In this document: positions 1-12,368 of the stretch, in pieces
How positions within the stretch are numbered: position 1 is the first letter of the stretch
How the letters are laid out: each line of letters begins with the position of its first letter
Program-made: the position numbers and the translations under genes
Virus record (IMG/VR): IMGVR_UViG_2531839473_000005
Length of the DNA: 12,368 bases
Origin: a virus
Taxonomy: Duplodnaviria > Heunggongvirae > Uroviricota > Caudoviricetes
Direction: 5' to 3' (one strand)
The notes under the pieces: generated by a model
The model's database searches: none
What the model was told of the DNA's origin: nothing
The model's input: only the letters and a program-made list of their open reading frames with translations

Positions 1-484
1 ACACCCGGAGACAACGGCTGACTAAGCTTACTCCCCATCCCCGGGCAATAAGGGCGCGTGCGCTATCCACTTTTTTGCCCGTCCATATTCAACGGCTTCT
101 TTGAGGAGTTCATTTTCCATCGTTTTCTTGCCGAGCAGGCGCTGGAGTTCTTTAATCTGCTTCATGGCGGCAGCAAGTTCAGAGGCAGGAACAACCTGTT
201 CTCCGGCGGCGACAGCAGTAAGACTTCCTTCCTGGTATTGCTTACGCCAGAGAAATAACTGGCTGGCTGCTACACCATGTTGCCGGGCAACGAGGGAGAC
301 CGTCATCCCCGGTTCAAAGCTCTGCTGAACAATTGCGATCTTTTCCTGTGTGGTACGCCGTCTGCGTTTCTCCGGCCCTAAGACATCAATCATCTGTTCT
401 CCAATGACTAGTCTAAAAACTAGTATTAAGACTATCACTTATTTAAGTGATACTGGTTGTCTGGAGATTCAGGGGGCCAGTCTA
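1..484 (-). mobile_element. IS2 (IS3 family), partial copy cut by window start; left inverted repeat (IRL) tip at 484 faces the window interior
   Basis: Reverse complement of 455-484 is TAGACTGGCCCCCTGAATCTCCAGACAACC, which I recognise as the IS2 IRL; encodes complete InsC; the last 27 nt before the window edge should be the start of insD. Mirror image of 11931-12368. Confidence 0.9.
28..393 (-). CDS. insC: IS2 transposase OrfA (InsC), 121 aa
   Basis: ORF 28-438 contains [58 protein letters not shown]..., matching IS2 InsC as recalled; start set at the internal Met. Confidence 0.9.
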
Positions 485-1345
485 CCAGGTCAGATTGTTG
501 TTTTACCGGAAAAATCCGGCTGGGTAGGTGTGTCAGCAATTTGCCCACCCGGTACGCTGGTGAATTATACATACCGTAGTTATGTCACCAACTTTGTTGT
601 TCAGGAAACTATCGATAATTATAAATATATGCAATTAAATGATTATCTATTAGGTGCGATGAGTCTGGTTGATAGCGTGATGGATATTCAGTTTCCCCCG
701 CAAAATTATATCCGTATGGGAACAGATCCTAACGTTTCGCAAAACCTTCCGTTCGGGGTGATGGATTCTCGTTTGATATTTCGTTTAAAGGTTATTCGTC
801 CTTTTATTAACATGGTGGAGATCCCCAGACAGGTGATGTTTACCGTGTATGTGACATCAACGCCTTACGATCCGTTGGTTACACCTGTTTATACCATTAG
901 TTTTGGTGGCCGGGTTGAAGTACCGCAAAACTGCGAATTAAATGCCGGGCAAATTGTTGAATTTGATTTTGGTGATATCGGTGCATCGTTATTTAGTGCG
1001 GCAGGGCCGGGGAATCGACCTAATGGTGTCATGCCACAAACCAAGAATATTGCGATCAAATGTACGAATGTTGCTGCGCAGGCTTATTTAACAATGCGTC
1101 TGGAAGCCAGTGCCGTTTCTGGTCAGGCGATGGTGTCGGACAATCAGGATTTAGGTTTTATTGTCGCCGATCAGAACGATACGCCGATCACGCCTAACGA
1201 TCTCAATAGCGTTATTCCTTTCCGTCTGGATGCAGCTGCGGCAGCCAATGTCACACTTCGCGCCTGGCCTATCAGTATTACCGGTCAAAAACCGACCGAA
1301 GGGCCGTTTAGCGCGCTGGGGTATTTACGCGTCGATTATCAATGA
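485..1345 (+). pseudogene. sfmH: Fimbrial adhesin-like protein SfmH, 5'-truncated by IS2 (about 287 C-terminal codons remain)
   Basis: Frame of ORF 350-1345 is open across the IS2 junction, but 350-484 is IS2 sequence; position upstream of sfmF-fimZ-argU matches the K-12 sfm operon order; no own start codon, signal peptide or RBS. Confidence 0.7.
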
Positions 1346-1355
1346 GGTACGGAGA

Positions 1356-1871
1356 ATGAGAAGAGTAATCTTTAGCTGTTTCTGCGGGCTACTGTGGAGT
1401 TCCAGTGGATGGGCAGCTGACCCTTTAGGAACGATTAATATCAATTTGCACGGTAACGTTGTTGATTTCTCCTGTACCGTAAACACAGCGGATGTTGATA
1501 AGACGGTAGATTTAGGCAGATGGCCTACGACACAACTACTGACCGCTGGCGATACCACGGCACCTGTTCCTTTTAGTCTGCGCCTGGAAGGATGTCCTCC
1601 GGGATCAGTCGCGATTTTATTTACGGGAACGCCGGCATCCGATGCCAACCTGCTGGCCCTGGACGATCCCGCAATGGCACAAACCGTCGCCATCGAATTA
1701 CGCAAGAGCGATCGCTCCCGGCTTGCGCTGGGCGAGGCGAGCCCGACTGAGGAGGTAGATGCAAATGGCAATGTAACGCTAAACTTTTTTGCCAATTATC
1801 GAGCGTTAGCCAGCGGTGTCCAACCAGGTGTGGCGAAAGCGGATGCGATATTTATGATCAATTATAATTAA
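1356..1871 (+). CDS. sfmF: Fimbrial-like minor subunit SfmF, 171 aa
   Basis: Start chosen at MRRVIFSCFCGLLWSSSGWA (signal-peptide-like) with GAGG upstream; the longer ORF from 1161 would overlap sfmH. Confidence 0.75.
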   Translation: MRRVIFSCFCGLLWSSSGWAADPLGTININLHGNVVDFSCTVNTADVDKTVDLGRWPTTQLLTAGDTTAPVPFSLRLEGCPPGSVAILFTGTPASDANLLALDDPAMAQTVAIELRKSDRSRLALGEASPTEEVDANGNVTLNFFANYRALASGVQPGVAKADAIFMINYN

Positions 1872-1873
1872 TA

Positions 1874-2506
1874 TTATATTAATTCATATAATTTGGCGTA
1901 GTCGATAAGTTCTACAATTGAATGCAAACCGAGTTTGCCATAAATATTAGATTTATGCGCACTAATTGTTTTATTGCTAAGTAATAGTTTGTCGGCAATT
2001 TCTTTATTAGATAATCCGCTAACCAGATAGCGTAATATAGTCACTTCACGATTAGATAGCACCGTAGCTGTTGAATTATTGGTGCTGCATTTATTACTTT
2101 TTATATAGTTGAGCGTTTCACTGGGAAAAAAAGTGTATCCAGAGAGAATCATCTGGACGGCATGAAAAATATCATTCTGATCATTGCATTTACTGACAAA
2201 ACCGTTAGCACCCGCTTGTATCGCTCTGCCCGCATAAAAGCATTCTGATTTTGATGATAAAAATAATACCTTCACCGTACTCTGGATTTGTTTGATTCTT
2301 TTCAGGAAGGTAAAACCGTCTGTACCGGGCAAGTCTATATCCATAATGATTAAATCAACAGGACGGGTTCGGAGATAATCGATGGTTATGCGGTAATCAT
2401 CCGTTTTCAGGACAATCTGCAATTCACTGTTTTTTTGCAACAGAACTTCAATGGACATTCTGATGATAGGATGGGTATCCATAATGATCACCGACGTTGG
2501 TTTCAT
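1874..2506 (-). CDS. fimZ: LuxR/FixJ-family response regulator FimZ, 210 aa
   Basis: MKPTSVIIMDTHPIIRMSIEVLLQKNSELQIVLK...LSNREVTILRYLVSGLSNKEIADKL matches FimZ as recalled (receiver domain plus LuxR HTH); start at internal Met of ORF 1874-2569. Confidence 0.9.
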   Translation of the reverse strand: MKPTSVIIMDTHPIIRMSIEVLLQKNSELQIVLKTDDYRITIDYLRTRPVDLIIMDIDLPGTDGFTFLKRIKQIQSTVKVLFLSSKSECFYAGRAIQAGANGFVSKCNDQNDIFHAVQMILSGYTFFPSETLNYIKSNKCSTNNSTATVLSNREVTILRYLVSGLSNKEIADKLLLSNKTISAHKSNIYGKLGLHSIVELIDYAKLYELI

Positions 2507-2689
2507 AGTTACCAGTCTCACAGGGTAGGACAATTTTCCGTTAGGGCTGGAAATTGTACTTTGATACATGAAAATACGGGTTTTCTTGATTCAGATGCGC
2601 AGCGGGGTGCGTTTGTTTGCCGCTATAGCGAAATAAATCAGAAAATCAGACGTGGTCGTTCACTTGTTCAGCAACCAGATCAAAAGCCA

Positions 2690-2717
2690 TTGACTCAGCA
2701 AGGGTTGACCGTATAAT
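2690..2717 (+). promoter_or_regulatory. Sigma70-type promoter upstream of argU (TTGACT, 16-bp spacer, TATAAT)
   Basis: -35 TTGACT at 2690-2695 and consensus -10 TATAAT at 2712-2717, about 30 nt upstream of the tRNA 5' end. Confidence 0.6.
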
Positions 2718-2748
2718 TCACGCGATTACACTGCATTGCGGTATCAAC

Positions 2749-2825
2749 GCGCCCTTAGCTCAGTTGGATAGAGCAACGACCTTCTAAGTCGTGGGCCGCA
2801 GGTTCGAATCCTGCAGGGCGCGCCA
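2749..2825 (+). tRNA. argU: tRNA-Arg (anticodon UCU); prophage attachment site
   Basis: GCGCCCTTAGCTCAGTTGGATAGAGCAACGACCTTCTAAGTCGTGGGCCGCAGGTTCGAATCCTGCAGGGCGCGCCA: cloverleaf features, anticodon loop CTTCTAA, encoded CCA; integrase gene starts 16 bp downstream. Confidence 0.9.
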
Positions 2826-2840
2826 TTACAATTCAATCAG

Positions 2841-4004
2841 TTACGCCTTCTTTATATCCTCCATAATTCCAGAGTGGGACATATTTGGGACATTATCACC
2901 AAAAATGTCGTCTATTTTCCTCGCATGCTCTGTCAAATGATTAGGCGCAAGGTGAGCATACCTACGAACCATTTCTATGGACTCCCATCCGCCCATTTCC
3001 TGAAGCACTGATAATGGGACGCCTGACTGAATCAGCCAGCTTGCCCAGGTGTGTCTGAGGTCATGGAAACGGAAATCTTCAATTCCTGCACGACGACAAG
3101 CTGATAGCCATGATGTCTTGCTGTCGATGCGCATCTTCCTGACCGCAGGCGTTGATGTTCCATCTGCTCGCTTAGCCGCCTTGGTATGTACAAACACCCA
3201 TTTGTGATGCTTGCCTATTTGATCACGCAACACTTTACAGGCGGTATCGTTCAGCGCCACACCAATGGCGCGGTTTGATTTGCTCTCTTCTGGATTCACC
3301 CAGGTAACTCGTCGCTGCATGTCGATTTGTTGCCATTCCAGATTTATGATGTTCGACTTTCTCAGACCAGTTGCCAGCGCAAACTTGACGACAGATTTCA
3401 GTGGTTCGGGGCACTCATCAATAAGGCGTTTTGCTTCCTCCTTTTCCAGCCATCTGACTCGCTTGTTTCTGACCGCTGGTATCTTGATGACAGGCGCTTT
3501 TTCCAGCCACTTCCAGTCGCGTTCTGCAGCACGGAGAATGGCCTTTATCATGGCAAGATGCTTTGCCTTTGTCTGAGTTGATACTGGCTTTGGTTCATAA
3601 ACAGGCGGTTCTTTACCTTTCCTGATGGCGGCCTGAACTTTCTGTTTCCATATTTCTTTCGTCTTTCTGTTATGCATTCTGCTTACAGCAGAGTAAATCT
3701 TTGCCTCCGAGATATCTTTAAGCCTTATACCCTCAAAATGTTCAAGCCAGAACTCAATCCGGCTTTTATCTGAATCGAGAGATTTTTTATCAGCTTTTTC
3801 CTCAAGCCATCTTAGGCAGGCCTCTTCAAAAGTGACATCAGGTAAATCCCCTAGCTTTTCTACTCGCCAGAGTTCTGCTTTTCGCTTGTCGTGCAACTCC
3901 TGAGCTTGCCGCTTGTCCTTTGTGCCAAGAGATTCCTTAATTCGTTTCTCGCCCGGGAGCGAATACGAGGCATACCATATTTCATTTCTGCGGAAGAGTG
4001 ACAT
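2841..4004 (-). CDS. intD: Prophage tyrosine integrase (DLP12 IntD-like), 387 aa
   Basis: Sits directly beside the tRNA; C-terminal HDLRHT...YAHL motifs (tyrosine recombinase R-H-R-Y signature); N-terminus [18 protein letters not shown] recalled from argU-associated integrases. Confidence 0.85.
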
Positions 4005-4231
4005 TTTCTTTCCTCTGTTATGCCATCACCCGCGCTCACCTGGACAGTATGCAGCGGAGACTGAAGCGCCGCAATGCAGGCTTGCCGTGTTGTGAGGTAA
4101 GGAGATTTTGGCTTGGTTGGATCTTTACGTGTTGCCTGTAGGCGGCCTGTTCGTATCCAGTTGGTGGCGGTTGGTCTGGATATCTTAAGAAACTGACAGG
4201 CCTCATCGAGTGTGAGGCTGTATGATTCCAT
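3860..4231 (-). CDS. xis: Excisionase-like DNA-binding protein; 3' end overlaps int in another frame
   Basis: Start set at [31 protein letters not shown] (AlpA/Xis-type HTH) with GAGGTAACC RBS; immediately upstream of int. The true 3' end is uncertain. Confidence 0.55.
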
Positions 4232-4481
4232 GGTTACCTCTGCTTTTTGAACGCATGTCACGTAACTTCTTAATGTGTTCTGCCGTTTCGATCTCTTCTG
4301 CTATCCGATCTGCATCAGCTTTATTCACAGGTTCAAAGTCATGATTAAAGCGGAACATGCTGGCGATACATGTTCTGCCTTTTCGGATGTAGTGAACTTT
4401 GTTGTGGGTAGAACGCAGGATTTTGCAGGGAGTGCCGTGGTGGTCGACGTACCAGGTGTTAGGAAAAATGATTCTGAACAT
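4203..4481 (-). CDS. Hypothetical prophage protein, 92 aa
   Basis: ORF with GAGGTG RBS 7 nt upstream of ATG; start overlaps the xis start by 29 nt; not recognised. Confidence 0.5.
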   Translation of the reverse strand: MFRIIFPNTWYVDHHGTPCKILRSTHNKVHYIRKGRTCIASMFRFNHDFEPVNKADADRIAEEIETAEHIKKLRDMRSKSRGNHGIIQPHTR

Positions 4482-4537
4482 TTTTACACCTCAGTTGGAC
4501 GATGTTGAAATTTGCTGCTTTGAGGCCATCACAGTCC

Positions 4538-4747
4538 CTATTGTTTGTTCTTAAGTTCGATCTCCTCCTGGCAACTCGCACAAGTCCGACAACCCTGAAC
4601 AGCCAGGCGTCTTCGCTCATCTATCGGATCGCCACACTCACAACAATGAGTTGCGGATACAGTCTGGTAGTTCAGACGACGCATTTTTATTGCTGTATTG
4701 CGCTGTAATTCTTCGATTTCTGATGCTGAATCAATGATGTCTGCCAT
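4538..4747 (-). CDS. TraR/DksA-family C4 zinc-finger protein, 69 aa
   Basis: C-x2-C-x17-C-x2-C pattern (HCCECGDPIDERRRLAVQGCRTCASCQ) typical of TraR/DksA zinc fingers common in prophages. Confidence 0.7.
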   Translation of the reverse strand: MADIIDSASEIEELQRNTAIKMRRLNYQTVSATHCCECGDPIDERRRLAVQGCRTCASCQEEIELKNKQ

Positions 4748-4796
4748 CTTTCATTAATCCCTGAATTGTTGGTTAATACGCTTGAGGGTAAATGCG

Positions 4797-4823
4797 AATA
4801 ATAAAAAAGGAGCCTGTAGCTCC
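4797..4823 (-). terminator. Rho-independent terminator (minus strand) between two small accessory genes
   Basis: Minus-strand GGAGC-tacag-GCTCC hairpin followed by TTTTTTATTATT, 23 nt downstream of the stop of ORF 4846-5127. Confidence 0.5.
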
Positions 4824-4845
4824 CTGATGATTTTGCTTTTCATGT

Positions 4846-5127
4846 TTACCGTTCCTTAAAGACGCCGTTCAACATGCCGATCGCCAGGCTTAAATGAGTC
4901 GGTGTGAATCCCATCAGCGTTACCGTTTCGCGGTGCTTCTTTAGTACGCTACGGCAAATGTCATCGACGTTTTTATCCGGAAAATGCTGTCTGGCTTTTT
5001 TGATTTCAGAATTAGCCTGACGGGCAATGCTGCGAAGGGCGTTTTCTTGCTGAGGTGTCATTGAACAAGCCCCATGTCGGCAAGCATAAGCACACAGAAT
5101 ATGAAGCCCGCTGCCAGAAAAATGCAT
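4846..5127 (-). CDS. Hypothetical prophage protein (93 aa ORF; likely 71 aa from internal MTPQQENALR start at 5061)
   Basis: Open frame followed by a terminator; no convincing RBS at the first ATG; not recognised. Confidence 0.45.
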   Translation of the reverse strand: MHFSGSGLHILCAYACRHGACSMTPQQENALRSIARQANSEIKKARQHFPDKNVDDICRSVLKKHRETVTLMGFTPTHLSLAIGMLNGVFKER

Positions 5128-5137
5128 TCAGTGGTTG

Positions 5138-5329
5138 TCATACCTGGTCTCTCTCATCTGCTTCTGCTTTCGCCACCATCATTTCCAGCTTTTGTGAAAG
5201 GGATGTGGCTAACGTATGAAATTCTTCGTCTGTTTCTACTGGTATTGGCACAAACCTGACTCCAATTTGAGCAAGGCTATGTGCCATCTCAATACTCGTT
5301 CTTAACTCAACAGGAGATGCTTTGTGCAT
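5138..5329 (-). CDS. Hypothetical prophage protein, 63 aa
   Basis: Good RBS (GGGAGG 5 nt before ATG); acidic C-terminus; not recognised. Confidence 0.55.
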   Translation of the reverse strand: MHKASPVELRTSIEMAHSLAQIGVRFVPIPVETDEEFHTLATSLSQKLEMMVAKAEADERDQV

Positions 5330-5490
5330 ACCGCCTCCCGTTTATTATTTATCTTCTCAGCCAGCCGCTGTGCTTTCAGTGGATTTCTGATAACAGAAAG
5401 GCCGGGAAATACCCAGCCTCGCTTTGTAACGGAGTAGACGAAAGTGATCGCGCCTACCCGGATATTATCGTGAGGATGCGTCATCGCCAT
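5302..5490 (-). CDS. Hypothetical prophage protein, 62 aa
   Basis: Start overlaps the exo stop by 10 nt (coupling-style arrangement), GGGGA upstream; overlaps the next ORF by 28 nt; not recognised. Confidence 0.4.
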
Positions 5491-6161
5491 TGCTCCCCAA
5501 ATACAAAACCAATTTCAGCCAGTGCCTCGTCCATTTTTTCGATGAACTCCGGCACCATCTCGTCAAAACTCGCCATGTACTTTTCATTCCGCTCAATCAC
5601 GACATAATGCAGGCCTTCACGCTTCATGCGCGGGTCATAGTTGGCAAAGTACCAGGCATCTTTTCGCGTCACCCACATGCTGTACTGCACCTGGGCCATG
5701 TAAGCCGATTTTATTGCCTCGAAACCACCGAGCCGGAATTTCATGAAATCCCGGGAGGTAAACGGGCATTTCAGTTCAAGGCCGTTGCCGTCACTGCATA
5801 AACCATCGGGGGAGCAGGCGGTGCGCATACTTTCGTCGCGATAGATGATCGGGGATTCAGTAATATTCACGCCGGAAGTGAATTCAAACAGGGTTCTGGC
5901 GTCGTTCTCGTACTGTTTTCCCCAGGCCAGCGCCTTAGCATTAACTTCCGGAGCCACACCGGTGCAAACCTCAGCCAGCAGGGTGTGGAAGTAGGACATT
6001 TTCATGTCAGGCCACTTCTTTCCTGAGCGGGGCTTTGCTATCACGTTGTGAACTTCTGAAGCGGTGATGACGCCGAGCCGTAATTTGTGCCATGCATCAT
6101 CCCCCTGTTCGACAGCTCTCACGTCGATCCCGGTACGCTGCAGGATAATGTCCGGTATCAT
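5481..6161 (-). CDS. exo: Lambda-type exonuclease (Red alpha), 226 aa
   Basis: [65 protein letters not shown]... is near-identical to lambda Exo as recalled; ATGA overlap with bet. Confidence 0.95.
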
Positions 6162-6943
6162 GCTGCCACCTTCTGCTCAGTGGCTTTCTGTTTCAGGAAT
6201 CCAAGAGCTTTCACTGCTTCGGCCTGTGTCAGTTCTGACGATGCGTGAATGTCGCGGCGAAATATCTGGGAACAGAGCGGCAATAAGTCGTCATCCCATG
6301 TTTTATCCAGGGCGATCAGCAGAGTGTTAATCTCCTGCATGGTTTCATCGTTAACCGGAGTGATGTCGCGTTCTGGCTGACGTTCTGCAGTGTATGCAGT
6401 ATTTTCGACAATGCGCTCGGCTTCATCCTTGTCATAGATACCAGCAAATCCGAAGGCCAGACGGGCACACTGAATCATGGCTTTATGCCGTAACATCCGT
6501 TTGGGATGCGACTGCCACGGCCCCGTGATTTCTCTGCCTTCGCGGGTTTTGAATGGTTCGCGGCGGCATTCATCCATCCATTCGGTAACGCAGATCGGAT
6601 GATTACGGTCCTTGCGGTAAATCCGGCATGTACAGGATTCATTGTCCTGCTCAAAGTCCATGCCATCAAACTGCTGGTTTTCATTGATGATGCGGGACCA
6701 GCCATCAACGCCCACCACCGGAACAATGCCGTTCTGCTTATCAGGGAAGGCGTAAATTTCTTTCGTCCACGGATTAAGGCCGTACTGGTTGGCGACGATC
6801 AGCAATGCGATGAACTGCGCATCGCTGGCATCACCTTTAAATGCCGTCTGGCGAAGAGTGGTGATCAGTTCCTGTGGGTCGACAGAATCCATGCCGACAC
6901 GTTCAGCCAGCTTCCCTGCCAGCGTTGCGAGTGCTGTACTCAT
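6158..6943 (-). CDS. bet: Red beta single-strand annealing protein, 261 aa
   Basis: [66 protein letters not shown]... is near-identical to lambda Bet as recalled. Confidence 0.95.
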
Positions 6944-6948
6944 CCGTT

Positions 6949-7245
6949 TTATACCTCTGAATCAATATCAACCTGGTGGTGAGCAATGGTTTCAACCATG
7001 TACTGGATGTGTTCTGCCATGCGCTCCTGAAACTCAACATCGTCATCAAACGCACGGGTAATGGCTTTTTTGCTGGCCCCGTGGCGTTGCAAATGATCGA
7101 TGCATAGCGATTCAAACAGGTGCTGGGGCAGGCCTTTTTCCATGTCGTCTGCCAGTTCTGCCTCTTTCTCTTCACGGGCGATCTGCTGGTAGTGACGCGC
7201 CCAGCTCTGAGCCTCAAGACGATCCTGAATGTAATAAGCGTTCAT
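6949..7245 (-). CDS. gam: Gam (RecBCD inhibitor), short 98-aa form
   Basis: [60 protein letters not shown]... matches the C-terminal 98 aa of lambda Gam; strong RBS CAGGAGGT; in-frame stop 19 codons upstream excludes the longer form. Confidence 0.9.
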
Positions 7246-7320
7246 GGCTGACCTCCTGAAAATGGCTGTGAAAATATCGCCCGCGAAATGCCAGGCTGAT
7301 TAGGAAAACAGGAAAGGGGA

Positions 7321-7611
7321 TTAGTGATTCAGGCCGTTACCGCGTCCGTCGAGAAAAACTTCCACGAGCAAATCACGGGTATAAGTGCGCTCGATGCCGC
7401 GATGCAGATAAAGCCGTCCGCGTAAATTAGCTGATGCAGTCCAGGTACCATCTTTGTGTTTGACCAGCATTCCTGGCATGACCGCACCTCGATTAACGGT
7501 CTGCGTTCCATAATGTTGATGAACCATAAAAACTCCTGCCCGTAAGCTGGGCTGCTGAACATATAGAGACTTCTGCGCGTATTCAGGCGGTGGATGGCCG
7601 CCGGTTGTCAT
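7321..7611 (-). CDS. Hypothetical protein at the kil/cIII position, first gene of the leftward early operon (96 aa; possible 68-aa form from internal Met)
   Basis: Longest ORF after the PL-like promoter; GAGG 13 nt upstream of first ATG; an internal ATG has a stronger RBS (GGGCAGGAG); a nested 77-aa ORF in another frame makes the call uncertain. Confidence 0.4.
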
Positions 7612-7804
7612 AACTAAGCCGCCTCGTTGAAGCGACTAAGGTATGAAATGTTGAGTTAATTTCAGCTGGTCACACCGACGTTCACGCGTCCGTTTCACCC
7701 CTCGCACTCCCCGAAGCCTGCTGAAATTCAAACTGCGGATCTAAGCGGTCATCGCAACGGTGAATCAGGTAGTTGCCGTATCGTTGTGTTGTTGCGATGA
7801 ACTT

Positions 7805-7856
7805 ATTTAAAACTATAGTTGTTTTATTGTCAACAACAAAAGTTGTTTTATTGGTT
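7805..7856 (-). promoter_or_regulatory. PL-like leftward early promoter with OL-like operator repeats
   Basis: Minus strand: TTGACA (7833-7828), 17-bp spacer, TTAAAT (7810-7805); -35 embedded in GTTGTTGACAATAAAACAAC with flanking AACAAC/GTTGTT inverted and direct repeats. Confidence 0.5.
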
Positions 7857-7974
7857 GTTTTAGATATAACTGGTTGTATTTAGGATGGATTTATTTTGTG
7901 ACTTGAATCGCATAGCGATAACTGAAGTGAGGTTATGGTGGTTTTTTTAACGGTGTGTGTGATGAGGGGAGGGC

Positions 7975-8001
7975 AAAAGAAAACCCGGCACGGTGACCGG
8001 G
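7975..8001 (-). terminator. Rho-independent terminator downstream of the repressor gene
   Basis: Minus strand CCCGG-N8-CCGGG hairpin followed by TTTTCTTTT, about 120 nt after the cI stop. Confidence 0.55.
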
Positions 8002-8122
8002 ATTCTTACGCCGTTAGGTAAAGATATTATTGCGGTGGCTTAATATTACTACCTAGAGCAAAGATAGGAATTAGTTCTTTACTGAATGAGCACAATGCCC
8101 AGTTGATAATTTTTAATTGGTA

Positions 8123-8812
8123 CTACCCATGCTTCCTATATGTCTGCGGCATGCTCCCAATAACCTTACCGAAGATGAACACCCGGTTCATCTCGTCTTT
8201 CTCGATCGGGTCCCACGGTGAGTAGCTTTTGTTATCAGAGATGACCAGCAGCTTATCCTTCATCATTTGCAGGCGCTTTACATGGGCTGTGTCGTCGTAC
8301 AGAAACGCATAGATACCATCACCGTCGAAAGATTTAACTGTGATATCAACGAACAGCAGATCACCTGGTTCGATCGTTCCTGACATGCTGTCACCACGCA
8401 CGTTAATGATGCGGATATTTTCCGCCTTCCTACCATCGAACATGTGACGAGCATCGTCAAACGAGTACTCAACCGAGCGTAGAACTTCTACAAACTCACG
8501 GTTGATGACTCCCGGCCCAGCACTGACTTCTATATCAAGAACGTCAATCTTGAAGTATTTGGAATGGCTGACAGTTGATTGTATTGGTTGCACTGTACTG
8601 TCTGACATATTTCCAACGCCAGAAGATAACCATTCTGCGCGCACACCCAAAGCGTTCGCGATCTCCACGATTTTAGTTGTTTGATTAGCTTTCCCTGTTT
8701 CGATTTTCTGAATAGCAGCCTGGCTAACCCCGACCAAATCCCCAAGCGCCTTTTGTGTAAGGCCTCGCGCTAATCTGGCTTCTTTAAGTCTTTCTGAGAG
8801 TGTTGTTTTCAT
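8123..8812 (-). CDS. cI: CI-type prophage repressor (XRE-family HTH plus S24 LexA-like autopeptidase), 229 aa
   Basis: N-terminal HTH (LTQKALGDLVGVSQAAIQKIETGK); C-terminal RGDSMSGTIEPGDLLFVD and downstream HVKRL (Ser/Lys dyad); start at internal Met because the longer ORF would run through the operator. Confidence 0.85.
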   Translation of the reverse strand: MKTTLSERLKEARLARGLTQKALGDLVGVSQAAIQKIETGKANQTTKIVEIANALGVRAEWLSSGVGNMSDSTVQPIQSTVSHSKYFKIDVLDIEVSAGPGVINREFVEVLRSVEYSFDDARHMFDGRKAENIRIINVRGDSMSGTIEPGDLLFVDITVKSFDGDGIYAFLYDDTAHVKRLQMMKDKLLVISDNKSYSPWDPIEKDEMNRVFIFGKVIGSMPQTYRKHG

Positions 8813-8823
8813 AGTCCAAATGT

Positions 8824-8889
8824 ACAACCAAGGTTTTATTCCATCAAACGAAAATGGTTGTTGACTAAAAACAACCATAGTTTTAATCT
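8824..8889 (+). promoter_or_regulatory. OR-like operator region with rightward PR-like promoter
   Basis: Palindrome ATGGTTGTT-gactaaa-AACAACCAT (8854-8878) containing -35 TTGACT (8861-8866); candidate -10 TTTAAT (8882-8887); second half-site pair ACAACC-aa-GGTTTT at 8824-8837; cro RBS ACGGAGG follows. Confidence 0.55.
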
Positions 8890-8916
8890 TGATTCAAATT
8901 AACCACGGAGGTTGTT

Positions 8917-9147
8917 ATGAACCCAGCTATCAAAACAGCGATCAATATCGTTGGTTCACAAAAGAAACTGGGCGCTGCTTGCGAAGTTTCACAGCAGGCC
9001 GTCTATAAGTGGCTTCACAACAAAGCAAAGGTATCCCCTGAACATGTCGGCAGCATTGTTACGGCTACTGGTGGAGTAGTGAAGGCATACCAGATTCGCC
9101 CGGATCTTCCGAAGTTGTTTCCACACACCGAAAAGAACGCAGCTTAA
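8917..9147 (+). CDS. Cro/YdaS-like HTH regulator, 76 aa
   Basis: Divergent from the repressor across the operator; HTH segment LGAACEVSQQAVYKWL; size and position typical of Cro. Confidence 0.75.
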   Translation: MNPAIKTAINIVGSQKKLGAACEVSQQAVYKWLHNKAKVSPEHVGSIVTATGGVVKAYQIRPDLPKLFPHTEKNAA

Positions 9148-9216
9148 ATTTCCATTTCACGCTCTTTAACAATAAGCAATCAACTTAACAGTCAATTCAA
9201 ACTAAAGGAGTCAATT

Positions 9217-9756
9217 ATGCAACCACTTACATACCAACAGACTAGCGGATTTAGCCCGACTGCGGTGATAAATCGTTCTCAAACAAAACAGGTGCCAGGC
9301 CACGAAAAAATCCGTGATGCCGTCCGCGCCTGGTCGGCTGTAGATAATCAGGATGTCGTTGCCACACTCATTGTGAATGAGTATCGGGAGCAGGGCGGCG
9401 GCACCATCGATTTCCCTGATGATGTCAGCCGTGCACGCCAGAAGCTGTTCCGCTTCCTCGATAACAAATTCGATTCTGAAAAATACCGAAATAACGTGCG
9501 TGAACTGACCCCGGCAATTCTGGCGGTACTACCGCTGGAATATCGCGGTTACCTGGTTGAGCAGGATAGCTTCATGGCTAGGTTGGCTGAAATGGAAAAG
9601 GAACTCAGTGAGGCAAAACAGGCTGTCATTCTCAACGCACCACGCCACCAGAAACTGAAGGAAATTAGTGAAGGTATTGTGTCGATGTTTCGTGTGGACC
9701 CAGATCTGGCTGGTCCATTGATGGCGATGGTTACTACCATGCTGGGGGCGATATGA
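9217..9756 (+). CDS. YdaT-like protein occupying the cII position, 179 aa
   Basis: AAAGGAG RBS; motifs IVNEYREQGGG and LTPAILAVLPLEYRGYL resemble Rac YdaT as recalled (EYLRQGGG, LIPAILAILPRELR). Confidence 0.6.
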   Translation: MQPLTYQQTSGFSPTAVINRSQTKQVPGHEKIRDAVRAWSAVDNQDVVATLIVNEYREQGGGTIDFPDDVSRARQKLFRFLDNKFDSEKYRNNVRELTPAILAVLPLEYRGYLVEQDSFMARLAEMEKELSEAKQAVILNAPRHQKLKEISEGIVSMFRVDPDLAGPLMAMVTTMLGAI

Positions 9757-9842
9757 CAGGTTCAGAAATGGCGAAAGCCGGTCTGCTGGAACAGAACCGA
9801 CTTTCAGGTGCAAATCGTAACACACTCATTGCGGGAGGAATT

Positions 9843-10772
9843 ATGGCAAACACTGCTGAGATATTCAATTTTCCAGTGCCGGATGCGGCACAAAAGGAGC
9901 CGCGCGTGGCAGATCTCGATGATGGTTATACGCGCATTGCAAATGAGTTGCTGGAAGCTGTGATGCTGGCCGGATTAACACAGCACCAGCTTCTGGTCTT
10001 TCTGGCTGTCATGCGCAAAACATATGGCTTTAATAAAAAACTGGATTGGGTTAGCAACGAGCAACTTTCCGAATTAACCGGGATATTGCCGCACAAGTGT
10101 TCTGCTGCAAAAAGTGTTCTGGTAAAGCGTGGGATTTTTATTCAGAGCGGGCGGAATACCGGCATTAATAATGTGGTCAGTGAATGGTCAACATTACCCG
10201 AATCAGGTAAGAAAAATAAAGTTTACCTGAAAGAGGTAAATTTACCTGAATCAGGTAAAAAAAGTTTACCCAAATCAGGTAAAGGCGTTTACCCGAATCA
10301 GGTAAACACAAAAGACAAACTAACAAAAGACAATATAAAACCTTTTTCGTCCGAGAATTCTGGCGAATCCTCTGACCAACCAGAAAACGATCTTCCTGTG
10401 GTGAAACCGGATGCTGCAATTCAGAGCGGCAGCAAGTGGGGGACAGCAGAAGACCTGACCGCCGCAGAGTGGATGTTTGACATGGTGAAGACCATCGCGC
10501 CATCAGCCAGAAAACCGAATTTTGCAGGGTGGGCTAACGATATCCGCCTGATGCGTGAACGTGACGGACGTAACCACCGCGACATGTGCGTGCTGTTCCG
10601 CTGGGCATGCCAGGACAACTTCTGGTCCGGTAACGTGCTAAGTCCGGCCAAACTCCGCGACAAGTGGACCCAACTCGAAATCAACCGTAACAAGCAACAG
10701 GCAGGCGTGACAGCTAGCAAACCAAAACTCGACCTGACAAACACAGACTGGATTTACGGGGTGGATCTATGA
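9843..10772 (+). CDS. O: Lambda O-like replication initiator, 309 aa from this start
   Basis: MANTAEIFNF...VADLDDGYTRIANELLEA...KTYGFNK resembles the lambda O N-terminus as recalled; RBS GGGAGGA; iterons inside the gene; an alternative upstream start at 9753 exists. Confidence 0.85.
   Translation: MANTAEIFNFPVPDAAQKEPRVADLDDGYTRIANELLEAVMLAGLTQHQLLVFLAVMRKTYGFNKKLDWVSNEQLSELTGILPHKCSAAKSVLVKRGIFIQSGRNTGINNVVSEWSTLPESGKKNKVYLKEVNLPESGKKSLPKSGKGVYPNQVNTKDKLTKDNIKPFSSENSGESSDQPENDLPVVKPDAAIQSGSKWGTAEDLTAAEWMFDMVKTIAPSARKPNFAGWANDIRLMRERDGRNHRDMCVLFRWACQDNFWSGNVLSPAKLRDKWTQLEINRNKQQAGVTASKPKLDLTNTDWIYGVDL
10191..10345. repeat. Origin of replication: 4-5 iterons plus A/T-rich region inside the O gene
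   Basis: Repeats of TTACCCGAATCAGGTAAA-like units (TTACC...GGTAA palindromic) at about 10191-10309, followed by aaacacaaaagacaaactaacaaaagacaatataaaa; same architecture as ori-lambda. Confidence 0.7.
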
Positions 10773-11470
10773 AAAACATCGCCGCACAGATGATTAACTT
10801 TGACCGTGAGCAGATGCGTCGGATCGCCAACAACATGCCGGAACAGTACGACGAAAAGCCGCAGGTACAGCAGGTAGCGCAGATAATCAACGGTGTATTC
10901 AGCCAGTTACTGGCAACTTTCCCGGCGAGCCTGGCTAATCGTGACCAGAACGAACTGAACGAAATCCGCCGCCAGTGGGTTCTGGCTTTCCGGGAAAACG
11001 GGATCACCACGATGGAACAGGTGAGCGCCGGAATGCGTGTTGCCCGTCGGCAGAATAGACCATTTCTGCCATCACCCGGGCAGTTTGTTGCATGGTGCCG
11101 GGAAGAAGCATCCGTTACCGCCGGGCTGCCAAACGTCAGCGAGCTGGTTGATATGGTTTACGAGTATTGCCGGAAGCGTGGTCTGTATCCGGATGCAGAG
11201 TCTTATCCGTGGAAATCAAACGCGCACTACTGGCTGGTTACCAACCTGTATCAGAACATGCGGGCCAATGCGTTGACTGACGCGGAATTACGGCGCAAGG
11301 CTGCCGATGAACTGTCCTGTATGACCGCGCGAATTAACCGTGGTGAGGCGATACCTGAACCAGTAAAACAACTTCCTGTCATGGGCGGTAGACCTCTAAA
11401 TCGTGCACAGGCTCTGGCGAAGATCGCAGAAATCAAAGCTAAGTTCGGACTGAAAGGAGCAAGTGTATGA
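10769..11470 (+). CDS. P: Lambda P-like replication protein (DnaB helicase loader), 233 aa
   Basis: MKNIAAQMINFDREQMRRIANNMPEQYDEKPQVQQVAQIINGVFSQLLATFPASLANRDQNE... is near-identical to lambda P as recalled; ATGA overlap with the O stop. Confidence 0.9.
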   Translation: MKNIAAQMINFDREQMRRIANNMPEQYDEKPQVQQVAQIINGVFSQLLATFPASLANRDQNELNEIRRQWVLAFRENGITTMEQVSAGMRVARRQNRPFLPSPGQFVAWCREEASVTAGLPNVSELVDMVYEYCRKRGLYPDAESYPWKSNAHYWLVTNLYQNMRANALTDAELRRKAADELSCMTARINRGEAIPEPVKQLPVMGGRPLNRAQALAKIAEIKAKFGLKGASV

Positions 11471-11769
11471 CGGGCAAAGAGGCAATTATTCATTACCTGG
11501 GGACGCATAAGAGCTTCTGTGCACAGGACGTTGCCGCGGTAACAGGCGCAACCGTAACCAGCATAAATCAGGCTGCGGCTAAAATGGCGCGGGCAGGAAT
11601 CCTGGTCGTTGATGGTAAGGTCTGGCGAACGGTGTATTACCGGTTCGCTACCAGAGAAGAACGGGAAGGAAAGGTGAGCACGAATCTGATTTTTAAGGAG
11701 TGTCGCCAGAGTGCCGCGATGAAACGGGTACTGAGGGTATATAAAAGAACATCAATGGGAACACAATGA
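11467..11769 (+). CDS. ren: Ren-like protein, 100 aa
   Basis: MTGKEAIIHYLGTHKSFCAQDVAAVTGATVTSINQAAAKMARAGILVVDGKVWRTVYYRFATREEREGK resembles lambda Ren as recalled; ATGA overlap with the P stop. Confidence 0.8.
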   Translation: MTGKEAIIHYLGTHKSFCAQDVAAVTGATVTSINQAAAKMARAGILVVDGKVWRTVYYRFATREEREGKVSTNLIFKECRQSAAMKRVLRVYKRTSMGTQ

Positions 11770-11786
11770 TGAAACAGGTGAGTTGA

Positions 11787-11821
11787 GTTCAAACTGTAGT
11801 ACAATTCTCTCCAGTTTGAAC
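11787..11821. repeat. Perfect 10-bp inverted repeat with 15-bp spacer, immediately upstream of the emrE RBS
   Basis: GTTCAAACTG-tagtacaattctctc-CAGTTTGAAC; no U-tract after it, so not a canonical intrinsic terminator. Confidence 0.6.
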
Positions 11822-11836
11822 AGGAAAGAATATGCT

Positions 11837-11930
11837 ATGAACCCTTATATTTATCTTGGTGGTGCAATACTTGCAGAGGTCATTGGTACAACCTTAATGA
11901 AGTTTTCAGAAGGTTTTACACGGTTATGGC
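11837..11930 (+). pseudogene. emrE: SMR-family multidrug efflux gene emrE, truncated after codon 31 by IS2
   Basis: MNPYIYLGGAILAEVIGTTLMKFSEGFTRLW matches the EmrE N-terminus as recalled; RBS AGGAAAG; the IS2 IRL begins at 11931. Confidence 0.8.
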
Positions 11931-12368
11931 TAGACTGGCCCCCTGAATCTCCAGACAACCAGTATCACTTAAATAAGTGATAGTCTTAATACTAGTTTTT
12001 AGACTAGTCATTGGAGAACAGATGATTGATGTCTTAGGGCCGGAGAAACGCAGACGGCGTACCACACAGGAAAAGATCGCAATTGTTCAGCAGAGCTTTG
12101 AACCGGGGATGACGGTCTCCCTCGTTGCCCGGCAACATGGTGTAGCAGCCAGCCAGTTATTTCTCTGGCGTAAGCAATACCAGGAAGGAAGTCTTACTGC
12201 TGTCGCCGCCGGAGAACAGGTTGTTCCTGCCTCTGAACTTGCTGCCGCCATGAAGCAGATTAAAGAACTCCAGCGCCTGCTCGGCAAGAAAACGATGGAA
12301 AATGAACTCCTCAAAGAAGCCGTTGAATATGGACGGGCAAAAAAGTGGATAGCGCACGCGCCCTTATT
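11931..12368 (+). mobile_element. IS2 (IS3 family), partial copy cut by window end; IRL tip at 11931 faces the window interior
   Basis: Begins TAGACTGGCCCCCTGAATCTCCAGACAACC; reverse complement of the left copy (1-484) over the shared length, with identical ORF translations. Confidence 0.9.
12022..12368 (+). CDS. insC: IS2 transposase OrfA (InsC), 3'-incomplete at window edge
   Basis: ATG at 12022 followed by [18 protein letters not shown]...; runs to the end of the window. Confidence 0.85.

Follow-up and report, generated by a model that had tools for sequence, protein, structure and literature searches.

The window analysed here, a stretch of 12,368 nt, very probably ends on both sides in separate IS2 copies that are simple insertions in sfmH and emrE, located at the two ends of one draft contig. 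Each copy would have arrived by ordinary copy-out/paste-in transposition, at CCAGG in sfmH and at ATGGC in emrE, inactivating both genes. The two elements are oppositely oriented, and the left end of each (IRL and orfA) points towards the 11.4-kb segment between them. Since each site has its own 5-bp duplication and a gene that can be rebuilt, two independent transpositions are indicated. Accessory genes of E. coli are routinely knocked out by IS2, and the biology of these insertions is already known, real but ordinary. Of the two genes struck, sfmH encodes a cryptic fimbrial adhesin and emrE an efflux pump carried on the prophage; their loss carries little import beyond bookkeeping. A literature search yielded nothing specific on this assembly or scaffold accession, nor on IS2 in connection with emrE or DLP12.

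The window coincides exactly with a single contig in scaffold GL872046.1 (GCA_000190955.1, draft E. coli; positions 362028-374395), and N-gaps of the scaffold abut both of its ends, one ending right before base 1 and the other starting right after base 12368. Both contig ends fall inside IS2, about 440-480 nt into the element, where the assembler probably failed to cross the 1.3-kb repeat. IS copies terminating contigs are routine in draft E. coli assemblies; when inverted copies of one repeat form both ends of a window, that window most likely represents an entire draft contig, and not too much should be read into the identity of its ends. The outer parts of the two elements were identified in the neighbouring contigs. 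They measure 487 and 484 nt and show two substitutions, to which the right copy adds an apparent 1-nt deletion near IS2 position 880. In total, 971 and 922 of the 1331 nt of IS2 are sequenced, the remaining 360-409 nt of each copy being N-gap. The scaffold gap estimates are 85 and 315 N, as against missing IS2 stretches of 360 and 409 nt, and a single IS2 thus fits at each site. The orientation of this contig within the scaffold derives from the submitters' mate-pair data. Furthermore, one locus record (L003) is identical to window positions 1837-12368 across 10532 nt, and the order of the flanking genes (sfmA-C-D ... ylcJ-ybcK-ybcL) matches that of uninterrupted genomes.

The two ends of the window form one long inverted repeat with arms at 47-484 and 11931-12368 (438 nt, 100% complementary, spacing 11446 nt), and a perfect repeat of this length is far beyond chance. 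The sequence-only reading had paired 11931-12368 with the whole of 1-484; the reverse complementarity holds over all 438 nt, but the left partner is 47-484, and bases 1-46 are further IS2 sequence left unpaired because the window end cuts the right arm. Because the contig is broken within a repeat at both window ends, a repeat consensus could account for part of the perfect match (100%) between the arms. In the alignment to K-12 IS2A (NC_000913.3 381260-382590), the left arm (1..484, minus strand) covers IS2 positions 1-484 and the right arm (11931..12368, plus strand) positions 1-438, each with 99.8% identity (483/484 and 437/438 nt, respectively). The sole difference in either arm is A>G at IS2 position 32, giving CAACCAGTATCAC. 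This shared end variant had been taken as a mark of sister copies; G32 is indeed present in both arms, but the allele is widespread (an exact 90-nt match with G32 in 2379 of 7215 matching E. coli records) and therefore does not show sister copies, and it was rejected as a non-diagnostic, common allele.

The inner tips of both arms read TAGACTGG, a TA-3' terminus adjoining orfA. The ends of IS2 are imperfect repeats, a 42-bp IRL with a TA-3' terminus and a 41-bp IRR with a CA-3' terminus (PMC3299598), and by this definition the IRL faces inward on both sides, as had been proposed from the letters alone. The IRL lies at 443-484 and 11931-11972, in keeping with the terminal repeats that define IS2, and the IRR (…GGGGCAAATCCA) was located in two loci of the source scaffold, L011 (from 8074) and L003 (up to 11331). 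In IS2, orfA (HTH) overlaps a following orfB (DDE/rve), to which it is joined by a programmed -1 frameshift. The left arm, truncated where the contig stops, contains all of orfA/insC (minus strand, 28-393) besides the IRL and continues through the A6G frameshift motif into orfB; the Pfam domain HTH_Tnp_1 is on record for its called gene. The right arm, truncated in the same way, has the IRL, an orfA/insC that runs from 12022 and the A6G motif, and orfB is otherwise represented only by rve fragments of its C-terminus in the adjacent contigs. The elements share with K-12 IS2A the IRL with its TA-3' end, orfA and the A6G motif, the IRR with its CA-3' end and rve-domain orfB (neighbouring contigs) and 5-bp duplications, and differ from it at IRL position 32 (A>G), by two substitutions in orfB (positions 900 and 906) and in their sites, sfmH and emrE. 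Published IS2 biology (PMC3299598) agrees with what is seen here in both the termini (IRL/IRR) and the direct repeats of 5 bp.

For the left insertion, an uninterrupted genome (NZ_CP151042.1, locus L001; 99.1% identical over window 485-11930) served as reference. Alignment to L001 places window position 485 at sfmH nt 148, with the first 147 nt (49 codons) absent from the window, which bears out the reported loss of the 5' end of the gene. The 3' fragment (485..1345, plus strand) represents nt 148-1008 of the 1008-nt gene (L001 3854-4861; RefSeq name fimH) and begins with CCAGG (485..489, sfmH nt 148-152), the inner target-site duplication of the left IS2. The junction reads CCAGTCTA|CCAGG in the window and ACCAG CCAGG|TGGATTTGCCCC (the IRR) in the neighbouring contig, where the left IS2 runs on to an IRR bordering CCAGG and the 5' end of sfmH, with sfmD upstream. 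The target duplication and the missing 5' portion, suggested earlier as features to be sought outside the window, were thus both found, and joining the sfmH flanks across IS2 minus one CCAGG restores an intact ORF of 335 aa. A truncated sfmH call starting at GTG-350 (331 aa), an IS2::sfmH fusion ORF, is recorded only in GCA_000190955.1 by exact protein match; a start at ATG-404 is not on record. A 200-nt query spanning the sfmH::IS2 junction had 0 matches in 5,426 complete E. coli genomes.

On the right, emrE starts at 11837 and the last base before IS2 (11930) is nt 94, so that the described cut after codon 31 is placed at codon 31 plus one base. Translation and alignment to intact emrE delimit a 5' fragment of nt 1-94 (11837..11930, plus strand), which reads into IS2 up to 11980, giving a fusion ORF of 47 aa, and carries at its end the inner target-site duplication of the right IS2, ATGGC (11926..11930, emrE nt 90-94). 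The junction reads GGTTATGGC|TAGACTGG in the window and GGGGCAAATCCA|ATGGC CATCTG in the neighbouring contig, and in the scaffold the right IS2 continues to an IRR that borders ATGGC and the 3' end of emrE, beyond which lie ylcJ and ybcK. Here, too, the anticipated duplication and missing gene portion were recovered, and emrE rebuilt across IS2 minus one ATGGC is identical to the intact gene. The emrE::IS2 fusion ORF occurs in 4 contigs, including the independent assembly GCA_040048615.1, and the other carriers are a few strains with a nearly identical prophage. Another strain with the same emrE junction shows 4 differences in the first 146 nt of IS2, which makes common descent of that insertion uncertain. 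It is conceivable but improbable that the emrE position is an IS2 hot spot struck independently in different strains, which would account for one junction with two IS2 alleles. Two apparent matches to the emrE junction among the 5,426 complete E. coli genomes contain an intact emrE, with IS2 located downstream beside fliE.

We infer that the sfmH insertion is the younger event because it was seen only in this assembly and emrE::IS2 in others as well, an order that depends on which records contain each insertion in a database queried solely by exact protein match. The nearby emrE element may have been the source from which the sfmH copy arose. Junction searches of the 5,426 complete E. coli genomes and the exact protein matches identified no other genome with both insertions together, and the exact patterns of both junctions had 0 matches in species-representative genomes and JGI metagenomes. 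The top whole-window matches that seemed to cover an IS2 arm carry IS2 in fimZ instead.

An assembly artefact, in which one collapsed IS2 consensus was attached to both contig ends and at least one junction is false, would explain why scaffold gaps within a multicopy repeat adjoin the window ends exactly and why the arms match at 100%, and would be in keeping with the median of ~3 IS2 places per E. coli genome. However, each junction has a distinct unique flank and an IRR partner with a matching duplication, the genes are rebuilt exactly, the emrE junction is present independently in other assemblies, and matching 5 bp at both sites by chance has odds of about 1 in 10^6, all of which renders an artefact extremely improbable. 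That the IS2 pair and the enclosed DNA moved, or move, as a composite transposon is suggested by the same IS lying inverted on both sides of the 11.4-kb segment, yet the chance of this is close to negligible: the segment occupies its native sfm-argU-DLP12 locus and is flanked by the genes that also flank it in uninterrupted genomes, and one duplication surrounds each IS2 and none the whole unit, which sets the pair apart from composite transposons. Furthermore, both outer ends are IRR, whereas IS2 circles join an IRR donor to an IRL recipient (PMC3299598).

The two simple insertions also place a pair of long homologous repeats on one replicon in inverted orientation, the arrangement of an IS-bounded invertible segment, and 1.3-kb inverted homologies could in principle recombine in a RecA-dependent manner and flip the segment. 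When inverted IS copies recombine, a copy stays at each end and IS-flank junctions are neither gained nor lost (PMC5009759); inversion therefore makes no new junctions, and the contigs, being alike in both isomers, cannot reveal flipping. It is very unlikely that the segment was wholly or partly inverted in the sequenced culture, with the scaffold orientation arbitrary or showing the majority isomer only. All three contigs would be identical in either isomer, short inserts cannot discriminate between them (PMC5009759), and the breaks inside both IS2 copies leave the orientation unfixed in the window itself. Against this, the scaffold shows the segment in its native order, collinear with uninterrupted genomes, with a matching duplication around each IS2, and in mutation-accumulation lines IS2 accounted for only 2 of 98 IS recombination events, which were mostly between elements 1-3 kb apart (PMC5009759). 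IS-bounded chromosomal inversions through homologous recombination, described from E. coli long-term evolution lines (PMC4173774), mutation-accumulation lines (PMC5009759) and Shigella (PMC8072062), likewise involve an inverted IS pair on one chromosome, but the present segment is short (11.4 kb), scaffolded in native order and a substrate only. Flipping at a measurable frequency, which would make the segment an IS2-bounded switch, is conceivable but improbable. If it did occur, argU, attL, int and the immunity/replication region would be reversed relative to the remaining prophage, and Int recombination would invert the DNA rather than excise it, locking the prophage in place. This would constitute a small natural case of IS-mediated inversion immobilizing a prophage, still a known type of event.

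The enclosed segment of ~11.4 kb has the order sfmH'-sfmF-fimZ-argU-int...O-P-ren-emrE'. Two intact chromosomal genes, called and annotated as in the RefSeq record of L001, follow sfmH: sfmF (1356-1871, plus strand; Pfam Fimbrial) and fimZ (1874-2506, minus strand; Pfam Response_reg, GerE). The prophage attachment locus argU, a tRNA-Arg(UCU), was identified at 2749..2825 (plus strand) by ARAGORN and by the Rfam tRNA model (72.1 bits), and the Rfam scan of the window detected no other family. The left arm of a DLP12-like lambdoid prophage (2841..11769) was delimited from precomputed Pfam domains and RefSeq names in L001 and a second locus, L002. Its minus strand encodes intD (2841-4004; Phage_integrase), small early genes, exo (5481-6161; YqaJ), bet (6158-6943; RecT), gam (6949-7245; Gam), kil (7321-7527; KilR) and a cI-like repressor (8123-8878; HTH_3+Peptidase_S24). 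A cro/YdaS-like gene (8917-9147; YdaS_toxin), a YdaT-like gene (9217-9756; YdaT_toxin), O (9753-10772; Phage_rep_O), P (10769-11470; Phage_lambda_P) and ren (11467-11769) are encoded on the plus strand. The argU locus, the intD integrase and the ren-emrE-ybcK-ybcL-ybcM...rusA-Q-porin-lysis order are shared with DLP12 of K-12, the left arm of which is largely deleted and bears IS3. In contrast, the prophage described here retains the Red genes, kil, the repressor, the cro-like gene, O, P and ren, and carries IS2 in emrE.

The window contains a single long inverted repeat, the arms of which (47-484 and 11931-12368; 438 nt, spacing 11446 nt) were 100% complementary in a repeat search of the window. 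Bases 1-46 continue the left arm and have no partner because the window end cuts the right arm. In an alignment with IS2A of E. coli K-12 (NC_000913.3, 381260-382590), the left arm corresponds to IS2 positions 1-484 (minus strand) and the right arm to positions 1-438 (plus strand), each with one difference, A>G at position 32, which is the end variant CAACCAGTATCAC highlighted in the sequence-only reading. The inner tips of both arms read TAGACTGG... and bear a TA-3' terminus on the orfA side. In IS2, the TA-3' end on the orfA side is the left terminal repeat (IRL) and the CA-3' end the right one (IRR) (PMC3299598); both IRLs therefore face inward, as proposed from the sequence. The orfA (insC) gene is complete in the left arm (28-393, minus strand) and cut at the window end in the right arm (from 12022); both arms carry the A6G frameshift motif.

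A 47-aa ORF, in which emrE codons 1-31 run on into IS2, was located via a public gene-position index on four contigs, including GL872046.1 of the draft E. coli assembly GCA_000190955.1. This locus matches window 1837-12368 with 100% identity over 10532 nt, and a run of N starts directly after the base matching window 12368, while on the left side, found via sfmF, an N run stops directly before window base 1. The window is therefore an entire contig of the draft assembly (GL872046.1 positions 362028-374395), and both of its ends are assembler stops inside a repeat. At both gaps, the contig ends on either side extend 438-487 nt into IS2, and the gap sizes of 85 and 315 N, compared with 360 and 409 nt of missing IS2, fit room for one IS2 per site.

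Between the arms, window 485-11930 aligns in one piece, with 99.1% identity, to many E. coli chromosomes lacking IS2 there, such as NZ_CP151042.1, in which the gene order is sfmD, sfmH (labelled fimH), sfmF, fimZ, tRNA-Arg, intD, Red genes, repressor, O, P, ren, emrE, ylcJ and ybcK. Relative to this chromosome, the segment begins at sfmH nt 148 (window 485) and ends at emrE nt 94 (window 11930; codon 31 plus one base). The tRNA-Arg(UCU) gene argU (2749-2825) and the Pfam families of the genes from there to emrE (Phage_integrase, YqaJ, RecT, Gam, KilR, HTH_3+Peptidase_S24, YdaS/YdaT, Phage_rep_O and Phage_lambda_P) justify the earlier label 'argU-int-cI-O-P'; the segment represents the left arm of a lambdoid prophage resembling DLP12.

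The outer IS2 ends were read from the neighbouring contigs of GL872046.1. On the left, sfmD and sfmH nt 1-152, ending in ...ACCAGCCAGG, are followed by TGGATTTGCCCC... (IRR), and CCAGG also adjoins the IRL of the left copy inside the window; present at both edges, CCAGG is thus the 5-bp duplication in sfmH. On the right, the inner junction in the window consists of ...GGTTATGGC abutting TAGACTGG, and the outer junction on the next contig of ...GGGGCAAATCCA, ATGGC and CATCTG..., followed by the remaining emrE, ylcJ and ybcK, so that ATGGC flanks the right copy on both sides and is the duplication in emrE. When the flanks were joined across each IS2 minus one duplication copy, sfmH was restored as an intact 1008-nt ORF (335 aa; 31 substitutions compared with the reference allele, frame undisturbed) and emrE was identical to the intact gene at 333/333 nt. 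Both the target duplications and the missing sfmH 5' and emrE 3' parts, which the sequence-only reading had suggested looking for beyond the window, were thereby recovered. Such junctions mark two simple IS2 transpositions that occurred independently and inactivated two accessory genes, each insertion with its own target duplication. The finding is accurate but ordinary, involving known biology throughout: two IS2 insertions in a draft contig.

The outer flanks thus belong to sfmH and emrE, and the ends are not a single collapsed repeat. An assembly artefact is rejected in view of the unique flank at each junction, the reciprocal IRR junctions and the matching duplications. A composite transposon is likewise rejected, given the native context of the segment, the separate duplication of each IS and the fact that both outer ends are IRR, whereas during circle formation by IS2 an IRR donor is joined to an IRL recipient (PMC3299598).

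When inverted IS copies recombine, the DNA between them is inverted; one copy remains on either side and no IS-flank junction is gained or lost, and short-insert data are therefore blind to inversion (PMC5009759). The three contigs would be identical whichever isomer is present, as they would be if the segment were already inverted or in a mixed state; such a state is possible but not favoured by the scaffold, in which the orientation, set only by the submitters' mate-pair scaffolding, is native. The inversion potential earlier attributed to the IS2 pair is correct as general knowledge rather than from anything specific to this locus. In mutation-accumulation lines, IS2 accounted for 2 of 98 IS recombination events (PMC5009759).

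The common end variant had also been described as expected for sister copies. They do share G32, but this end is not diagnostic of sister copies, as an exact 90-nt match to it occurs in 2379 of 7215 matching E. coli records. Both copies additionally share two orfB substitutions (positions 900 and 906). Outside the window, at ~10880 of the GL872046.1 locus (IS2 position ~880), orfB of the right copy lacks one nucleotide (G) compared with the left copy and K-12 IS2A. This deletion lies 33 nt from the contig end and may be a contig-end sequencing error; if real, the transposase of the right copy would be frameshifted and the copies distinguishable. Furthermore, the contigs end within a multicopy repeat, so the arm sequences may be partly consensus.

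In the form annotated in the assembly (331 aa), the IS2::sfmH fusion ORF is recorded only in GCA_000190955.1, and neither the sfmH::IS2 nor the emrE::IS2 junction was detected among 5,426 complete E. coli genomes, species-representative genomes or JGI metagenomes. At least one further, independent assembly (GCA_040048615.1, 32-kb contig JAQFKW010000053.1) contains the emrE junction, with IS2 at the identical position and in the same orientation as the right copy. Across the comparison (window 1837-12076), the prophage part differs by 6 mismatches in ~9.2 kb (99.93% identity) and the fimZ flank by 48 in ~0.85 kb, which argues that the emrE::IS2-carrying prophage, and not the chromosomal flank, is common to both strains. 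Of the two insertions, the one in emrE appears to predate the private one in sfmH. In the IS2 on the 32-kb contig, the first 146 nt contain 4 mismatches to the window, including A instead of G at position 32, which could reflect a contig-end repeat consensus, gene conversion/IS homogenisation or an independent insertion at the same site (hot spot). In two clinical E. coli genomes (including NZ_CP173472.1, 405224-410631), an emrE homologue with IS2 directly downstream adjoins fliE and fliF, followed by ybcL and ybcM; this emrE-ybcL module has a different context, with IS2 where ylcJ and ybcK would be.

In the O gene of the prophage (9753-10772), a palindromic unit of 17-19 nt, TTACC(C/T)GAATCAGGTAA, occurs five times at 10194-10310 (19-29 nt spacing), followed by an A-rich stretch (10308-10337). 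As this arrangement is similar to that of the iteron-type origin in lambda O, the array is probably the prophage ori. The cI-like repressor (HTH_3 + Peptidase_S24; 8123-8878, minus strand) is annotated with 251 aa in some assemblies and 229 aa in others, corresponding to two alternative start codons, and divergent operator-like inverted motifs (TGGTTGTT...AACAACCA) occur at ~8855-8878 and ~7800-7870. The ~500 bp separating kil from the repressor gene (window 7612-8122) contain no ORF of at least 50 aa; this position corresponds to that of pL, nutL and N in lambda. On the minus strand, a hairpin with a subsequent T-run (~7975-8010) was noted by eye directly downstream of the repressor gene. The prophage porin gene at the nmpC position (17457-18539 of the GL872046.1 locus) is an intact 360-aa ORF in the source strain; the K-12 DLP12 copy is presumably interrupted by IS5.

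What the first reader, a model, noticed from the sequence alone, without database searches (positions are those of the whole stretch)
2749..11769. Complete-looking early region of an argU-integrated lambdoid prophage with mosaic ancestry
All early genes are full length with sensible starts. exo, bet, gam, O, P and ren are near-identical to lambda as recalled, whereas the integrase, the repressor/operator module and the YdaS/YdaT pair are not lambda-like. The repressor keeps the S24 autopeptidase motifs (GDSM and a downstream Lys), so the prophage is probably SOS-inducible. In K-12 the prophage at this site (DLP12) is heavily degraded, so this would be a more intact relative.
Basis: partly seen in the sequence, partly recalled or inferred. 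Interest (0 to 1): 0.45.

Follow-up and report, generated by a model that had tools for sequence, protein, structure and literature searches.

The report
Intact DLP12-type lambdoid prophage early region
This is the integrase-to-ren half of a common, already sequenced E. coli lambda-like prophage sitting in the argU tRNA gene, the undamaged version of the K-12 remnant DLP12; it is ordinary, apart from having no N antiterminator and carrying a conserved, undescribed RNA hairpin ahead of its kil gene.

Summary
Window 2749-11769 runs from argU through int, xis, the Red genes, kil, an S24 repressor, cro, a CII-like YdaT, O and P to ren, with every gene full length.

It is 99.93% identical to the isolated phage PhiR34_1. 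At least 80% of it is present in 882 of 5,426 complete E. coli genomes. K-12's DLP12 is this same element minus window 4100-5454 and 5761-11158, with an added IS3.

Two lambda-derived blocks make up 47% of the region. O is a chimera: only its C-terminal half is lambda-like, and its origin has five non-lambda iterons.

The window is a contig of GCA_000190955.1, cut at scaffold gaps inside two IS2 copies. Both IS2 copies are simple insertions with 5-bp target duplications. Past the emrE copy the prophage continues, 99.96% identical to PhiR34_1, through Q and the lysis genes. Head and tail genes and attR were out of reach.

Verdict: already known, low interest.

Seen in passing:
- There is no N or cIII gene.
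- A hairpin plus short ORF (MTTGGHPPP) lies upstream of kil. It is widespread in lambdoid phages, its stem covaries, and it has no Rfam match.

The parts
1..484 (-). Partial IS2 copy (insC end) inserted in sfmH. The window starts at a scaffold gap inside this copy.
   Evidence: InsC ORF. Hits annotated as IS2-family transposase. The source scaffold shows the N-gap and the 5-bp target duplication CCAGG.
2749..2825 (+). argU, tRNA-Arg(UCU)
   Evidence: ARAGORN; Rfam tRNA, 72 bits.
2781..2827 (.). attL: the 47-bp att core overlapping the 3' part of argU
   Evidence: The same 47 bp is duplicated at both ends of DLP12 in K-12. PMC6379469 also reports a 47-bp repeat.
2841..4004 (-). intD tyrosine integrase, 387 aa
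   Evidence: PF00589, E = 1e-46. 99% identical to K-12 IntD and 22% to lambda Int.
3860..4231 (-). xis excisionase, 123 aa, overlapping int by 145 nt
   Evidence: phrog_2907 'excisionase', E = 4e-46, residues 1-116 aligned to profile positions 2-117 of 117. HTH_17 and TIGR01764 hits. PGAP marks it as a partial pseudogene in STEC434.
4203..4481 (-). DUF4222 protein, 92 aa
   Evidence: PF13973.
4538..4747 (-). TraR/DksA-type zinc-finger protein, 69 aa
   Evidence: PF01258.
4552..7327 (.). Lambda-derived block 1 (lambda 30418-33193), 97.0% nt identity. Covers the orf61 region, orf63, orf60a, exo, bet and gam.
   Evidence: blastn against lambda.
4807..4825 (-). Terminator-like hairpin with a T-run in the leftward operon, upstream of traR, xis and int
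   Evidence: Terminator scan.
4846..5061 (-). orf61-like protein, 71 aa
   Evidence: phrog_303. Annotated in STEC434 and PhiR34_1.
5138..5329 (-). DUF1382 protein (lambda orf63 homologue)
   Evidence: PF07131.
5302..5490 (-). DUF1317 protein (lambda orf60a homologue), intact here
   Evidence: PF07026, full-length match. PhiR34_1 carries a 2-bp insertion at this position.
5481..6161 (-). exo, Red alpha exonuclease, 226 aa
   Evidence: 98% identical to lambda Exo.
6158..6943 (-). bet, Red beta annealase, 261 aa
   Evidence: 99% identical to lambda Bet.
6949..7245 (-). gam, RecBCD inhibitor, 98 aa
   Evidence: 97% identical to lambda Gam.
7321..7527 (-). kilR-type FtsZ/cell-division inhibitor, 68 aa. 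An in-frame upstream ATG at 7611 would give a 96-aa form.
   Evidence: phrog_294, E = 1e-37. PF27398. 36% identical to Rac KilR.
7586..7645 (-). Conserved leader element. It comprises the CAUACC motif, hairpin HP1 (7637-7617), an ATG at 7611-7609 opening the [12 protein letters not shown], and hairpin HP2 (7602-7586).
   Evidence: Shared with phi80 and HK225. More than 120 IMG/VR contigs carry it. HP1 covaries. No Rfam match.
7646..7797 (-). Leader of about 150 nt transcribed from pL. It holds no N or cIII gene, only a 31-aa Arg-rich ORF (7636-7731).
   Evidence: ORF list. The leader is conserved across phages with two different operator types. Fold z-score is -0.29.
7788..7870 (.). OL/pL. GTTGTT/AACAAC half-sites; GTTGTT-N8-AACAAC at 7818-7837; -35 TTGACA at 7833-7828 on the - strand.
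   Evidence: Motif search. The promoter block is nearly identical to pR.
7984..8001 (-). Intrinsic terminator downstream of the repressor gene
   Evidence: Terminator scan. Conserved in relatives.
8123..8812 (-). CI-like repressor, 229 aa, HTH_3 plus peptidase S24. Ala98-Gly99, Ser142, Lys179.
   Evidence: Pfam; phrog_4; alignment to lambda CI; residue positions.
8802..8916 (.). OR/pRM/pR. Perfect 25-bp palindrome at 8854-8878; pR reads TTGACT-17-TAATCT.
8917..9147 (+). cro analogue of the YdaS family, 76 aa
   Evidence: PF15943 and a P22_Cro hit. 30% identical to Rac YdaS.
9217..9756 (+). CII analogue of the YdaT family, 179 aa
   Evidence: PF06254. phrog_163 'CII-like'. 35% identical to Rac YdaT. 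Function as described in PMC9986795.
9753..10772 (+). O replication initiator, 339 aa (or 309 aa from Met31). Non-lambda N-terminal half joined to a lambda C-terminal half.
   Evidence: PF04492. 68% identical to lambda O overall, with the C-terminus almost identical.
10194..10310 (.). ori: five iterons of the form TTACCYGAATCAGGTAA, followed by an A+T-rich stretch
   Evidence: the repeat finder. Lambda homology begins at 10306, directly after the last iteron.
10306..11742 (.). Lambda-derived block 2 (lambda 39119-40555), 94.8% nt identity
   Evidence: blastn against lambda.
10769..11470 (+). P helicase loader, 233 aa
   Evidence: 98% identical to lambda P.
11467..11769 (+). ren, 100 aa
   Evidence: 90% identical to lambda Ren; phrog_142.
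11837..11930 (+). emrE 5' fragment (31 codons), cut by IS2
   Evidence: Sequence. Intact emrE is present in PhiR34_1, STEC434 and K-12.
11931..12368 (+). Partial IS2 copy. The window ends at a scaffold gap inside this copy.
   Evidence: The target duplication ATGGC is visible in the scaffold.

Best explanation
Window 2749-11769 is the attL-to-ren arm of a DLP12-type lambdoid prophage integrated in argU of E. coli assembly GCA_000190955.1. It is essentially the same virus as the isolated phage PhiR34_1.

**Shown**
- IntD integrated the phage at a 47-bp core that rebuilds the 3' end of argU.
- The early region is intact and is a mosaic. Two lambda-derived blocks (the orf61-region-to-gam block, and the A+T-rich part of ori with the C-terminal half of O, P and ren) are set among non-lambda modules: int-xis, kilR, the immunity region, and the N-terminal half of O with its iterons.
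- K-12's DLP12 is this element after two deletions and an IS3 insertion.
- The IS2 in emrE is a simple insertion, and the prophage continues beyond it.

**Inferred from family knowledge**
- The S24 repressor binds GTTGTT/AACAAC operators at OL and OR.
- After DNA damage, RecA-stimulated self-cleavage at Ala98-Gly99 (Ser142/Lys179 dyad) releases pL and pR.
- pL then expresses kil, gam, bet, exo, the small accessory genes, xis and int.
- pR expresses cro, the CII-like YdaT, O, P and ren.
- O binds its five iterons inside its own gene, and P loads DnaB.

Early transcription runs without an N protein. Whether this particular copy, with IS2 lying between ren and the nin/Q region, still yields phage was not tested.
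For: - Identity to PhiR34_1 is 99.93% over 9,109 bp.
- At least 80% of the region is present in 882 of 5,426 complete E. coli genomes.
- The window is 100% identical to scaffold GL872046.1, and both window ends fall exactly at that scaffold's N-gaps.
- Downstream of IS2, 8.8 kb is 99.96% identical to PhiR34_1 and reaches Rz.
- Target duplications are ATGGC and CCAGG.
- The DLP12 deletion map comes; the att core; IntD identity.
- Comparisons with lambda.
- Family assignments.
- Operators and promoters. Iterons. S24 residues.
- YdaT as a functional equivalent of CII: PMC9986795.
Against: - Head and tail genes and attR of this strain could not be read. The scaffold ends about 14 kb beyond the fetched stretch, which is short of a full 46-kb prophage.
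- IS2 sits in the rightward operon between ren and Q and could be polar on late-gene activation.
- There is no N gene, yet a terminator-like hairpin (4825-4807) lies between pL and xis/int. How these genes are reached is unexplained, although the near-identical PhiR34_1 is deposited as a phage propagated on MG1655.
- Induction, operator binding and repressor cleavage are all inferred and were not measured.
Confidence: 0.85

Rival explanations
1. The prophage is grounded despite its intact early genes. The IS2 in emrE would block rightward transcription before Q, or the late region of this strain would be damaged elsewhere. The element would then be a DLP12-like cryptic prophage at an earlier stage of decay.
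For: - IS2 interrupts the rightward operon at 11931.
- No N antiterminator is present to suppress polarity.
- The late region beyond Rz was not seen.
- The same IS2 junction occurs in at least 4 contigs, which suggests it is stably inherited.
Against: - Everything visible on either side of IS2 is 99.9% identical to a phage isolate.
- emrE is cargo, not a phage function.
- With IS2 the genome would be about 46.0 kb, which is within lambda packaging limits (established knowledge).
- Q may have its own promoter.
Confidence: 0.3
2. The two inverted IS2 copies at the window ends mark an IS2-mediated inversion, a composite transposon or a mis-scaffolded assembly. On this reading the early region is not contiguous with the rest of the prophage.
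For: The IS2 copies at 1-484 and 11931-12368 are in inverted orientation. Both contig ends lie in repeats.
Against: - Each IS2 is flanked by its own 5-bp direct target duplication.
- Each is also flanked by the two halves of the same gene: sfmH 5' and 3' parts with CCAGG, emrE 5' and 3' parts with ATGGC.
- An inversion between the copies would have swapped these flanks.
Confidence: 0.03

Closest known systems
Escherichia phage PhiR34_1 (GenBank PV340559, 44.6 kb; host given as K-12 MG1655)
   Same: 99.93% nt identity from the att core to emrE, and 99.96% over the next 8.8 kb. Gene order is identical.
   Different: - The window's copy carries IS2 in emrE.
- The window has an intact DUF1317 gene where PhiR34_1 has a 2-bp insertion.
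- The PhiR34_1 annotation omits xis and calls the kil region in the wrong frame.
Cryptic prophage DLP12 of E. coli K-12
   Same: Same argU site and 47-bp core. IntD is 99% identical. The same emrE, ybcK through quuD and lysis modules follow. Flanking remnants are 97-100% identical.
   Different: DLP12 lacks window 4100-5454 and 5761-11158. The missing genes are the 5' part of xis, the accessory genes, most of exo, bet, gam, kil, the immunity region, O and the 5' part of P. DLP12 also carries IS3 in ren, and IS5 in nmpC outside the window.
Bacteriophage lambda
   Same: The overall early-region architecture is shared. exo, bet, gam and P are 97-99% identical in protein sequence, ren is 90%, and the C-terminal half of O is almost identical.
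   Different: - Different int/xis and attachment site, kil, repressor/operators, cro and cII analogue.
- Different O N-terminal domain, with five iterons rather than four.
- No N, cIII, ea10, ral, sieB or rexAB.
Rac prophage immunity region (kilR, ydaS, ydaT)
   Same: Same protein families in the same positions: KilR 36%, YdaS 30% and YdaT 35% identity. Neither region has an N gene.
   Different: - The repressor here is an S24 autopeptidase fusion, unlike RacR.
- Replication uses lambda-type O and P rather than YdaU and YdaV.
- The leader shows no similarity to the Rac KilS sRNA region.
Phages 4A7, Perceval, 1W and 3W (Bievrevirus) and other PhiR phages
   Same: Same kil leader, YdaS/YdaT, O, P, ren and emrE modules at 86-97% identity.
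   Different: Some have different operators. They carry extra genes between pL and the repressor gene, and a different integrase.
HK022 put RNA antitermination
   Same: Both are lambdoid phages without an N protein. Here too, two predicted stem-loops start right after the pL transcription start.
   Different: No sequence similarity to putL or putR, no second copy downstream of pR, and no excess folding energy.

Membership tests
DLP12-type (argU-integrating) lambdoid prophage | Integration in argU with a 47-bp core that rebuilds the tRNA 3' end | tested here: met
   The core at 2781-2827 is identical to the repeat flanking DLP12. attR of this strain was not seen.
DLP12-type (argU-integrating) lambdoid prophage | IntD-type integrase adjacent to argU | tested here: met
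   383 of 387 residues identical to K-12 IntD.
DLP12-type (argU-integrating) lambdoid prophage | Colinear with the DLP12 remnants and followed by emrE, ybcK through quuD, nmpC and the lysis module | tested here: met
   and for the source scaffold.
DLP12-type (argU-integrating) lambdoid prophage | Complete morphogenetic region and attR, as required for an intact member | not testable with these tools
   Both are present in STEC434 and PhiR34_1. The rest of the source scaffold could not be fetched.
Lambdoid early-region architecture | Divergent pL and pR around a repressor gene, with cro and a cII analogue to the right and recombination genes, xis and int to the left | tested here: met
Lambdoid early-region architecture | O/P replication module with iterons inside O | tested here: met
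Lambdoid early-region architecture | N-type antiterminator protein with nut sites downstream of pL | tested here: not met
   No ORF longer than 31 aa lies between pL and kil, and no family hit was found. Relatives such as phi80 and HK225 have a gene plus terminator at this position.
LexA/CI-type self-cleaving S24 repressor | N-terminal HTH plus C-terminal peptidase S24 domain | tested here: met
   PF01381 and PF00717.
LexA/CI-type self-cleaving S24 repressor | Ala-Gly cleavage site and Ser/Lys catalytic dyad | tested here: met
   Ala98-Gly99, Ser142 and Lys179 align with lambda CI Ala111-Gly112, Ser149 and Lys192.
LexA/CI-type self-cleaving S24 repressor | RecA-stimulated cleavage and SOS induction | not testable with these tools
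   This needs an experiment.
HK022 put-type cis-acting antiterminator RNA | Sequence or structure similarity to putL/putR | tested here: not met
   No blastn match to the HK022 pL-nun or cro-cII regions.
HK022 put-type cis-acting antiterminator RNA | Related copies downstream of both pL and pR | tested here: not met
   No copy of the pL leader is found in the pR operon.
HK022 put-type cis-acting antiterminator RNA | Two stable stem-loops at the start of the pL transcript | tested here: inconclusive
   Two stem-loops are predicted, but the energy is no better than that of shuffled sequences (z = -0.29).
IS2 simple transposition | 5-bp direct target duplication flanking a complete element | tested here: met
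   ATGGC in emrE and CCAGG in sfmH. The IS2 interiors lie in scaffold gaps.

The most novel reading that the evidence does not exclude
The leftward early operon of this phage group runs without an N protein and carries an undescribed cis-regulatory RNA in its leader.

The RNA would consist of a covarying 9-bp hairpin, followed by a nearly invariant AUG-ACA-ACC-GGC-GGC-CAU-CCA-CCG-CC segment that encodes the short [12 protein letters not shown].

In hundreds of lambdoid phages this element sits just after the terminator of the N-like gene and just before kil or other toxic early genes.

It could gate translation or transcription into kil, for example through an occluded ribosome-binding site and a polyproline stall. 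Alternatively, together with the conserved 150-nt pL leader, it could replace N-dependent antitermination.
Probability: 0.3. Interest if true: 0.45.

Novelty: already known. Interest (0 to 1): 0.12.

Why it matters
As submitted, the finding is routine annotation of a known and very common E. coli prophage type. Its main use is as a clean reference for what DLP12 lost: exact deletion endpoints, an intact xis, and the kil and immunity modules.

The more useful leads are side observations.
- A functional lambdoid phage lineage has no N gene in its early-left operon.
- A widespread hairpin plus mini-ORF element with a covarying stem lies ahead of kil-type genes and is absent from Rfam.

If that element regulates a toxic cell-division inhibitor, or regulates early transcription, it would be a new and easily tested piece of lambdoid gene control.

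Tried and rejected
- **Same IS2 junctions in complete E. coli genomes.** None of the 5,426 genomes has them. The source was instead found by exact look-up of the emrE'-IS2 fusion peptide and of the IS2-sfmH fusion ORF. A first guess at the start codon failed.
- **HK022 put-like RNA.** No similarity was found.
- **Homology of the kil leader to the Rac KilS sRNA region.** None.
- **Rfam.** Only the tRNA scored. The antisense 'Plastid-ycf2' hit and the rliD hit are below their gathering thresholds and are spurious.
- **CP-933P YdaT operator (TTGATTN6AATCAA).** No more matches than expected by chance.
- **pL leader as an unusually stable fold.** Not supported, z = -0.29.
- **Second copy of the leader downstream of pR.** None.
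- **31-aa Arg-rich ORF (7636-7731) as a mini-N.** No family hit. A TAG stop in some phages and CAG in others shows the reading frame is not kept, so this was left as a curiosity.
- **phi80 'N' and HK225 gp38.** Neither resembles that peptide.
- **Compensatory changes in hairpin HP2.** None were found; only 14 synonymous variants turned up.
- **Literature on the PhiR phages and on the leader sequence.** Nothing was found.
- **Late-region lookup.** The tools only allow look-ups of proteins encoded in the window, so the late region of the source strain could not be fetched.

Full report
**What is in the window**

The 12,368-bp window contains one tRNA gene, argU (tRNA-Arg UCU), at 2749-2825.

To its left lie sfmH', sfmF and fimZ, and a partial IS2 at 1-484.

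To its right lies a continuous set of phage early genes ending with ren at 11769. Then come 31 codons of emrE and a second, inverted partial IS2 from 11931.

**Gene assignments (profile searches)**

| Gene | Coordinates, strand | Note |
|---|---|---|
| int | 2841-4004, - | |
| xis | 3860-4231, - | full-length match to phrog_2907 |
| DUF4222 | 4203-4481, - | |
| TraR-like | 4538-4747, - | |
| orf61-like | 4846-5061, - | |
| DUF1382 | 5138-5329, - | |
| DUF1317 | 5302-5490, - | |
| exo | 5481-6161, - | |
| bet | 6158-6943, - | |
| gam | 6949-7245, - | |
| kilR-type inhibitor | 7321-7527, - | |
| HTH plus S24 repressor | 8123-8812, - | |
| cro | 8917-9147, + | YdaS family |
| YdaT | 9217-9756, + | CII-like |
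| O | 9753-10772, + | |
| P | 10769-11470, + | |
| ren | 11467-11769, + | |

No gene is truncated or frameshifted.

**Where the window comes from**

- An exact look-up of the emrE'-IS2 fusion peptide and of the IS2-sfmH fusion ORF led to scaffold GL872046.1 of assembly GCA_000190955.1.
- The window is 100% identical to that scaffold.
- It begins and ends exactly at runs of N inside the two IS2 copies. It is therefore a contig bounded by repeats.
- Each IS2 is a simple insertion. The two halves of sfmH flank the left copy with a CCAGG duplication, and the two halves of emrE flank the right copy with ATGGC. This excludes an inversion or a composite element.

**The refutation test**

- Beyond the right IS2 the scaffold carries the rest of emrE, then ybcK, ybcL, ybcM, ybcN, ninE, ybcO, rusA, ylcG, quuD, a porin gene, holin, lysozyme and Rz.
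- This stretch is 99.96% identical to phage PhiR34_1 over 8,813 bp.
- The prophage therefore does not end at IS2.
Head and tail genes and attR of this strain remain unseen.

**What it is**

- The region from the att core to emrE is 99.93% identical (4 substitutions, one 2-bp indel) to Escherichia phage PhiR34_1. That is a 44.6-kb complete phage genome whose host is given as K-12 MG1655.
- It is 100% identical to prophages in several complete genomes, for example STEC434, which carries the full late region.
- At least 80% of the region occurs in 882 of 5,426 complete E. coli genomes.

Aligned to K-12, DLP12 matches as follows:

| Window segment | Match in K-12 DLP12 |
|---|---|
| up to 4099 | aligned |
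| 4100-5454 | deleted |
| 5455-5760 | 100% identical |
| 5761-11158 | deleted |
| 11159-11557 | 96.7% identical |
| within ren | IS3 inserted |
| 11556 onward | aligned |

- IntD is 99% identical to the K-12 protein.
- The 47-bp core at 2781-2827 is the repeat found at both ends of DLP12 (PMC6379469).

**Mosaic structure**

- Lambda homology is confined to two blocks. Window 4552-7327 matches lambda 30418-33193 at 97.0%. Window 10306-11742 matches lambda 39119-40555 at 94.8%.
- Protein identities to lambda are exo 98%, bet 99%, gam 97%, P 98% and ren 90%.
- O is 68% identical overall. Its C-terminal ~140 residues are almost identical to lambda, and its N-terminal origin-binding half is divergent.
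- The origin has five iterons of the form TTACCYGAATCAGGTAA at 10194-10310. Lambda homology starts directly after the last iteron.
- int, repressor, cro and YdaT show no meaningful similarity to lambda Int, CI, Cro or CII.
- KilR, YdaS and YdaT belong to the families first named in the Rac prophage, at 30-36% identity.
- YdaT proteins are functional equivalents of CII (PMC9986795).

**Control region**

- The repressor gene is followed by an intrinsic terminator at 8001-7984 on the - strand.
- pL and pR share a nearly identical block, GTTGTTGAC(A/T)...AACAAC...ATAGTTTTAA. GTTGTT/AACAAC half-sites cluster at 7788-7860 and 8802-8911.
- At OR the operator is a perfect 25-bp palindrome (8854-8878) that overlaps the -35 element of pR.
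- The 251-aa reading of the repressor would start inside this palindrome. The 229-aa form starting at 8812 is the sensible one, and it is the form annotated in RefSeq.
- Ala98-Gly99, Ser142 and Lys179 align with the cleavage site and catalytic dyad of lambda CI.
- SOS induction is therefore plausible but untested.

**What is missing**

- Between pL and kil there are about 270 nt with no ORF longer than 31 aa. There is no N, cIII, ral or sieB.
- A terminator-like hairpin inherited with the lambda block lies at 4825-4807, upstream of traR, xis and int. How leftward transcripts reach xis and int is not explained.
- The leader has no similarity to HK022 putL or putR. It has no partner downstream of pR. 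Its folding energy is no better than that of shuffled sequences.

**Side observation: a conserved element upstream of kil**

A 60-nt block at 7645-7586 (- strand) is conserved at 85-95% in phi80 and HK225, while the sequences flanking it diverge.

The element has these parts:
- the motif CAUACC;
- hairpin HP1 (AGUCGCUUC-AAC-GAGGCGGCU in the window);
- a UUAGUU linker;
- an AUG that opens the [12 protein letters not shown];
- a second possible hairpin, HP2 (GGCGG-CCAUCCA-CCGCC), formed by the Gly and Pro codons.

Evidence on HP1:
- All 29 distinct HP1 variants fold into an 8-11-bp hairpin.
- On a gap-free alignment of 22 variants, 97.5% of cells pair and 4 of 9 pairs show changes on both sides.
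- There are 23 double-change cells, against 6.7 ± 1.7 in shuffles (0 of 500 shuffles reached this).
- Slid registers pair at only 35-61%.

Evidence on HP2:
- It is almost invariant. Only 14 synonymous variants were found, against more than 120 canonical copies.
- Its structure is therefore neither supported nor excluded.

Context of the element:
- In most phages it follows an intrinsic terminator at the end of an N-like gene. In the window's group it follows a 150-nt leader transcribed directly from pL.
- After the proline codons the sequences diverge. They form mini-ORFs of 16-51 aa or in-frame fusions to kil and other genes.
- Rfam has no match, and a literal search of the literature for the sequence found nothing.
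- In Rac, kilR expression is controlled by NusG-dependent termination (PMC5793797). A regulatory leader ahead of kil would therefore be in character.
- This remains a lead, not a demonstrated function.

**Verdict**

The finding is real and is correctly interpreted in the main. However, it describes an already sequenced, very common prophage type. Novelty: already known. Interest: low.

Noticed in passing
window 7586-7645 (- strand); also loci L012, L013, L020-L153: A conserved element lies upstream of kil and is widespread in lambdoid phages. It consists of a 9-bp hairpin with strong covariation, followed by a nearly invariant start of a mini-[12 protein letters not shown]. It usually sits just after the terminator of an N-like gene. 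Rfam has no match and no paper was found that prints the sequence.
   Followed up: partly
window 7528-7800 (- strand): There is no N or cIII gene between pL and kil. The 150-nt leader starting at the pL transcription start is about 95% conserved between phages with two different operator sets. It shows no put-like similarity and no excess folding energy.
   Followed up: partly
window 7636-7731 (- strand): A 31-aa arginine-rich ORF (RGVKRTRERR, reminiscent of the RNA-binding motif of N proteins) ends at a TAG here and in PhiR34_1 and PhiR70_1. In Perceval, 4A7, PhiR26_1 and PhiR30_1 the codon is CAG, which gives one 125-139-aa ORF continuous with kil.
   Followed up: partly
window 3860-4231 (- strand): xis is a full-length 123-aa excisionase that overlaps int by 145 nt. 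It is left out of the PhiR34_1, 2G7b and Turner annotations, and PGAP flags it as a partial pseudogene in STEC434.
   Followed up: yes
window 7321-7562 (- strand); PhiR34_1 4508-4741: The PhiR34_1 record annotates the other reading frame (window 7329-7562, no family hit) instead of the KilR frame (window 7321-7527). Across relatives, Kil is annotated at 68, 96, 125 or 139 aa.
   Followed up: partly
window 1-484 and 11931-12368: The window is a whole contig whose two ends fall at scaffold gaps inside two inverted IS2 copies. Both copies are simple insertions with 5-bp target duplications: CCAGG in the fimbrial adhesin gene sfmH, and ATGGC in the efflux gene emrE. Both genes are inactivated.
   Followed up: yes
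window 10194-10345: The origin has five non-lambda iterons. The lambda/non-lambda recombination joint lies exactly at the end of the last iteron, which splits O into an origin-specific half and a lambda P-interacting half.
   Followed up: yes
window about 5392; PhiR34_1 about 2570: PhiR34_1 has two extra A residues relative to the window inside the DUF1317 (orf60a) gene, which would frameshift it there. This is either a sequencing error or a real mutation in the phage isolate.
   Followed up: no
window 4807-4825 (- strand): A strong terminator-like hairpin with a T-run lies inside the lambda-derived block, between orf61-like and traR. Leftward transcripts must pass it to reach xis and int.
   Followed up: no
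L006 about 11640 (source scaffold, outside the window): A 1-bp indel relative to PhiR34_1 lies inside the small gene ylcJ, just downstream of emrE. No ylcJ gene is called in the source scaffold.
   Followed up: no
window 2749-2823 (- strand): Rfam reports 'Plastid-ycf2 5'UTR' at 34.7 bits, below its gathering score of 65.7, on the antisense strand of argU. This is a false positive caused by tRNA-like structure.
   Followed up: no

Follow-up and report, generated by a model that had tools for sequence, protein, structure and literature searches.

In phage lambda and the Shiga-toxin (Stx) phages, the exo-xis region of the genome has been described for more than 10 years, with work from the Wegrzyn and Donaldson laboratories. 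The region carries orf60a, orf63, orf61, orf73, and ea22, which together are counted as a conserved five-gene block, and the block and its phenotypes have been reviewed (PMC8614690). Structures have been solved, deletion mutants have been phenotyped, and the mechanism of Orf73 has been worked out biochemically. Specifically, deletion or overexpression of orf60a, orf63, or orf61 in lambda/phi24B pushes both the lysis-lysogeny decision and induction timing toward lysis (PMC8614690), and Orf63 is a dimeric helical protein (NMR structure 8DSB). Lambda Orf73 docks in the RNA polymerase secondary channel in the manner of TraR, and it represses the promoters of rRNA and ribosomal-protein genes with no need for ppGpp (PMC9239242). 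Its inhibition of rrnB P1 has an IC50 of ~50 nM and requires D3 and D6, and the protein raises phage yield ~4-fold (PMC9239242). The literature conflicts on the sign of the orf73 effect, which is pro-lysogenic in the Wegrzyn assays (PMC8614690) and pro-lytic in the Gourse study (PMC9239242).

The window analyzed here is a 12,368-nt stretch of viral DNA. The original prediction placed five accessory genes in the position of lambda's region between xis and exo, and five minus-strand ORFs indeed lie there with the coordinates it gave, occupying (by arithmetic from the ORF coordinates) ~87% of the 1288 bases from 4203 to 5490. The upstream boundary is exo, the lambda exonuclease gene (5481..6161, minus strand; Pfam YqaJ, E=2.6e-29), whose product is identical to lambda Exo at 221 of 226 residues. 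The downstream boundary is xis (3860..4231, minus strand), which encodes a P22/SfI-type excisionase with an HTH_17 domain (Pfam HTH_17, E=1.3e-8; phrog_2907 excisionase, E=3e-46); its homologue carries the xis annotation in SfI. PGAP reports only a 66-nt remnant at xis, flagged as a pseudogene.

Positions 4551-6300 of the window correspond to phage lambda 30418-32167 with 96.3% identity over 1750 nt, from exo through orf73, so four of the ORFs are lambda orf60a, orf63, orf61, and orf73. Their order agrees with the lambda annotation, their proteins are 88-97% identical to lambda/Stx-phage proteins, and they share the position and pL-transcribed strand of the published region. The fifth ORF belongs to Pfam family DUF4222. 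Thus, the genes are not unrecognised, as had been claimed, and recognition is not confined to one of them: four reach Pfam gathering scores and all five match PHROG families (E 1e-25 to 1e-42). The locus also departs from lambda. Homology stops at window position 4551, ea22 is absent downstream of orf73, and the DUF4222 gene comes next; this single gene fills the slot adjoining xis in place of ea22, ea8.5, and orf55, with mosaic joints at ~4552 and ~4252. Unlike lambda, the prophage has an int/xis module of P22/SfI type and lacks an N gene. Overall, the cluster very probably represents the exo-xis region in a lambdoid prophage, where it forms the non-essential distal part of the early leftward (pL) operon. 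It is already known: the exo-xis genes and the terminator t2 are published, DUF4222 is a named family, and the region is ordinary. Its value as a discovery is therefore small. For annotation, the names orf60a, orf63, orf61, and orf73 can be given to four "hypothetical" genes, and the names t1 and t2 to the two hairpins.

The first three genes are close to their counterparts. The longest ORF of the orf60a homologue (5302..5490, minus strand; DUF1317) encodes 62 aa, and the lambda/PGAP form has 60 aa with a start at 5484. It is identified by Pfam PF07026 (E=2.5e-38), is named DUF1317 domain-containing protein by PGAP, and shares 60 of 62 residues with lambda Orf60a. The orf63 homologue (5138..5329, minus strand; DUF1382, 63 aa) overlaps orf60a by 28 nt, matches Pfam PF07131 (E=7.7e-31) and the solved structure 8DSB (E=7e-33), and is identical to lambda Orf63 at 59 of 63 residues. 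The orf61 homologue (4846..5127, minus strand; phrog_303, E=1.3e-42) is the intact long form of 93 aa common to the window and the Stx phages, and it agrees with ORF-50c of Stx2 phage I at 90 of 93 residues; lambda orf61 is frameshifted by one additional A in an A-run (A7 versus A6). PGAP and several phage records annotate a 71-aa form that starts at the ATG at 5061 (4846-5061). Published models suggest that Orf60a and long Orf61 may bind DNA; the roles of Orf60a, Orf61, Orf63, and the DUF4222 protein rest on phenotypes or models.

The orf73 homologue (4538..4747, minus strand) encodes a TraR-like C4 zinc-finger protein of 69 aa. It scores 37.4 bits against Pfam PF01258 (zf-dskA_traR; cutoff 24.9), matches the TraR-RNAP structures 5W1S and 6N57, and scores 54.1 bits (E=1.7e-14) against the NCBIfam TraR subfamily model TIGR02419, below the curated cutoff of 59.7. 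F plasmid TraR, lambda Orf73, and the window protein have a similar size, a DxxDxA motif, and a four-cysteine zinc finger in common. Reading the sequence, we identified the CxxC...CxxC finger at C35/C38 and C56/C59, and the N-terminus MADIIDSA keeps D3, D6, and A8 of the DxxDxA motif. The window and lambda proteins share 61 of 69 residues (88%); the C-terminus of the window protein differs and is 4 residues shorter because of the mosaic joint at ~4552. By analogy with its 88%-identical lambda counterpart, it is predicted to dock in the secondary channel of RNA polymerase and to repress rRNA promoters. The original prediction of a TraR/DksA-type polymerase binder thus describes an activity experimentally shown for lambda Orf73, and its proposal of a host-takeover function fits this gene.

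The DUF4222 gene (4203..4481, minus strand) encodes 92 aa, and its last 29 nt overlap the start of xis. The protein matches Pfam PF13973 (E=1.9e-19), and the gene occurs in 57 phage records. A sequence search for a solved structure returned none. An AlphaFold2 model (pLDDT 84) has a small beta-barrel and a long C-terminal helix, and Foldseek matches to the model are confined to generic small barrels (PWWP, TnsB, KOW, an integrase C-terminal domain, RapA, and the UvrD Tudor domain), all weak (E>=0.016). The model therefore suggests an SH3/Tudor/KOW-like barrel plus helix, as a fold class only. A role as a small regulator with a nucleic-acid or host-protein partner is probable. The gene occupies the slot held by ea22 in lambda. 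The only studied DUF4222 protein is RgdR (ECs1581) of prophage Sp7 in E. coli O157:H7 Sakai, which also matches PF13973 (E=2.1e-23; the two matches clear the threshold by a wide margin). RgdR and the window protein are small, prophage-encoded, and of similar length (99 aa for RgdR), with 24% identity over 75 residues. R20-G21-D22 of RgdR, a tripeptide required for its activity, aligns with P7-N8-T9, so the RGD is absent from the window protein; P7 is nearly invariant in the window protein's subfamily. RgdR is encoded beside a primase gene in a non-lambdoid element, unlike the gene here, and the window host may lack LEE type III secretion, the pathway that RgdR targets. Transfer of the RgdR function was rejected, given the 24% identity and the missing RGD motif.

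Two terminator-like hairpins lie in the leftward transcript. The first, which had been missed along with a small ORF spanning the second, is t1, detected inside orf60a by the terminator scan (5388..5420, minus strand; stem-loop 5398-5420). Its stem-loop has exactly the sequence of the terminator t1 predicted for lambda and phi24B (PMC4195576). The sequence is GAGGCUGGG-UAUUU-CCCGGCCUU followed by a U-poor tail, and the local fold has -20.9 kcal/mol (z=-3.8). We take t1 to be probably lambda tL3, on the assumption that the tL3 carried downstream of exo by pKD46 (lambda 31088-33241) is the same element; documentation of this link was not found in the literature searched.

The second element, t2 (4797..4825, minus strand), had been predicted as an intrinsic terminator at 4797-4823, and we confirmed it with a hairpin at 4807-4825 and a T tract that extends to 4797. 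Its minus-strand sequence is AGGGAGCU-ACA-GGCUCCUU (4825-4807) and then UUUUAUUAUU (4806-4797): an 8-bp stem with four G-C pairs, a 3-nt loop, and the U-rich tail of an intrinsic terminator. The folding energy is modest (-10.2 kcal/mol; z = -1.5 versus shuffles). Base for base, it is the published predicted t2 of lambda and phi24B, AAAATCATCAGGGAGCT ACA GGCTCCTTTTTTATTATT (PMC4195576). The hairpin and T tract are invariant in seven phages except for one stem-base G to T change in phage 21 and one distal-tail change in phage 434. As a sequence feature, t2 is a real terminator. Support for termination in vivo is indirect and comes from the drop in downstream mRNA in lambda, where orf73, ea22, and ea8.5 transcripts are below those of upstream genes (qRT-PCR, PMC4195576).

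The transcription order would be pL, kil, gam, bet, exo, orf60a, orf63, orf61, (t2), orf73, DUF4222, xis, int. Within it, t1 in orf60a and t2 after orf61 are predicted to damp transcription that is not antiterminated, and expression of orf73, DUF4222, xis, and int would be a step lower than that of the pro-lytic genes. Given that the N antiterminator gene is absent from this prophage, read-through of the two terminators to express xis and int needs other means. A put RNA of the HK022 type was considered and rejected, as sensitive blastn gave no similarity to HK022 putL/putR either past cro or in the DNA downstream of the candidate pL. The fold of the candidate pL leader is not unusual (z=-0.95). 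Rfam searches at gathering thresholds returned tRNA only, and a search over 4100-8200 with E up to 1 returned no match.

We identified a 29-codon ORF, MKSKIIRELQAPFLLFAFTLKRINQQFRD (4754..4843, minus strand), whose ATG lies 2 nt past the orf61 stop and which contains the t2 hairpin. If ribosomes coupled from orf61 melt t2, transcription would continue to orf73, DUF4222, xis, and int, and an untranslated t2 would terminate. We consider such a translation-sensitive attenuator unlikely. The hairpin overlaps codons 7-12 of the 29-31, lambda has the same ORF with 31 codons, and the records of phages 434, 21, and SfI list it as a CDS. The lambda counterpart is probably the 31-aa orf2313 found in the lambda block by ribosome profiling (PMC8614690), although this match comes from length and position only. 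The 103-nt interval that holds the small ORF is 98% conserved, versus 88-92% for adjoining orf73, but the terminator alone or recent common descent could produce this conservation. The lack of N is consistent with a need for such a device. In contrast, the ORF gives no coding signal (3 synonymous and 3 non-synonymous variants, too few for the test), and the peptide has no family match. The full proposal, that t2 within a translated, orf61-coupled ORF of 29-31 codons sets how much leftward transcription of an N-less phage reaches orf73, DUF4222, xis, and int, is accordingly a still longer shot. If it held, excision and the shut-off of host transcription would be tied to the translational state of the cell.

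Alternatively, orf73 and the DUF4222 gene could form a moron-like unit, transcribed from its own promoter p1, in the lysogen as well, and insulated from pL by t2. A p1 promoter was predicted by BPROM in lambda and phi24B (-35 TCATCA, -10 TTTTATTAT; PMC4195576), and after H2O2 induction of phi24B the orf73 and ea22 mRNAs exceed those of upstream genes (PMC4195576). In lambda, however, downstream mRNA is lower, not higher (PMC4195576). In the window, p1 overlaps t2 and by our own reading keeps only ~7/12 consensus positions, at a usable spacing, and the promoter/terminator scan of the window gave no minus-strand promoter there. The content of the DUF4222 slot does vary among phages. Yet a moron has its own terminator and flanking boundaries, and the scan found no terminator between 4203 and xis, or between DUF4222 and xis-int. 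The joints at ~4552 and ~4252, rather than around t2, make orf73 part of the conserved exo-orf73 block and not an inserted cassette. We thus regard this reading as improbable. Of the original proposal of at least two transcription units, the division holds in that a terminator-like t2 separates two gene groups with less lambda mRNA downstream; the moron-like character does not.

It is very improbable that the cluster is an anti-defence or phage-exclusion cassette whose small proteins inhibit host immunity or exclude other phages. The argument for it is one of general precedent only: roles of this kind are frequent among the small early genes of temperate phages, and the lambda neighbours gam and ral have them. 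None of the five proteins matched PADLOC defence-system models, and the published phenotypes of these genes have to do with lysis versus lysogeny, induction, and transcription in the host rather than with defence (PMC8614690, PMC9239242).

Coding potential was examined by counting variants among eight related phages at codon positions 1/2/3, with exo as a control (10/4/36). Variants fall mostly at position 3 in DUF4222 (15/10/41), orf73 (7/4/20), and orf61 (3/1/10), which bears out the codon periodicity check suggested with the original prediction. For orf63 (5/8/10) and orf60a (5/7/13), which overlap each other and vary too little to be judged in this way, the evidence comes instead from family matches (Pfam E-values 8e-31, plus a solved structure, and 2.5e-38, respectively). 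Conservation was a second suggested check, and all five ORFs are intact in the viable phages PhiR34_1 and 2G7b. Overall, all five ORFs are genes, not chance ORFs. The idea that some are non-coding or decaying prophage DNA draws on the unclear third-position excess in orf63 and orf60a, the frameshift in lambda orf61, the omission by PGAP of the initial 22 codons of the 93-aa orf61, and the SfI similarity to window orf61 that begins only at ~codon 28, but it is most improbable and already largely refuted by strong family matches for all five, the solved Orf63 structure, the phenotypes and ribosome-profiling data from lambda and phi24B, and the intact ORFs of viable phages.

The same five-gene layout, including DUF4222, is present in PhiR34_1, 2G7b, ev243, and Turner, with 97.9-99.9% identity to the window, and the first two are viable phages. 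PhiR34_1 has an N-less cI-kil region, as does the window, whereas 2G7b has an N gene and other genes between kil and cI. In SfI, unlike the window, an additional insert replaces orf63. More broadly, among 5426 complete E. coli genomes, 4321 give a match to a query spanning the cluster and the xis/int end, and in 845 of them at least 80% of that query is covered. The integration site is very probably the tRNA gene adjoining fimZ, and many E. coli strains carry a close relative of the window prophage next to intD. In the window, the prophage itself is cut off by inverted copies of IS2.

The five minus-strand ORFs at 4203-5490, between xis and exo, are a known feature. The original prediction of five small genes with an internal terminator was confirmed as an observation, and its interpretation, as unrecognized and moron-like, was supported in part. 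By blastn, positions 4551-6300 align over 1750 nt with lambda (NC_001416, 30418-32167; 96.3% identity), a segment that holds exo, orf60a, orf63, orf61, and an unannotated 73-codon ORF. Orf60a, Orf63, and Orf73 share 60 of 62, 59 of 63, and 61 of 69 residues, respectively, with their lambda counterparts, and Orf61 shares 90 of 93 residues with ORF-50c of Stx2 phage I. In an identical segment of E. coli strain C8, PGAP names a DUF4222 domain-containing protein, a TraR/DksA family transcriptional regulator (orf73), a hypothetical protein (orf61, in a 71-aa form), a DUF1382 family protein (orf63), and a DUF1317 domain-containing protein (orf60a). Given the lambda matches and these annotations, the cluster cannot be called unrecognized. 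The window and Stx phages have an intact 93-aa orf61, whereas the lambda copy has an additional A within an A-run and is frameshifted (A7 versus A6; ~3195-3200 in the lambda sequence L001, ~4995 in the window). This fits the published remark that lambda Orf61 appears truncated relative to Stx-phage Orf61 (PMC8614690). The lambda annotation "orf61" thus stands for a truncated product.

The predicted coordinates were recovered exactly: the DUF4222 gene (4203-4481, 92 aa), orf73 (4538-4747, 69 aa), orf61 (4846-5127, 93 aa), orf63 (5138-5329, 63 aa), and orf60a (5302-5490, 62 aa), all on the minus strand, which by arithmetic from these coordinates occupy ~87% of 4203-5490. The flanks are a P22/SfI-type excisionase gene, xis (ORF 3860-4261, probably starting from the ATG at 4231), and an exo gene of the lambda type (5481-6161). 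Four of the five ORFs passed Pfam gathering thresholds, with matches to DUF4222 (4203-4481; E=1.9e-19), zf-dskA_traR (4538-4747; 37.4 bits, cutoff 24.9), DUF1382 (the 63-aa ORF; E=7.7e-31), and DUF1317 (the 62-aa ORF; E=2.5e-38). Orf61 has no family in the Pfam search; it matches phrog_303 (E=1.3e-42), and all five ORFs have PHROG family matches.

We counted distinct variants by codon position between the window and eight related phages (lambda, 2G7b, 434, 21, SfI, HK639, and two Stx phages). Counts at positions 1/2/3 were 15/10/41 for the DUF4222 gene, 7/4/20 for orf73, and 3/1/10 for orf61, with 10/4/36 for the control, exo. No clear bias was seen in orf63 (5/8/10) or orf60a (5/7/13), which have few variants and overlap each other by 28 nt. 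Their coding status instead follows from the family scores and, for orf63, from a match to the solved structure 8DSB (E=7e-33). Neither of the outcomes set to refute the original prediction, missing conservation or an absent coding signal, was thus observed. The cluster is also common and found in viable phages. A query spanning 3800-5600 has matches in 4321 of 5426 complete E. coli genomes, with at least 80% of the query covered in 845; 201 phage records match at megablast level, 35 with the whole layout, including PhiR34_1 (99.9% identical), which was propagated on MG1655.

Functions have been published for several of these genes. A review groups orf60a, orf63, orf61, orf73, and ea22 into one conserved block with early pL transcription, confirmed by ribosome profiling, and reports pro-lytic phenotypes for orf60a, orf63, and orf61 and pro-lysogenic ones for orf73 and ea22; models give Orf60a a small beta-sheet DNA-binding fold and long Orf61 a homeodomain-like one (PMC8614690). 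Deletion of orf60a or orf61 changes lysogenization and induction. Orf63 forms a dimer, has two helices and one strand, and has no homologue outside temperate phages. Lambda Orf73 occupies the DksA/TraR site of RNA polymerase and inhibits rrnB P1 (IC50 ~50 nM) without ppGpp, dependent on D3 and D6 of a DxxDxA motif; host growth is slower and phage yield rises ~4-fold (PMC9239242). In alignment with lambda Orf73, the cysteines are retained in the window protein, whose first residues are MADIIDSA. It matches the TraR chains of RNAP complexes 5W1S and 6N57 and scores just below the NCBIfam TraR-subfamily cutoff (54.1 versus 59.7 bits).

A consensus scan of the minus (coding) strand found two terminator-like sites in the cluster. 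The predicted terminator between orf61 and orf73 was seen at 4825-4807 (AGGGAGCU-ACA-GGCUCCUU then UUUUAUUAUU) and is identical to published t2 (AAAATCATCAGGGAGCT ACA GGCTCCTTTTTTATTATT; Bloch et al., PMC4195576). A second hairpin (5420-5398), inside orf60a and absent from the original prediction, is identical to published t1 (TTACAAAGCGAGGCTGGG TATTT CCCGGCCTTTCTGTTATCC; PMC4195576). In lambda, mRNA of orf73, ea22, and ea8.5 is below that of upstream ORFs, and a promoter, p1, was predicted to overlap t2 (-35 TCATCA, -10 TTTTATTAT; PMC4195576). By reading, p1 matches only ~7 of 12 consensus positions at workable spacing, and it was absent from the scan output. The t2 hairpin has modest stability (-10.2 kcal/mol, z=-1.5); with its T tract it is invariant in seven phages, except that phage 21 has one changed stem base and phage 434 one change in the distal tail. 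An interval of 103 nt around t2 is 98% conserved, and adjacent orf73 88-92%. For t1, the fold energy is -20.9 kcal/mol (z=-3.8). We take t1 to be probably the classical tL3 of lambda, on the basis that tL3 lies behind exo on pKD46, which contains lambda 31088-33241; the papers searched did not document this identity.

The moron-like reading was not supported. Coverage classes among phage matches place mosaic joints at ~4552 (orf73 3' end) and ~4252 (~codon 79 of the DUF4222 gene), neither at t2, so orf73 is part of a conserved exo-orf73 block. In the consensus scan no terminator separates the DUF4222 gene from xis-int, and 29 nt of this gene overlap the start of xis. The region is a variable slot within an operon, not a promoter-gene-terminator insert.

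In this slot the DUF4222 gene stands in place of lambda ea22, ea8.5, and orf55. We found it in 57 phage records, among them phages 21, HK639, SfI, and phiP27 and phages of Klebsiella, Enterobacter, and Salmonella; it adjoins xis in those inspected (21, SfI, 2G7b). A large protein search returned 134 relatives, all enterobacterial where the source was named and 64-100% identical among the matches listed, with a conserved core (residues 1-79) and variable C-terminal tails. No solved structure was found by sequence match. An AlphaFold2 model (pLDDT 84, pTM 0.64) has five short strands and two helices, one short and the other long and C-terminal (residues 54-81); its Foldseek neighbors are weak (E >= 0.016), generic small barrels with nucleic-acid or polymerase binding (PWWP with ssDNA, TnsB, Spt5 KOW, the HIV integrase C-terminal domain, and RapA and UvrD Tudor-like domains). 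The only studied member, RgdR (ECs1581), activates type III secretion via Ler and requires an RGD motif. The RgdR sequence, taken from the Sakai genome, matches DUF4222 (E=2.1e-23) but is only 24% identical to the window protein over 75 residues, and its RGD aligns with P-N-T; we therefore did not transfer its function. With so little identity and no RGD, we infer from the predicted model only a small regulator-like barrel protein.

A 29-codon ORF (4754-4843) spans t2, with its ATG 2 nt after the orf61 stop and the hairpin at codons 7-12. Its lambda counterpart has 31 codons, which fits the 31-aa orf2313 detected by ribosome profiling (PMC8614690), and the ORF is annotated in phages 434, 21, and SfI. 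The codon-position test has no power on this ORF. Translation across the hairpin could modulate termination, and a speculative reading, of low probability, is that t2 could act as a translation-sensitive attenuator in a phage without N.

The prophage lacks an N-like antiterminator gene; the ~510 bp (7612-8122) between the cI-type repressor gene (8123-8878) and kil (7321-7611; phrog_294, E=1e-38) hold no ORF of at least 40 aa. Viable PhiR34_1 has the same N-less layout, and 2G7b has the same exo-xis cluster but with N. Sensitive blastn downstream of the candidate pL and after cro found no HK022-type put element, and an Rfam search of 4100-8200 (E up to 1) found no family. Should transcription from pL proceed without antitermination, t1 and t2 would place a real limit on how strongly orf73, the DUF4222 gene, xis, and int are expressed, and the predicted division into two transcription units would be nearer the truth here than in lambda. 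The candidate pL (minus strand; TTGACA 7834-7829, N17, TTAAAT) lies amid AACAAC/GTTGTT repeats, and a terminator-like hairpin (7975-8001, minus; CCCGGTCACCGTGCCGGG then TTTTCTTTT) closely follows the repressor gene and precedes this promoter. Directly after cro, CGCTCTTTAACAA (9160-9172) is a near-perfect match to rrn boxA (TGCTCTTTAACAA); it has no obvious boxB hairpin after it, an odd finding in a phage that lacks N. In the cII position, a gene (9217-9756; named cII in PhiR34_1) specifies a protein of 179 aa, almost double the length of lambda CII.

On the other flank, xis (3860-4231) overlaps int (2841-4004) by 145 nt. Compared with SfI, xis variants fall 14/22/16 across codon positions, without third-position bias and with four gap positions, and PGAP marks only a 66-nt remnant, as a pseudogene. 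Either the excisionase gene is possibly undergoing decay in this lineage, or its signal may be hidden by dual coding. An IS2 end (InsC frame) forms a perfect 438-nt inverted repeat that brackets the window at 47-484 and 11931-12368, truncating a fimbrial gene (sfmH by reading) at left and emrE (by reading) at right. With IS2 ends on both sides, the window lacks the late region of the prophage, and IS2-mediated inversion or deletion may be behind its loss.

Follow-up and report, generated by a model that had tools for sequence, protein, structure and literature searches.

The early-left region and its promoter

The window (the whole 12,368-nt stretch of DNA that was analysed) carries a lambdoid prophage of the DLP12 type, inserted at the argU gene for tRNA-Arg (2749-2822). 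The minus strand holds, in order, int, exo, bet, gam and kil, and the S24-family cI repressor gene lies at 8123-8811 on the same strand. Past cI, the plus strand carries cro, a CII-like/YdaT gene, O, P and ren. The closest complete relative is the plaque-forming phage PhiR34_1, which is 99.7% identical across 7500-8200. The segment is bounded by inverted IS2 ends (28-572 and 11916-12357), one of which breaks sfmH and the other emrE, with an identical reading of the junction at the protein level at both ends. Such an arrangement points to an inversion bounded by IS2, or to a prophage remnant set within a composite structure.

The first gene of the early-left operon is kil (68 aa, 7321-7527, minus strand; PHROG 294, E = 1.3e-37), and the RefSeq coordinates of relatives agree with this call. 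The predicted start codon is the ATG at 7527. A strong AGGAG precedes it, and RefSeq and PHROG use this start, so that ATG 7611 is ruled out; homology to kil in other genera also starts exactly at 7527. Given this start, the untranslated leader is about 270 nt long and not 190 nt, as the first-pass annotation of this sequence had assumed. The same annotation held that no minus-strand open reading frame (ORF) above about 17 codons separates the repressor gene from the first leftward gene. That is correct for ATG-initiated ORFs, of which there is none in 7612-8122, but two ORFs open with TTG, one of 31 aa (7636-7731) and one of 22 aa (8027-8095). The leader itself is a composite of three parts: a 5'-terminal hairpin (stem 1, 7800-7749), a core element (7753-7657) and a cassette resembling the tL1 terminator region of other lambdoid phages (7649-7527).

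The predicted PL promoter lies in the OL/PL region (7801-7889, minus strand), with a -35 hexamer TTGACA (7833-7828), a -10 hexamer TTAAAT (7810-7805), a 17-nt spacer and a +1 read from the sequence as near 7799. Operator half-sites ACAAC(CA) are repeated across the region. Relatives carry at least three unrelated operator types here (nucleotide diversity 0.33), and both flanks are conserved. We placed PL at this position on the strength of the promoter motifs and because the divergence of the heteroimmune operator sets stops at about 7801. A scan also found the homologous promoter in L261, a contig with a diverged copy of the core element.

The left edge of the conserved block is formed by an intrinsic terminator of the repressor transcript (7984-8001, minus strand, from a terminator scan), and in most relatives homology starts at this terminator. 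The roughly 110 nt between it and the operators (7890-8001, minus strand) are also conserved (diversity 0.10) and contain no ORF; they are kept across phages with different upstream genes, either cI directly or gevA/gevT-like ASCH genes. The leader has a nucleotide diversity of 0.018-0.027, compared with 0.049 at third codon positions of kil and 0.33 in the operator region. The first-pass annotation had set conservation or covariation of the stems among related prophages as a test of its proposal; the leader is conserved across heteroimmune phages.

Stems, fold and distribution of the core element

Two perfect stems had been recorded in the leader, and both are present where they had been placed. 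Stem 1 pairs CATCGCAAC (7799-7791) with GTTGCGATG (7758-7750); it is perfect and correctly located, but its true length is 10 bp (7800-7791/7758-7749) rather than 9. Stem 2 pairs AATTTCAGC (7728-7720) with GCTGAAATT (7666-7658), with a GACG...CGTC palindrome between its arms. Perfect 9-bp inverted repeats were counted in 5000 dinucleotide-preserving shuffles of 7612-7804, which gave a mean of 0.063 repeats, P(>=1) = 0.048 and P(>=2) = 0.011, against three overlapping 9-mers observed; the two stems are thus more than would be expected by chance. Compared with shuffles, the folding energy of the leader is unexceptional overall (z = -0.54 for the whole 189 nt, -0.01 for the 5' 150 nt and -0.14 for the middle 100 nt that contain stem 2), and stem 1 alone has z = -2.65 with a minimum free energy of -10.5 kcal/mol. 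The alignment of relatives that had been proposed as a check contains no compensatory change in either stem. Among 47 distinct sequences of the E. coli group the observed covariation of the two stems equals that of shuffles, so the test has no power in that set.

Stem 1 (7749-7800, minus strand; 10 bp around a C-rich 32-nt loop) occurs only with the version of the core found in the window, hereafter type A, and is absent from the diverged type B. Only the DLP12-like group of E. coli has it. All of its changes affect one side and keep wobble pairing, and three loci (L049, L052 and L079) have a different 5' arm. With its 5' arm replaced in such loci and no counterpart in type B, stem 1 does not belong to the conserved element. 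Stabilising stem-loops at the 5' terminus occur on E. coli mRNAs such as ompA. Like these, stem 1 lies within about 2 nt of the predicted 5' end (0-2 nt from the predicted +1), a geometry that would fit a stabilising hairpin; unlike them, it is not conserved outside type A. Stem 1 may well be a 5'-terminal stability or processing hairpin.

This geometry also bears on a broader alternative, in which the leader would be an ordinary 5'-untranslated element with no effect on termination, acting as a stabiliser of the PL message, as an RNase III or RNase E site, or as a translational or Rho-dependent attenuator that limits toxic Kil. RNase E depends on the RNA 5' end, and the lambda N leader offers a known RNase III/RNase E processing site for comparison. 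A hairpin at 0-2 nt from the predicted +1 and 270 nt of untranslated RNA before a toxic gene would both be in keeping with such a role. That stem 1 is dispensable in relatives argues against it, as does the distribution of the core described below.

The core element of type A is 97 nt long (7657-7753, minus strand), begins about 46 nt past the predicted +1 and contains no conserved ORF. A consensus fold was obtained with RNAalifold from 15 representative sequences of types A and B. The predicted helices are P1 (7747-7745/7705-7703), P1b (7738-7736/7713-7711) and P2 (7734-7729/7720-7715, with loop AAUUUCAG at 7728-7721), accompanied by a G-rich single strand (GGGGAGUGCGAGGGGUG) and a long irregular hairpin, P3 (7702-7664), all on the minus strand. 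Three compensatory pairs distinguish the clades. In P2 an A-U pair becomes C-G and a G-C pair becomes A-U, and in P3 an A-U pair becomes G-C. The fold has a covariation score of 0.141 compared with 0.081 for shuffles, none of 500 of which reached 0.141, and sliding the pairing partners gives at most 0.045. Covariation thus supports the local hairpins P2 and P3, which are different from the two stems first noticed.

Variation at single positions is mostly compatible with this fold. The G×G juxtaposition at position 7691/7676 of P3 is G-C in three contigs and U-G in L495, and the six commonest polymorphisms within type A fall mostly at unpaired or wobble-compatible positions. The exception is G7698A, present in 6 of 72 haplotypes, which breaks an otherwise unvaried outer pair of P3; any other change that disrupts the fold is a singleton. 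Taken by itself, type A shows no covariation. With two clades and about three independent events behind it, the structural evidence is real but thin.

Stem 2 (7658-7728, minus strand) takes a different place in this fold, since its 5' arm (AAUUUCAGC, 7728-7720) is the loop of P2 and its 3' arm (GCUGAAAUU, 7666-7658) belongs to the tail after P3. It could consequently form only as a pseudoknot or as an alternative pairing. Its six central pairs are kept in all 15 representatives of both types, two changes are one-sided wobbles, and the outer two pairs are often broken. A pseudoknot between the P2 loop and the tail is possible in the modelled structure.

R2, the covariance model of the element, scores 121 bits on the core in the window and finds exactly one copy per genome. 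Of 5426 complete E. coli genomes, 2210 (about 41%) have type A at an identity of at least 90%, always unannotated. A blastn search of phages with the 5' segment retrieved only 16 near-identical phages, and nhmmer with the same segment detected the diverged homologue in L261, about 75% identical, which defines type B. Type B is carried by 15 IMG/VR contigs and one metagenome contig. No third clade appeared in 4.2 Mb of related loci (nhmmer) or in a metagenome scan, in which 107 of the 108 hits of a type-B 18-mer came from environmental contigs by chance. Aligned locally with 8880-11900, the leader gave only chance 8-10-mers, so a second copy in the right operon was not found. R2 has a weak match inside ren (11499-11570, plus strand, 13.8 bits), which we judged to be noise because it lacks P2 and the inner part of P3. 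We found no description of the core in the searchable literature on put-like or new antiterminator RNAs, which does not fully exclude an earlier one.

The whole element could in principle be non-functional filler that hitch-hikes between PL and the tL1-type cassette, its stems having arisen by chance. An overall folding z of about 0 and the lack of compensatory change within type A are what would be expected of filler. Its diversity, by comparison, is below the synonymous level, it persists in at least 11 immunity types and in a pair of clades that are about 75% identical with structure-preserving changes between them, and 41% of complete E. coli genomes contain it. We regard filler as improbable.

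Cassettes that alternate behind PL

In L261, the PL leader starts with a sequence identical to that of HK639 and phi80 (CCATCGAAACGAAACATCGACAGCTGAGCGAAGTTAGCCAGCGGCGAAGTGGAG) and ends as in HK639 (TTACCAGCAGCTCTTTGCGAGGGGCTGACGGTAAACAA...), and the element replaces the putL stretch of HK639. More generally, a common PL and the first ~55 nt of the leader (..GCTGAGCGAAGTTAGCCAGCGG) are followed by boxA/nutL and N (phi80), by putL (HK639) or by type B, and the 3' flank TTACCAGCAGCTCTTTGCGAGGGGCTGACGG is common to HK639 and L261/L426. Among the loci fetched with this shared leader start, 52 continue with the boxA/nutL type, 41 with putL, 12 with type B and 23 with other sequences, mostly variant boxA, in proportions that are biased by how the loci were collected. 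The nutL, putL and type B cassettes are mutually exclusive among these loci.

Type B sits directly behind the PL of at least eight operator types, including the HK639 promoter (L423 and L432) and the phi80 promoter (L425 and L426), and type A behind at least three. The type A core is fused to the very tL1-type cassette that in L102, L104 and L212 comes directly after putL. The put motif was found near the element in none of 178 element loci. The core therefore occupies the place of an antiterminator, as had been proposed, in that it sits where relatives carry putL. Positional replacement of this kind shows the cassettes to be interchangeable; equal function does not follow from it. Given a slot otherwise filled by N and nut or by put, the core would probably be a third means of terminator read-through, as yet undescribed.

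The genes behind the element differ between the two types. Type B precedes unrelated genes, with kil 1-2 kb further on, and no N-like family occurs among the first genes after it. Translational control specific to kil was accordingly rejected as the role of the core. The same observation unties the core from kil and weakens the ordinary 5'-untranslated element considered above, and a role in stability or processing would not account for the specific alternation of the element with nutL-N and putL behind identical promoters. We consider that alternative unlikely, although it deserves more weight than filler.

The put RNAs are a key model for control of elongation by nascent RNA. The core resembles the put RNAs of HK022 and HK639 in lying just downstream of PL as a folded RNA of ~70-100 nt with no associated ORF, in being found in phages without N, in its slot and flanking leader sequence, and in the tL1-type cassette that follows directly in some phages. 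There is, by contrast, no sequence or structural similarity. The put RNAs have two stem-loops with a triplex, whereas the predicted fold of the core has nested P1/P2, a G-rich linker, an irregular P3 and a possible pseudoknot. HK022 has a putR in the PR operon, and the new element is single copy with no putR-like partner; the HK639 record annotates putL only and no putR. The putL and putR RNAs act in cis as antiterminators, suppressing pausing as well as termination, by binding the zinc-binding domain of the beta' subunit (PMC9378689).

The covariance-model search that the first-pass annotation had called for gave no match to HK022 put in the leader. Our put model R1, built from 15 put sequences, scores 95.3 bits on HK022 putL, 87.9 on HK639 putL and 48.5 on putR. 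With filters off it finds nothing in the leader of the window (the best score, 8.7 bits, is inside gene O) and nothing in the whole PhiR34_1 genome. Since the core lacks the two-stem-loop consensus of put (GAACGGCGCG..UAAACCAUGCGUCGG..GGCGGG..CAGGA..CGGCAAU), we rejected it as a put RNA. In the window, only tRNA-Arg passes the Rfam gathering threshold, and relaxing the search to E <= 10 adds spurious eukaryotic or CRISPR models.

Protein antiterminators were sought in the same region. In agreement with the first-pass annotation, no N or Nun lies between the repressor gene and kil, and none is annotated in PhiR34_1 or in phage 4A7. PHROG, tblastn against 50,697 phages and a search of 5.8 billion proteins yielded no N homologue. 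N is an arginine-rich-motif protein of about 100 aa, and no ORF above 31 aa occupies its position as first gene of the PL transcript. The leader contains no boxA within three mismatches. It thus differs from that of lambda and phi80, which have nutL and N, in lacking boxA, boxB and the N gene, and resembles it in occupying a slot behind phi80's promoter and leader start with a tL1 region downstream. An N gene elsewhere in the prophage, combined with nut-like sites in the leader, had been named as the finding that would overturn a cis-acting RNA; neither an N match nor a leader boxA was found. The original suggestion that such an RNA replaces a protein antiterminator consequently holds in part: the absence of N, Nun and boxA, the conservation and the putL slot agree with it, and membership in the put family does not.

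One small ORF in the leader invites a different reading. An arginine-rich peptide, (M)KRTRERRCDQLKLTQHFIP, could be translated from GTG 7698 or TTG 7731, and its RTRERR run (in KRTRERR...) recalls TRRRERR of lambda and TRRHERRR of P22. It could be the remnant of an N gene or a mini-N peptide, with a likeness to the arginine-rich motif of N. The GTG is preceded at 8 nt by a GGGGAG motif and is replaced by ATG in six haplotypes, and four of the eight common polymorphisms fall at third codon positions. These "synonymous" sites are equally well explained as wobble-compatible positions of P3. In type B, moreover, the frame is closed (TTG..TGA, GTG TAA) despite the conserved RNA, homologues are confined to the same 16 phages and one 31-aa metagenomic ORF, and there is no PHROG match. 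As the ORF is closed by stops in the diverged copies, it is a by-product of CGN-rich helices. From these comparisons a mini-N or N remnant seems highly improbable and close to refuted.

The core could also be a nut-like recruitment site at which the RNA assembles an unrecognised phage antiterminator, or host Nus/SuhB factors, onto RNA polymerase. The slot is used as well by nutL, which needs N, and the long, conserved G-rich single strand could bind a protein. There is also a perfect boxA (CGCTCTTTAACAA) in the cro-cII spacer (9160-9172, plus strand), at the position of nutR, which is the only good boxA match in the window at up to three mismatches. A strict right-arm boxA follows cro in 33 of the 66 type A loci with enough flank, a sign that the phage uses Nus-type machinery on its right arm. 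Among type B loci, however, the consensus right-arm boxA is found in none of nine; with half of type A and no type B having it, we rejected this boxA as a general partner of the element. The leader itself has no boxA, no N-like protein is adjacent or in the complete genomes, and the only ORF of the element, the arginine-rich one of 20-31 aa, is destroyed in type B by GTG TAA. Recruitment of this kind appears rather doubtful, if less so than filler.

No boxB hairpin follows the right-arm boxA of the window. Two loci, L312 and L057, have 12 extra nucleotides at this position that make a boxB-like hairpin (GACUGAUUAACAGUC), from which the window type looks like a deletion between TTAACAG repeats.

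The tL1-type cassette and a proposed role for the core

The core is followed by an intergenic cassette (7527-7649, minus strand) with homology to the tL1 region of phi80 and to the annotated terminator of HK639, and it has hairpin A and the AUGACAACC-hairpin B core. In order, it consists of CAUACC, hairpin A, the start of a mini-ORF, hairpin B, GCGCAGAAGUCU, hairpin C (7552-7538), the Shine-Dalgarno sequence AGGAG and the kil AUG at 7527. In phi80, the cassette lies between tL1A and tL1B, just after N, in what the annotation calls the tL1 region; the HK639 record marks part of it as a terminator (33104-33132). The cassette is 84-85% identical to phi80 and HK639 and 95-97% identical to many contigs. 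In IMG/VR contigs, the cassette comes either after the stop codon of a gene and a canonical terminator hairpin or directly after putL. Its core is present in 2321 of 5426 complete E. coli genomes, never annotated. Further copies are seen at 2501-2640 of L217, at 33100-33160 of L005 and at many IMG/VR loci, with a near-invariant AUGACAACCGGCGGCCAUCCACCG and a polyproline run in the mini-protein.

Hairpin A (7609-7645, minus strand) has 9 bp (7637-7617) extended by CAUA (7645-7642) pairing with UAUG (7612-7609), and within it lie the AUG at 7611, which the added helix would bury, and a Shine-Dalgarno-like GAGG. Seven of its pairs show compensatory double changes across 20 variants. Hairpin B (GGCGG-CCAUCCA-CCGCC, 7586-7602, minus strand) lies inside the conserved start of the mini-ORF, which is near-invariant (AUG ACA ACC GGC GGC CAU CCA CCG, MTTGGHPP...). 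The end of the mini-ORF varies in frame and place between phages, and a P22-like version from Salmonella has a 3-nt deletion that keeps the frame. The 70 nt that include hairpins A and B (7649-7580), which the first-pass annotation had not singled out, have a folding z of -4.26. Hairpin C is small, covaries and precedes the Shine-Dalgarno sequence of the next gene. The cassette is possibly a translation-coupled attenuator. That a Shine-Dalgarno-like motif and an AUG are buried in a covarying hairpin next to the core is a point in favour of the ordinary 5'-untranslated element discussed above.

In HK639 and several contigs, a U-run comes after hairpin B, which carries a terminator annotation there. 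The U-run is absent from the window, which reads CCACCGCC-TGAATACGCG where HK639 has ..AGCATATTTTTCGC. The window thus differs from the tL1 region of phi80 and HK639 in missing both a hairpin of the tL1A type and the U-run of hairpin B. With hairpin B in this form, the nearest strong terminator is 2.8 kb away; it is an intrinsic terminator in the early-left operon, upstream of xis/int (4807-4825, minus strand; AGGGAGCTACAGGCTCCTT then TTTTATTATT). Between its copy of the element and the kil region, L261 carries two canonical intrinsic terminators.

We suggest that the 97-nt core (7753-7657, minus strand) would act in cis as a structured RNA that is first transcribed from PL and that folds into P1/P2, the G-rich linker and P3, possibly locked by the pseudoknot between loop and tail. 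In this scenario, the folded core, either by itself as put does or together with host Nus factors, would make the transcribing RNA polymerase resistant to the early-left terminators downstream, namely the adjoining tL1-type cassette and the 4825-4807 intrinsic terminator. In this way kil-gam-bet-exo and xis-int could be expressed once the repressor is lost, and the core would take the part played by nutL and N in lambda and phi80 and by putL in HK022 and HK639. The antitermination reading draws on the interchangeability of the cassettes, on the lack of both N and put, on terminators further downstream, on conservation across heteroimmune phages and on the conserved fold; RNA polymerase binding and antitermination itself are inferred from this comparative anatomy. 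Points against it are the two-clade basis of the covariation, a folding energy of the 5' 150 nt no better than that of shuffles, the single copy per genome with nothing comparable in the PR operon, the 2.8 kb to the nearest strong terminator in a window whose hairpin B has no U-run, and the lack of any resemblance to put.

From these sequence comparisons, the odds seem to us about even that the core is a cis-acting antitermination RNA which is put-like in function and unrelated to put in sequence and fold. More tentatively, and with doubts that outweigh our confidence, it might represent a second class of protein-independent RNA that binds E. coli RNA polymerase and confers processive antitermination, structurally unrelated to put and an independent answer to the same problem, found in DLP12-like and related lambdoid prophages of about 41% of complete E. 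coli genomes. There it would act jointly with the widespread tL1 cassette, whose covarying hairpin and MTTGGHPP mini-ORF may contribute translation-dependent control.

To our knowledge, put is the only phage RNA family known to make RNA polymerase resistant to terminators without a protein. If the proposal is correct, a second, unrelated fold with the same job as put would show which RNA features are essential. It would also explain early-gene expression in many lambdoid phages that lack N, and it would provide an annotation for a sequence found in over 2200 complete E. coli genomes. A 2025 survey had guessed that lambdoid phages without N are "maybe put-like" (PMC12315714).

Two other leaders are chimeric (L162, ~1222-1260, and L180, ~4760-4800): stem I of put (GTCGAACGGCGCGAC..TAAACCATGCGTCGG) is fused directly to a boxA (AACCGCTCTTTAACAATC), which stands in place of put stem II. 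Four loci (L236, L164, L224 and L114) have, upstream of the tL1 cassette, a conserved hairpin (CCACGCGCCGGGCGUGG) and then UAAA(C/U)AUCCCGGC. This leader type is neither put, boxA nor the new element, and may be another cassette for the same slot.

In kil loci of other genera (L007-L014, from Citrobacter, Kluyvera, Enterobacter, Silvania and Pseudocitrobacter), a short leader lies 60-170 nt upstream of kil, with the 5' hairpin GACAAC..GUUGUC and a motif that reads GUUCCGCYRGCC(U)GGCGACAAGG(G)CAAA. Some of these leaders add an 18-bp hairpin just before the Shine-Dalgarno sequence, a theme also found in hairpin C of the cassette.

Follow-up and report, generated by a model that had tools for sequence, protein, structure and literature searches.

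A YdaS/YdaT-type gene pair in the cro and cII positions of a phi80-type prophage, with a predicted leftward promoter at the 5' end of its cII-like gene

In the window (the whole stretch of DNA analysed, 12,368 nucleotides), a reading made from the sequence alone had noted two genes resembling ydaS and ydaT of the Rac prophage in the positions of cro and cII. This raises the question of whether the pair forms a toxin-antitoxin module or governs the choice between lysis and lysogeny, and why its second protein is longer than Rac YdaT. The pair was found to consist of ordinary Cro-like and CII-like lysis/lysogeny regulators of the phi80 / YdaS-YdaT type, carried by a very common E. coli prophage.

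Genomic setting and identity of the two genes

Both open reading frames described by the sequence-only reading, for proteins of 76 and 179 amino acids, were present at 8917-9147 (+) and 9217-9756 (+), and its placing of them in the cro/cII positions agreed with the flanking genes, a divergent CI-like repressor on one side and O/P-like replication genes on the other. The gene order is cI (-), cro (+), cII-like (+), O, P, identical to that of phi80; the cII-like gene follows the cro-like gene, precedes the replication genes and is divergent from the repressor. The repressor (8123-8878, - strand) carries an HTH and an S24 LexA-type autocleavage domain (Pfam Peptidase_S24, 1.5e-18; HTH_3, 6.5e-13). 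It probably begins in fact at the ATG at 8812 (residue 23), where matches to PHROG 4 and 6201 begin; its counterpart in phage PhiR34_1 is annotated cI. The O-like replication initiator (9843-10772, + strand; Pfam Phage_rep_O, 1.1e-33) starts at 9843 rather than 9753, as PHROG matches begin at residue 31 of the long open reading frame, and its Shine-Dalgarno (SD) sequence and ATG line up with the beginning of phi80 gene 15.

The pair belongs to a lambdoid prophage that has inserted in the DLP12 position, next to a tRNA gene (2749-2822) which we take to be the Arg gene argU. That tRNA was the sole credible Rfam match in the window, and Rfam gave no match in the region of the gene pair. The cI-cro-cII stretch was 100% identical to that of PhiR34_1, an inducible phage whose record labels it cI/Cro/cII, and was matched in 2226 of 5426 complete E. 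coli genomes (roughly 40%); since a functional phage and thousands of genomes carry identical DNA, these open reading frames are not chance products. The phage records with identical sequence already label the 179-aa gene cII, and the impression that lambda Cro and CII had been replaced in an unusual way gave way to that of a classical phi80 arrangement.

Between cI and cro lies a divergent, OR-like operator/promoter region (8813-8916) of 104 bp (or 38 bp, by the repressor start taken), in which a repeat search found four ACAACC(A) half-sites and, among them, a perfect 9-bp inverted repeat, ATGGTTGTT-N7-AACAACCAT, at 8854-8878. The pR promoter may be formed here by TTGACT (8861-8866) and TAATCT (8884-8889) with a 17-nt spacer; a consensus promoter scan did not list this candidate, the -10 of which matches at just 3 of 6 positions.

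The cro-like gene (8917-9147, + strand; ATG after GGAGG) is the first of the rightward operon and shares its operator region with the divergent repressor. The profile search that had been proposed as a check on the YdaS/YdaT assignment upheld it for both proteins. The 76-aa product matched PF15943, YdaS_toxin, over residues 5-64 (62.2 bits against a cut-off of 30; E 4e-17) and PHROG 35 (1.5e-27), and its nearest solved structures were the all-alpha Cro proteins 3BD1 and 5W8Y (E about 1e-3). Its score against Pfam P22_Cro, 22.8 bits, was under the family cut-off of 30.2. The cII-like gene (9217-9756, + strand; ATG after AAGGAG) encodes a protein that matched PF06254, YdaT_toxin, over residues 67-154 (103.5 bits against a cut-off of 21; E 8.5e-30) and PHROG 163, 'CII-like transcriptional activator', over residues 17-179 (E 4e-67). 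At E <= 1 the 76-aa protein had no Pfam match to the lambda Cro family (alpha+beta) and the 179-aa protein none to lambda Phage_CII, in keeping with the earlier statement that neither is of the lambda type. NCBIfam has no model for either protein.

In the spacer between the two genes, a boxA-like motif, CGCTCTTTAACAA (9161-9173, + strand), was read from the sequence; it may be a component of nutR and recurs upstream of the homologues in loci L007 and L010, and by the rrn/lambda consensus it would be a boxA. An 8-nt direct repeat, AGTCAATT, present twice at 9190-9216, was set aside as being at about chance level and not kept in relatives. Downstream, between cII and O, lies an oop/M3-like antisense RNA unit (9773-9868, - strand), recognised by promoter scan and fold energy: its promoter, TTGAAT-17-CATAAT (9868-9840), matched at 9 of 12 positions with a TG, and a terminator-like hairpin (9805-9773) had a fold energy of -24.1 kcal/mol (z -2.7). 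The M3 RNA of phi80 occupies the same place, and the full order in the window is cI, operators, cro, cII, oop-like RNA, O, P.

The orthologue of the 179-aa protein in phi80 is CII (JX871397, 35671-36213), which is 66% identical over its full length (179 versus 180 aa), the likeness reaching through the N-terminal extension as well as the hydrophobic tail at the C-terminus. The phi80 order is likewise cI, OR, gene 30/cro, cII, antisense M3/oop RNA, gene 15/O, gene 14/P, and phi80 also carries the conserved 5' DNA element discussed below. Its immunity specificity differs, with a Cro-like protein (gene 30) that is barely alignable (12 of 26 identities) and different operators, and phi80 has an N gene, whereas no gene of comparable size was seen in the window. 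In a 1988 phi80 record, cII is annotated as only 132 aa. The homology of YdaT and phi80 CII is already in the literature, and the gene pair is already known.

Fold and extra length of the CII-like protein

The AlphaFold2 model of the 179-aa protein (monomer; mean pLDDT 84) was disordered at residues 1-25 and comprised a five-helix HTH domain at 29-112 (helices 29-43, 45-58, 70-82, 88-104 and 107-112), followed by C-terminal helices at 119-138, 143-159 and 162-178. The modelled combination of a POU-like HTH, a long alpha2-alpha3 loop and a long helix, with pLDDT above 89, is that of the YdaT family; the loop, residues 59-69, is 11 residues long, within the published YdaT range of 9-23. With this model the only significant Foldseek matches were the YdaT structures 8BT1 and 3C4R (probability 1.0, TM 0.67-0.69).

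These structures represent YdaT of CP-933P, a 'CII functional analogue', which is the best structural match at about 26% identity although sequence similarity is marginal (E 0.002). It has the same POU-like five-helix HTH and long alpha2-alpha3 loop, followed by a helix. In CP-933P YdaT this is a single 29-residue helix that builds an antiparallel four-helix-bundle tetramer and is followed by a disordered tail, whereas the 179-aa model has a 20-residue helix and two further confident helices. CP-933P YdaT activates a promoter carried on a fragment from the ydaS-ydaT interval, and its footprint covers TTGATT-N6-AATCAA (PMC8630535, PMC9986795).

Rac YdaT (b1358) was 35% identical over residues 29-122 of the 179-aa protein, and Rac YdaS (b1357), which is longer at 98 aa, was 30% identical to the 76-aa protein over 63 residues. 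The two systems share their Pfam families, their slots beside a divergent repressor and the logic of an HTH activator; the Rac repressor, RacR, is not of the S24 autocleaving kind, unlike the CI-like repressor of the window. Rac YdaT residues H56, R57 and W58, of which the first two are needed for DNA binding and the third for the fold, align with F78, R79 and F80: HRW in Rac is FRF here, the Arg being invariant in the clade and the His replaced. The recognition helix as a whole reads QKLFRF against NIYHRW in Rac (Arg kept, Trp replaced by Phe), an observation that stands as a counterpoint to the promoter model described below.

The claim that this copy is longer than Rac YdaT held (179 versus 140 aa), as did that of extra length as such; the surplus is not a single insertion peculiar to this copy. 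It comprises about 24 disordered residues at the N-terminus and about 15 residues at the C-terminus, Rac YdaT being without the first ~24 residues and the last two helices, and both the N-terminal extension and the longer C-terminal helical region are conserved across a clade of 178-182-aa proteins in Enterobacteriaceae. Several features speak for translation of the extension: the SD is strong, an ATG is present in 39 of 44 loci and an in-frame ATG or GTG start in 41 of 44, and indels occur only in multiples of three. On the reading developed below, the extra C-terminal helices take over part of the place that one long tetramerisation helix has in short YdaT proteins, and the additional 24-27 residues at the N-terminus are regulatory DNA read out as protein; the corresponding DNA of Rac is found at the ydaT start codon and directly before it.

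The history given for the Rac pair, proposed first as a toxin-antitoxin module and later as Cro-like and CII-like regulators, with Rac YdaT toxic on expression, was borne out by the literature (PMC5917428, PMC8630535, PMC11879457). A pair made up of a poisonous protein and its antidote would fit the Pfam names YdaS_toxin and YdaT_toxin, the RefSeq name that the 179-aa protein bears in thousands of genomes ('toxin YdaT domain-containing protein') and the toxicity of Rac YdaT and YdaS on derepression or overexpression (PMC5700377, PMC11879457). Such a module was nonetheless judged extremely improbable here: both products are HTH DNA-binding proteins whose genes take exactly the places of cro and cII in a lambdoid early region that is complete, neither sequence holds anything beyond an HTH and oligomerisation helices, the phi80 orthologue is cII, and in experiments the CP-933P and Rac proteins regulated transcription, with no toxic effect seen for CP-933P YdaT (PMC8630535); Jobling's letter argues likewise.

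Conserved DNA at the 5' end of the cII-like gene

Synonymous identity among 44 non-redundant loci was higher in codons 2-22 than elsewhere in the gene (0.67 versus 0.49; Mann-Whitney P 1.6e-5), an excess that held when codons were matched for amino-acid identity (P 5e-4), and non-preferred codons are fixed in this stretch, CTT in 36 and the rare Ile codon ATA (at the dyad) in 37 of the 44. The conservation points to two elements. The first is a predicted CII-like binding dyad, GTGATA-AATCGT-TCTCAA (9265-9282), the counterpart of the YdaT box: its bases T50, G51, A52, T63 and C64 (gene numbering) are invariant in all 44 loci, giving a core pattern TGA(T)-N9-TCA. Every locus matches TTGATT-N6-AATCAA at this place at 7-11 of 12 positions (8 of 12 in the window), and the dyad is the unique position-weight-matrix match in the window. 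The second is a predicted -10 of a pRE-like promoter, TAGTCT (9239-9244, - strand; pattern TAnnnT), given by gene nucleotides 23, 27 and 28, which are likewise invariant in 44 of 44 loci while codons 8, 9 and 10, in which they fall, take 9, 8 and 6 forms; nowhere else in the gene is an antisense TAnnnT conserved, the next best position reaching 48%. From the centre of the dyad to the -12 base of this -10 is 29.5 bp, which would place the dyad at -41.5, and the leftward start site would lie near 9232.

These features suggest a CII-activated, leftward, pRE-like promoter within the 5' DNA of cII, so that the extra N-terminal piece of the protein looks to be encoded by DNA resembling its own binding site and a leftward promoter; this is the fresh point of the present analysis. 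Taken together, it appears quite probable that the pair serves a phi80-like immunity and early region as its Cro-type and CII-type regulators, with a leftward promoter of this kind activated by the CII-like protein.

By the published pattern, TTGATT-N6-AATCAA with up to 3 mismatches, the window held 14 matches against 9.5 expected, so the pattern is unenriched, and the real site has 4 mismatches. Neither the strict pattern nor the position weight matrix revealed a second CII-type site in the window, such as a pI analogue close to int.

The conserved DNA can in part also be read as a small hairpin, GCGAU-GAUAA-AUCGC, or as an imperfect IHF-like site. If codons 2-22 are conserved for the sake of the cII mRNA, through an AU-rich unstructured initiation region, this hairpin or an IHF site that helps cII to be translated, as one does in lambda, the CII promoter would lie elsewhere. 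The fixed codons are indeed AT-rich (CTT, TCA, CAA, ATA, AAT), the hairpin is 84.8% paired with G-C, A-U and C-G variants at one pair (weak covariation) and is reached by 3 of 500 shuffles, and the IHF pattern WATCAANNNNTTR at nucleotides 16-28 has one or two mismatches in most loci. This explanation was considered unlikely. The invariant TCA at nucleotides 63-65 falls outside the hairpin, the 5' arm of which is just 55-77% conserved; the IHF pattern is fully present in only 1 of the 44 loci; and a translation ramp does not predict three invariant bases that give TAnnnT on the opposite strand. Nor does such a ramp predict the same spacing between box and TAnnnT in loci where these elements precede or straddle the start codon. 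Short-class homologues were sought by tblastn on phage records. In 7 of nine otherwise unrelated YdaT-family loci (Rac, CP-933P type, Klebsiella, Stenotrophomonas, Pectobacterium, Citrobacter and Aeromonas) the distance was the same as in the window, and in the other 2 it was one base longer (coincidence P about 6e-13 at a background rate of 0.011 per position).

The 5' end of Rac ydaT likewise carries a dyad box, and 26 nt leftward of this box stands an antisense TAnnnT; in Rac the box straddles the start codon, whereas the dyad of the window lies in codons 17-22. Footprinting places Rac YdaT on ATGATT-N6-AATCAA, spanning the start codon of its own gene, and the protein drives 29-fold, box-dependent leftward transcription, which was credited to a predicted promoter about 190 bp away rather than to a box-proximal one (PMC11879457).

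A dyad that serves mainly for repression, as a roadblock or in autorepression of pR transcription into cII and O/P, or in the control of host genes as by Rac YdaT at rcsA, with no activation of repressor establishment, would suit a site inside the transcribed cII gene. Binding of Rac YdaT extends to the ydaS promoter and to a host promoter, and the Acta D paper terms its protein a 'CII repressor'. This is very unlikely to be the main function: mutation of the Rac box barely changed ydaT-lacZ, while it was leftward expression that rose 29-fold, simple repression leaves a conserved antisense TAnnnT at class II distance unexplained, and the phi80 GenBank record annotates cII as a lysogeny 'decision making' gene. 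The same record annotates pL, pR and pRM and no pRE, and no phi80 transcription-mapping paper came up in the literature searched.

Proposed course of events and implications

In the activation model, transcription from pR after infection would proceed through cro and then the cII-like gene. The CII-like protein, with its N-terminal POU-like HTH and C-terminal helical oligomerisation region, would bind TGA(T)-N9-TCA at 9265-9282, within its own codons 17-22, and from this site, centred at -41.5, would activate in class II fashion a leftward promoter with the antisense TAnnnT at 9239-9244 as its -10. The transcript, starting near 9232, would run antisense across the cII ribosome site and cro and on into cI, and would establish repressor synthesis as lambda pRE does. 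CII is probably kept in check by the oop-like antisense RNA at the 3' end of its gene, as happens in lambda and in phi80.

In lambda, the CII site and pRE overlap the 5' end of cII and fire leftward, antisense to cro, with an antisense RNA at the 3' end, and CII binds direct repeats, TTGC-N6-TTGC, flanking the -35. Lambda CII holds the same genetic slot and presumed role as the 179-aa protein, but has no detectable sequence homology to it and is half its size; the sites differ too, direct repeats at the -35 in lambda and a predicted dyad centred at -41.5 here. A reading of codons 2-7 as lambda-like direct repeats flanking a -35 (TGGT-N7-TGGT; TGAT-N7-TGAT in relatives) was rejected, the repeat bases varying among loci and no consistent -10 being found in the variable upstream DNA.

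For the family as a whole, we lean, if narrowly, towards the view that the YdaT box is the activator site of a box-proximal leftward class II promoter (centre at -41.5 or -42.5, -10 TAnnnT) and that in the phi80 clade the cII frame has been extended upstream over this promoter. If this is true, the disordered extension of 24-27 residues would be a by-product of regulatory DNA or would reflect its double use, and the Rac model of activation 'from a distance', from a promoter 190 bp away, would be revised.

Neither the promoter nor the Rac point alters a major concept. For annotation, what bears the name 'toxin YdaT domain-containing protein' is here a CII of the phi80 type, which regulates lysogeny in a family of inducible prophages, and the toxin label misleads toxin-antitoxin surveys. 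The predicted promoter offers a concrete handle on how a non-lambda CII sets up repression and suggests a simpler reading of recent Rac data; if the family-wide view is correct, it would locate pRE to the base in the phi80-type phages that roughly 40% of complete E. coli genomes carry.

Identity and surroundings of the gene pair

The two rightward ORFs, of 76 codons (8917-9147, +; ATG start with SD GGAGG upstream) and 179 codons (9217-9756, +; ATG start with SD AAGGAG upstream), were compared with Pfam and PHROGs. The 76-aa protein matched PF15943 'YdaS_toxin' (62.2 bits, cut-off 30, E 4e-17) and, below threshold, P22_Cro, while the 179-aa protein matched PF06254 'YdaT_toxin' (103.5 bits, cut-off 21, E 8.5e-30); neither protein matched the lambda Cro or lambda CII families in Pfam at E <= 1. 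In PHROGs the proteins were assigned to phrog_35 ('transcriptional repressor') and phrog_163 ('CII-like transcriptional activator', E 4e-67), respectively. The sequence-only reading, which had placed a YdaS/YdaT-like pair in the cro and cII positions, is borne out by these matches and by the gene order: a CI-like repressor with HTH and S24-peptidase family matches is encoded divergently (8123-8878, -), and an O-like initiator, a P-like helicase loader and a Ren-like protein (Pfam, PHROGs) follow 3' of the pair, as in a lambdoid early region. To the left of the pair lie Exo, a RecT/Bet-type recombinase, a Gam-like ORF and an integrase (names taken from the PhiR34_1 record), with a tRNA gene adjoining these integrase and recombination genes.

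The inducible phage PhiR34_1 carries the 1.7-kb cI-cro-cII stretch at 100% identity, with the genes annotated cI, Cro and cII, and fifteen other phage records match the stretch at 96-99.8% identity, many sharing just part of it. Among 5426 complete E. coli genomes, 2226 gave a match, which covered at least 80% of the stretch in 1504; RefSeq names the larger protein in these genomes 'toxin YdaT domain-containing protein'. Such database names and the toxicity of the Rac proteins on overexpression are the sole basis for viewing the pair as a toxin-antitoxin module, a view that gene context, fold and the experiments in the literature speak against. YdaS and YdaT have already been described as analogues of Cro and CII, not as a toxin-antitoxin pair (PMC5917428, PMC8630535, PMC11879457), as the sequence-only reading had noted. 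The pair is an ordinary, known and very widespread phi80-type cro-cII pair, and it is already annotated.

In a protein-level search of phage records, the phi80 cII product was found to be a full-length orthologue of the 179-aa protein (66% identity over 179/180 residues), and related proteins carry the CII annotation in mEp237, HK225 and HK639. The gene order of the phi80 record is the same as that of the window: cI, three OR operators, gene 30 (Cro-like), cII, the antisense M3 RNA (annotated 'homolog of lambda oop'), gene 15 (O-like) and gene 14 (P-like). Details downstream of cII are also reproduced. The O-like ORF as mechanically listed begins at 9753, overlapping the cII stop; an SD and ATG at 9843 align with the phi80 gene 15 start, and the family matches agree, so the O-like gene starts at 9843, leaving a gap of 86 nt after the cII stop. 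A promoter scan of this gap gave a leftward match (TTGAAT-17-CATAAT, 9868-9840), and folding gave a stable hairpin (9805-9773; -24.1 kcal/mol, z -2.7); by sequence, the two are the predicted oop/M3-like antisense unit. In the 1988 phi80 early-region record (X13065.1, 3750-4148) cII is annotated as 132 aa and tblastn matches begin only at residue 34, while the 2012 phi80 genome record has a 180-aa ORF; a frameshift, or a start chosen too far downstream, probably explains the cII of the 1988 record.

Several further features of the early region were recorded. The CI-like ORF is annotated as 251 aa, yet residue 23 is where every family match starts. Since no obvious SD precedes the ATG at 8812, maintenance may depend on a leaderless transcript, like those of lambda cI and CP-933P paaR2. 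A terminator-like hairpin was found by sequence scan just beyond cI (8001-7984, -). No N-sized ORF is present between the Gam-like gene and cI (7250-8122), where the ORF listing gave only two overlapping candidates of 96 and 77 aa (7321-7611) and an Arg-rich ORF of 31 aa with a TTG start (7636-7731). Even so, positions 9161-9173 hold a boxA-like CGCTCTTTAACAA. Its identity as boxA, like the assignment of pR, is our own reading. Many of the relatives (loci L004-L062) have a conserved GCCGC-TTAAC-GGCGGC hairpin followed by CTAACCACGAAAGGGAAAGCA, approximately 15-45 nt before the start of the cII-like gene; this hairpin, which is absent upstream of the cII-like gene in the window, may be a nutR boxB-like or tR1-like element.

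The window ends in a perfect 438-nt inverted repeat (47-484 and 11931-12368), the arms of which hold an ORF that we take to encode the IS2 orfA (InsC) product. A fimbrial ORF, presumably sfmH-like, abuts the left copy, and an ORF starting at 11837, presumably emrE, is broken by the right copy. The early region therefore appears to lie on an 11.4-kb segment bracketed by inverted IS copies.

Extra length and predicted fold of the CII-like protein

The 179-aa protein had been described as longer than Rac YdaT by an extra segment. The difference in length is real (179 versus 140 aa), but it is neither a single segment nor confined to this copy. Rac YdaT aligns with residues 29-122 at 35% identity, so the surplus is split into approximately 24 residues before the conserved domain and 15 after it. 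At 50% clustering the family is small (111 representatives) and divides in two: a long class, which includes the window protein, and a short class of Rac/CP-933P type, with matches beginning at query residue 29. Long-class proteins (178-182 aa) share the N-terminal stretch MQSLTYQ...MINRxQ and a hydrophobic tail, GPLMAMVTSMLG; they occur in Escherichia, Citrobacter, Klebsiella, Enterobacter, Salmonella and other hosts, with identity to the window protein falling to about 25-50%. The extra length is a feature of the clade.

An AlphaFold2 model (33 sequences, mean pLDDT 84) predicted residues 1-25 to be disordered (pLDDT <50), followed by a five-helix HTH domain (29-112) and confident helices at 119-138, 143-159 and 162-178. 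In the PDB, significant structural similarity was confined to the YdaT structures 8BT1 and 3C4R (probability 1.0, TM 0.67-0.69, 26-27% identity), which were marginal by sequence alone (E 0.002-0.004). In the solved CP-933P YdaT, the domain leads into one 29-residue helix, through which the protein tetramerizes as an antiparallel four-helix bundle, and then into a disordered tail, whereas the monomer model of the 179-aa protein has a shorter helix and a helical hairpin in the same region.

Conserved DNA beneath the N-terminal extension

Sixty-seven loci of relatives were fetched from one-genome-per-species contigs, and the 44 retained at <90% nucleotide identity were aligned by codon. Among pairs with the same amino acid, codon identity was 0.67 at codons 2-22 compared to 0.49 elsewhere (Mann-Whitney P 1.6e-5), and 0.66 compared to 0.49 when only poorly conserved positions were considered (P 5e-4). 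Non-preferred codons are fixed here: Leu4 is CTT in 36/44 loci, against CTG at other Leu positions, and Ile18 is ATA in 37/44 and never ATC, the codon used at other Ile positions.

Two units of conserved bases were observed (numbered from the ATG at 9217). In the first, A23, T27 and A28 are invariant in all 44 loci, although codons 8, 9 and 10 vary in 9, 8 and 6 forms; on the opposite strand they read TAnnnT, the three key bases of a sigma-70 -10 element, and no other position in the 540-nt gene has a conserved antisense TAnnnT (next best 48%). In the second, T50 G51 A52 and T63 C64 are invariant (44/44), with T53 in 43 and A65 in 41 loci, giving the dyad TGA(T)-N9-TCA. The footprinted YdaT operator, TTGATT-N6-AATCAA, is matched at this place at 7-11 of 12 positions in all 44 loci. 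The window copy, GTGATA-AATCGT-TCTCAA (9265-9282), is a weak match to the consensus (8/12) and the sole position-weight-matrix match in the window. With 29.5 bp between its centre and the -12 base, the dyad is centred at -41.5 from a start approximately 7 nt past the hexamer, the textbook position of a class II activator.

The offset, set from the long-class data beforehand, was examined in Rac and in eight more mutually unrelated family loci from phage records: a CP-933P type (Tritos), three Klebsiella phages, Stenotrophomonas BUCT708, Pectobacterium ZF40, Citrobacter Chris1 and Aeromonas pAEv1818. In K-12 Rac, the footprint of the YdaT box ATGATTCATGAAAATCAA spans the ydaT start codon (PMC11879457), and the antisense hexamer 26 nt to the left of this box is TATGAT, again placing the box at -41.5 (L001, the fetched Rac locus, 3152-3195; NC_000913 1420651-1420694). 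An antisense TAnnnT was found left of the best box near the gene start in all nine loci, at 26 nt in seven and at 27 nt in two, the latter accepted post hoc; against a background of 0.011 per position, at least seven exact in nine gives P 6e-13. The position of the box varies between 41 nt before the start codon and 48 nt into the gene, and the 45 nt to the left of the boxes are otherwise unrelated (median 29% identity). There is some support for an action of the conserved 5' DNA at the mRNA level: the codons are AT-rich, a hairpin is 85% paired and shows covariation at one pair, and an IHF-like motif is present in imperfect form. Such an action leaves unexplained the invariant TCA beyond the hairpin and the conserved spacing where the elements lie outside the coding sequence.

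A predicted leftward promoter

A promoter activated from the dyad is consistent with published work, in which CP-933P YdaT switches on a promoter fragment between ydaS and ydaT (PMC8630535), and leftward transcription is 29-fold and box-dependent with Rac YdaT, which also increases expression of the repressor (PMC11879457). A purely repressive role for CII-like binding fits poorly with these Rac reporter data. The Rac box effect was credited to a BProm-predicted promoter approximately 190 bp away (PMC11879457); the Rac reporter kept the box-proximal DNA, so the effect may instead come from a proximal promoter, which is our reinterpretation.

In the window, the CII-like protein would bind the dyad at 9265-9282 and activate a leftward promoter whose -10 is at 9239-9244, with transcription starting near 9232. 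This RNA would be antisense to the cII ribosome-binding site and cro, and would then read into cI. The logic is that of lambda pRE, but the protein and the promoter architecture differ. The recognition helix of the window protein differs from that of Rac YdaT (FRF against HRW). In its GenBank record, phi80 is annotated with pL, pR and pRM and no pRE; no paper mapping phi80 transcription was found in the literature searched, and a mapped phi80 pRE may already exist.

Translation of the extension is supported by the strong SD, by the start codons (ATG in 39/44 loci; ATG or GTG, in frame, in 41/44), and by indels that are all multiples of three. The extension would then have a simple origin, because in the long clade the reading frame begins upstream of the promoter and box, and regulatory DNA would be translated as a disordered leader. 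The one point worth passing on is that the promoter-plus-box architecture carried in these codons appears, from the sequence comparisons, to be conserved throughout the YdaT family.
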